A stretch of 31,056 nucleotides of DNA from Escherichia coli (lineage in GTDB: Bacteria; Pseudomonadota; Gammaproteobacteria; Enterobacterales; Enterobacteriaceae). Where the stretch lies: the NCBI RefSeq assembly GCF_003334335.1, contig NZ_QOWQ01000047.1, one strand, 5' to 3'. The position numbers and the translations under genes were made by a program. Within the stretch, counting starts at the first letter, position 1; every line of letters begins with the position of its first letter. Positions 1 to 31,056 of the stretch are shown one piece after another. The notes beneath the pieces were generated by a model. It was not told where the DNA came from, made no database searches, and saw nothing but the letters and a program-made list of their open reading frames with translations.

Positions 1-463
1 CTTTATTATCGAGTTCGGTGACCGCCTGGACGGCCACTTCTGAGAAAAGGTATTTACACAGAATCCTGAACAGGCTCCCGCAATTCTTTACCCGCCAACC
101 TACCAACAATAGATGCACGTGCTCGTTTTTATCATCACCTAGATCGCCATCACTGTATTAATAGGTATGGTGATGTACTCACAATTCTACAAACCGACGG
201 CTGGCTTCCTCTACCGCAGAAATAATCTACTAAGGCGGTCTAAACGAAATTAATGATGAAATACCGGCATGTTGATAATATCAGAAAAGACATGCCATAG
301 TTATCTTGATCCGAATACCATGTGCGACGACTCGCTCAACTTCCATCATTCTTGGTACGTTGGAATCTCTTAATAAATTCTATCTGGCCACGGTGATTTA
401 TACCCTACTGAATTATATTGCTTTATTGAGAGAAACGGCCGTTCTTGGCAAGAAGCGGACAGA

Positions 464-907
464 CTAACTTAGCAGTAGGTCCGCTGTGAGCGAGGTGCAG
501 AAGTTCGCAATTGTTCTCGCAACCAAGGTAGCTAAAAAACACGGCAGGCAAATGTCTACATGTAAGATACACTTGCTATTATCAAGAATTTTAGTCCTGA
601 AGCATTTTAACTTTCTTCTCATGTTTTTATATTCGCCATTTATCCATTCAGGTTCTTCCCGAATAGCTGATCGCATACAGTGTGTTAGGATATCATTCCA
701 GAAAGCTGCAATCGCATCTGCAAACTCTATAAACTGTGTTTCTGTAACCTCTAGTTGCTCATGACGTAGACTAAATCTGACGGTGTCACCACGATGTAGC
801 ATCAGCATTGCGGTGAGCCGCCGGGCATGGTTTTTGTCATTTGTTTTATGGATAGTTTTCTGCATCAGGTGCCGTTCGGCTCTGGGTATTGGTACTATGA
901 TCGGCAT
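464..907 (-). pseudogene. Chimeric ORF. The first ~43 aa (MPIIVPIPRAERHLMQKTIHKTNDKNHARRLTAMLMLHRGD) match the N-terminal HTH of IS630-family transposases. The remaining ~100 aa are unrelated, so this is a truncated or remnant transposase fused to other sequence.
   Basis: The N-terminus matches the IS630 transposase start from memory (MPIIAPISRDERRLMQKAIHKTHDKNYARRLTAMLMLHRGD...). The ORF is far shorter than the ~340-aa full transposase and its C-terminal part is non-transposase. Confidence 0.45.
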
Positions 908-972
908 TACTCAGTCCGGCTGGTGATTTGGGATATTCAGCGATTGATCAGATCGCATAAACCGGACTGAGT
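779..972 (-). mobile_element. IS630-family element remnant: 5' end of the transposase gene plus its upstream terminal region. An 11-bp inverted repeat actcagtccgg / ccggactgagt lies at 902-912 and 961-971.
   Basis: The transposase-like coding part ends around nt 779. The inverted repeat flanks the start codon region. No intact element is present. Confidence 0.35.
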
Positions 973-1289
973 TCCCCTTGAGTGATCTACTATTCCGAGC
1001 AGCTATTTAGATTGTTATTGATGCCGGAAGAAAACATCACTCGATCAATTCCCCAATAGTCAAGCAAGCAAAAGAGAGTGCTGCACAGTTCAATGCTGGC
1101 CGTTTCATGCGAGGAAAATTCCCTTTTCATTGCAAGTTGCTCAAACTCTTTAGTGCCATCCTGAATGCGATGCTCAGAAAGAACAAAGAAATGTAATGAA
1201 TCCTGCCATCAGGTTACTCCATAATTTTGCTGGTCAAGACAGTTAATTACGTGACGTATGCTCAGGCACCGGATGCCGTTTTACCGGGT

Positions 1290-2021
1290 TCACCTGCCAT
1301 CCAGTAGACGCCCCGGCCCACGACTGCAACCATAATTACGTTGCCCGGAACCGTTATGCAACTTCGTTTCATTTTTCACGAGATAACGGGCTCTCTCCAG
1401 GGCTTTCTGCACCGCTTCCTTGTCACCACGCGTGACCCAGAGCACAGCGGATCCACCAGACTTTTTGTCAGAAGCCTTCCGGGTATCAGAACACCCACTT
1501 GGTAAAGGCGTGTCATCGGAAGAAGGGGGAGCAGCAGGTGATGTCGGTTTACGGGAAGGAGTCCACCTGGAAAAATGGACCAGCCCATCACCCAGCCAGG
1601 GCTCAATACGCAGGGCGCTGCACCATGCCTCCTGGATCAGCGTCGCCAGCGAAGAAGAAACGGTGAAATCCCCGAGCGAGCACCAGGTATCTTTGTTGAG
1701 CAGTAATATCACGTGATAATGTTTCCTGCCATACATCTTGCCGAACTCCCGGCACCAGAAATAACCCAGGCTGGTTGCATGCACACGCTGATTGGCACAT
1801 CTTTTTTTCCGCTGGTAAGCCTGAATTTTGGCTTTCAGGGATTCGAAAAAACGAGAAATCACCGCTGAATCCGGATCGGGCTCCATGATGGTGACAGGCA
1901 TATACTCAGGGAAACGTAAATCCACCCGGATTAACGAGACGGCACGGTGTTGCACCAGGGCACTGTTGAGAATACTTTCAAAACGGGATAACCAGTAATC
2001 ATTGTGTATTGGTTGATTCAT
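1290..2021 (-). CDS. YagK/YfjJ-family protein (inovirus Gp2-like, CP4-type island protein), 243 aa. It carries an internal Pro/Ser-rich insertion relative to the ~208-aa K-12 paralogs.
   Basis: The motifs LIRVDLRFPE, VISRFFESLKAKIQ, YFWCREFG, YHVILLLNKD and the C-terminal RYLVKNETKLHNGSGQRNYGCS match the YagK/YfjJ pattern. RBS ggaga lies upstream of the ATG at 2021. Confidence 0.7.
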   Translation of the reverse strand: MNQPIHNDYWLSRFESILNSALVQHRAVSLIRVDLRFPEYMPVTIMEPDPDSAVISRFFESLKAKIQAYQRKKRCANQRVHATSLGYFWCREFGKMYGRKHYHVILLLNKDTWCSLGDFTVSSSLATLIQEAWCSALRIEPWLGDGLVHFSRWTPSRKPTSPAAPPSSDDTPLPSGCSDTRKASDKKSGGSAVLWVTRGDKEAVQKALERARYLVKNETKLHNGSGQRNYGCSRGPGRLLDGR

Positions 2022-2690
2022 GATGAGAGATCTCCGTTGATTTGGATTGACTTCACATCATTAATCGCCGCGGTAAAACTTTACGGCATCCCACCAATGA
2101 GCAACGCCAATAGCTCCTGATTAAAACGGAATGAATCGTCCCGTAACGAAAAGATAATCCTGCACACGACAGCAAAACGTAAAACAACAGCATGAATGAG
2201 CTAAATGTCTAAAGAAAAACTGCCTTTTCACATTATTTTTCAGCGAGTAATCATACCAGCATCCCTAACATACGAAATCGCATCGTGATCGATCGCTGAT
2301 TCGCCGAACAACTGATCGAATACACCGGAATCTGCACTAACATCCTGATGGGTAACGGAAGACTAAAAAACCAGTGTTCTATTGATTGCACGGAATGCCT
2401 GTGCGCTGGCCTGACCAGTAAGCACAATTCTACGAGTAGTAAGATATCTACTCCAAAACCATGCGCAGTAGCCACCATATGTTGCCAGGGTGAAAAATAA
2501 GCTCAGAGCTATAGGGGAGTAATTCCCGTTAATGTCATCGCCGTACCTCAATCAGCTCACAAACTGGCTGAAACGTTAAGCTGAGGCCTTTATTCTTCAG
2601 ATGTATTTTCCGGTTTACCTGTAAATTATCTTCTGATATTTATCACATTAGTAATTGTGCTGATTATCTACATACTTCAAGGTCTGAAAT

Positions 2691-3221
2691 ATGAAGCTAA
2701 CAGAAGAAAGTCTGAATCTAGTCATTGACATCCTGAATGATTTGATCTGTGAAGGAAAAATGCTGAACGATGTGGAGCGCAGATCTCTGCTCAATGCAGT
2801 TATGGCAATTACAGCGGTAAAAGAACGTTCTGTCGTATCTGTATCATCCCGAAAAGAGCAAAGTAAGAAGGAGAAGAAGGAAAGAGAGATCGATCCTCGT
2901 TTCCCAAATGCTGGTGTGGCATGGAATGAGGCAGACGAGAGTTTATTGCGAGATGTTCTGGAGGATGTACCGGACGATGAAATTGGTAAACACCTTTTCT
3001 GGCTGGCAGAGAAACTAGGGCGAACCCCGTACAGTGTAGCCTGTAAAGTCAGACAAATTAAGAAATTACCTGCAGAATGGAAGGATCAATTTCGTAAAAT
3101 CTCTGACAGGATCCGTAGTTCTGGAATGTCAGTCAGTGAATATCTACAACGCCAGGGACTGTTAAGCCCAGAGTCAGGGGAAGAAAACAATCCTGTCAGT
3201 CATAACAACAATGTAGCTTAA
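2691..3221 (+). CDS. Hypothetical 176-aa protein. The N-terminus is helical, the middle is Lys/Glu-rich, and the C-terminal segment resembles a Myb/SANT-like DNA-binding motif (AGVAWNEADESLLRDVL...GKHLFWLAEKLGRTPYSVACKVRQ).
   Basis: Clean ATG-to-stop ORF of about 43% GC. The W-x2-E-E-x2-L...W-x-x-I-A-x-x-L-x-x-R-T-x-x-x-C-x-x-R pattern is typical of Myb/SANT repeats. I do not recognise a named family. Confidence 0.5.
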   Translation: MKLTEESLNLVIDILNDLICEGKMLNDVERRSLLNAVMAITAVKERSVVSVSSRKEQSKKEKKEREIDPRFPNAGVAWNEADESLLRDVLEDVPDDEIGKHLFWLAEKLGRTPYSVACKVRQIKKLPAEWKDQFRKISDRIRSSGMSVSEYLQRQGLLSPESGEENNPVSHNNNVA

Positions 3222-3236
3222 TCCTGAAGAAGATGA

Positions 3237-3272
3237 ACAGTTTATACTCTTTAAACTGTTCCCTTAATTTTA
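3237..3272 (+). terminator. Candidate intrinsic terminator after the 176-aa gene: aacagttta-(tactctt)-taaactgtt followed by cccttaatttt.
   Basis: 9-bp inverted repeat with a 7-nt loop and a T-rich tail 16 nt after the stop codon. The stem is AT-rich, so it is marginal. Confidence 0.3.
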
Positions 3273-3740
3273 GAAAAACAGTTTGTGTAAGTGCATGCTC
3301 CAACATTCTGAAGGCGTTATTTCTTACAATACATCATAATCATTGGCAGATCCTCATCTGAATCAAAACACCACAACCAATCATCACACTTTTTCTGAAA
3401 AGAGCCTTATGATGAAGATAATCACCTTACGCTGAGAAAAAACACCAGGGCCAGTTAATCACCTTATCAATCTCGCCGTTACAAAATCATCCATAAGCCA
3501 TTTAACAGTGTTATCGCAAACTCACAGTAAATCGCATCAGGTTACCTCAATCGGATTTGAGTTAATTCACTGGGCTTTACGTAAAGATACTTTTCTCAAG
3601 CTAACGTCGAAACTCGAAATCTAAGGAAAGGTTAAACGTAACATCAGTAAAATCGAATAGCAGATTGATTGCTTAAACAGAAAGGTTTTACAGCAGCATT
3701 AAACTGATTTAGTTAACGTAAAGATTTACTAAACTGGATG

Positions 3741-3885
3741 TGTATAGCAATGCTTAACGAAAACACTTGTAGAAGTGTTTATGAAAATACGTGTATGTCT
3801 GGTAAAACACTTAGTAGAAAATACGTGTATAACACTTACTGAAATGCTTAGTAAAAATACTTAGTAAAATACGTGTATATAGTAT
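3741..3885. repeat. Cluster of imperfect direct repeats (unit about ACACTTAGTAGAAAATACGTGTAT) plus a perfect 8-4-8 palindrome AAACACTT-GTAG-AAGTGTTT at 3761-3780. The core AAAATACGTGTAT occurs at 3784-3796, 3818-3830 and 3866-3878, spaced 34 and 48 bp apart. It sits inside a 1.16-kb AT-rich noncoding gap between two convergent genes.
   Basis: Read directly from the sequence. No ORF of 60 aa or more occurs on either strand between 3222 and 4384. Confidence 0.6.
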
Positions 3886-4384
3886 CATACCGACATTCTC
3901 AACATCTTCAGACTTCCATACATACTGGGTGTTAATTTTTCACTTTTACAGCCAGCATGGAGTTTTCTGTCCTAAAAACAGAGCAGATTTACTCTGGAGT
4001 TATTTTCCTGTTCACGTATTCAGTACAGCAGAAATCCCGTGATAACGAGACAGTAAACCATCGTAATCAGCGTCTGTAACTCCATCGCTTTACCCCAGAA
4101 AAGTTAAGCCATATAATGTGAGGGATATAAGTCGTCGTATCCGGTAAGTACAGATAACCACAACATAAGCTCATTCAGTAAATTTTATCTCTGAACAAAC
4201 GACTATGGCATGCTCATTTATACTATTCATAAGAAAGTGTGATTATCTGTAAGCATTAACCATCAAATCATATAACCATACTAAACTGGCGGATCATCAG
4301 CACCATTAGCAGGTAACTTATTGAAATTTTATTATGTGTTTTTTGTTGATAATTAATATGCAATATGAATTTGATATTTTAGAA

Positions 4385-5608
4385 TCATGAACACCATTTA
4401 AAATTACCATCATTAATATCATATAAAAATATATTTTTACTAAAACATGAATTGTATATATTTATTAGCTCAGGAAAATTATCAGGGTTCACCTTCAAAT
4501 TAACCTGAATGTTATGCTTAATTTCACCCAGTAGTTCTTCATGTGTGGATTTTATTATCCCATTATTATAATCGATAAATGCACACATGTTTTTTATGAA
4601 TTCAAAACCTTTTCCTGTATACAGTTTAATGAATGCCACCAGAGCAAACATTTCAAGATGTAGCCATAATGCTACGTTAGTTTTTTGCAAAGTATAAAAA
4701 ATTGAATTCGCCACTTTTTTACTTATTGCTCTTTTATACTGTGATCGAGCAAGATTCAGTAGCGGAAGCTCTCGTTCAATAAATGAATGTGAAAAGACTG
4801 GATAAATTGATGTCGGAAACCTTTCAGGCCTTATGATATTTTCTATTTCCACCATAAATCTATCCATAGAAAGAAAGTCACTTTCTTTTTTTATTCTGGT
4901 ATAGAGACCGCCTTTATTCCTTTCTGAGGTTTGTTTTCGTGCTATCCCCCCTAACAATTTCTCTAATTGTTTATTTATCTTCGTATAATTAAATACAACC
5001 ATTCTTCTTATCATCCTCGGAAGGATAATAATATCAGTGCTTGAATCACTTGAACGGCAATTATTATTTATCCATGCAACTTCAAGTTGCAGTATCGGAA
5101 CATTAACTTTTCTGGGGTGAATATCACTCTGATATCGTTTTTTGTATGCGTTTTCATTAAGATATTCTCTGCTGTAGAGAAACTTATAGCAATATAATCT
5201 GATAATATCTTTTATGTAAAATTTAAATAGTTCACCTGTAACAGATATATGTTTTCTGCTCAGTAACTCCTGTGTATTAAGCCATTCCCGTGACCGAAGC
5301 ACACCCTTGTGAAAACTTTTTCTTACTTGCTTTGAGGCACGGCATTGATGTAATATTTTTGCGTCCTCAATAATTCTCTTTCCCGTTTTATTTTTTGCAG
5401 CATCTCTTACTCCATAAAATATCTCCCGGTCCAGACTTTTGTCATATTTACTGATTATACGACAAATATTCCTGACCCGACGATTCTCTTTATTTCGCTT
5501 CCATAGCTTATAATGATCATCGCATAACCTTAAGGCATTTGCCTCATCAAATTCTGAAACAGGATTACTGCATTTTTTATTCCGACAAATACCTTTGTTT
5601 TTAGCCAT
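4385..5608 (-). CDS. Orphan hypothetical protein, 407 aa, very Lys/Arg/Asn/Ile-rich and very AT-rich. The N-terminus has a Cys/His motif (C-x4-C-x17-C-x2-H: CRNKKCSNP...CDDHY) suggestive of a zinc ribbon. No family recognised. It is a candidate accessory, abortive-infection or defense-type cargo gene.
   Basis: Long uninterrupted ORF with an ATG at 5608 and a GA-rich RBS (gggaagaagagt) upstream. GC content is far below the flanking genes, roughly one-third by eye (not computed). It is located in the variable slot of a CP4-like island. Confidence 0.6.
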   Translation of the reverse strand: MAKNKGICRNKKCSNPVSEFDEANALRLCDDHYKLWKRNKENRRVRNICRIISKYDKSLDREIFYGVRDAAKNKTGKRIIEDAKILHQCRASKQVRKSFHKGVLRSREWLNTQELLSRKHISVTGELFKFYIKDIIRLYCYKFLYSREYLNENAYKKRYQSDIHPRKVNVPILQLEVAWINNNCRSSDSSTDIIILPRMIRRMVVFNYTKINKQLEKLLGGIARKQTSERNKGGLYTRIKKESDFLSMDRFMVEIENIIRPERFPTSIYPVFSHSFIERELPLLNLARSQYKRAISKKVANSIFYTLQKTNVALWLHLEMFALVAFIKLYTGKGFEFIKNMCAFIDYNNGIIKSTHEELLGEIKHNIQVNLKVNPDNFPELINIYNSCFSKNIFLYDINDGNFKWCS

Positions 5609-5661
5609 ACTCTTCTTCCCGTCAATGGAAAAATTTTCACACCCATATTACCTGAATGATA

Positions 5662-5684
5662 AACCGGATTAGTGTGATCCGGTT
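5662..5684. promoter_or_regulatory. Palindrome AACCGGAT-(tagtgtg)-ATCCGGTT in the 100-bp divergent intergenic region between the 407-aa orphan gene and the GTPase gene. It is a candidate operator.
   Basis: Perfect 8-bp inverted repeat with a 7-bp spacer, 25 bp upstream of the GTPase ATG. Confidence 0.3.
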
Positions 5685-5708
5685 CAGTGAAATCAACAGG
5701 ATACCGGT

Positions 5709-7214
5709 ATGCCATTCAGCAATTCTTCCCTCTCCGCGCAAGTGAAATCATATCTGACGTTTCTTCCTGAAGAAATACGCCAGAAAATCCTTGAACATCT
5801 CCACGGTGTTATTCATTACGAGCCCGTGATTGGCATTATGGGTAAATCCGGCACCGGCAAGAGCAGCCTGTGTAATGCCATTTTTCAGTCCCGTATCTGC
5901 GCCACGCATCCCCTGAACGGCTGCACCCGCCAGGCTCATCGTCTTACCCTGCAGCTCGGTGAACGCAGAATGACGCTGGTCGATCTGCCCGGCATTGGTG
6001 AAACACCGCAGCATGATCAGGAATACCGAGCGCTTTATCGTCAGTTACTGCCGGAACTGGATCTGATTATCTGGATCCTGCGGAGTGATGAACGTGCGTA
6101 TGCTGCCGATATTGCCATGCATCAGTTTTTACTGAATGAGGGCGCAGATCCCTCGCGCTTTCTGTTTGTTCTCAGCCATGCCGATCGCATGTTTCCTGCT
6201 GAAGAATGGAATGCCACAGAAAAATGCCCGTCCCGTCACCAGGAACTCTCACTGGCGACAGTAACAGCCCGGGTGGCCACCCTGTTCCCTTCATCATTTC
6301 CGGTACTCCCCGTAGCCGCGCCTGCAGGCTGGAACCTTCCAGCGCTGGTGTCACTGATGATCCACGCGCTGCCACCACAGGCAACCAGCGCAGTTTATTC
6401 ACATATCCGGGGGGAAAACCACTCTGAACAGGCCCGGAAACACGCACAACTGACTTTTGGTGAAACCATCGGGAAAAGTTTTGACGACGCCGTTGCCCGT
6501 TTCAGTTTTCCGCCCTGGATGTTACAGCTTCTGCGCAAAACCCGGGACCGCATTATCCACCTGCTGTTCACTGTGGCATCCTTCTCCACCTCCGCCGGTA
6601 ACTGGGCTGTCAAAAACGGCTGGTGCCAGACCATGACGGAAGATGGTCAGGCGCTGGTAATGCTGAAAAATGGCACGATTGGTATTACCGGCCTGATGCA
6701 GGGATGCCCGAATGGCGTACAGACGCTCCTGGGCAGCCGTATCAGTATTAACGGTAACCTGATCCCCACATCACAAATGTGTAATCAGCAGACGGGATTC
6801 AGGGCTGTTGAGGTGGAAGTCGGACAGGCGCCGGAAATGGTCAAAAAAGCCGTTCACTCCATAGCAGAGCGTGATGTGTCCGTTTTACAGGCATTTGGTG
6901 TACGAATGGAATTCACCCGCGGTGATATGCTGAAGGTCTGTCCGAAATTTGTCACATCACTTGCCGGTTTTTCCCCGAAACAGACACCCGCCATTAATAA
7001 AGATTCCGTCCTGCAGGCTGCCCGGCAGGCATACGCCCGGGAATATGACGAGGAAACAACAGAAACCGCTGATTTTGGCTCTTACGAAGTAAAAGGCAAT
7101 AAGGTTGAGTTTGAAGTGTTCAATCCTGAAGACCGTGCGTACGACAAAGTGACCGTCACGGTTGGTGCTGACGGTAATGCCACCGGTGCCAGCGTTGAAT
7201 TTATCGGAAAATAG
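5709..7214 (+). CDS. Island GTPase of the YeeP/YfjP/YkfA family (50S-ribosome-binding GTPase-like; P-loop [16 protein letters not shown]). It continues in frame for about 210 additional C-terminal residues of unknown origin, giving 501 aa versus ~287 aa for the K-12 paralogs.
   Basis: Residues 1 to about 285 align closely with my memory of YfjP/YkfA ([90 protein letters not shown]). The ORF then runs a further ~650 nt with coding-like composition. Confidence 0.8.
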
Positions 7215-7219
7215 CTGGT

Positions 7220-7453
7220 ATGTCGGACTGTCACCCTGTTTTATTGCCCGAAGGCCCTTTCTCACGCGAACAGGCGATGGCTGTCACAACAGCTTACCGC
7301 AATGTGCTTATTGAAGATGATCAGGGAACGCATTTCCGGCTGGTTATCCGCAATGCTGAAGGGCAGCTACGCTGGCGGTGCTGGAATTTTGAACCTGATG
7401 CCGGAAAACAGCTTAATGCGGGGCTCGCCAGTGAGGGAATTCTCAGGCAATAA
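7220..7453 (+). CDS. DUF905-family small protein (YkfF-like), 77 aa.
   Basis: The [55 protein letters not shown] pattern matches YkfF-type proteins. Its position between the GTPase and the DUF932 gene is conserved in CP4-like islands. Confidence 0.6.
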
Positions 7454-7551
7454 ACGTCTTCATTTCATCCATCAGGCCACGTCTTCTCCGGGAGACGTGG
7501 CTTTTTCATTTATTACACCAGTAAATCTTAACCACCAATAAGGAGCAAATC

Positions 7552-8370
7552 ATGCGATTAGCAAGTCGTTTTGGTTATGCGAACCAGATACGCCGTGACC
7601 GCCCCTTAACTCGCGAAGAACTGATGCAGGTCGTCCCCAGCGTATTCGGGGAAGATAAGCACACATCCAGAAGCGAGAACTATACCTGGATCCCCACCAT
7701 CACAGTGCTGGAAAGCCTGCAGCGGGAAGGTTTTCAGCCATTCTTTGCCTGCCAGACCCGCGTACGTGACCCGGGCCGCCGGGGGTATACCAAACACATG
7801 CTGCGTCTGCGCCGTGACGGGGAGATAAACGGACAACATGTCCCTGAAATCATCCTGCTGAACTCCCATGACGGTACCTCCAGCTACCAGATGCTGCCGG
7901 GTTACTTCAGGTTCGTCTGCCAGAACGGCTGCGTCTGTGGTCAGTCTCTGGGGGAAGTGCGTGTTCCGCACCGGGGAAATGTGGTGGACAGAGTCATTGA
8001 AGGGGCTTACGAGGTGGTGGGCGTGTTTGACCGGATTGAGGAAAAGCGTGATGCCATGCAGTCGCTGATTCTGCCGCCACCGGCACGCCAGGCGCTGGCA
8101 CAGGCGGCACTGACTTACCGTTATGGTGACGAACATCAGCCCGTCACCACCGCCGACATTCTGACGCCACGACGCCGGGAGGATTACGGTAAGGACCTGT
8201 GGAGTGCTTATCAGACCATCCAGGAAAATATGCTGAAAGGCGGGATTTCCGGTCGCAGCGCTAAAGGAAAACGTATCCACACCCGTGCCATTCACAGCAT
8301 CGACACGGACATTAAGCTCAATCGCGCATTGTGGGTGATGGCAGAAACGCTGCTGGAGAGCATGCGCTGA
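7552..8370 (+). CDS. DUF932-family protein (YafZ/YfjQ-like), 272 aa.
   Basis: The size, the RBS aggag at 7541-7545, the characteristic sequence (ENYTWIPTITVLESLQREGFQPFF, ILLNSHDGTSSYQMLPGYFRFVCQNG) and the synteny all fit. Confidence 0.75.
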   Translation: MRLASRFGYANQIRRDRPLTREELMQVVPSVFGEDKHTSRSENYTWIPTITVLESLQREGFQPFFACQTRVRDPGRRGYTKHMLRLRRDGEINGQHVPEIILLNSHDGTSSYQMLPGYFRFVCQNGCVCGQSLGEVRVPHRGNVVDRVIEGAYEVVGVFDRIEEKRDAMQSLILPPPARQALAQAALTYRYGDEHQPVTTADILTPRRREDYGKDLWSAYQTIQENMLKGGISGRSAKGKRIHTRAIHSIDTDIKLNRALWVMAETLLESMR

Positions 8371-8461
8371 TGCTGTTTCCCTGAAAGTGCAGCCCTGACT
8401 CACGTCTGTACCAGTCCCCAGGCATTCTTCCATTCATTTACTTTTTATAAGGAATCATCTC

Positions 8462-8947
8462 ATGACAACCTTTTCGCATAGCTCCACCACACCTTCTGTT
8501 TCCGTAACCACTGCATCAGGGAATAACCAGTCTCAACTGGTTGCCACCATAGTCCCTGATGAACAGCGCATCAGCTTCTGGCCGCAGCACTTTGGCCTCA
8601 TTCCACAGTGGGTGACCCTGGAGCCCCGTGTCTTCGGCTGGATGGACCGTCTGTGTGAAGACTACTGCGGTGGTATCTGGAATCTGTACACCCTGAATAA
8701 CGGCGGCGCATTTATGGCGCCCGAACCGGATGAAGATGATGACGAAACATGGGTACTGTTCAATGCCATGAACAGTAACCGCGCTGAAATGAGCCCGGAA
8801 GCCGCCGGCATTGCAGCCTGTCTGATGACGTACAGCCATCATGCCTGTCGTATGGAGTGTTATGCCATGACGGTCCATTATTACCGGCTGCGGGATTATG
8901 CCCTGCAGCATCCGGAATGCAGCGCCATTATGCGCATCATTGACTGA
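8462..8947 (+). CDS. Antirestriction protein of the KlcA/ArdB family (YfjX/YafX-like), 161 aa.
   Basis: The FWPQHFGL.P.W.TLEPR.F.WMDRLCE.Y.GG.W.LYTL.NGG.FMAPE ... YRLRDYALQHPECSAIMRIID signature is typical of CP4 island antirestriction paralogs. Confidence 0.7.
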   Translation: MTTFSHSSTTPSVSVTTASGNNQSQLVATIVPDEQRISFWPQHFGLIPQWVTLEPRVFGWMDRLCEDYCGGIWNLYTLNNGGAFMAPEPDEDDDETWVLFNAMNSNRAEMSPEAAGIAACLMTYSHHACRMECYAMTVHYYRLRDYALQHPECSAIMRIID

Positions 8948-8961
8948 AAGGGGCCGGAACA

Positions 8962-9438
8962 ATGCAACAGATTTCCTTTCTGCCCGGAGAAATGACGCCC
9001 GGTGAGCGCAGCCTCATTCAGCGGGCCCTGAAAACCCTGGACCGCCATCTTTATGAACCCGGCGTGGCCTTCACCTCCACGCATGCGGCACGGGAGTGGC
9101 TGATTCTGAACATGGCGGGACTGGAGCGGGAAGAGTTCCGGGTGCTGTATCTGAACAACCAGAATCAGCTGATTGCCGGTGAAACCCTTTTCACCGGCAC
9201 CATCAACCGCACGGAAGTCCATCCCCGGGAAGTGATTAAACGCGCCCTGTACCACAATGCCGCTGCCGTGGTACTGGCGCACAATCACCCGTCCGGTGAA
9301 GTCACACCCAGTAAGGCAGACCGGCTTATCACCGAACGTCTGGTACAGGCACTGGGCCTGGTGGATATCCGGGTGCCGGACCATCTGATAGTCGGTGGCA
9401 GCCAGGTTTTCTCCTTTGCCGAACATGGTCTGCTTTAA
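8962..9438 (+). CDS. RadC-like JAB/MPN-domain protein (YeeS/YfjY/YkfG-like), 158 aa.
   Basis: JAMM motif region LAHNHPSGEVTPSKAD, plus size and synteny. Confidence 0.8.
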   Translation: MQQISFLPGEMTPGERSLIQRALKTLDRHLYEPGVAFTSTHAAREWLILNMAGLEREEFRVLYLNNQNQLIAGETLFTGTINRTEVHPREVIKRALYHNAAAVVLAHNHPSGEVTPSKADRLITERLVQALGLVDIRVPDHLIVGGSQVFSFAEHGLL

Positions 9439-9500
9439 CCCGTCACAACCACATCACACCTGTTTTCACTTTTATCTTCTGTCTTCAGAGGTATCACACT

Positions 9501-9722
9501 ATGAAAATCATCACCCGTGGTGAAGCCATGCGTATTCACCGTCAGCATCCAGCATCCCGTCTTTTTCCGTTCTGTACCGGTAAATACCGCTGGCACGGTA
9601 GCACGGATACGTATACCGGCCGTGAAGTACAGGATATTCCCGGTGTGCTGGCCGTGTTTGCTGAACGCCGTAAGGACAGTTTTGGTCCGTATGTCCGGCT
9701 GATGAGCGTCACCCTGAACTGA
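9501..9722 (+). CDS. DUF987-family small protein (YeeT/YkfH-like), 73 aa.
   Basis: 73 aa. The sequence pattern and its position immediately upstream of the cbeA-cbtA pair fit. Confidence 0.65.
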   Translation: MKIITRGEAMRIHRQHPASRLFPFCTGKYRWHGSTDTYTGREVQDIPGVLAVFAERRKDSFGPYVRLMSVTLN

Positions 9723-9801
9723 GTCTGGAAGGGCATTCAGAAGAGCAGAATTATCGCCACCACCGGACCATTCTTAACCAATTTTCTGTGAGGATTTTAT
9801 C

Positions 9802-10170
9802 GTGTCAGACACATTCTCCGGGACAACGCATCCCGATGACAATCACGACCGCCCCTGGTGGGGACTGCCCTGCACCGTGACGCCCTGTTTTGGTTCCCGT
9901 CTGGTACAGGAAGGCAACCGGTTGCATTACCTTGCCGACCGCGCCGGTATCAGAGGGCGGTTCAGCGACGCGGATTCGTACCACCTGGACCAGGCCTTTC
10001 CGCTGCTGATGAAACAACTGGAACTCATGCTCACCAGCGGTGAACTGAATCCCCGCCATCAGCATACCGTCACGCTGTATGCAAAAGGGCTGACCTGCGC
10101 AGCCGACACCCTCGGCAGTTGTGGCTACGTTTATATGGCTGTTTATCCGACGCCCGAAACGAAAAAGTAA
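9802..10170 (+). CDS. cbeA: CbeA/YeeU-family type IV antitoxin (cytoskeleton bundling-enhancing factor), 122 aa. It uses a GTG start with RBS gagga.
   Basis: Near-identity to my memory of YeeU (DRPWWGLPCTVTPCFG.RLVQEGNRLHYLADRAGI.G.FSDAD.YHLDQAFPLLMKQLELMLTSGELNPRHQHTVTLYAKGLTC.ADTLGSCGYVY). Confidence 0.8.
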   Translation: MSDTFSGTTHPDDNHDRPWWGLPCTVTPCFGSRLVQEGNRLHYLADRAGIRGRFSDADSYHLDQAFPLLMKQLELMLTSGELNPRHQHTVTLYAKGLTCAADTLGSCGYVYMAVYPTPETKK

Positions 10171-10259
10171 CTCTCCAGAATAACCTTCTGCTCCGGCCTG
10201 GTGCTTTCACCACGCCACTTTTCCATTTTTCATCTCTGCATATCAGGAAAATCTTCAGT

Positions 10260-10637
10260 ATGAAAACATTACCTGTATTACCCGGGCTGGCGGCCAGTTC
10301 ACGCCCGTCTCCGGTTGAAATCTGGCAGACACTGCTCACCCGACTGCTGGATCAGCACTACGGCCTTACGCTGAATGACACACCATTCGCTGATGAACGT
10401 GTGATTGAGCAGCATATTGAGGCAGGCATTTCACTGTGTGATGCGGTGAACTTTCTCGTTGAAAAATACGCGCTGGTACGTACCGACCAGCCGGGATTCA
10501 GCGCCTGTACCCGTTCTCAGTTAATAAACAGTATTGATATCCTCCGGGCACGCCGGGCAACCGGCCTGATGACACGCGACAACTACAGAACGGTAAATAA
10601 CATTACCCTGGGTAAACATCCGGGGGCGAAACAATGA
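10260..10637 (+). CDS. cbtA: CbtA/YeeV-family toxin (inhibitor of FtsZ/MreB polymerisation), 125 aa. The true start is the ATG at 10260, not the longer TTG/GTG-extended ORF listed from 10119.
   Basis: MKTLPVLPG.AASSRPSPVEIWQ.LL.RLLDQHYGLTLNDTPFADERVIEQHIEAGISLCDAVNFLVEKYALVRTDQPGFSACTRSQLINSIDILRARRATGLMTRDNYRTVNNITLGK matches YeeV. Confidence 0.8.
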   Translation: MKTLPVLPGLAASSRPSPVEIWQTLLTRLLDQHYGLTLNDTPFADERVIEQHIEAGISLCDAVNFLVEKYALVRTDQPGFSACTRSQLINSIDILRARRATGLMTRDNYRTVNNITLGKHPGAKQ

Positions 10638-11056
10638 AACAGGCCCTGACGCTGGAAGCCGACAGCATTAATGCGCAGGCGCTGAACATGGGGCGCATTG
10701 TCGTTGACGTCGATGGTATTGAGCTCGCTGAACTGATTAACAAAGTCGCTGAAAACGGTTATTCACTCCGCGTGGTGGATGAACGTGACGCTACCGAAAC
10801 ACCGGCGACTTCTGCCAGCCCTCATCAGTTGCCGGAAGACAATACAGTGATACAGAGCGTGATGCCATTAACCACTGAAACAGCGCTGGATATCCTCATT
10901 GCGTGGCTGCAGGACAATATCGACTGCGAATCGGGAATTATCTTTGACAACGATGAGGATAAAACGGATTCGGCAGCACTGTTGCCCTGTATCGAACAGG
11001 CCCGGGAGGATGTCCGGACTCTTCGTCATCTGCAGCTTCTGCACCAGAACCGGTAA
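10634..11056 (+). CDS. YeeW-like protein, 140 aa. Its ATG overlaps the cbtA stop (ATGA overlap), implying translational coupling.
   Basis: Assigned mainly from conserved synteny (the gene after cbtA in CP4-like islands). My direct sequence recall is weak. Confidence 0.5.
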   Translation: MKQALTLEADSINAQALNMGRIVVDVDGIELAELINKVAENGYSLRVVDERDATETPATSASPHQLPEDNTVIQSVMPLTTETALDILIAWLQDNIDCESGIIFDNDEDKTDSAALLPCIEQAREDVRTLRHLQLLHQNR

Positions 11057-11140
11057 ATATCACTCACCATACTTCATTCCACTGACGTCAGCCTGAACAG
11101 GGCTGGCGTTTTCGTTTATAAACCAAAAGGGAAACCGATC

Positions 11141-11983
11141 ATGTCAGACATCACAATCTCCCGTCCGGAAGTGGTCACCGGGCATACGGACGTTATCTGC
11201 TCAATCAGTATCCGCCACATTCTGGCTGTACGAAAGAGTACACTGCTGCAAATCGACACACTTATCCGGCAACTGGCTGAAATATCAGCAATGACAGAAA
11301 GTATTGGCGGTAAAGCCGCCCCGGACTGGGCCATGAAACAGGATTTTCGCTGCGGCTGCTGGCTGATGGAGAAACCGGAAACCGCAATGAAAGCCATCAC
11401 ACGCAATCTCGATCGCGAAATCTGGCGTGACCTGATGCAACGTTCAGGGATGCTTTCCTTAATGGATGCACAGGCCCGTGATACATGGTACCGGTCACTG
11501 GAGCACGATAATTTTCCGGAAATCAGTGAAGCGAACATTCTGAGCACATTTGAACAACTACACCAGAATAAGGATGAGGTGTTTGAGCGAGGGGTGATCA
11601 ACGTCTTCAGGGGACTGAACTGGAATTACAAAACCAATTGCCCCTGCAAATTTGGCAGTAAAATTATCGTCAACAACCTAGTGAGGTGGGACCGATGGGG
11701 GTTTCATCTTATCACCGGGCAACAGACTGACCGACTCGTCGACCTGGAAAGAATGCTACATCTGTTCAGCGGCAAACCGATCCCCGACAACCGGGAAAAC
11801 ATCACTATTCGTCTGGATGGTCACATCCAGTCCGTTCAGGGTAAAGAGCGCAATGAAGACGAGATGTTCATCATTAAATACTTTAAGAAGGGATCTGCAC
11901 ACATCACTTTCAAAAGGCTGGAACTGATTGACAGAATTAACGATATAATAGCCAGGTACTTTCCTTCTGTGCTCTCAGCCTGA
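11141..11983 (+). CDS. Conserved island-terminal hypothetical protein, 280 aa. I believe it belongs to the DUF4942 family commonly found between yeeW and the island boundary.
   Basis: Clean ORF with an RBS. Its position as the last gene before the tRNA-Phe repeat fits. The family name is from memory and was not verified. Confidence 0.5.
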   Translation: MSDITISRPEVVTGHTDVICSISIRHILAVRKSTLLQIDTLIRQLAEISAMTESIGGKAAPDWAMKQDFRCGCWLMEKPETAMKAITRNLDREIWRDLMQRSGMLSLMDAQARDTWYRSLEHDNFPEISEANILSTFEQLHQNKDEVFERGVINVFRGLNWNYKTNCPCKFGSKIIVNNLVRWDRWGFHLITGQQTDRLVDLERMLHLFSGKPIPDNRENITIRLDGHIQSVQGKERNEDEMFIIKYFKKGSAHITFKRLELIDRINDIIARYFPSVLSA

Positions 11984-12093
11984 TCCCGAGTGTGATTCCC
12001 TTTCGATATCAAAAGGGACTGCGGGTATAATTGAGGGTATATTTTTAATCAAACCAAATAAATTATATTAATATCAATATGATAAAAGAAATT

Positions 12094-12115
12094 TTCGATT
12101 CCGAGTCCGGCACCA
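12094..12115 (+). repeat. tRNA-Phe 3'-end fragment (TTCGATTCCGAGTCCGG-CACCA, one G shorter than the canonical pheU/pheV 3' end). This is the attachment-site direct repeat marking the island boundary.
   Basis: 22-nt match to the 3' end of E. coli tRNA-Phe (…GGTTCGATTCCGAGTCCGGGCACCA). Upstream of it is AT-rich island DNA. Downstream is the native pheU terminator and then cadC. Confidence 0.7.
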
Positions 12116-12126
12116 AATTCATATAA

Positions 12127-12157
12127 ACGGACCTCCACGGAGGTCCGTTTTTCGTTT
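12127..12157 (+). terminator. Rho-independent terminator (acggacctcc-ac-ggaggtccgt plus TTTTCGTTT), the native pheU-type terminator retained next to the att repeat.
   Basis: Perfect 10-bp GC-rich stem with a 2-nt loop followed by a T-run. Confidence 0.6.
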
Positions 12158-12731
12158 CAGGACGCCACGATTTAAGCGTTCTGCCTCCAAATCAATTCTA
12201 CCGAACTCAACCAGATTCTCCCCACATCACCAGCAATTTGCGGGCATATCCCAATTCGGGAAAATTTGTTCCTGAGCTATAGCACTAACTGACGTGAAAT
12301 GTCGTGCGGCCCCGTGATGCTGTTGAACGTCAAATGACGTCATCAGGAGCGTAACGCATCCATAAAGCACAACACCGGTCTGAACGGCGACTGATGAGAT
12401 TTTCTGAATGAGAACAAAGAGAAATGTATCAGTTCGCTTGCTCATGCAAAGACTAACAATCCATTAAAATAGTAAGTGCTCCGGACAATTTTCCATGGAT
12501 TATTTTCTGAACATTTTTCTTTGGCAAAGATGATGAATTTTGATGGTAAGGAATATTACTTCTGGTTCTCAGTAAAATCCTTTCGTAATACTATGTAATC
12601 AAGAAGTTTATGGCTGGTAAAAATAACGTCTTGCATTCACCAATAATATGTAAATAAACCCATCTATAGATGGTAAAAATAGGTTGTGGCAATTATCATT
12701 GCATCATTCCCTTTTCGAATGAGTTTCTATT

Positions 12732-14270
12732 ATGCAACAACCTGTAGTTCGCGTTGGCGAATGGCTTGTTACTCCGTCCATAAACCAAATTAGCCGCAAT
12801 GGGCGTCAACTTACCCTTGAGCCGAGATTAATCGATCTTCTGGTTTTCTTTGCTCAACACAGTGGCGAAGTACTTAGCAGGGATGAACTTATCGATAATG
12901 TCTGGAAGAGAAGTATTGTCACCAATCACGTTGTGACGCAGAGTATCTCAGAACTACGTAAGTCATTAAAAGATAATGATGAAGATAGTCCTGTCTATAT
13001 CGCTACTGTACCAAAGCGCGGCTATAAATTAATGGTGCCGGTTATCTGGTACAGCGAAGAAGAGGGAGAGGAAATAATGCTATCTTCGCCTCCCCCTATA
13101 CCAGAGGCGGTTCCTGCCACAGATTCTCCCTCCCACAGTCTTAACATTCAAAACACCGCAACGCCACCTGAACAATCCCCAGTTAAAAGCAAACGATTCA
13201 CTACCTTTTGGGTATGGTTTTTTTTCCTGTTGTCGTTAGGTATCTGTGTAGCACTGGTAGCGTTTTCAAGTCTTGATACACGTCTTCCTATGAGCAAATC
13301 GCGTATTTTGCTCAATCCACGCGATATTGACATTAATATGGTAAATAAAAGTTGTAACAGCTGGAGTTCCCCGTATCAGCTCTCTTACGCGATAGGCGTG
13401 GGTGATTTGGTGGCGACATCACTTAACACCTTCTCCACCTTTATGGTGCATGACAAAATCAACTACAACATTGATGAACCGAGCAGTTCCGGTAAAACAT
13501 TATCTATTGCGTTTGTTAATCAGCGCCAATACCGTGCTCAACAATGCTTTATGTCGATAAAATTGGTAGACAATGCAGATGGTTCAACCATGCTGGATAA
13601 ACGTTATGTCATCACTAACGGTAATCAGCTGGCGATTCAAAATGATTTACTGGAGAGTTTATCAAAAGCGTTAAACCAACCGTGGCCACAACGAATGCAG
13701 GAGACGCTCCAGAAAATTTTGCCGCATCGTGGTGCGTTATTAACTAATTTTTATCAGGCACATGATTATTTACTGCATGGCGATGATAAATCATTGAACC
13801 GTGCCAGTGAATTATTAGGTGAGATTGTTCAATCATCCCCAGAATTTACCTACGCGAGAGCAGAAAAAGCATTAGTTGATATCGTGCGCCATTCTCAACA
13901 TCCTTTAGATGAAAAACAATTAGCAGCACTGAACACAGAAATAGATAACATTGTTACACTGCCGGAATTGAACAACCTGTCCATTATATATCAAATAAAA
14001 GCGGTCAGTGCTCTGGTAAAAGGTAAAACAGATGAGTCTTACCAGGCGATAAATACTGGCATTGATCTTGAAATGTCCTGGCTAAATTATGTGTTGCTTG
14101 GCAAGGTTTATGAAATGAAGGGGATGAACCGGGAAGCAGCTGATGCATATCTCACCGCCTTTAATTTACGCCCAGGGGCAAACACCCTTTACTGGATTGA
14201 AAATGGTATATTCCAGACTTCTGTTCCTTATGTTGTACCTTATCTCGACAAATTTCTTGCTTCAGAATAA
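12732..14270 (+). CDS. cadC: CadC, the membrane-integrated ToxR-like transcriptional activator of cadBA, 512 aa.
   Basis: Full-length match to CadC (MQQPVVRVGEWLVTPSINQISRNGRQLTLEPRLIDLLVFF...). Confidence 0.95.
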   Translation: MQQPVVRVGEWLVTPSINQISRNGRQLTLEPRLIDLLVFFAQHSGEVLSRDELIDNVWKRSIVTNHVVTQSISELRKSLKDNDEDSPVYIATVPKRGYKLMVPVIWYSEEEGEEIMLSSPPPIPEAVPATDSPSHSLNIQNTATPPEQSPVKSKRFTTFWVWFFFLLSLGICVALVAFSSLDTRLPMSKSRILLNPRDIDINMVNKSCNSWSSPYQLSYAIGVGDLVATSLNTFSTFMVHDKINYNIDEPSSSGKTLSIAFVNQRQYRAQQCFMSIKLVDNADGSTMLDKRYVITNGNQLAIQNDLLESLSKALNQPWPQRMQETLQKILPHRGALLTNFYQAHDYLLHGDDKSLNRASELLGEIVQSSPEFTYARAEKALVDIVRHSQHPLDEKQLAALNTEIDNIVTLPELNNLSIIYQIKAVSALVKGKTDESYQAINTGIDLEMSWLNYVLLGKVYEMKGMNREAADAYLTAFNLRPGANTLYWIENGIFQTSVPYVVPYLDKFLASE

Positions 14271-14634
14271 GTAACTCCGGGTTGATTTATGCTCGGAAAT
14301 ATTTGTTGTTGAGTTTTTGTATGTTCCTGTTGGTATAATATGTTGCGGCAATTTATTTGCCGCATAATTTTTATTACATAAATTTAACCAGAGAATGTCA
14401 CGCAACCCATTGTAAACATTAAATGTTTATCTTTTCATGATATCAACTTGCGATCCTGATGTGTTAATAAAAAACCTCAAGTTCTCACTTACAGAAACTT
14501 TTGTGTTATTTCACCTAATCTTTAGGATTAATCCTTTTTTCGTGAGTAATCTTATCGCCAGTTTGGTCTGGTCAGGAAATAGTTATACATCATGACCCGG
14601 ACTCCAAATTCAAAAATGAAATTAGGAGAAGAGC
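14271..14634 (+). promoter_or_regulatory. cadC-cadB intergenic region containing the acid- and lysine-inducible Pcad promoter and CadC binding region.
   Basis: From the known organisation of the cad operon. The individual Cad1/Cad2 sites were not mapped. Confidence 0.5.
14344..14375 (+). terminator. Candidate cadC terminator: tgcggca-(atttatt)-tgccgca followed by taatttttatt.
   Basis: 7-bp GC-rich inverted repeat plus a T-rich tract, 74 nt after the cadC stop. A perfect TATAAT lies immediately upstream at 14335-14340. Confidence 0.4.
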
Positions 14635-15969
14635 ATGAGTTCTGCCAAGAAGATCGGGCTATTTGCCTGTACCGGTGTTGTTGCCGGTAATATGATGGGG
14701 AGCGGTATTGCATTATTACCTGCGAACCTAGCAAGTATCGGTGGTATTGCTATCTGGGGTTGGATTATCTCTATTATTGGTGCAATGTCGCTGGCGTATG
14801 TATATGCCCGACTGGCAACAAAAAACCCGCAACAAGGTGGCCCAATTGCTTATGCCGGAGAAATTTCCCCTGCATTTGGTTTTCAGACAGGTGTTCTTTA
14901 TTACCATGCTAACTGGATTGGTAACCTGGCGATTGGTATTACCGCTGTATCTTATCTTTCCACCTTCTTCCCAGTATTAAATGATCCTGTTCCGGCGGGT
15001 ATCGCCTGTATTGCTATCGTCTGGGTATTTACCTTTGTAAATATGCTCGGCGGTACTTGGGTAAGCCGTTTAACCACTATTGGTCTGGTGCTGGTTCTTA
15101 TTCCTGTGGTGATGACTGCTATTGTTGGCTGGCATTGGTTTGATGCGGCAACTTATGCAGCTAACTGGAATACTGCGGATACCACTGATGGTCATGCGAT
15201 CATTAAAAGTATTCTGCTCTGCCTGTGGGCCTTCGTGGGTGTTGAATCCGCAGCTGTAAGTACTGGTATGGTTAAAAACCCGAAACGTACCGTTCCGCTG
15301 GCAACCATGCTGGGTACTGGTTTAGCAGGTATTGTTTACATCGCTGCGACTCAGGTGCTTTCCGGTATGTATCCGTCTTCTGTAATGGCGGCTTCCGGTG
15401 CTCCGTTTGCAATCAGTGCTTCAACTATCCTCGGTAACTGGGCTGCGCCGCTGGTTTCTGCATTCACCGCCTTTGCGTGCCTGACTTCTCTGGGCTCCTG
15501 GATGATGTTGGTAGGCCAGGCAGGTGTACGTGCCGCTAACGACGGTAACTTCCCGAAAGTTTATGGTGAAGTCGACAGCAACGGTATTCCGAAAAAAGGT
15601 CTGCTGCTGGCTGCAGTGAAAATGACTGCCCTGATGATCCTTATCACTCTGATGAACTCTGCCGGTGGTAAAGCATCTGACCTGTTCGGTGAACTGACCG
15701 GTATCGCAGTACTGCTGACTATGCTGCCGTATTTCTACTCTTGCGTTGACCTGATTCGTTTTGAAGGCGTTAACATCCGCAACTTTGTCAGCCTGATCTG
15801 CTCTGTACTGGGTTGCGTGTTCTGCTTCATCGCGCTGATGGGCGCAAGCTCCTTCGAGCTGGCAGGTACCTTCATCGTCAGCCTGATTATCCTGATGTTC
15901 TACGCTCGCAAAATGCACGAGCGCCAGAGCCACTCAATGGATAACCACACCGCGTCTAACGCACATTAA
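14635..15969 (+). CDS. cadB: CadB, lysine/cadaverine antiporter, 444 aa.
   Basis: Full-length match and conserved position. Confidence 0.95.
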   Translation: MSSAKKIGLFACTGVVAGNMMGSGIALLPANLASIGGIAIWGWIISIIGAMSLAYVYARLATKNPQQGGPIAYAGEISPAFGFQTGVLYYHANWIGNLAIGITAVSYLSTFFPVLNDPVPAGIACIAIVWVFTFVNMLGGTWVSRLTTIGLVLVLIPVVMTAIVGWHWFDAATYAANWNTADTTDGHAIIKSILLCLWAFVGVESAAVSTGMVKNPKRTVPLATMLGTGLAGIVYIAATQVLSGMYPSSVMAASGAPFAISASTILGNWAAPLVSAFTAFACLTSLGSWMMLVGQAGVRAANDGNFPKVYGEVDSNGIPKKGLLLAAVKMTALMILITLMNSAGGKASDLFGELTGIAVLLTMLPYFYSCVDLIRFEGVNIRNFVSLICSVLGCVFCFIALMGASSFELAGTFIVSLIILMFYARKMHERQSHSMDNHTASNAH

Positions 15970-16048
15970 TTAAAAGTATTTTCCGAGGCTCCTCCTTTCA
16001 TTTTGTCCCATGTGTTGGGAGGGGCCTTTTTTACCTGGAGATATGACT

Positions 16049-18196
16049 ATGAACGTTATTGCAATATTGAATCACATGGGGGTTTATTTTAAAGAAGAAC
16101 CCATCCGTGAACTTCATCGCGCGCTTGAACGTCTGAACTTCCAGATTGTTTACCCGAACGACCGTGACGACTTATTAAAACTGATCGAAAACAATGCGCG
16201 TCTGTGCGGCGTTATTTTTGACTGGGATAAATATAATCTCGAGCTGTGCGAAGAAATTAGCAAAATGAACGAGAACCTGCCGTTGTACGCGTTCGCTAAT
16301 ACGTATTCCACTCTCGATGTAAGCCTGAATGACCTGCGTTTACAGATTAGCTTCTTTGAATATGCGCTGGGTGCTGCTGAAGATATTGCTAATAAGATCA
16401 AGCAGACCACTGACGAATATATCAACACTATTCTGCCTCCGCTGACTAAAGCACTGTTTAAATATGTTCGTGAAGGTAAATATACTTTCTGTACTCCTGG
16501 TCACATGGGCGGTACTGCATTCCAGAAAAGCCCGGTAGGTAGCCTGTTCTATGATTTCTTTGGTCCGAATACCATGAAATCTGATATTTCCATTTCAGTA
16601 TCTGAACTGGGTTCTCTGCTGGATCACAGTGGTCCACACAAAGAAGCAGAACAGTATATCGCTCGCGTCTTTAACGCAGACCGCAGCTACATGGTGACCA
16701 ACGGTACTTCCACTGCGAACAAAATTGTTGGTATGTACTCTGCTCCAGCAGGCAGCACCATTCTGATTGACCGTAACTGCCACAAATCGCTGACCCACCT
16801 GATGATGATGAGCGATGTTACGCCAATCTATTTCCGCCCGACCCGTAACGCTTACGGTATTCTTGGTGGTATCCCACAGAGTGAATTCCAGCACGCTACC
16901 ATTGCTAAGCGCGTGAAAGAAACACCAAACGCAACCTGGCCGGTACATGCTGTAATTACCAACTCTACCTATGATGGTCTGCTGTACAACACCGACTTCA
17001 TCAAGAAAACACTGGATGTGAAATCCATCCACTTTGACTCCGCGTGGGTGCCTTACACCAACTTCTCACCGATTTACGAAGGTAAATGCGGTATGAGCGG
17101 TGGCCGTGTAGAAGGGAAAGTGATTTACGAAACCCAGTCCACTCACAAACTGCTGGCGGCGTTCTCTCAGGCTTCCATGATCCACGTTAAAGGTGACGTA
17201 AACGAAGAAACCTTTAACGAAGCCTACATGATGCACACCACCACTTCTCCGCACTACGGTATCGTGGCGTCCACTGAAACCGCTGCGGCGATGATGAAAG
17301 GCAATGCAGGTAAGCGTCTGATCAACGGTTCTATTGAACGTGCGATCAAATTCCGTAAAGAGATCAAACGTCTGAGAACGGAATCTGATGGCTGGTTCTT
17401 TGATGTATGGCAGCCGGATCATATCGATACGACTGAATGCTGGCCGCTGCGTTCTGACAGCACCTGGCACGGCTTCAAAAACATCGATAACGAGCACATG
17501 TATCTTGACCCGATCAAAGTCACCCTGCTGACTCCGGGGATGGAAAAAGACGGCACCATGAGCGACTTTGGTATTCCGGCCAGCATCGTGGCGAAATACC
17601 TCGACGAACATGGCATCGTTGTTGAGAAAACCGGTCCGTATAACCTGCTGTTCCTGTTCAGCATCGGTATCGATAAGACCAAAGCACTGAGCCTGCTGCG
17701 TGCTCTGACTGACTTTAAACGTGCGTTCGACCTGAACCTGCGTGTGAAAAACATGCTGCCGTCTCTGTATCGTGAAGATCCTGAATTCTATGAAAACATG
17801 CGTATTCAGGAACTGGCTCAGAATATCCACAAACTGATTGTTCACCACAATCTGCCGGATCTGATGTATCGCGCATTTGAAGTGCTGCCGACGATGGTAA
17901 TGACTCCGTATGCTGCATTCCAGAAAGAGCTGCACGGTATGACCGAAGAAGTTTACCTCGACGAAATGGTAGGTCGTATTAACGCCAATATGATCCTTCC
18001 GTACCCGCCGGGAGTTCCTCTGGTAATGCCGGGTGAAATGATCACCGAAGAAAGCCGTCCGGTTCTGGAGTTCCTGCAGATGCTGTGTGAAATCGGCGCT
18101 CACTATCCGGGCTTTGAAACCGATATTCACGGTGCATACCGTCAGGCTGATGGCCGCTATACCGTTAAGGTATTGAAAGAAGAAAGCAAAAAATAA
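16049..18196 (+). CDS. cadA: CadA, inducible lysine decarboxylase, 715 aa. The start is MNVIAILNHMGVYF at 16049 with RBS ggag at 16037-16040.
   Basis: Full-length match to CadA. The ORF-track start at 16010 is an upstream in-frame extension. Confidence 0.95.
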   Translation: MNVIAILNHMGVYFKEEPIRELHRALERLNFQIVYPNDRDDLLKLIENNARLCGVIFDWDKYNLELCEEISKMNENLPLYAFANTYSTLDVSLNDLRLQISFFEYALGAAEDIANKIKQTTDEYINTILPPLTKALFKYVREGKYTFCTPGHMGGTAFQKSPVGSLFYDFFGPNTMKSDISISVSELGSLLDHSGPHKEAEQYIARVFNADRSYMVTNGTSTANKIVGMYSAPAGSTILIDRNCHKSLTHLMMMSDVTPIYFRPTRNAYGILGGIPQSEFQHATIAKRVKETPNATWPVHAVITNSTYDGLLYNTDFIKKTLDVKSIHFDSAWVPYTNFSPIYEGKCGMSGGRVEGKVIYETQSTHKLLAAFSQASMIHVKGDVNEETFNEAYMMHTTTSPHYGIVASTETAAAMMKGNAGKRLINGSIERAIKFRKEIKRLRTESDGWFFDVWQPDHIDTTECWPLRSDSTWHGFKNIDNEHMYLDPIKVTLLTPGMEKDGTMSDFGIPASIVAKYLDEHGIVVEKTGPYNLLFLFSIGIDKTKALSLLRALTDFKRAFDLNLRVKNMLPSLYREDPEFYENMRIQELAQNIHKLIVHHNLPDLMYRAFEVLPTMVMTPYAAFQKELHGMTEEVYLDEMVGRINANMILPYPPGVPLVMPGEMITEESRPVLEFLQMLCEIGAHYPGFETDIHGAYRQADGRYTVKVLKEESKK

Positions 18197-18209
18197 TTAG
18201 CTCGTACAA

Positions 18210-18238
18210 GGGAAGTGGCTTGCCACTTCCCTTTTTTG
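18210..18238 (+). terminator. Strong intrinsic terminator of cadBA (ggaagtgg-cttg-ccacttcc plus TTTTTT).
   Basis: GC-rich hairpin and T6 immediately after the cadA stop. Confidence 0.7.
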
Positions 18239-18254
18239 CTCATAAGGAGAACAC

Positions 18255-19712
18255 ATGAAAACACCCTCACAGCCGCGCGCGATATACTATATCGTGGCGA
18301 TCCAAATCTGGGAGTACTTCAGTTTTTACGGCATGCGTGCCTTACTCATTCTCTATCTCACCCATCAGCTTGGTTTTGATGATAACCATGCCATCAGCCT
18401 GTTCAGCGCATATGCTTCTCTGGTTTACGTTACCCCTATTCTCGGCGGCTGGCTTGCCGACCGCCTGCTCGGCAACCGCACTGCAGTGATTGCCGGCGCG
18501 CTGTTAATGACCCTTGGCCATGTGGTGCTGGGTATTGATACAAATTCAACCTTTAGCCTGTATCTGGCGCTGGCAATCATTATTTGTGGCTACGGTTTAT
18601 TCAAATCAAACATCAGCTGTTTGCTTGGCGAGCTCTACGACGAGAACGATCATCGACGTGATGGCGGTTTTTCGCTGCTGTATGCTGCGGGCAATATCGG
18701 TTCTATCGCAGCCCCAATCGCCTGCGGCCTGGCTGCTCAGTGGTATGGATGGCATGTTGGCTTTGCCCTTGCGGGTGGCGGCATGTTTATCGGTTTGTTG
18801 ATTTTCTTAAGCGGTCATCGTCATTTCCAGTCCACACGTAGTATGGATAAAAAAGCGCTCACTAGTGTCAAATTTGCCTTACCAGTATGGAGCTGGTTAG
18901 TGGTGATGCTCTGTTTAGCCCCAGTATTTTTTACTCTGCTGCTGGAGAACGACTGGTCCGGATATTTGCTGGCGATCGTTTGCCTCATTGCCGCACAAAT
19001 CATTGCCCGCATGATGATCAAATTCCCCGAACATCGCCGTGCTCTTTGGCAAATTGTATTGTTGATGTTTGTCGGGACATTGTTCTGGGTACTGGCACAA
19101 CAGGGCGGCAGTACCATCAGCTTGTTTATCGATCGCTTTGTGAATCGTCAGGCATTCAATATTGAAGTACCTACAGCACTATTCCAGTCGGTGAATGCAA
19201 TTGCGGTGATGCTCGCTGGGGTTGTACTGGCCTGGCTGGCGTCGCCAGAAAGCCGCGGCAACTCAACATTGCGCGTCTGGCTGAAGTTTGCCTTTGGCTT
19301 ACTGCTGATGGCTTGTGGCTTTATGTTGTTGGCATTTGATGCCCGACATGCAGCGGCTGACGGTCAAGCGTCAATGGGCGTGATGATATCCGGGCTGGCG
19401 CTAATGGGCTTTGCCGAACTCTTTATTGACCCGGTGGCGATTGCGCAAATCACGCGTCTGAAAATGTCTGGCGTATTAACCGGGATTTATATGCTGGCAA
19501 CAGGCGCGGTCGCCAACTGGCTGGCAGGCGTCGTGGCACAGCAGACGACAGAGTCGCAAATTAGCGGTATGGCAATTGCAGCTTACCAGCGATTCTTTTC
19601 TCAGATGGGAGAGTGGACGTTGGCTTGTGTCGCGATCATCGTCGTATTGGCCTTTGCTACCCGTTTTCTGTTTAGCACGCCGACGAATATGATACAGGAG
19701 AGCAACGATTAA
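18255..19712 (+). CDS. dtpC: DtpC (YjdL), dipeptide/tripeptide:H+ permease of the POT family, 485 aa.
   Basis: Length, sequence and position between cadA and lysU. Confidence 0.9.
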
Positions 19713-19948
19713 CTGTCGTAAAAACAATTGGTTATGAATAAATTAACTTTCAGTTTATAACACTAACAAATCGAGATTAATAAGTCATTTAAACCATTTT
19801 GATGGTTATTTATTAGTGATATCAACTTGAGGTAAGCGTTAGTTTCGATAAGATAAACTGAGTTACTAATAGTCGAGGCAGATAATACAGTGTACCGATC
19901 TGTCTCTTTATCTACGCTAAATTGAAAGCTGGATTTAGAGGAACCAAA

Positions 19949-21466
19949 ATGTCTGAACAAGAAACACGGGGAGCCAATGAGGCTATTGATTTTAACGATG
20001 AACTGAGAAATCGCCGCGAAAAACTGGCGGCACTACGTCAGCAAGGTGTGGCGTTTCCCAATGATTTTCGCCGCGACCATACCTCTGACCAGTTGCACGA
20101 AGAGTTTGATGCGAAGGATAACCAGGAACTGGAATCCTTAAACATTGAAGTCTCGGTTGCTGGCCGAATGATGACCCGTCGTATCATGGGGAAAGCCTCC
20201 TTTGTAACGTTGCAGGATGTCGGTGGCCGTATTCAACTGTACGTTGCAAGAGATAGCCTGCCAGAAGGTGTTTATAACGATCAGTTTAAAAAATGGGATC
20301 TGGGTGACATTATCGGTGCCCGCGGTACGCTGTTTAAGACGCAAACGGGTGAGCTTTCCATTCACTGTACTGAGCTGCGCCTGCTGACTAAAGCACTACG
20401 TCCTTTACCAGATAAATTCCATGGTCTGCAGGATCAGGAAGTCCGTTATCGTCAACGTTATCTGGACCTCATCGCTAACGATAAATCCCGTCAAACGTTT
20501 GTTGTCCGTTCAAAAATTCTGGCCGCTATCCGTCAATTCATGGTCGCGCGCGGCTTTATGGAAGTAGAAACCCCGATGATGCAGGTAATTCCAGGTGGGG
20601 CATCTGCTCGCCCGTTTATTACCCATCATAATGCTCTGGATTTAGATATGTATCTGCGTATCGCGCCGGAGCTGTATCTGAAACGTCTGGTTGTAGGCGG
20701 TTTTGAACGGGTATTCGAAATCAACCGTAACTTCCGTAATGAAGGTATTTCTGTTCGCCATAATCCTGAGTTCACAATGATGGAACTCTACATGGCGTAT
20801 GCGGATTACCACGATTTGATTGAACTGACAGAGTCACTGTTCCGCACCCTGGCACAAGAGGTTCTGGGTACCACTAAAGTCACTTATGGCGAGCATGTGT
20901 TTGATTTCGGCAAACCGTTTGAAAAACTCACCATGCGCGAAGCAATCAAAAAATATCGTCCAGAAACCGATATGGCCGACCTGGATAATTTTGATGCTGC
21001 TAAAGCATTAGCTGAATCTATCGGTATTACGGTAGAGAAAAGCTGGGGGTTGGGACGTATTGTCACAGAGATCTTTGATGAAGTGGCAGAAGCACATCTG
21101 ATTCAGCCAACCTTTATTACGGAATATCCGGCAGAAGTGTCCCCGCTGGCACGCCGTAATGATGTTAACCCGGAAATCACCGACCGTTTTGAATTCTTCA
21201 TCGGTGGTCGTGAAATCGGTAATGGTTTTAGCGAATTAAACGACGCAGAAGATCAGGCTGAACGTTTCCAGGAACAGGTTAATGCTAAAGCTGCAGGTGA
21301 CGACGAAGCCATGTTCTATGACGAAGATTACGTGACTGCGCTGGAATATGGTCTGCCGCCAACCGCTGGTCTGGGTATTGGTATCGACCGAATGATTATG
21401 CTGTTTACTAACAGCCATACTATTCGCGACGTTATTCTCTTCCCGGCGATGCGCCCACAGAAATAA
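19949..21466 (+). CDS. lysU: LysU, heat-inducible lysyl-tRNA synthetase, 505 aa. The start is [11 protein letters not shown] at 19949.
   Basis: Full-length match. The ORF-track start at 19922 is an in-frame upstream extension. Confidence 0.95.
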
Positions 21467-21477
21467 ATTTCACTTTA

Positions 21478-21511
21478 ATGAACGAAGCAGTCAGGCGACT
21501 GCTTCGTTCAT
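21478..21511. terminator. 15-bp perfect hairpin (atgaacgaagcagtc-aggc-gactgcttcgttcat) between the convergent genes lysU and ghoT. It is probably a bidirectional terminator.
   Basis: Long perfect stem. T-rich flanks are weak on the + side and better on the - side. Confidence 0.45.
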
Positions 21512-21584
21512 CGTTCCGCAAATCCAGTTTTGAGGAGAGACGCTTCGTTTCACGATAACCAGCGGGTCCACTCAACTACAGCTC

Positions 21585-21758
21585 CTAAAAGAGAGAAAAA
21601 AGTAATGCCACAGGCAGACTCATTGGCCAGGTTATTCCGACCAGGAATGCACTAAGTAAACGAATATGTGTTTTCTCATGTGAGATAAACCAGATAATGA
21701 CAAAGGATATGTTCACACCAATCACATAAAAAATTAATATTTTAGAGAATAGTGCCAT
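21585..21758 (-). CDS. ghoT: GhoT (YjdO), 57-aa membrane-lytic toxin of the type V ghoST toxin-antitoxin pair. It is below the 60-aa ORF-track cutoff.
   Basis: The reverse-strand translation MALFSKILIFYVIGVNISFVIIWFISHEKTHIRLLSAFLVGITWPMSLPVALLFSLF was read directly from the sequence. Confidence 0.85.
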   Translation of the reverse strand: MALFSKILIFYVIGVNISFVIIWFISHEKTHIRLLSAFLVGITWPMSLPVALLFSLF

Positions 21759-21785
21759 TTTTTATGTTCTTCTTATCCTTCCTGG

Positions 21786-22082
21786 CTACTTGTAAAACTG
21801 ACGGAAATAGTCATCAACTGTCATAATGTTGAGGTCAAAATCAATATCCGGTAAGTCTAAGCATTTGAGCCTGATTAAATCTTCGATTTCACTTGCGGCT
21901 AACGATGTCGTTATTGCGAAGGAGTTTTCATTCAATTGTCGTGGTATCCCATATTCATCAGCCACGATAGAGGAGAAATTCATATCATACATCAATGATC
22001 TTAATCTTAAGAACACTGAGGAATAAGATGATGGATAATCAAAAGAAACAACATAAGTATTGAACTTGTTTTTACCTTCCAT
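21786..22082 (-). CDS. ghoS: GhoS (YjdK), 98-aa type V antitoxin (endoribonuclease specific for ghoT mRNA).
   Basis: MEGKNKFNTYVVSFDYPSSYSSVFLRLRSLMYDMNFSSIVADEYGIP... matches GhoS. It lies directly upstream of ghoT on the same strand. Confidence 0.85.
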   Translation of the reverse strand: MEGKNKFNTYVVSFDYPSSYSSVFLRLRSLMYDMNFSSIVADEYGIPRQLNENSFAITTSLAASEIEDLIRLKCLDLPDIDFDLNIMTVDDYFRQFYK

Positions 22083-22308
22083 AATATGACTCCTATCAAT
22101 ATTAAACGCTCTGGGGACGCAAAACTTATTAACCCCGATTGATGATTCTCATATAGGAGATATTCTTTTTTTTGCTCAGTAAAGGGGATGACTTGGGACA
22201 AAAAAACGCGCTCTCTGCCCATTCTTTGTGCATCCCCCTACCCTTCAGATGCTCTCCTGCATCACATCGCGGAGAGAATGAAAAATATCGTGACTCTGTA
22301 CTCTCCCA

Positions 22309-22581
22309 TCAACTGCGAATATCATCATACTCCCGCGTTTTATCAAATTCATGTTTCGCAAATGGGCATAATGGGATAATTTTTCGTTTTTCCCGACGCA
22401 TTTTTTCCACGACTTTCGCAACCAGCTGTTTACCAATCCCTTGCCCTTTCAGGCTTTCATCGACATCGGTATGTTCGATAATCGCTAAATTCTCTCCGGT
22501 CGGCACAAAGACAATTTCAGCGATTTGCTTGCCTTGTTTGTCATTAATGTAAAATTTATTGTGGCCTTCGCGTATTTCCAT
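22309..22581 (-). CDS. yjdJ: YjdJ, small GNAT-family acetyltransferase-like protein, 90 aa.
   Basis: Sequence and position between ghoS and yjdI. Confidence 0.8.
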
Positions 22582-22592
22582 TTTACCCTCGC

Positions 22593-22823
22593 TTATTTAT
22601 GACGGTATTTCAGCGCGCCGCTCGGGCACGTATCAATCACTTTAACCACAGTGGCGACGTCGACTTCATCCGGCATGATCCACGGCTTTCGTTTGAGATT
22701 AAATAACTTGCCGTTGCCACGTACGCAATTGCCAGAATGCTGACATATCGCAGTGTTGAAATAGACATCGAGCTTTTCGCCGGTATAACAGCGATAACCC
22801 CCGTCCAGTAGCGCCTGATCCAT
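22593..22823 (-). CDS. yjdI: YjdI, small Cys-rich (DUF1271-type) protein, 76 aa.
   Basis: Sequence and position divergent from dcuS. Confidence 0.8.
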
Positions 22824-23003
22824 GACCTTCCCTCTCTCATCAGTATGATTATCGCTATAAGCATAGCCCCGGAATCTTCATACAGCACTGGCAGTTTCCG
22901 TTGCCAGAGTCTCTTCCCCTATATAGCCAATCATTCTTACTCCCTTTGAATTACCCGCCTCATCAGAGATAATGCTTAAGAAATTTGTCACACAAGGAAG
23001 CTG

Positions 23004-24635
23004 ATGAGACATTCATTGCCCTACCGCATGTTACGCAAACGTCCGATGAAATTGAGTACCACAGTGATCTTAATGGTCAGTGCGGTACTGTTCTCGGTGC
23101 TATTGGTGGTGCATCTGATTTACTTCTCGCAAATCAGTGATATGACGCGAGATGGGCTAGCCAACAAGGCACTGGCAGTGGCGCGTACCCTCGCCGACTC
23201 GCCGGAAATCCGTCAGGGCTTGCAGAAAAAACCGCAGGAGAGTGGCATCCAGGCCATCGCGGAAGCCGTACGCAAACGCAACGATCTGCTGTTTATTGTC
23301 GTTACCGATATGCAAAGTCTTCGCTACTCGCATCCTGAAGCCCAGCGTATTGGTCAGCCATTTAAAGGTGATGACATCCTTAAAGCGCTGAATGGCGAAG
23401 AAAATGTCGCTATCAATCGCGGTTTTCTGGCGCAGGCTTTACGCGTATTTACCCCCATCTACGATGAAAATCATAAACAAATTGGCGTGGTGGCGATCGG
23501 CCTTGAGTTAAGCCGTGTGACCCAACAGATCAATGACAGTCGCTGGAGCATTATCTGGTCGGTATTATTTGGCATGCTGGTCGGACTGATTGGCACCTGC
23601 ATTCTGGTTAAGGTACTGAAAAAAATCCTTTTCGGCCTGGAACCCTACGAAATCTCCACGCTGTTTGAGCAACGCCAGGCCATGTTGCAGTCTATCAAAG
23701 AAGGCGTCGTTGCCGTGGACGATCGCGGCGAGGTCACGCTGATCAACGATGCCGCACAAGAATTGCTGAATTACCGTAAGTCGCAGGACGATGAGAAACT
23801 GTCGACGCTAAGCCACTCATGGTCACAGGTGGTAGATGTCTCGGAAGTGTTACGCGACGGTACCCCGCGCCGCGACGAAGAGATTACGATTAAAGACCGG
23901 CTATTACTGATCAACACCGTTCCGGTGCGCAGTAATGGCGTTATCATCGGTGCCATTTCAACCTTCAGGGACAAAACTGAAGTACGTAAACTGATGCAGC
24001 GACTCGACGGTCTGGTCAACTATGCTGACGCACTTCGTGAACGATCCCACGAATTTATGAATAAATTGCATGTGATTCTCGGATTATTGCATCTGAAGAG
24101 TTATAAGCAGTTGGAAGATTACATTCTCAAAACAGCCAATAACTATCAGGAAGAGATTGGCTCTCTGCTGGGTAAGATCAAATCTCCGGTTATCGCTGGT
24201 TTTTTAATCAGCAAGATTAACCGCGCGACCGATTTAGGCCATACGCTGATTTTAAACAGTGAAAGCCAGCTGCCAGACAGCGGCAGTGAGGACCAGGTCG
24301 CGACGCTGATTACCACGTTGGGAAATCTGATAGAAAACGCGCTGGAGGCATTAGGGCCGGAACCCGGAGGCGAAATTAGCGTAACATTGCACTACCGTCA
24401 CGGCTGGCTGCACTGTGAAGTTAATGATGATGGACCGGGGATCGCACCCGATAAAATCGATCACATTTTTGACAAAGGTGTCTCGACAAAAGGAAGCGAG
24501 CGAGGCGTCGGTTTAGCACTTGTCAAACAACAGGTAGAAAATCTCGGCGGCAGCATCGCCGTGGAATCGGAACCCGGGATTTTCACACAATTTTTTGTCC
24601 AGATACCCTGGGACGGGGAGAGGTCGAACAGATGA
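23004..24635 (+). CDS. dcuS: DcuS, C4-dicarboxylate sensor histidine kinase, 543 aa.
   Basis: Full-length match. Confidence 0.95.
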   Translation: MRHSLPYRMLRKRPMKLSTTVILMVSAVLFSVLLVVHLIYFSQISDMTRDGLANKALAVARTLADSPEIRQGLQKKPQESGIQAIAEAVRKRNDLLFIVVTDMQSLRYSHPEAQRIGQPFKGDDILKALNGEENVAINRGFLAQALRVFTPIYDENHKQIGVVAIGLELSRVTQQINDSRWSIIWSVLFGMLVGLIGTCILVKVLKKILFGLEPYEISTLFEQRQAMLQSIKEGVVAVDDRGEVTLINDAAQELLNYRKSQDDEKLSTLSHSWSQVVDVSEVLRDGTPRRDEEITIKDRLLLINTVPVRSNGVIIGAISTFRDKTEVRKLMQRLDGLVNYADALRERSHEFMNKLHVILGLLHLKSYKQLEDYILKTANNYQEEIGSLLGKIKSPVIAGFLISKINRATDLGHTLILNSESQLPDSGSEDQVATLITTLGNLIENALEALGPEPGGEISVTLHYRHGWLHCEVNDDGPGIAPDKIDHIFDKGVSTKGSERGVGLALVKQQVENLGGSIAVESEPGIFTQFFVQIPWDGERSNR

Positions 24636-25351
24636 TCAATGTATTAATTATCGATGACGACGCAATGGTCGCGGAGCTGAATCGCCGATACGTAGCACAA
24701 ATCCTAGGCTTTCAATGCTGTGGAACAGCCTCGACGCTGGAGAAAGCCAAAGAGATTATCTTCAATAGCGATACGCCTATCGACCTGATATTGCTCGATA
24801 TCTATATGCAAAAAGAGAACGGGCTCGATTTACTGCCTGTCCTGCATAACGCGCGTTGCAAAAGTGATGTGATTGTCATCTCCTCCGCAGCCGATGCGGC
24901 AACCATTAAAGATTCGCTGCATTACGGTGTCGTGGATTACCTGATCAAACCCTTCCAGGCTTCCCGCTTTGAAGAGGCGCTCACCGGCTGGCGGCAAAAG
25001 AAAATGGCGCTGGAAAAACATCAGTATTATGACCAGGCCGAGCTTGATCAGCTAATCCACGGCAGCAGCTCCAACGAACAGGATCCTCGTCGCTTGCCAA
25101 AAGGCTTAACGCCGCAGACGTTACGCACACTGTGCCAGTGGATTGACGCGCATCAGGACTATGAATTTTCAACCGACGAGCTAGCCAACGAGGTTAACAT
25201 TTCGCGTGTTTCCTGCCGTAAATACCTCATCTGGCTGGTCAACTGCCACATCTTGTTCACCAGTATCCATTATGGCGTCACGGGGCGTCCAGTTTACCGT
25301 TACCGTATTCAGGCAGAACACTACTCACTACTGAAACAATATTGCCAATAA
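24632..25351 (+). CDS. dcuR: DcuR, response regulator of the DcuSR two-component system, 239 aa. It has a 4-nt overlap with dcuS.
   Basis: Full-length match. Confidence 0.95.
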   Translation: MINVLIIDDDAMVAELNRRYVAQILGFQCCGTASTLEKAKEIIFNSDTPIDLILLDIYMQKENGLDLLPVLHNARCKSDVIVISSAADAATIKDSLHYGVVDYLIKPFQASRFEEALTGWRQKKMALEKHQYYDQAELDQLIHGSSSNEQDPRRLPKGLTPQTLRTLCQWIDAHQDYEFSTDELANEVNISRVSCRKYLIWLVNCHILFTSIHYGVTGRPVYRYRIQAEHYSLLKQYCQ

Positions 25352-25435
25352 CGGATCGCTGGTTATCTGTAAGTAATAATTATTACCGTAATGCAAAATA
25401 CCCCTGGCACAAGTTACATCCTTCATCAGTAAAAC

Positions 25436-25449
25436 TTGTGCCAGATCAA
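25436..25449. promoter_or_regulatory. FNR/CRP-family-like dyad TTGTG-ccag-ATCAA in the dcuR-dcuB intergenic region. It is a candidate anaerobic regulator site for dcuB.
   Basis: 9 of 10 match to the FNR consensus TTGAT-N4-ATCAA. dcuB is known to be FNR- and DcuR-dependent. The position relative to the transcription start was not verified. Confidence 0.25.
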
Positions 25450-25921
25450 ATATAATTATCCCTCCATCATCGCTAAAAATTAATATCTCTTCAGGTGAAC
25501 GGTGTTTTTAATTTCAAAACGCTAACAAAAGTTAATTAACTATTATGTCACCCGCATTATGTGTATTTTTACCCACAAATGGGTAGATCAGATTAATCTA
25601 TAAACCTAATGACATCTGCCCTGAGAACAAAAAATAGACCGATAAATATCAATAAGATAACAGCAAACAAAACATTAACATCTGCGCAGTACAAACTATA
25701 AACCCATCGCCAGAGAGTCTTTCTCTCTGAAAAAGCCGCTTATCACAGTGCATAAATTTGCCGCTGCTTTAATCAGCCAATATTCACTGTGAGGTATTTG
25801 CTAAAGCCGGTAACGACCAAACGGATATTTAGTCAGGCTCTGAAAACAGTTCATACAAAACAGAACGTGACTGTGATCTATTCAGCAAAAATTTAAATAG
25901 GATTATCGCGAGGGTTCACAC

Positions 25922-27262
25922 ATGTTATTTACTATCCAACTTATCATAATACTGATATGTCTGTTTTATGGTGCCAGAAAGGGTGGTATCGCGCTGGGTT
26001 TATTAGGCGGTATCGGTCTGGTCATTCTGGTCTTCGTCTTCCACCTTCAGCCAGGTAAACCACCAGTTGATGTCATGCTGGTTATCATTGCGGTGGTGGC
26101 GGCATCGGCGACCTTGCAAGCTTCGGGCGGTCTTGATGTCATGCTGCAAATTGCCGAGAAGCTGCTGCGCCGCAACCCGAAATATGTCTCAATTGTCGCG
26201 CCGTTTGTGACCTGTACACTGACCATTCTTTGCGGTACGGGTCATGTGGTTTACACCATTCTGCCGATCATCTACGACGTCGCCATTAAGAACAACATCC
26301 GTCCGGAACGTCCGATGGCGGCAAGTTCTATCGGTGCACAGATGGGGATTATCGCCAGTCCGGTGTCGGTTGCGGTCGTGTCTCTGGTTGCGATGCTGGG
26401 TAATGTCACCTTTGATGGTCGCCATCTTGAGTTCCTCGATCTGCTGGCAATCACCATTCCATCGACGTTAATCGGTATCCTGGCGATCGGTATCTTCAGC
26501 TGGTTCCGCGGTAAAGATCTGGATAAAGACGAAGAGTTCCAGAAATTCATCTCCGTACCGGAAAACCGTGAGTATGTTTACGGTGATACCGCGACGCTGC
26601 TGGATAAAAAACTGCCGAAAAGCAACTGGCTGGCAATGTGGATTTTCCTCGGGGCAATCGCTGTAGTCGCCCTTCTTGGTGCTGATTCGGACCTGCGTCC
26701 ATCCTTCGGCGGCAAACCGCTGTCGATGGTACTGGTTATTCAGATGTTTATGCTGCTGACCGGGGCGCTGATTATTATCCTGACCAAAACCAATCCCGCG
26801 TCTATCTCAAAAAACGAAGTCTTCCGTTCCGGTATGATCGCCATCGTGGCGGTGTACGGTATCGCATGGATGGCAGAAACCATGTTCGGTGCGCATATGT
26901 CTGAAATTCAGGGCGTACTGGGTGAAATGGTGAAAGAGTATCCGTGGGCCTATGCCATTGTTCTGCTGCTGGTTTCCAAGTTTGTAAACTCTCAGGCTGC
27001 GGCGCTGGCGGCGATTGTTCCGGTCGCGCTGGCGATCGGCGTTGATCCGGCATACATCGTGGCTTCAGCACCGGCTTGCTACGGTTATTACATCCTGCCG
27101 ACTTATCCGAGCGATCTGGCAGCGATTCAGTTTGACCGTTCCGGCACCACCCACATCGGTCGCTTCGTCATCAACCACAGCTTTATTCTGCCGGGGTTGA
27201 TTGGTGTGAGCGTATCGTGCGTCTTCGGCTGGATCTTCGCCGCGATGTACGGGTTCTTATAA
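25922..27262 (+). CDS. dcuB: DcuB, anaerobic C4-dicarboxylate antiporter, 446 aa.
   Basis: Full-length match. Confidence 0.95.
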
Positions 27263-27339
27263 ATGCACTTTGCGTGCCGCCCGTGACTACGCGGCACGCC
27301 ATTTTCGAATAACAAATACAGAGTTACAGGCTGGAAGCT

Positions 27340-28986
27340 ATGTCAAACAAACCCTTTATCTACCAGGCACCTTTCCCGATGGGGAAAGACAATACCGAAT
27401 ACTATCTACTCACTTCCGATTACGTTAGCGTTGCCGACTTCGACGGCGAAACCATCCTGAAAGTGGAACCAGAAGCCCTGACCCTGCTGGCGCAGCAAGC
27501 CTTTCACGACGCTTCTTTTATGCTCCGCCCGGCACACCAGAAACAGGTTGCGGCTATTCTTCACGATCCAGAAGCCAGCGAAAACGACAAGTACGTGGCG
27601 CTGCAATTCTTAAGAAACTCCGAAATCGCCGCCAAAGGCGTGCTGCCGACCTGCCAGGATACCGGCACCGCGATCATCGTCGGTAAAAAAGGCCAGCGCG
27701 TGTGGACCGGCGGCGGTGATGAAGAAACGCTGTCGAAAGGCGTCTATAACACCTATATCGAAGATAACCTGCGCTATTCACAGAATGCGGCGCTGGACAT
27801 GTACAAAGAAGTCAACACCGGCACTAACCTGCCTGCGCAAATCGACCTGTACGCGGTAGATGGCGATGAGTACAAATTCCTTTGCGTTGCGAAAGGCGGC
27901 GGCTCTGCCAACAAAACGTATCTCTACCAGGAAACCAAAGCCCTGCTGACTCCCGGCAAACTGAAAAACTTCCTCGTCGAGAAAATGCGTACCCTCGGTA
28001 CTGCAGCCTGCCCGCCGTACCATATCGCGTTTGTGATTGGCGGTACGTCTGCGGAAACCAACCTGAAAACCGTCAAGTTAGCAAGCGCTCACTATTACGA
28101 TGAACTGCCGACGGAAGGGAACGAACATGGTCAGGCGTTCCGCGATGTCCAGCTGGAACAGGAACTGCTGGAAGAGGCCCAGAAACTCGGTCTTGGCGCG
28201 CAGTTTGGCGGTAAATACTTCGCGCACGACATTCGCGTTATCCGTCTGCCACGTCACGGCGCATCCTGCCCGGTCGGCATGGGCGTCTCCTGCTCCGCTG
28301 ACCGTAACATTAAAGCGAAAATCAACCGCGAAGGTATCTGGATCGAAAAACTGGAACACAACCCAGGCCAGTACATTCCACAAGAACTGCGCCAGGCCGG
28401 TGAAGGCGAAGCGGTGAAAGTTGACCTTAACCGCCCGATGAAAGAGATCCTCGCCCAGCTTTCGCAATACCCGGTATCCACTCGTTTGTCGCTCACCGGC
28501 ACCATTATCGTGGGCCGAGATATTGCACACGCCAAGCTGAAAGAGCTGATTGACGCCGGTAAAGAACTTCCGCAGTACATCAAAGATCACCCGATCTACT
28601 ACGCGGGTCCGGCGAAAACCCCTGCCGGTTATCCATCAGGTTCACTTGGCCCAACCACCGCAGGCCGTATGGACTCCTACGTGGATCTGCTGCAATCCCA
28701 CGGCGGCAGCATGATCATGCTGGCGAAAGGTAACCGCAGTCAGCAGGTTACCGACGCGTGTCATAAACACGGCGGCTTCTACCTCGGTAGCATCGGCGGT
28801 CCGGCGGCGGTACTGGCGCAGCAGAGCATCAAGCATCTGGAGTGCGTCGCTTATCCGGAGCTGGGTATGGAAGCTATCTGGAAAATCGAAGTAGAAGATT
28901 TCCCGGCGTTTATCCTGGTCGATGACAAAGGTAACGACTTCTTCCAGCAAATCGTCAACAAACAGTGCGCGAACTGCACTAAGTAA
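27340..28986 (+). CDS. fumB: FumB, anaerobic class I fumarate hydratase, 548 aa.
   Basis: Full-length match. Confidence 0.95.
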
Positions 28987-29002
28987 CCTCTTCGGCCCAG
29001 CG

Positions 29003-29022
29003 CCTGGCAGCATGCTGCCAGG
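29003..29022 (+). terminator. 20-bp perfect palindrome cctggcagcatgctgccagg just after the fumB stop. It is a candidate terminator hairpin.
   Basis: Perfect inverted repeat. The downstream T-tract is weak (ctcttttgcg at 29040). Confidence 0.3.
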
Positions 29023-29108
29023 TGATCCCCCTGGGCCACCTCTTTTGCGATTGTAATTTCACGCTTGCTGGTGAATAGTCAGTATTTTCCCTGATTTGCG
29101 AACTCACC

Positions 29109-29738
29109 ATGACCCGCACACTCAAGCCGTTAATTCTTAACACCAGCGCACTGACGCTAACGTTAATCCTGATTTATACCGGCATTTCGGCCCATGACAA
29201 ACTCACCTGGCTGATGGAAGTGACACCGGTGATTATTGTCGTGCAGCTACTGCTTGCCACCGCCAGACGTTATCCGTTAACGCCGCTGCTCTATACGCTC
29301 ATTTTCCTTCACGCCATCATCCTGATGGTCGGCGGACAATACACCTACGCGAAAGTCCCCGTTGGTTTTGAGGTGCAGGAATGGCTGGGGTTGAGTCGTA
29401 ATCCGTATGACAAGCTGGGGCACTTTTTCCAGGGGCTGGTGCCTGCACTGGTGGCACGAGAAATTCTCGTTCGCGGGATGTACGTGCGCGGACGTAAAAT
29501 GGTGGCGTTCCTGGTCTGCTGCGTGGCGCTGGCGATAAGCGCGATGTATGAATTAATCGAGTGGTGGGCAGCGCTGGCAATGGGTCAGGGAGCGGATGAT
29601 TTTCTCGGCACCCAGGGCGACCAGTGGGACACGCAATCCGATATGTTCTGCGCGCTGCTTGGCGCATTAACGACGGTGATATTCCTCGCTCGCTTTCATT
29701 GCCGCCAGCTACGGCGCTTTGGCTTGATAACCGGATAA
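29109..29738 (+). CDS. yjdF: YjdF, inner-membrane protein (DUF2238), 209 aa.
   Basis: Sequence and position. Confidence 0.85.
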   Translation: MTRTLKPLILNTSALTLTLILIYTGISAHDKLTWLMEVTPVIIVVQLLLATARRYPLTPLLYTLIFLHAIILMVGGQYTYAKVPVGFEVQEWLGLSRNPYDKLGHFFQGLVPALVAREILVRGMYVRGRKMVAFLVCCVALAISAMYELIEWWAALAMGQGADDFLGTQGDQWDTQSDMFCALLGALTTVIFLARFHCRQLRRFGLITG

Positions 29739-29757
29739 CAACTTGCGCTTTGTTGAT

Positions 29758-29791
29758 GCCGGATGCGGCGTGAATTCCTTATCCGGTCTAC
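29758..29791. repeat. REP (repetitive extragenic palindrome) element gccggatgcggcgtgaattccttatccggtctac.
   Basis: Matches the GCCGGATGCGGCGTGAAC...CTTATCCGGCCTAC REP consensus with a few substitutions. Confidence 0.5.
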
Positions 29792-29826
29792 AAAATTTGC
29801 AAATCCAAAGCATTACATTAAGACGT

Positions 29827-29858
29827 GGCCTGATAAACATATCGCATCAGGCCATTTT
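29827..29858. terminator. Hairpin ggcctgat-(aaacatatcgc)-atcaggcc followed by ATTTTCG. It is a likely bidirectional terminator for the convergent genes yjdF and melB.
   Basis: 8-bp inverted repeat between the convergent gene ends. Confidence 0.35.
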
Positions 29859-29876
29859 CGTTAGCTATTGTCCACG

Positions 29877-30979
29877 TCAGGCTTTCACATCACTCACTGC
29901 ACCGACCGGAATATCAGCATGAACAGGCTCGGGCGGTACTTTGCGATATTTATCCAGCAGATGGATCTGGATCCTGCGCAGCGTGTCACCATTGAGGCGA
30001 TAGAAACGGAAGTAGAGAATCAGCGTTACCATGAAAAACAGAGTTGGTAGAGCAATCATAATAAACTGCATACCTAATAGGGCTTGCGTAGACTGTTCAA
30101 CATTCGGTACATAGCCAATCATCCCTAACACAACCGCAATGAAAAAAGCCGCAAAGGCTGAACCGCCCTTCACCACCATAGTCTGCACGGAGTAAGCGAT
30201 ACTTTCACAGCGTACGTGCAGTTTATATTCACCGTAATCAACGATATCTGCCACCATGATGACCTGTAATACCCAGAAAAGCGCCGTTCCCACATTCAGC
30301 AAAATACCCGCAATCACAATGAGGACGACGTTGTGATAGCTCATTAATGCCATTAACAGGAGAACACCACAGCTTAACACCGGAAGAATAGATGCTCCGG
30401 CCCATAAAATGCGTCGGGATAATGATTTAACTAAGCGTGGGAAGAATACTAACGTCACCAGGTTAGCAGCTCCCGCATACGACAGATAATAGGGGAACAA
30501 ATCCGCATCACCGATAACATATGAGAAATAATAGATAGCAAAGCCGGTAATAATGTTGCTGGCTACATTATAAGCAAGAGCCATACCCAAGAGGCATGAA
30601 AGCTGATCGTTTTTATAAATTAGCGCAACGATGGCTTTAAGTGTCAGATGGCTTCCTTCAGCAGACGGTTGATTGTCTGACGAAAAGACTTCATGCACAT
30701 TGCGCAGAGTGATGATGGTTGAAACAATAAAAAAGGCGATCAGTACCAGAGTGAACATCTGAAAGCCAAATCCCCGATCGCCACCGCCGACATAATTAAC
30801 AAATGGTAGCGTCACACCTGCCGTAACAAAGCCTGCCAGACTGGCAAAAAAACGCGGATAAGGAACCAGTTGTTCGCGCTCACGTTTATCGAGCGTGATG
30901 GTTGGAACCAGCGACCAGAAGGGAATATCCATAATGGTGTAAGTCATGCCCCAGAGGATGTAGGTCACGCAAACAAAGA
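29877..30979 (-). CDS. melB: MelB (melibiose:Na+ symporter). Only the 3' ~365 codons are melB-like. About 110 N-terminal codons are missing: the frame leaves melB-like sequence near 30980 and hits TGA at 31023-31025.
   Basis: The C-terminal 363 aa match MelB (…[25 protein letters not shown]…[15 protein letters not shown]). Upstream of ~30980 the sequence is AT-rich, and all three reverse frames contain stops within the last ~110 nt of the window. Confidence 0.75.
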
Positions 30980-31056
30980 GAGCCTGTACATAGATTTGTG
31001 TAATTGCCTGATTTTGATATGTTCAATCCAGCATCAAATGAAGGTTAATTTATGGA

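Follow-up and report, generated by a model that had tools for sequence, protein, structure and literature searches.

The stretch of E. coli DNA analysed here (31,056 nucleotides; hereafter the window) contains a gap at positions 3222–4384, between a 176-aa gene on the plus strand (2691–3221) and a 407-aa gene on the minus strand (4385–5608). The first-pass annotation described this gap as AT-rich and free of ORFs of at least 60 aa. This was confirmed: the ORF listing contains none between the two genes, the longest ORF within the gap is 42 aa and its GC content is 32–38%, while the flanking genes range from 25–35% (407-aa gene) up to 51–58% (GTPase gene from ~5800). The genes beside the gap were also correctly described as convergent in the window, but the 176-aa gene is absent in most related islands. 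Comparison with these islands distinguished the following features:

1290–2021, minus strand: gene for a 243-aa 'inovirus Gp2 / YagK-YfjJ' protein (Gp2-243), HUH-type origin-binding nickase-like, the constant neighbour of the block
2022–2198: upstream region next to Gp2 that all island variants share and that probably holds the promoter and leader of Gp2
2199–3351, plus strand: inserted or replacement module with the 176-aa gene (2691–3221) and a hairpin terminator (3235–3261), which supplies the left 130 bp of the gap
3222–3351: left piece of the gap, 3' flank and terminator of the inserted 176-aa gene module
3352–~4007: middle piece, the backbone non-coding block (the block), which adjoins the 243-aa Gp2 gene in 16/16 E. 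coli island loci inspected, whatever the cargo
3356–3373, plus strand: ATCTGAATCAAAACACCA, an invariant 18-mer that marks the left edge of the block
3738–3889, plus strand: repeat array of GTGTAT(A) boxes, three copies of the 13-mer AAAATACGTGTAT, an 8+4+8 inverted repeat and an AT-rich tandem repeat with a 13-bp period
3873–3935, plus strand: best-conserved segment, immediately right of the array, with a -10-like TATAGT (3878–3883) and the near-invariant CCGACATTCTCAAYATCTTCAGAC (3890–3913)
3979–3996: right edge of the block, a short hairpin (CAGAG...CTCTG) that has T-runs on either strand
~4024–4384: right piece and right third of the gap, the 3' flank of the 407-aa cargo gene, with which it moves; promoter-like site at 4089–4117 (plus strand)
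4385–5608, minus strand: cargo gene for a 407-aa protein of unknown function; at least four cargo sets alternate at this slot, this gene being one of them

The gap is a mosaic of three unrelated non-coding pieces that were joined in an E. coli pathogenicity island. The module with the 176-aa gene, whose terminator-like hairpin has 10 pairs and a T-run, is present in the window and in loci L001–L003, L011 and L085, and is missing in L004–L007 and L073–L078, which have ~290 bp of unrelated sequence instead. In most related islands, which lack the 176-aa gene, the non-coding stretch between the start codon of Gp2 and the cargo gene measures 1.45–1.8 kb. The Gp2-proximal region 2022–2198 is 78–87% identical in most loci without the insert (L006 has a shorter match of 82%) and hardly varies over its first 60 nt, even in L084, the variant with 72% identity. 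Homologues of the right piece are confined to the five loci that carry the 407-aa gene; in the other cargo classes it cannot be aligned. Between the window and the other carriers its divergence is K = 0.32, compared with a dS of 0.06–0.09 for the 407-aa gene, and the promoter-like TTTACC-17-TATAAT at 4089–4117 is kept in 5/5 of these loci. The hairpin at 3979–3996 is terminator-like on either strand and TTTACTCTGGAATTATTTT is nearly invariant, with a stem of only 4–5 bp in other variants. A long ORF-free gap can arise simply from abutting the non-coding flanks of swapped modules, and the functional core of this gap, if any, is the block.

The three 13-mers that were noticed in the first reading at 3784, 3818 and 3866 are exact copies and are unique to this spot, as no other copy occurs in the 31-kb window even with two mismatches. 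For exact 13-mers this is far beyond chance, and it reflects local duplication. TRF detected an array with a 13-bp period at 3804–3869 (5.2 copies, consensus AAAATACTTAGTA), and interspersed with it are GTGTAT boxes at 3740, 3791, 3825 and 3873, all on one strand. The spacing of the repeats is irregular (19/51/34/48 bp), and among 13 variants the array measures 140–243 bp and contains 0–3 units. Related half-motifs had also been listed; ATGCTTAA/G was correctly placed at 3750 and 3844, but the pair of ACGTAAAGAT lies at 3579–3588 and 3716–3725, one base off the reported 3580 and 3715. The palindrome AAACACTT-GTAG-AAGTGTTT is present at 3761–3780 as described, with 8-bp arms and a non-palindromic 4-nt spacer. 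By itself it is not striking: in 22% of shuffles of the gap that preserve dinucleotides, a perfect inverted repeat with 8-bp arms turned up at least once. The palindrome is perfect in the window and in several variants (e.g. L007, L073, L074 and L077), but its right arm varies elsewhere (AATTGTTT, GGCTGTTT, GATTGTCT, AATTATTT) with no compensating change, and the weight initially given to its perfection was thus not justified.

The boxes match the complement of the DnaA box, TGTGNATAA, at 8–9 of 9 positions. There are 1–6 DnaA-like boxes per block on the array strand, where ~0.5 are expected, and 0–1 on the opposite strand. On the array strand this is about five-fold above expectation, and the perfect TGTGTATAA occurs in L073, L075 and L077. 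The window itself has just two such boxes, neither of them perfect, compared with 0.47 expected per strand. TTATACACA, which is perfect in some variants, is the sequence of the oriC R2 box. The IHF consensus and GATC clustering showed no enrichment.

The block is 72–99% identical between variants and its conservation is patchy, with islands of 85–95% identity against a background of 72% and conserved sub-islands at ~3352–3390, 3615–3680 and 3873–3935. The 18-mer ATCTGAATCAAAACACCA is the longest invariant run across 12 variants (permutation P = 0.003), and two invariant runs of 12 or more were found (permutation P = 0.006). On the island, AAAACACC occurs only at 3365 and 3439. The segment 3873–3935 retains 82–90% identity even in the 72% variant; its -10-like hexamer is TATAGT in the window and a perfect TATAAT in L005, L006, L077 and L084, with no good -35 element. 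Overall, the block diverges about as much as the synonymous sites of Gp2, with K/dS near or above 1, so that this comparison gave no global constraint on the block. The array is its fastest-diverging and least conserved part, and conservation of the GTGTAT core was not significantly higher than that of the flanks (P = 0.42). Gp2 and the block recombine independently (L004 and L006 differ by a Gp2 dS of 0.035 and a block K of 0.24) and therefore no co-variation between protein and site was found. Roughly one in three complete E. coli genomes has a match to the block, and ~1,860 genomes match it in all; in one strain it contains an IS5, and in another an IS1 follows it.

Searches for coding potential and structured RNA in the gap were negative. 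Its six-frame translations had no match in Pfam, and a concatenated six-frame query gave none at E ≤ 0.01 against 5.8 billion protein clusters. No long ORF exists in any of 13 variants and indels between the variants are not multiples of three. The first-pass annotation had allowed that the gap might be a decayed protein-coding gene; as neither protein homology nor an intact counterpart was found, this was rejected. A 40-aa ORF at 3957–4079 was also discarded: its start is conserved, but in L077 and L078 its fifth codon is TGA, and it diverges where the backbone ends. Rfam 15 gave no match at gathering thresholds in the whole window, and region 2000–4450 gave just two noise matches with E ~4. 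In a sliding-window RNAalifold analysis of 12 variants on both strands, which is the folding check over homologous islands that had been suggested, no covariation was detected. Per 120 nt, consensus folding yielded no more than -2 to -14 kcal/mol, with z significant only where the DNA repeats are themselves palindromic, and in the fold of the array alignment 0/17 predicted pairs showed a compensatory change. Single-stranded DNA showed no notable tendency to fold into Frpo-like or cruciform structures (z = -1.8 to +0.15). A sigma-70 PWM scan of the aligned variants revealed no strong conserved promoter within the block and no site scoring above 7.6 in any variant; near 3873–3935 both strands have only weak candidates, among them a minus-strand TTGAGA-17-TATACA that is present in 12/12 variants with scores of 4.9–6.3.

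Gp2-243 carries the HUH and YxxK motifs and matches Pfam REP_ORF2-G2P, and the best matches of its structural model are the origin-binding nickase domains of parvovirus NS1, AAV Rep and the RepB OBD. HUH Rep-type origin-binding nickases recognise short direct repeats beside a dyad. The linkage of Gp2 with the block in 16/16 loci holds irrespective of the cargo or the 176-aa insert, and the distance from the array to Gp2 is 1.7 kb in the window and 0.75–1.7 kb across loci. In three related loci inspected (L002, L075 and L090), a YfjI-family gene is located directly downstream of Gp2; the L002 copy matches DUF3987, a domain used as a satellite 'primase' marker (PMC10803314). Its counterpart in the window (1–1246) is unrelated sequence and the window contains no DUF3987 gene. 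Upstream of a paralogous gene, for a Gp2 of 188 aa, lies a separate ORF-free region of 1.27 kb with a direct-repeat array, located ~860–985 bp from the start codon, which is the same distance as for the 243-type. Scoring of the 188-type array with a PWM of the 243-type repeat unit gave values not above shuffles (P = 0.4), so that homology of the arrays cannot be claimed. Distant YfjJ/YagK genes in other genera have upstream gaps of merely 200–460 bp, and the block is absent from about 60 such loci.

Related islands encode an integrase, AlpA-family and HTH/WYL regulators and a DUF3987 'primase'; the integrase, AlpA-family and DUF3987 genes are not in the window, and the island of the window has no tRNA-Phe att repeat. 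A circular copy of a related island exists as pRHB40-C01_2, a record of 62,375 bp with no typed plasmid replicon that carries Gp2-243 and the block. It is a precisely excised pheU/V island, with a junction that runs from DUF4942 through the 3' end of tRNA-Phe to the integrase. The block occurs in 3 of 72,556 plasmids, all three carrying the island itself. It has one match in 2.9 million viral contigs, none in 50,697 phage records, and is absent from the two K-12 segments compared (CP4-57 and CP4-6). Literature searches on YagK/YfjJ, on DUF932/RadC/CbtA islands and on circular intermediates of pheU/pheV islands did not reveal any account of such a block.

Matches of the 176-aa protein all stay below threshold (NikA-like, E = 0.011; phrog_323, E = 0.003) and the 407-aa protein has no match in Pfam, PADLOC, NCBIfam or PHROG. 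For these two and the other cargo proteins, PADLOC, NCBIfam and PHROGs gave nothing informative. Other cargos at the same slot encode proteins of 262 + 316 aa, 339 aa or 376 aa, and the 407-aa gene has a dN/dS of 0.2–0.3. The repeat element had been suggested as a possible cis-acting site or non-coding RNA partner of the adjacent orphan or of the 'Myb-like' protein, and this is contradicted by synteny. Since the block occurs with or without the 176-aa gene, which is missing in 13 of the 16 loci, and is combined with four different sets of cargo genes, the repeats are apparently not a partner of either protein. In the window they do lie near both genes, and the NikA-like match of the 176-aa protein is to an oriT-binding RHH family. 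Still, the lack of Pfam and protein-cluster matches in six frames, the frame-breaking indels and the early stop in the only recurrent small ORF speak equally against the related possibility of a decayed gene. Synteny has largely refuted this pair of explanations, which we consider hardly tenable.

Of the functions that were initially suggested for the repeats, an origin and an operator array remain viable, the RNA options are without support and the 176-/407-aa partner option is contradicted; the origin is backed by the HUH Rep-like gene at 1290–2021, which had not been named as the cognate gene. We tentatively propose that the block is a cis-acting, origin-like DNA element of the replication module of the island, possibly a vestigial one. 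The proposal is supported by the 16/16 linkage to Gp2, the HUH nature of this protein and its YfjI/DUF3987 neighbour in three loci. Further support comes from the anatomy of the array and a GC content of 32%, the array of the 188-aa paralogue, the episomal circle and the exclusion of a coding remnant and an RNA. We infer that binding, melting or nicking and replication would proceed at the block as follows. The integrase would excise the island as a circle, and the Gp2-like protein, alone or with host DnaA, would bind the repeats. The AT-rich 13-mers may then melt, or a nearby strand may be nicked; the approximately five 13-bp AT-rich repeats, interleaved with one-stranded GTGTATA boxes, could provide an easily unwound segment. 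The circle would then be copied and perhaps passed to a transfer or packaging machine.

Several observations fit an origin poorly. K/dS is near or above 1, the array is the least conserved part of the block with its 0–3 units, and the GTGTAT core shows no significant excess of conservation over its flanks. The right arm of the dyad decays, so that no conserved nick hairpin is evident, and folding of single-stranded DNA is unremarkable. The irregular spacing is unlike that of classical iterons, DnaA-like boxes are few in the window and the array lies 1.7 kb from Gp2. Finally, Gp2 and the block do not co-vary, the similarity between the 243- and 188-type arrays is non-significant, and distant genera have short upstream gaps. 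The literature regards the pathogenicity islands of UPEC as devoid of an origin (PMC3202238), and the only circular record might stem from a sub-population of excised circles and not from replication.

Origins of HUH Rep proteins (pMV158 RepB dso, parvovirus/AAV Rep repeats and Ff) resemble the block in having a dyad and same-strand direct repeats in AT-rich non-coding DNA upstream of an HUH gene. In Ff phage a non-coding intergenic region lies directly upstream of gene II, the RepB dso of pMV158 combines direct repeats with a nick hairpin, and parvovirus/AAV Rep binds tetranucleotide repeats. The block likewise has its potential cognate HUH Rep gene adjacent in all loci and would be a candidate site of this kind. 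It differs in lacking a conserved inverted repeat or hairpin that presents a nick and a nick consensus, in its irregular repeats of variable number, and in the 0.75–1.7 kb between array and gene. Same-strand direct repeats that Rep could bind are present, but their copy number varies, the core is not preferentially conserved, Gp2 and block recombine independently and the 188-aa array is statistically uninformative. DnaA-dependent theta origins (oriC; pSC101, P1 and F ori2) share with it DnaA-box-like 9-mers in the same orientation, interleaved with about five AT-rich 13-bp repeats. In contrast to these, the block has no phased 17–22-bp iterons, winged-helix RepA gene, GATC cluster or consensus IHF site, and its boxes are putative, with marginal enrichment in the window. 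No RepA-type gene was found among the annotated neighbours or the Pfam-scanned flanking proteins. At an oriT, a Rep-type relaxase would be needed, a part that the HUH protein may be able to play. The only similar sequences among the plasmids were the three island carriers, and MOB-suite typed the excised circle pRHB40-C01_2 as non-mobilizable.

Phage satellites (SaPI/PICI pri-rep-ori, P4 alpha with ori/crr, and PICMI int-alpA-primase) are similar in tRNA integration, in the integrase, AlpA and DUF3987 genes of related islands, in a repeat-rich and AT-rich non-coding segment by the replication genes, and in the existence of an excised circle. The islands differ from them in their size of 60–100 kb, their virulence cargo and the lack of capsid-redirection or packaging genes, and the block is nearly absent from phage and viral records. 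Its repeats are not known to be related in sequence to P4 or SaPI iterons. What ToxI and retron msr/msd loci have in common with the block is confined to a dyad or short direct repeats that lie in the non-coding DNA of a defence-rich island slot; the block lacks a linked toxin or RT gene, tandem units of equal length, RNA structure, covariation and an Rfam match. ToxI consists of equal tandem repeats of ~34–36 nt upstream of a toxin endoribonuclease gene, whereas here the spacing is irregular and the cargo varies. The earlier remark that no RT or toxin gene was evident proved right, and no RT was found among annotated genes of related islands, in the Pfam-scanned flanks or at any locus examined.

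Other explanations must be weighed against an origin-like element. The block may have no function and be a neutral spacer in a decaying, recombining island backbone, in which the repeats are an AT-rich minisatellite generated by slippage and the gap is long merely from cargo exchange that joined three flanks. Its K close to the dS of the adjoining gene, the hypervariable length and copy number of its fastest-diverging part, the lack of motif-specific constraint, the unconserved palindrome and the demonstrated mosaic origin of the gap all agree with this, as do the IS elements in and after the block and the missing att repeat. Bacterial genomes usually have a strong deletion bias, yet 1.45–1.8 kb are kept upstream of an intact and selected Gp2 in 11 variants without the insert, and the block persists in about a third of complete genomes. 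Moreover, the invariant runs exceed the permutation expectation, conservation is patchy, the boxes are biased to one strand and the paralogous Gp2 gene retains an analogous ORF-free region with an array at equal distance. We regard a neutral spacer as somewhat doubtful. Alternatively, the repeats could be operator or activator sites for an island regulator (e.g. AlpA-family or WYL/HTH), placed before an activator-dependent promoter that fires rightwards into the cargo slot and the string of genes from GTPase to CbtA. The last repeat abuts the conserved -10-like hexamer, followed by the best-conserved 40–60 bp of the block, and promoters that depend on an activator are expected to lack a good -35, as is the case here. 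Two cargo classes have their first downstream gene on the plus strand, the 188-type array in the L001 copy likewise ends in GTGAATATAAT, and regulators of these families are encoded by the islands. This explanation nevertheless appears unlikely, as no sigma-70-like site in the block exceeds 7.6 in any variant, the downstream 407-aa gene of the window is on the opposite strand and the transcript would be antisense to it, operator copy number is not maintained, the core is not preferentially conserved and no candidate regulator co-varies with the array.

A non-coding RNA is also conceivable, either a ~115-nt sRNA on the plus strand from ~3890 to the hairpin at 3979–4006, or a leftward RNA containing the repeats that is type III antitoxin-, retron- or antisense-like. 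The former could start from the -10-like element at 3878–3883, have the conserved sequence downstream of it and end at the hairpin and T-run; for the latter, weak minus-strand promoter candidates at ~3879 and ~3889 are found in 8–12 variants and the hairpin is terminator-like on this strand as well. However, no Rfam match was obtained even at E up to 5, the consensus fold is weak and has no compensatory pairs, the hairpin stem is down to 4 bp in other variants, the repeats lie at uneven distances, and none of the constantly linked genes encodes an RT, toxin or nuclease. These results give no support to the structured RNA (type III antitoxin or retron msr/msd) that had been considered in the first-pass annotation, and make an RNA very improbable.

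A bolder version of the origin proposal is that the block and the HUH Gp2-like protein, joined by the DUF3987 protein in islands that have it and perhaps by host DnaA, form a working origin and that the tRNA-Phe/Leu islands replicate as episomes after excision. We consider this quite unlikely. Islands of the pheU/pheV/leuX type in E. coli, whose cargo includes pap, fae and further virulence genes as well as candidate defence genes, are regarded as non-replicative after excision (PMC3202238). If the proposal were true, an excised island could be maintained or amplified, or be passed on to a transfer or packaging system, and the standing view that these islands have no origin would not hold. The combination of a Rep-like gene, an origin-like block and an excised 62-kb circle would then provide a clonable candidate for the persistence and spread of islands. 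Independently of this, the 'orphan' 176-aa and 407-aa genes are exchangeable cargo, and the hotspot that they occupy corresponds to the AbpAB/RnlAB slot in CP4-57 of K-12.

Positions 1 to ~12,000 of the window, which is E. coli chromosome, form the right-hand portion of a pathogenicity/genomic island of the tRNA-Phe type, adjoining cadCBA. The features around the gap are:

1290-2021, minus strand: gene for a 243-aa 'inovirus Gp2/YagK-YfjJ' protein (Gp2)
2691-3221, plus strand: gene for a 176-aa protein
3222-4384: gap
3222-3351: segment a of the gap, part of a 1.15-kb insert (~2199-3351) bearing the 176-aa gene and a hairpin terminator (3235-3261)
3352-~4007: segment b, the backbone block, found in every locus and always 5' of the gene for the 243-aa Gp2
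~4024-4384: segment c, common only to islands with the 407-aa gene
4385-5608, minus strand: gene for a 407-aa protein
after the 407-aa gene: YfjP/YeeP-like GTPase gene
beyond the GTPase gene, in this order: DUF932, antirestriction, RadC, DUF987, YeeU/CbtA and DUF4942 genes

The first-pass annotation described the gap as free of ORFs, and indeed 3222-4384 contains none that reaches 60 aa, the longest being 42 aa; its GC content is 32-38%. About 1,860 of 5,426 complete E. coli genomes match the gap, the matching part differing between genomes, and an alignment of 12-13 variants (16 loci fetched) splits it into segments a, b and c. The 1.15-kb insert is missing from most islands, which have ~290 bp of other sequence in its place. 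At least four gene sets occupy the slot between block and GTPase gene: the 407-aa gene here, and elsewhere genes for 262+316 aa (L005 4707-6442), 339 aa (L076 4288-5307) or 376 aa (L077 3996-5126). The gap is unusually long largely because three non-coding flanks have been brought together at a hotspot of cargo exchange. None of the slot genes has a PADLOC match, and a Pfam search, made with the 407-aa protein only, was likewise empty. Since the equivalent slot of K-12 CP4-57, between yfjJ and yfjP, holds abpAB and rnlAB (the AbpAB and RnlAB defence systems), the alternative slot genes are candidate new defence genes. Insertion sequences also occur in this region, with IS5 inside the gap-homologous DNA of strain HNSQ2209 (NZ_CP137737.1) and IS1 directly after the block in strain EH08-18-36 (L090 4108-4805).

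Within the block, the inverted repeat AAACACTT-GTAG-AAGTGTTT is present at 3761-3780 as annotated, as are three exact copies of AAAATACGTGTAT at 3784, 3818 and 3866; no further copy exists in the 31 kb, even at 2 mismatches. The half-motifs are there as well, two of their coordinates having been reported one base off. The dyad by itself is statistically unremarkable (22% of shuffles hold one), and the triple 13-mer is clearly notable. Tandem Repeats Finder (TRF) detects an AT-rich tandem repeat of 13-bp period at 3804-3869 (5.2 copies, consensus AAAATACTTAGTA), and GTGTAT boxes lie within it and just upstream, at 3740, 3791, 3825 and 3873, all on the plus strand. The left arm of the palindrome is part of a repeated AAAACACTT motif; among the aligned variants the palindrome is not conserved, its right arm drifting with no compensating change. 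The best sigma-70-like site of the whole gap (TTTACC-17-TATAAT, 10/12, 4089-4117, plus strand) sits in the 3' flank of the 407-aa gene and is kept in 5/5 islands with that gene; a transcript from it would run antisense to the 3' end of the gene.

HUH origin-binding domains bind short direct repeats beside a dyad, and the intergenic region of Ff phages, which includes the origin, is located immediately upstream of gene II. Pfam matches of the 243-aa protein are YagK_YfjJ_C and REP_ORF2-G2P, H-x-H and YxxK motifs are kept across Gp2 paralogues, and Gp2 is intact in all variants and has thousands of database members. GTGTATA boxes are the complement of the DnaA box, with TGTGNATAA matched at 8-9 of 9 positions and perfectly in some variants. 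Blocks have 1-6 DnaA-like boxes on one strand versus ~0.5 expected and 0-1 on the other, alternating with AT-rich 13-mers; the window itself has only two, neither perfect. In the window array (3740-3880) and the homologous arrays of L073, L075 and L077, all copies of the motif TGTGTATAA (= TTATACACA) lie on one strand; some variants have it perfect, and the window matches it at 8/9 positions. In related islands the gene order listed above is preceded by a YfjI-family gene, the next gene downstream of Gp2 in three of the related loci inspected and with DUF3987 in the L002 copy; this domain serves as 'primase' marker of PICMI satellites (PMC10803314). We tentatively favour the reading that the block may be a cis-acting, origin-like DNA element of the island Rep module (with primase in some islands), possibly vestigial. 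According to the view stated in the field, islands of this kind have no replication origin (PMC3202238), and the block is not described in the literature searched.

The same islands carry a paralogous 188-aa 'inovirus-type Gp2' gene (L001 2413-4250; also L079 3944-6050 and L082 27012-29799), which leads a same-strand run of Gp2, a 190-aa protein, AlpA and a 182-aa YagK-like protein. It has its own 1.27-kb upstream region without an ORF of 50 aa or more, ~87% conserved over 1 kb, and direct repeats AAAGACARAGTGAATA lie 860-985 bp from the start codon, the same distance as for the 243-type array. The two arrays show no significant resemblance in sequence. In other genera, YfjJ/YagK genes that are more distant have upstream regions of ordinary length, 200-460 bp.

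The finding is real and tidy, and any function of the block is putative. Between pairs of variants the block diverges by K 0.06-0.26, close to the dS of the adjacent Gp2 gene (0.03-0.27), and the two recombine independently. The array is the most variable part (140-243 bp, 0-3 AAAYRNGTGTAT units, 2-5 GTGTA boxes), is where identity to L084, the 72% variant, is lowest, and conservation of its GTGTAT core does not significantly exceed that of the flanks (P=0.42). Conservation is patchy: identity reaches 85-95% at ~3352-3390, 3615-3680 and 3873-3935 over a background of 72%, an invariant 18-mer ATCTGAATCAAAACACCA marks the left edge of the block (P=0.003), and two invariant runs of at least 12 are observed versus 0.12 expected. 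On these alignments conservation alone neither demonstrates nor excludes function, and a neutral, slippage-prone spacer, the null reading, is plausible if somewhat unlikely. The main functional rival, an outward promoter that depends on an activator and has operator repeats upstream of it, is based on a -10-like TATAGT/TATAAT at 3878-3883 that has no -35 and is followed by the best-conserved sequence; we consider it doubtful.

A structured RNA, one of several options raised initially, is improbable: Rfam gives no match, consensus folds are weak outside the stretches in which the DNA repeats form palindromes of their own, and compensatory changes affect 0/17 predicted pairs. Folding of single-stranded DNA is likewise ordinary. 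Least probable are a decayed gene and a partner of the 176-aa or 407-aa protein, both raised in the first-pass annotation. Six-frame translations of the block match neither Pfam nor any of 5.8 billion protein clusters, variants differ by indels that are not multiples of three, and two variants have a disrupted copy of the only recurrent ORF, of 40 aa. The block is kept in islands without the insert and with other cargo, and therefore the repeats are not a dedicated partner of either protein.

Only three plasmid records bear the block. One, pRHB40-C01_2 (CP057032.1; L081-L083), is circular, 62,375 bp long and typed 'non-mobilizable' with no replicon type; along with the block it has three genes of the Gp2 type, fae fimbrial genes of the F4 (K88) type, and astA. 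In the gene order of this record the DUF4942 end of the island adjoins an integrase gene, and the junction (L083 1058-1428) has no complete tRNA and contains TTCGATTCCGAGTCCGGGCACCA, which we take to be the 3' end of tRNA-Phe. Judged from this junction, pRHB40-C01_2 is a pheU/V island that was excised precisely and is on record as a replicon of its own; the circle is compatible with episomal maintenance, without proving it.

The whole window contains no tRNA gene, and the att repeat from the 3' end of tRNA-Phe is absent from it even when 3 mismatches are allowed. The right island boundary next to cadC (11984-12731) appears degenerate, and therefore this copy is probably unable to excise precisely. 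Positions 1-1246 are unrelated to the corresponding island DNA, which has YfjI or a restriction endonuclease there, and include a 147-aa ORF (464-907, minus strand) whose sole matches are PHROGs of unknown function. The Gp2 allele of the window (1290-2021) is the most divergent of 12, and its dN/dS against the others is ~0.33-0.55, versus 0.1-0.46 for comparisons within the remainder, a hint that constraint is relaxed in this lineage. Lastly, the GTPase ORF (5709-7214) encodes 501 aa here; in related islands it encodes 294 aa and is followed by separate HTH/WYL and 225-aa genes, which suggests a deletion or fusion in the island of this window.

Follow-up and report, generated by a model that had tools for sequence, protein, structure and literature searches.

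We analyzed a stretch of Escherichia coli DNA of 31,056 bp (contig NZ_QOWQ01000047.1), referred to here as the window. In it, a 407-aa protein is encoded within a CP4-57-like island. The gene has the position that the first-pass annotation had given it, with a YagK/YfjJ gene on one side and the GTPase gene of the island on the other. The genes and regions at the locus are as follows.

1290..2021, minus strand: YagK/YfjJ backbone gene ("inovirus Gp2 family", Rep-like; Pfam YagK_YfjJ_C, E = 5.7e-35)
2691..3221, plus strand: convergent ORF of 176 aa (WP_000778605), inside an insertion of ~1.15 kb (~2199-3351) in the conserved spacer
3352..4006: AT-rich noncoding conserved spacer, common to islands with different alleles
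4007..5633: allele-specific cassette, approximate extent, with boundaries from the comparison of islands
4385..5608, minus strand: 407-aa gene, type I allele of an unnamed zinc-ribbon/degenerate-HNH family (RefSeq WP_001107214-like "hypothetical protein")
5609..5708: divergent control region of 100 bp, from alignments among islands
5709..7214, plus strand: island GTPase gene (MMR_HSR1/dynamin-like; Pfam MMR_HSR1, E = 1.4e-14), the constant divergent partner

The 407-aa gene is intact, and its low G+C content is old

The ORF begins with ATG and runs through 407 codons without interruption. Of 5,426 complete E. coli genomes, 968 carry it at full length, with up to four copies per genome, and full-length orthologues of 407 to 439 aa were found across five genera; it is not a pseudogene fragment. 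Furthermore, dN/dS values of 0.26 to 0.39 within clade I pointed to purifying and not to positive selection. We conclude from these genome comparisons that the ORF is a real gene under selection, with a product that is predicted to be functional. As described previously, the protein has a strongly basic composition, with a pI of 9.76 and 74 Lys and Arg versus 42 Asp and Glu residues.

The G+C content of the gene is 0.325, compared to 0.539 for the adjacent GTPase gene and 0.471 for the whole window. This confirmed the reported AT-richness of the ORF but not its confinement to the ORF: the downstream spacer (3222-4384; 1,163 bp) has a G+C content of 0.345 and is as AT-rich as the gene, so the low-GC block extends from ~3200 to ~5700 and is wider than the ORF. 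The AT-richness had been taken as a mark of recent foreign cargo. We rejected a recent acquisition, because the G+C content of the orthologues from the four other genera is just as low (0.316 to 0.363, at host loci of 0.44 to 0.51); the AT-richness is old.

When the protein was compared to Pfam, NCBIfam, PADLOC and PHROGs, no match below an E value of 0.1 was obtained, in agreement with the earlier failure to assign it to a family. As also stated earlier, it is no transposase, integrase or reverse transcriptase. The latter name occurs in a single UniRef entry for a relative (P0016), all remaining family members being "hypothetical"; it was dismissed, since neither this relative nor the window protein matched an RVT domain of Pfam. 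By tblastn, the window protein had no match in 50,697 phage records and 72,556 plasmid records. One partial plasmid match was obtained for a clade III member, and apart from it the family appears to be specific to chromosomal islands.

An Enterobacterales family with divergent allelic types

An exhaustive profile search gave 41 family matches, showing an unnamed protein family with a range that, as judged by this search, comprises only Enterobacterales. Full-length relatives are encoded in Citrobacter, Klebsiella, Enterobacter and Salmonella, and distant ones in Lelliottia, Kosakonia, Scandinavium, Providencia and Moellerella. The protein is thus not the orphan it had been called. E. coli K-12 harbors no member of the family. 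A comparison of clades I and III by hhalign yielded a probability of 99.9% (E = 7.7e-32; 366 columns).

In E. coli, the members next to the GTPase gene belong to three allelic types (I, II and IV) with a mutual identity of only 20 to 26%. BLAST gives no sign that these types are related; their homology was shown by profile comparison, which against the family gave E values of 2.6e-37 for type II and 1.3e-11 for type IV. Type IV lacks the zinc ribbon. A profile model for the family is merited and would enable its annotation.

A zinc ribbon and a predicted degenerate HNH core

Conservation and structure prediction showed a protein that starts with a zinc ribbon and continues with a helical region, a beta-beta-alpha core of HNH descent and a conserved helical domain at the C terminus. 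Three parts were delimited.

5513..5587, minus strand: Cys-x4-Cys-x15-Cys-x2-His zinc-ribbon-like motif, residues 8-32 (conservation; pLDDT 83-92 in model 2)
4952..5092, minus strand: degenerate HNH beta-beta-alpha core, residues 173-219 (hhalign; predicted secondary structure)
4388..4906, minus strand: C-terminal helical domain, residues 235-407, with family-wide LPLF, LE..FA and YNSFFS motifs

Among 38 sequences from clades I to III, each of the four ligands in C8-x4-C13-x15-C29-x2-H32 is conserved in 90% or more, consistent with the two knuckles of a zinc ribbon. The C/C/C/H motif had been recognized by the first-pass annotation, with a spacing of x17 where it is x15. Although no Pfam zinc-ribbon model matched the window protein, we infer from the conserved ligands that the motif may bind zinc. 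In the C-terminal domain, R293, E319, Y385 and N386 are invariant among the 38 aligned sequences, and the pLDDT is mostly between 85 and 97. The AlphaFold model of the whole protein (pLDDT 83.6) matched no known fold in PDB or BFVD.

The HNH relationship was revealed by clade III, in which the motif LE.CH.YPNS.GG.N...N..IAP..INR aligns with YLEVHHVIPLSSGGADTTDN of E. coli McrA (6ghc), a member of the HNH (beta-beta-alpha-Me) superfamily (PF01844; HNH_4, PF13395; HNH_5, PF14279). When PDB was searched with the clade III motif profile, all eight matches were HNH nucleases (E values from 0.12 to 1.6), with McrA as the best one at 0.12. Furthermore, 12 clade III motif segments matched HNH_4 (7), HNH_5 (5) and HNH (1) of Pfam and no other family, at E values of 0.004 to 0.09 (best, 0.0038) that lie under the gathering scores. 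A PDB sequence search with whole-family profiles returned nothing, and the window protein matched no HNH model of Pfam at the curated threshold.

By hhalign, LEVAW..DIIILPRMIRRM of the window protein was aligned with LELCH.YPNS.GG.N...NxIIAP..INR of clade III. Beta strands at residues 175-179 and 193-197 and a helix at 198-219 are predicted exactly at the motif position, so that the window protein would retain the hairpin and the following helix of an HNH fold at the homologous place. In contrast, the general-base His that ends strand 1 is replaced by W179, the structural Asn by D192, and the Asn/His metal ligand of the helix by R201. The His column contains Trp or Phe (in a few cases Tyr or Lys) in the aligned clade I sequences, while the His is invariant in clade III; similarly, both Asn columns hold Asp and Arg in clade I and invariant Asn in clade III. 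Other differences from the superfamily are the N-terminal ribbon, a helical stretch of ~110 residues, and a C-terminal domain of ~170 residues that is unique and lacks a fold match.

These alignments suggest that the family ancestor was an HNH nuclease and that one clade retains its H...N...N signature. In the window clade, the general-base His and the two Asn residues are gone, and DNA cleavage by HNH chemistry is therefore improbable for its protein. Alternatively, the invariant residues E176, N181 and D192 may support catalysis of a non-HNH kind.

A fixed island position next to a GTPase gene

Comparison of islands revealed that the slot beside the GTPase gene is held by a family member in each of the 11 sampled E. 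coli islands and in five loci of other genera. This result does not support the view of the slot as a site of interchangeable cargo. Unrelated genes in the same slot of related islands, as expected for a cargo hotspot, were not observed; instead of changing neighbors, we found a constant GTPase neighbor and slot DNA exchanged as alleles. Since the three seemingly unrelated slot occupants are one HNH-derived family, the apparent hotspot is a fixed, hypervariable backbone locus. As far as the compared sequences show, CP4-57-like integrative islands carry the family as a fixed part of their backbone.

The family gene is divergent from the same GTPase gene in five genera, with gaps of 94 to 100 bp in Citrobacter, Klebsiella, Enterobacter and Salmonella. 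In the window lineage, the gene forms a divergent pair with one GTPase sub-lineage, and the pair heads a DUF932/antirestriction/RadC/CbeA/CbtA block. Two clade III members have the GTPase gene directly downstream on the same strand, and at other clade III loci (L009-L020 and L028) it is not nearby.

GTPase genes of this lineage were detected in 1,871 of the 5,426 complete E. coli genomes, about a third, with up to six copies of the island type in one genome. Together the complete genomes contain 2,507 GTPase copies, and at the megablast level about 920 of the places beside them are not explained by types I and II. Many carriers are pathogenicity islands of ExPEC, APEC and UPEC strains, strain 536 included. 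The partner is nevertheless annotated as "hypothetical protein", and we found no published literature on the 407-aa family, also when searching under the names of the GTPase and the backbone genes or by accession number. The usual length of the GTPase is 294 aa (L001 and others). In the window it is a 501-aa in-frame fusion ORF, created by a deletion of ~1.07 kb, so that the pair is perhaps not intact here.

The yfjJ-yfjP region of CP4-57 in K-12 (abpAB, yfjM, rnlAB) is similar in island type and relative position. In line with the earlier remark that CP4-type islands carry defense cargo at this place, the K-12 stretch holds abpAB and rnlAB. However, K-12 YfjP and YkfA share merely 34 to 36% identity with the window GTPase, and the systems in CP4-57 are unrelated ones, whereas one family always accompanies the GTPase lineage of the window.

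An exchanged cassette between conserved flanks

The island comparison showed that a cassette of ~1.6 kb with the family gene has been exchanged between islands. Its distal boundary lies ~380 to 410 bp past the stop codon, where the homology between type I and type II islands resumes. On the other side, positions 5609-5633 next to the family gene are allele specific, and positions 5634-5708 next to the GTPase gene are common to all allelic types. GTPase genes that are 98.4% identical accompany partners of different type, and no covariation of GTPase alleles with partner type was found by allele comparison. The pair therefore gains no support from this side for a specific physical interaction.

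Beyond the cassette, the spacer (3352-4006) shows 72 to 94% nucleotide identity among E. coli islands. The longest ORF in the 3222-4384 stretch is not longer than 42 aa, and an Rfam search of positions 2000-6000 gave no match except a chance snoRNA (E = 0.8). The 407-aa gene and the 176-aa ORF converge, as annotated, across a noncoding gap of 1,163 bp with short direct repeats at 3753-3881. We considered an origin with iterons in the AT-rich spacer and rejected it, since the ATACACGTAT repeat units are confined to the window version.

The 176-aa gene had been assigned to a self-contained module at 2200-5700. It is located in an insertion, is missing from three islands that carry the family gene (L024-L026), and had no match in the loci of other genera. 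Such a module is not supported; in the islands compared, the constant partner of the 407-aa gene is the GTPase gene and not the 176-aa gene. The description of the 176-aa protein as Myb-like HTH was not borne out either (best Pfam match NikA-like, E = 0.011, below threshold).

The divergent arrangement with the GTPase gene and the palindrome in the gap were confirmed, the gap being exactly 100 bp (5609-5708). Two elements were located in it.

5645..5651: ATATTAC element, 62-64 bp upstream of the GTPase ATG
5662..5684: palindrome AACCGGAT-n7-ATCCGGTT, 45-47 bp upstream of the GTPase ATG

All 14 intergenic regions compared, which represent five genera, contain the ATATTAC element unchanged. Its similarity to a -10 hexamer, on whichever strand it is read, suggests a role as a promoter. 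The palindrome keeps its position in other genera, where its arms are changed yet complementary (ATCCTGGC/GCCAGGAT in Citrobacter; GCCGGGAA/TTCCCGGC in Salmonella). Among E. coli islands it is nearly identical whatever the allelic type (I, II or IV), with one arm shortened in some of them. An allele-specific operator is not supported, because essentially the same palindrome and flanks, within 75 bp of nearly constant DNA near the GTPase gene, occur beside proteins that are only 20 to 26% identical.

Possible roles of the gene pair

We favor the interpretation, to which we assign a probability of about 0.55, that the 407-aa protein is of HNH nuclease ancestry and acts as a non-catalytic, nucleic acid-binding partner of the island GTPase. 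Binding would involve the zinc ribbon, the basic surface and the inactive HNH core, and the protein could possibly bind the GTPase as its specificity or sensor subunit. That the alleles have diverged so deeply while the position stayed fixed suggests a role in conflict, with defense, counter-defense or discrimination between co-resident islands as candidates. We propose only tentatively that the GTPase and its hypervariable partner constitute an undescribed two-component conflict system for defense, counter-defense or inter-island exclusion. In such a system, the three allelic types, some nuclease competent and some nuclease dead, would be under balancing or arms-race selection and would be swapped as the 1.6-kb cassette.

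A two-gene system against phages or mobile elements is suggested by analogy; in it, the GTPase would serve as switch or motor, and the HNH-family protein would be the sensor or effector. McrBC consists of a GTPase and a nuclease, and Septu of an ATPase (PtuA) and an HNH protein (PtuB). As in these systems, an NTPase gene adjoins an HNH-family gene in a mobile island with defense and anti-defense genes. The adjacency extends over five genera and three allelic types, and in the clade with the HNH signature the family gene lies in two cases directly upstream of the GTPase gene on the same strand. An arms race would account for the extreme allele divergence next to a conserved neighbor; abpAB and rnlAB occupy the corresponding stretch of K-12 CP4-57, and the GTPase weakly matches LeoBC of PADLOC (E = 1.1e-4). 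However, the 407-aa protein matched none of the PADLOC families (PADLOC-DB 2.0) at E values up to 1 and thus belongs by sequence to neither McrBC nor Septu, and McrB is an AAA+ protein, unlike the MMR_HSR1/dynamin-like GTPase of the window. Moreover, types I, II and IV are divergent from the GTPase gene and not cotranscribed with it in a single operon, the nuclease residues are lost in the window clade, and the window GTPase is a deletion fusion. Defense cargo is also normally present or absent and non-homologous across islands, whereas this gene belongs to the fixed backbone. We consider a two-gene defense system of this kind unlikely.

The family gene is always found near genes for AlpA, YfjI (DUF3987) and the Rep-like YagK/YfjJ, and at one clade III locus (L028) it overlaps the alpA end and precedes the DUF3987 gene. 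This context, together with the basic nature of the protein and its zinc ribbon, would fit a DNA-binding or -processing accessory for island excision, replication or transfer, with a nickase as ancestor. With up to six island copies and four gene copies in one E. coli genome, specificity between copies could matter, and the alleles would have diverged against interference between co-resident islands. Yet a cognate cis site was not found. The direct repeats of the window spacer are missing from other islands, and the palindrome tracks the GTPase lineage and not the allele. Most such islands also appear degraded and immobile, for example with an integrase remnant. We consider this role quite improbable.

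A regulator of the GTPase-led backbone operon, acting on the 100-bp region like an immunity repressor, is very improbable, although the layout is a classic divergent one: a short gap contains the invariant -10-like element and a palindrome with arms that vary by genus and stay complementary, and a basic zinc-ribbon protein is encoded next to it. The 75 bp near the GTPase gene are essentially constant beside all three types, of which type IV is devoid of the ribbon. In addition, a protein of this length (407 aa) that combines a core of HNH descent with a large domain at the C terminus would be atypical for a repressor, and the operon already encodes a WYL/YafY regulator.

For the favored role as a nucleic acid-binding GTPase partner, the unstudied gene pair is a concrete experimental target, and the family offers a natural allelic series of forms with and without the nuclease residues.

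A selected, AT-rich gene with relatives in several genera

The 407-aa gene and the features around it are located in the window as follows.

2691-3221: 176-aa ORF (WP_000778605), inside a ~1.15-kb insertion (2199-3351) in the conserved spacer
3352-4006: conserved spacer, found in E. coli islands with different alleles (L025 7225-8706; L029 1712-3185)
4385..5608, minus strand: 407-aa family gene, ATG start, intact ORF
5645-5651: invariant ATATTAC, followed by the palindrome; its distance to the GTPase ATG is 62-64 bp in each of the five genera
5662-5684: palindrome AACCGGAT-n7-ATCCGGTT, within the 100-bp intergenic region
5709..7214, plus strand: island GTPase gene

The first-pass annotation described the 407-aa product as a basic orphan protein encoded by AT-rich, recently acquired DNA. 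The ORF, its ATG start, and its minus-strand orientation were confirmed, and its G+C content is 0.325, compared to 0.471 for the whole window and 0.539 for the neighboring GTPase gene. Since the downstream noncoding stretch (3222-4384) is equally AT-rich (0.345), the low-G+C block reaches beyond the ORF, covering approximately 3200-5700. The protein is indeed basic (pI 9.76; 74 K+R versus 42 D+E). The proposed N-terminal Cys/Cys/Cys/His motif exists, but it reads C8-x4-C13-x15-C29-x2-H32, with x15 instead of the reported x17. As claimed, no known family was recognized: Pfam, NCBIfam, PADLOC, and PHROGs yielded nothing usable, and the family is not mentioned in the searchable literature.

The protein is nevertheless not an orphan. 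Full-length relatives (407-439 aa, 29-37% identity) are present in Citrobacter, Klebsiella, Enterobacter, and Salmonella. When 1.84 billion representative proteins were searched exhaustively with a profile, only 41 reached E≤0.001; they include a set of distant full-length relatives (370-442 aa) in Lelliottia, Klebsiella, E. coli, Scandinavium, Kosakonia, Enterobacter, Trabulsiella, Providencia, and Moellerella. According to the taxonomy of these matches, the family is confined to Enterobacterales. Profile-profile comparison linked the near and the distant sets (99.9% probability; E 7.7e-32; 366 columns). Neither the 50,697 phage records nor the 72,556 plasmid records searched gave a tblastn match to the window's protein; a member of the distant clade III had one partial plasmid match. 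The label "Reverse transcriptase" on a single UniRef entry of the family was rejected as spurious.

Among 5,426 complete E. coli genomes, 968 carry the gene at full length, some in as many as four copies; uropathogenic (UPEC) strain 536 is one of the carriers. Its annotation in these genomes is invariably an intact hypothetical protein. The window-type gene occupies 1,069 places in E. coli, and the identical protein is encoded on at least 1,000 contigs. Pairwise dN/dS values of four E. coli alleles were 0.26-0.39, indicating purifying selection. We conclude that the gene is real and selected, and neither an orphan nor a pseudogene.

The low G+C content is not confined to E. coli. The orthologues of clade I (the window's clade) and clade II in Citrobacter, Klebsiella, Enterobacter, and Salmonella are equally AT-rich (G+C 0.316-0.363 in loci of 0.44-0.51), and recent import was rejected as the explanation. 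Judged from this comparison, AT-richness is an old, maintained property of clades I and II, with H-NS silencing as a possible cause. Clade III genes have a G+C content of 0.36-0.47, near that of their loci.

The family gene is a fixed partner of the island GTPase gene

The position between the YagK/YfjJ gene and the GTPase gene had been regarded as a slot for interchangeable cargo. The homologues of Citrobacter, K. michiganensis, E. hormaechei, and Salmonella (two clades) are all transcribed divergently from the island GTPase gene, 94-100 bp away, and have AlpA and YagK/YfjJ genes on the opposite flank. In two clade III members, the GTPase gene is located directly downstream on the same strand. 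Other clade III genes have no GTPase gene nearby and are flanked by AlpA or YfjI (DUF3987) on one side and by DUF932 on the other.

GTPase genes at least ~87% identical to that of the window were detected at 2,507 places in 1,871 E. coli genomes. We inspected 15 of these loci and found three allelic types in the slot: type I (407 aa) in 8, type II in 4, and type IV in 3. At the megablast level, types I and II leave ~920 GTPase places unaccounted for. Type II is a 376-aa "hypothetical protein" (516 places in E. coli overall), and type IV a "hypothetical protein" of 314-320 aa without the zinc ribbon and the C-terminal YNSFFS motif. The slot looks variable because the types share only 20-26% identity in BLASTP (E 0.07 to 4e-5). 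However, profile comparison assigned both type II (99.94% probability; E 2.6e-37; 366 columns) and type IV (97.4%; E 1.3e-11; 229 columns) to the family. Thus, all three types belong to one family, which contradicts interchangeable cargo. The GTPase alleles do not group by partner type, and GTPases with 98.4% identity were paired with types II and IV. We conclude that the family gene is a positionally fixed, allelically hypervariable backbone gene and the partner of the GTPase gene. Type IV islands contain an additional convergent hypothetical gene (~270-285 aa; L035 645-1454, L036 660-1448, L038 582-1436), which overlaps the end of the family gene by 4 bp and has no Pfam match.

Between islands with different alleles, homology restarts ~380-410 bp past the stop codon of the family gene. 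Together with a 75-bp shared flank on the GTPase side, this delimits the exchanged cassette to ~4007-5633 in the window. The AT-rich noncoding spacer between the family and YagK/YfjJ genes (1.1-1.5 kb) is 72-94% identical among E. coli islands. In the window, the family gene is indeed convergent with the 176-aa ORF across 1,163 bp bearing a few direct repeats (3753-3881); all ORFs in this stretch are 42 aa or shorter, and Rfam gave no match. The proposal of a self-contained module with a Myb-like gene did not hold, since the 176-aa ORF belongs to an insertion and is absent from other islands with the same type I gene. It is therefore not a module partner. Pfam did not support the Myb-like label, and no family assignment was found. 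The 176-aa ORF recurs beside IS elements in other islands (L032, L034, L037), and its stop codon is followed by a bidirectional terminator-like hairpin (3235-3261). The repeats are 3-4 copies of a ...AAAATACGTGTAT unit within ~130 bp; they are peculiar to the window, and the spacers of other islands lack them.

The palindrome follows the GTPase lineage

The divergent arrangement across exactly 100 bp with an internal palindrome was confirmed. Among E. coli islands, the 75 bp nearest to the GTPase gene (5634-5708) are essentially invariant, regardless of the partner's allelic type. In the intergenic regions of the window and of the related loci L002, L007, and L021, the palindrome arms differ by genus yet are complementary (AACCGGAT/ATCCGGTT, ATCCTGGC/GCCAGGAT, GCCGGGAA/TTCCCGGC). 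Since the position is kept while the arms change complementarily, the palindrome tracks the GTPase lineage. The 5′ leader of the GTPase gene may form a hairpin here, or the palindrome may serve a GTPase-side regulator as a site; together with ATATTAC, it looks like a conserved leader hairpin or binding site. An operator specific to the partner allele was rejected, because the palindrome is essentially the same beside all allelic types in E. coli.

A probable degenerate HNH motif

Clade III proteins share the near-invariant motif LE(L/V)CH.YPNS.GG.N...N.IIAP..INR. A search of PDB sequences with a 52-column profile of this segment alone (E≤10) gave eight matches, each of them an HNH nuclease: McrA (6ghc; E 0.12; aligned as YLEVHHVIPLSSGGADTTDN) was the best, and the others were Cas8f-HNH fusions, "HNH nuclease domain" proteins, and a Cas9. 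In Pfam, the 12 clade III segments matched HNH_4 (7/12), HNH_5 (5/12), and HNH (1/12), and nothing else (best E 0.0038). Every HNH score in PDB and Pfam was sub-threshold; since nothing except HNH matched, the assignment is believable though not proven.

In clade I, the corresponding columns read LEVA(W/F).FN...S..S.D(I/V)..(L/V)P..IR(R/K)M. The window's protein has W179 in place of the His, D192 of the first Asn, and R201 of the second Asn. Clade II, formed by Salmonella sequences and the type II allele of E. coli, has lost the motif as well. A second AlphaFold model (38-sequence alignment; pLDDT 83.6; pTM 0.71) placed strands 175-179 and 193-197 and helix 198-219 directly over the motif as a beta-beta-alpha unit, with W179 ending strand 1. 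It also predicted the following.

Residues 1-33: zinc ribbon
Residues 30-146: long helices
Residues 157-166: disordered loop
Residues 235-386: well-predicted C-terminal helical domain with the family-wide motifs LPLF, LE..FA, and YNSFFS

We conclude that the family most likely descends from an HNH nuclease and that the window's protein has very probably lost the capacity for HNH chemistry. Among known kinds of protein, the HNH superfamily is nearest, but the window's protein lacks the defining residues of its active nucleases. The family is unnamed, architecturally distinct, and probably HNH-derived. Two Salmonella clade I members (P0028, L007 8587-9984; P0064) have a duplicated zinc ribbon, with two C-x4-C...C-x2-H units ~55 residues apart.

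Possible roles and island setting

The window's protein would act as a noncatalytic binder of nucleic acid or of the GTPase. A role in conflict (defense, counterdefense, or exclusion between islands) is possible and would fit the allelic diversification and the pairing of an NTPase with an HNH-type protein, but no defense model was matched, and the likeness of the pair to McrBC and Septu is a functional analogy only. The AlpA/DUF3987/Rep-like gene neighborhood suggests a role in the island life cycle. A repressor acting on the divergent GTPase gene is disfavored, because the intergenic region is invariant across partner alleles.

Defense cargo was found farther out, in L003 13706-21204 (Klebsiella), L005 13715-21096 (Enterobacter), and L027 637-5955 (Logan assembly). 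It comprises type I restriction-modification, SduA_C, NERD/helicase, a GmrSD_N protein with an AAA_15/21 ATPase, and a DNA methylase. The real cargo hotspots are therefore beyond AlpA/YagK or beside the integrase, and not in the slot. In K-12, the comparable stretch of CP4-57 carries the unrelated defense cargo abpAB and rnlAB; K-12 has no member of the 407-aa protein family, and YfjP of K-12 shares only 34-36% identity with the window's GTPase.

The window is part of an E. coli chromosomal island adjoining cadCBA. In the best-matching complete genome, L3Cip3, pap fimbrial genes are located on the same island. Its CP4-57-like backbone contains a YfjI-family gene, YagK/YfjJ ("inovirus Gp2 family"), the hypothetical (family) gene, the GTPase gene, a WYL/YafY regulator gene, DUF905, DUF932, an antirestriction gene, a RadC/JAB gene, DUF987, CbeA/CbtA, and DUF4942. 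The window's GTPase ORF (5709-7214) encodes 501 aa, versus 294 aa in related islands. Compared to L3Cip3, ~1.07 kb are deleted: the GTPase stop codon, all of the WYL/YafY regulator gene, and the beginning of the following 225-aa gene are missing, which joins the two ORFs in frame. At the deletion, the aligned segments overlap by 19 bp, suggesting recombination between short repeats.

Follow-up and report, generated by a model that had tools for sequence, protein, structure and literature searches.

The open reading frame at 5709-7214 on the + strand of the analysed window (31,056 nt of an Escherichia coli contig, NZ_QOWQ01000047.1) encodes a protein of 501 amino acids, which very probably is a chimera of an island GTPase and the product of the next gene, formed by one clone-specific deletion at the sequence CCTGCTG and carrying a passenger that is likely inert. 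We infer that the fusion event was recent, neutral or mildly deleterious, and confined to one clone.

GTPase part of the chimera

ORF calling and translation of the window gave an ATG start for this frame, and the only Pfam domain found in its product was MMR_HSR1 (P-loop GTPase) at residues 41-142, with a score of 54.6 bits compared to a gathering threshold of 21.9 for PF01926. In the translation, the G1 motif (GxxxxGK[ST]) can be read as GKSGTGKS at residues 45-52 and the G3 motif (DxxG) as DLPG at residues 92-95. This confirms the first-pass annotation in its description of a long open frame with a GTPase at its head. Judged by its sequence, the head is a P-loop GTPase of the YeeP/YfjP/YkfA type.

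The part derived from the GTPase gene covers residues 1-284 (5709..6559, +) and showed 2 mismatches in 857 nt compared to the allele of strain ZYB39, while the identity to the alleles of the islands L001 and L009 was 98.7%. Related GTPases in RefSeq comprise 294 amino acids and end 8 residues past ...IIHLL. These 8 terminal residues, [IV]TLW[DE][RH]LF, are kept in all three intact GTPase alleles that were compared and are missing in the chimera. The form expected of a family member is a standalone protein of about 290 amino acids ending in ...IIHLL[IV]TLW[DE][RH]LF, whereas the chimera comprises 501 amino acids and continues with the sequence of a neighbour instead. In its position it agrees with the family, since it is located in a CP4-type island upstream of the genes for DUF905, DUF932, antirestriction, RadC, DUF987 and CbeA/CbtA, an order also seen in L001, L002 and L009. 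A normal length of about 500 amino acids, which would have made the frame ordinary, does not apply to this family: the 90%-identity cluster containing the 501-aa protein has 1,222 members, and among the 15 listed the full-length relatives comprise 294 amino acids, the query alone being long.

Deletion junction

The window was aligned with ZYB39 as the left and E06 as the right parent type. These three-way alignments placed the junction at 6560..6566 (+), at 7 nt of microhomology, CCTGCTG, found in the GTPase gene at its 3' end (codons H-L-L) and in a gene for a 225-aa hypothetical protein at its 5' end (codons P-L-L). Around these 7 nt, the two genes share an imperfect similarity of about 22 nt, CC[A/C]CCTGCTG[G/T]TCAC(AC)TGTGG. 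At the junction, the GTPase gene reads …ATTATCCACCTGCTG followed by GTCACACTGTGGGA…, the 225-aa gene reads …CTTTTTCCCCTGCTG followed by TTCACTGTGGCATCC…, and the window reads …ATTATCCACCTGCTG followed by TTCACTGTGGCATCC…, with ATTATCCACCTGCTGTTCACTGTGGCATCC as the string spanning the junction. The window thus corresponds to the GTPase gene as far as CCTGCTG and to the 225-aa gene from CCTGCTG on. Local BLAST of the window with L001 and L002 showed the same in the form of overlapping pieces, in which the left piece ends at 6571-6580 and the right piece starts at 6550-6553 (overlaps 6553-6571 and 6550-6580).

On the protein level, the GTPase sequence R-I-I-H284-L285-L286 is followed by F287-T-V-A-S-F, with F287 being F11 of the 225-aa protein. 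Residues 1-286 of the GTPase are therefore joined in frame to residues 11-225 of the neighbour, which puts the junction at 286/287 and gives a tail of 215 amino acids, close to the boundary of about 285 and the tail of about 210 amino acids estimated before. Compared to the arrangement of E06, the window lacks 175 bp, and compared to the one that includes a gene for a helix-turn-helix (HTH) regulator it lacks 1,090 bp; no homologue of this regulator was found anywhere in the window. Since the immediate parent island is absent from the complete genomes, the size of the deletion is left at either 175 or 1,090 bp.

An in-frame deletion joining the 5' part of the GTPase gene to a neighbouring gene had already been considered in the first-pass annotation, with flu or yeeR as candidate partners. 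The mechanism holds, the partners do not: tblastn of the tail against MG1655 2,066,000-2,081,000 (K-12 CP4-44) gave a best E value of 0.21 over 14 amino acids. The actual partner is nevertheless a neighbouring island gene, namely the one for the 225-aa hypothetical protein, which lies between the GTPase gene, with or without the HTH regulator gene, and the DUF905 gene.

Tail and its partner family

The tail (6567..7214, +) comprises codons 11-225 and the stop codon of the neighbouring gene with an identity of 99.7% to E06. Its first residues, 287-296 (6567..6596, +), are the remnant of the signal peptide of the partner, as determined from the parent N-termini and the family alignment, and are now internal. 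The parent N-termini begin with MNTR(T/M) and end with (A/T)SA directly before GNW. In the window, the native start codon, the ribosome-binding site and the n-region (MNTRxLFPLL) of the partner are deleted, and the tail consequently has neither a start codon of its own nor an N-terminal signal peptide with basic n-region, hydrophobic core and A-x-A site. Without its own start codon and ribosome-binding site, the tail can be produced solely as the C-terminal end of the GTPase. Four invariant cysteines were kept at residues 306, 333, 358 and 411, corresponding to C30, C57, C82 and C135 of the parent plus 276.

Elsewhere, the partner is a gene of its own. Standalone copies are located at L002:3966-4643 and L001:5919-6596, and the family was found in 1,842 of the 5,426 complete E. 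coli genomes. A search with the tail among 5.8 billion proteins resulted in 66 clusters with a canonical length of 225 or 229 amino acids, all named "hypothetical protein" and all from Enterobacteriaceae (Escherichia, Klebsiella, Citrobacter, Enterobacter, Lelliottia and Salmonella). Except for two chimeric singletons of aberrant length, none of the 66 clusters contained a Pfam domain. Searched alone, residues 288-501 gave 0 matches in Pfam and NCBIfam, which agrees with the earlier remark that the tail carries no recognisable motif, and Pfam, NCBIfam and PHROGs gave nothing significant for the tail and the full 225-aa parent. The same holds true for a sequence-profile search of the PDB with the family alignment, in which no match at E <= 1 was obtained. 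The separate search of the tail proposed in the first-pass annotation was therefore productive with respect to homologues, i.e. the standalone family of 225-229 amino acids, and without result in Pfam, NCBIfam and the PDB.

Several singletons contain a portion of the 225-aa protein next to additional sequence or show odd lengths, namely P0018 (281 aa), P0045 (362 aa), P0058 (260 aa, with the RadC Pfam domain) and P0074 (with the antirestriction Pfam domain). They suggest that the 225-aa gene has been involved in further chimeras or frameshifts, of independent origin, in other assemblies.

In the alignment of 20 family members, residues 1-20 are variable, with a basic residue close to the N-terminus, a core of hydrophobic residues and a small-x-small site, and the conservation sets in sharply at A20-G21-N22-W23. 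This pattern is apparently that of a Sec signal peptide in front of a disulfide-bonded periplasmic or secreted protein, and the four invariant cysteines probably form two disulfides. The AlphaFold2 model of the 225-aa protein was of moderate confidence (pLDDT 69.6, with residues 1-18 below 50) and showed an N-terminal half rich in beta structure, followed by a helix and a four-stranded sheet at the C-terminus that were modelled with confidence. The C-terminal module of the family is cystatin- or PepSY-like.

Same locus in other genomes

A megablast search of the ORF against the 5,426 complete E. coli genomes gave hits in 1,878 records; in 1,821 genomes, 80% of the ORF or more was covered. Among the matches listed, the best 30 of 1,878, all 30 records contained the ORF in two pieces over about 2,592 nt and not over 1,506 nt, and these records carried the annotation 'GTPase family protein', 'helix-turn-helix transcriptional regulator' and 'hypothetical protein'. 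In strain P393-F10 (L001), for example, the GTPase gene (885 nt, 294 aa) is followed by the genes for the HTH regulator (226 aa) and the hypothetical protein (678 nt, 225 aa), and then by those for DUF905, DUF932, antirestriction, RadC, DUF987, a YeeU-type antitoxin and the CbtA toxin. Strain STEC719 showed an identical layout. A second common arrangement, observed in the strains E06 (L002) and EcE.ESBL.COL (L003), comprises no HTH gene, and a spacer of 118 nt lies between the GTPase gene and the 225-aa gene. With a probe of 181 nt spanning the junction, none of the complete E. coli genomes was matched at an identity of at least 99%, and 25 of the 25 matches listed consisted of two pieces. Altogether, the architecture of GTPase and tail in one protein was found in one clone only; elsewhere, among the matches listed, the parts are separate genes.

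These data bear directly on the proposal, raised in the first-pass annotation, of a true GTPase with a new effector or sensor domain attached, taken here in the form of an evolved and conserved two-domain architecture whose C-terminal domain is dedicated to the GTPase. The uninterrupted ORF with a tail of normal coding character would fit this proposal, as would the persistence of the fusion in several isolates and sequencing runs. However, the carriers are 99.96-100% identical in their DNA and hence represent one clone, the parts are separate genes in the complete genomes among the matches listed, and the tail family is standalone in six genera. Furthermore, the tail begins in the middle of the signal peptide of the partner, which is the mark of a random break and not of a domain boundary. 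An evolved two-domain protein is accordingly regarded as extremely improbable, and the conservation of 501-aa versions asked for earlier extends only to near-identical carriers of one clone.

Occurrence of the fusion in independent assemblies

The exact 501-aa protein is present in the NCBI databases as RCQ57045.1, evidently from the contig of the window itself, and as HAH9022117.1. It is also encoded on GCA_012738575.1, SRR1815430 (same contig, 4 samples), SRR32903638, SRR27904302 and SRR30938087. In total, the same fusion was found in six further independent assemblies with DNA identities of 99.96-100% to the window: the SRR contigs were 100% identical over 2.9-7.5 kb and GCA_012738575.1 was 99.965% identical over 8.5 kb. 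Since the identical fusion recurs in independent assemblies, it is not a sequencing error, and since all carriers are this similar in their DNA, they belong to a single clone.

Three independent Logan short-read contigs with the fusion all stop exactly at 7509, upstream of the DUF932 gene. This suggests that 7509 is the start of a multi-copy repeat common to the paralogous islands of that genome.

A false read-through caused by a frameshift or a collapsed repeat could be imagined, because a genome can hold several copies of the island family (up to 6 places in the megablast search) and because short-read assemblies break nearby, as seen for the contigs ending at 7509. Against this, the 501-aa product and its DNA are identical in assemblies from different runs and pipelines, the repeat at the junction comprises 7 nt and lies far under the k-mer sizes of assemblers, and the difference is a deletion of 175 bp or 1,090 bp and no frameshift of 1-2 nt. 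An artefact of sequencing or assembly is thus hardly conceivable, and the frameshift error that had been suspected as a cause is excluded by the exact protein on independent assemblies.

Nearest alleles and island mosaicism

The nearest allele of the GTPase part, that of ZYB39, is an intact 294-aa gene ending with …IIHLLVTLWDRLF and followed by an HTH gene; the ZYB39 island does not contain the 225-aa gene. The nearest allele of the tail is the intact 225-aa gene of E06 with 2 mismatches in 649 nt, both of them synonymous. The GTPase of E06 is more divergent from the head of the chimera (94.9% identity), and the identity of E06 to the window amounts to 92% in the DUF905 segment and 98.8% in DUF932. 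No complete genome was found that contains both nearest alleles. Since these islands are mosaic in general, this can be explained by an immediate parent that has not been sampled.

Compared to the GTPase alleles of L001 and L009, which are identical to the window at 5709-6310, the 230 nt at 6311-6540 showed 11 substitutions with 6 amino acid changes. A cluster of mutations from error-prone repair was considered for this segment and rejected. Since the intact allele of ZYB39 comprises the same patch, it represents an allelic recombination patch and not mutagenesis associated with the break.

The different origin of the two nearest relatives, together with the absence of the parent island from the complete genomes, is a counterpoint to a single plain deletion. 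The same junction could also have been reached by homology-facilitated illegitimate recombination, either between two different copies of the island or between an island and incoming DNA, with homologous DUF905/DUF932 sequence anchoring one end and the microhomology joining the other. The left side being nearest to the islands of ZYB39, L001 and L009 (98.7-99.8%) and the right side being nearest to the island of the E06 type (99.7%), whose GTPase is so much less similar, would be in accordance with such a route, and genomes do hold several paralogous islands. On the other hand, these islands are mosaic everywhere, so that a mosaic parent with a subsequent plain deletion would explain the pattern equally well, and recombination of distant chromosomal copies would give large rearrangements. 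This route is therefore considered to be the less likely one, with perhaps a minor share of the probability, and the plain deletion within one island is preferred.

Island context

Positions 1 to about 12,000 of the window represent the distal end of a CP4-type island. It contains a YagK/YfjJ-type gene, two ORFs of 176 and 407 amino acids with no Pfam domain, the chimera and the genes for DUF905, DUF932, antirestriction, RadC, DUF987, CbeA, CbtA, DUF5983_N and DUF4942. Directly downstream of the chimera, the DUF905 gene (7220..7453, +; PF06006, E = 2e-30) is intact and is the gene that normally follows the 225-aa gene; the same gene order was observed in L001, L002, L003 and L009. On the other side, the intact ORF of 407 amino acids (4385..5608, -) is divergent from the GTPase gene. 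The N-terminus of its product is rich in Cys and Lys, and it is called 'hypothetical protein' in all related islands, where it is conserved with an identity of over 99%; on the protein level, 99.75% was measured. A general decay of the island as background of the fusion is unsupported, since all other island genes are intact.

The DUF5983-type ORF at 10634-11056 encodes 140 amino acids, of which the N-terminal ~94 residues are 57% identical to relatives of 162 amino acids and the C-terminal half is unrelated. On the basis of this comparison, the ORF is one with a swapped C-terminal module and not a truncation.

In the region 11984-12731 the island adjoins cadC, and the chromosomal genes past it encode CadC, an amino acid permease, a Lys/Orn decarboxylase, a POT transporter, a class II Lys-type tRNA synthetase, a DcuS-like sensor kinase, DcuB and a class I fumarase. 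We take this flank to be the cad-lysU-dcu-fumB neighbourhood beside pheU on the K-12 map. ARAGORN detected no tRNA in the window, and the direct repeat of pheU (23 nt of the tRNA-Phe 3' end) was absent from it with up to 3 mismatches allowed. Due to the missing tRNA and tRNA-Phe repeat, the right boundary of the island is undefined within the window. Islands at pheU with YeeP-type GTPases have been described, and in the literature found YeeP-family GTPases of pheU, pheV and selC islands were mentioned only in passing (PMC6174562).

Proposed origin and fate of the chimera

The observations show a single deletion, through illegitimate recombination or slippage, in an island similar to CP4-44/CP4-57, by which two adjacent genes of the same orientation were fused. 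The deletion removed the last 8 codons and the stop codon of the GTPase gene, the intergenic region, and the ribosome-binding site, the start codon and the first 10 codons of the partner, as well as the HTH regulator gene if the parent carried one. The reading frame was kept by chance, with partner sequence directly after …RDRIIHLL. The chimera would be expressed from the signals of the GTPase gene, and its product would be a cytoplasmic GTPase lacking the conserved C-terminal motif and carrying a passenger of 215 amino acids that is normally periplasmic. Since this passenger would remain in the cytoplasm, whose reducing conditions keep its cysteines from pairing in disulfides, it is probably misfolded or inert. 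As separate functions, the secreted protein and perhaps also the HTH regulator would be lost.

With an ORF that is intact and undecayed, a retained or new function may nevertheless exist. The tail showed zero non-synonymous changes compared to E06 and no sign of decay; however, a test for selection is precluded, since the event is too recent and the carriers are identical. One conceivable function would be that of an internal signal or anchor, provided by the hybrid segment before GNW, with the GTPase in the cytoplasm and the tail exported or tethered in the periplasm. The mean Kyte-Doolittle value of the hybrid core (1.89) is comparable to that of the native signal h-region (1.83), a cluster of basic residues precedes the core, and the native A-x-A-type site follows it. 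Yet such a topology can only be inferred, the core, with 12 residues including a His, would be a short membrane anchor, and it comes after a folded domain of 280 amino acids. Moreover, no signal of conservation or selection is available from carriers that represent one clone. We therefore regard this function as highly improbable. Slightly more doubtful still is the full version, in which the chimera would be a membrane-tethered GTPase whose tail is exported or cleaved off in the periplasm, and thus a newborn gene with a new topology in a circulating clone. An inert fusion product of the deletion is the preferred reading.

The chimera is an ordinary strain-specific lesion and no new two-domain protein. 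Beyond the annotation, it is of little import: what the ORF calls for is a label as a chimera of two island genes that is probably a pseudogene, rather than as a novel multidomain GTPase. More interesting is the partner gene, which is widespread, being present in about a third of the complete E. coli genomes and in other Enterobacteriaceae, and which belongs to a family of cysteine-containing, apparently secreted island proteins without family assignment.

Comparison with known systems

Compared to the island GTPases of the YeeP/YfjP/YkfA type (CP4-44, CP4-57 and CP4-6), residues 1-286 of the chimera are 97-99.8% identical to the 294-aa members in RefSeq, which are named 'GTPase family protein' or 'YfjP family GTPase', and the head is 32% identical (E = 1e-25) to the yeeP pseudogene of K-12. 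In contrast to these GTPases, the chimera has lost the 8 last residues and gained 215 foreign ones, resulting in 501 instead of 294 amino acids.

A similar comparison can be made for the unnamed 225-aa family (WP_089660317.1, WP_161620543.1 and WP_001097305.1). Residues 287-501 of the chimera correspond to residues 11-225 of these proteins with an identity of 97-99.7% and comprise all four cysteines, whereas the family's start codon, its ribosome-binding site and the initial 10 residues of its signal peptide are gone.

With respect to its origin, the chimera resembles the microhomology-mediated deletions in decaying prophages and islands, which arise by replication slippage or illegitimate recombination, give rise to pseudogenes or in-frame gene fusions, and likewise show a short direct repeat (here 7 nt, exact), a clean loss of the sequence in between and an occurrence in one lineage. 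Compared to such deletions in general, nothing essential differs, the preservation of the reading frame being the only accident, and the locus can be seen as a clean natural case of a microhomology-mediated in-frame fusion.
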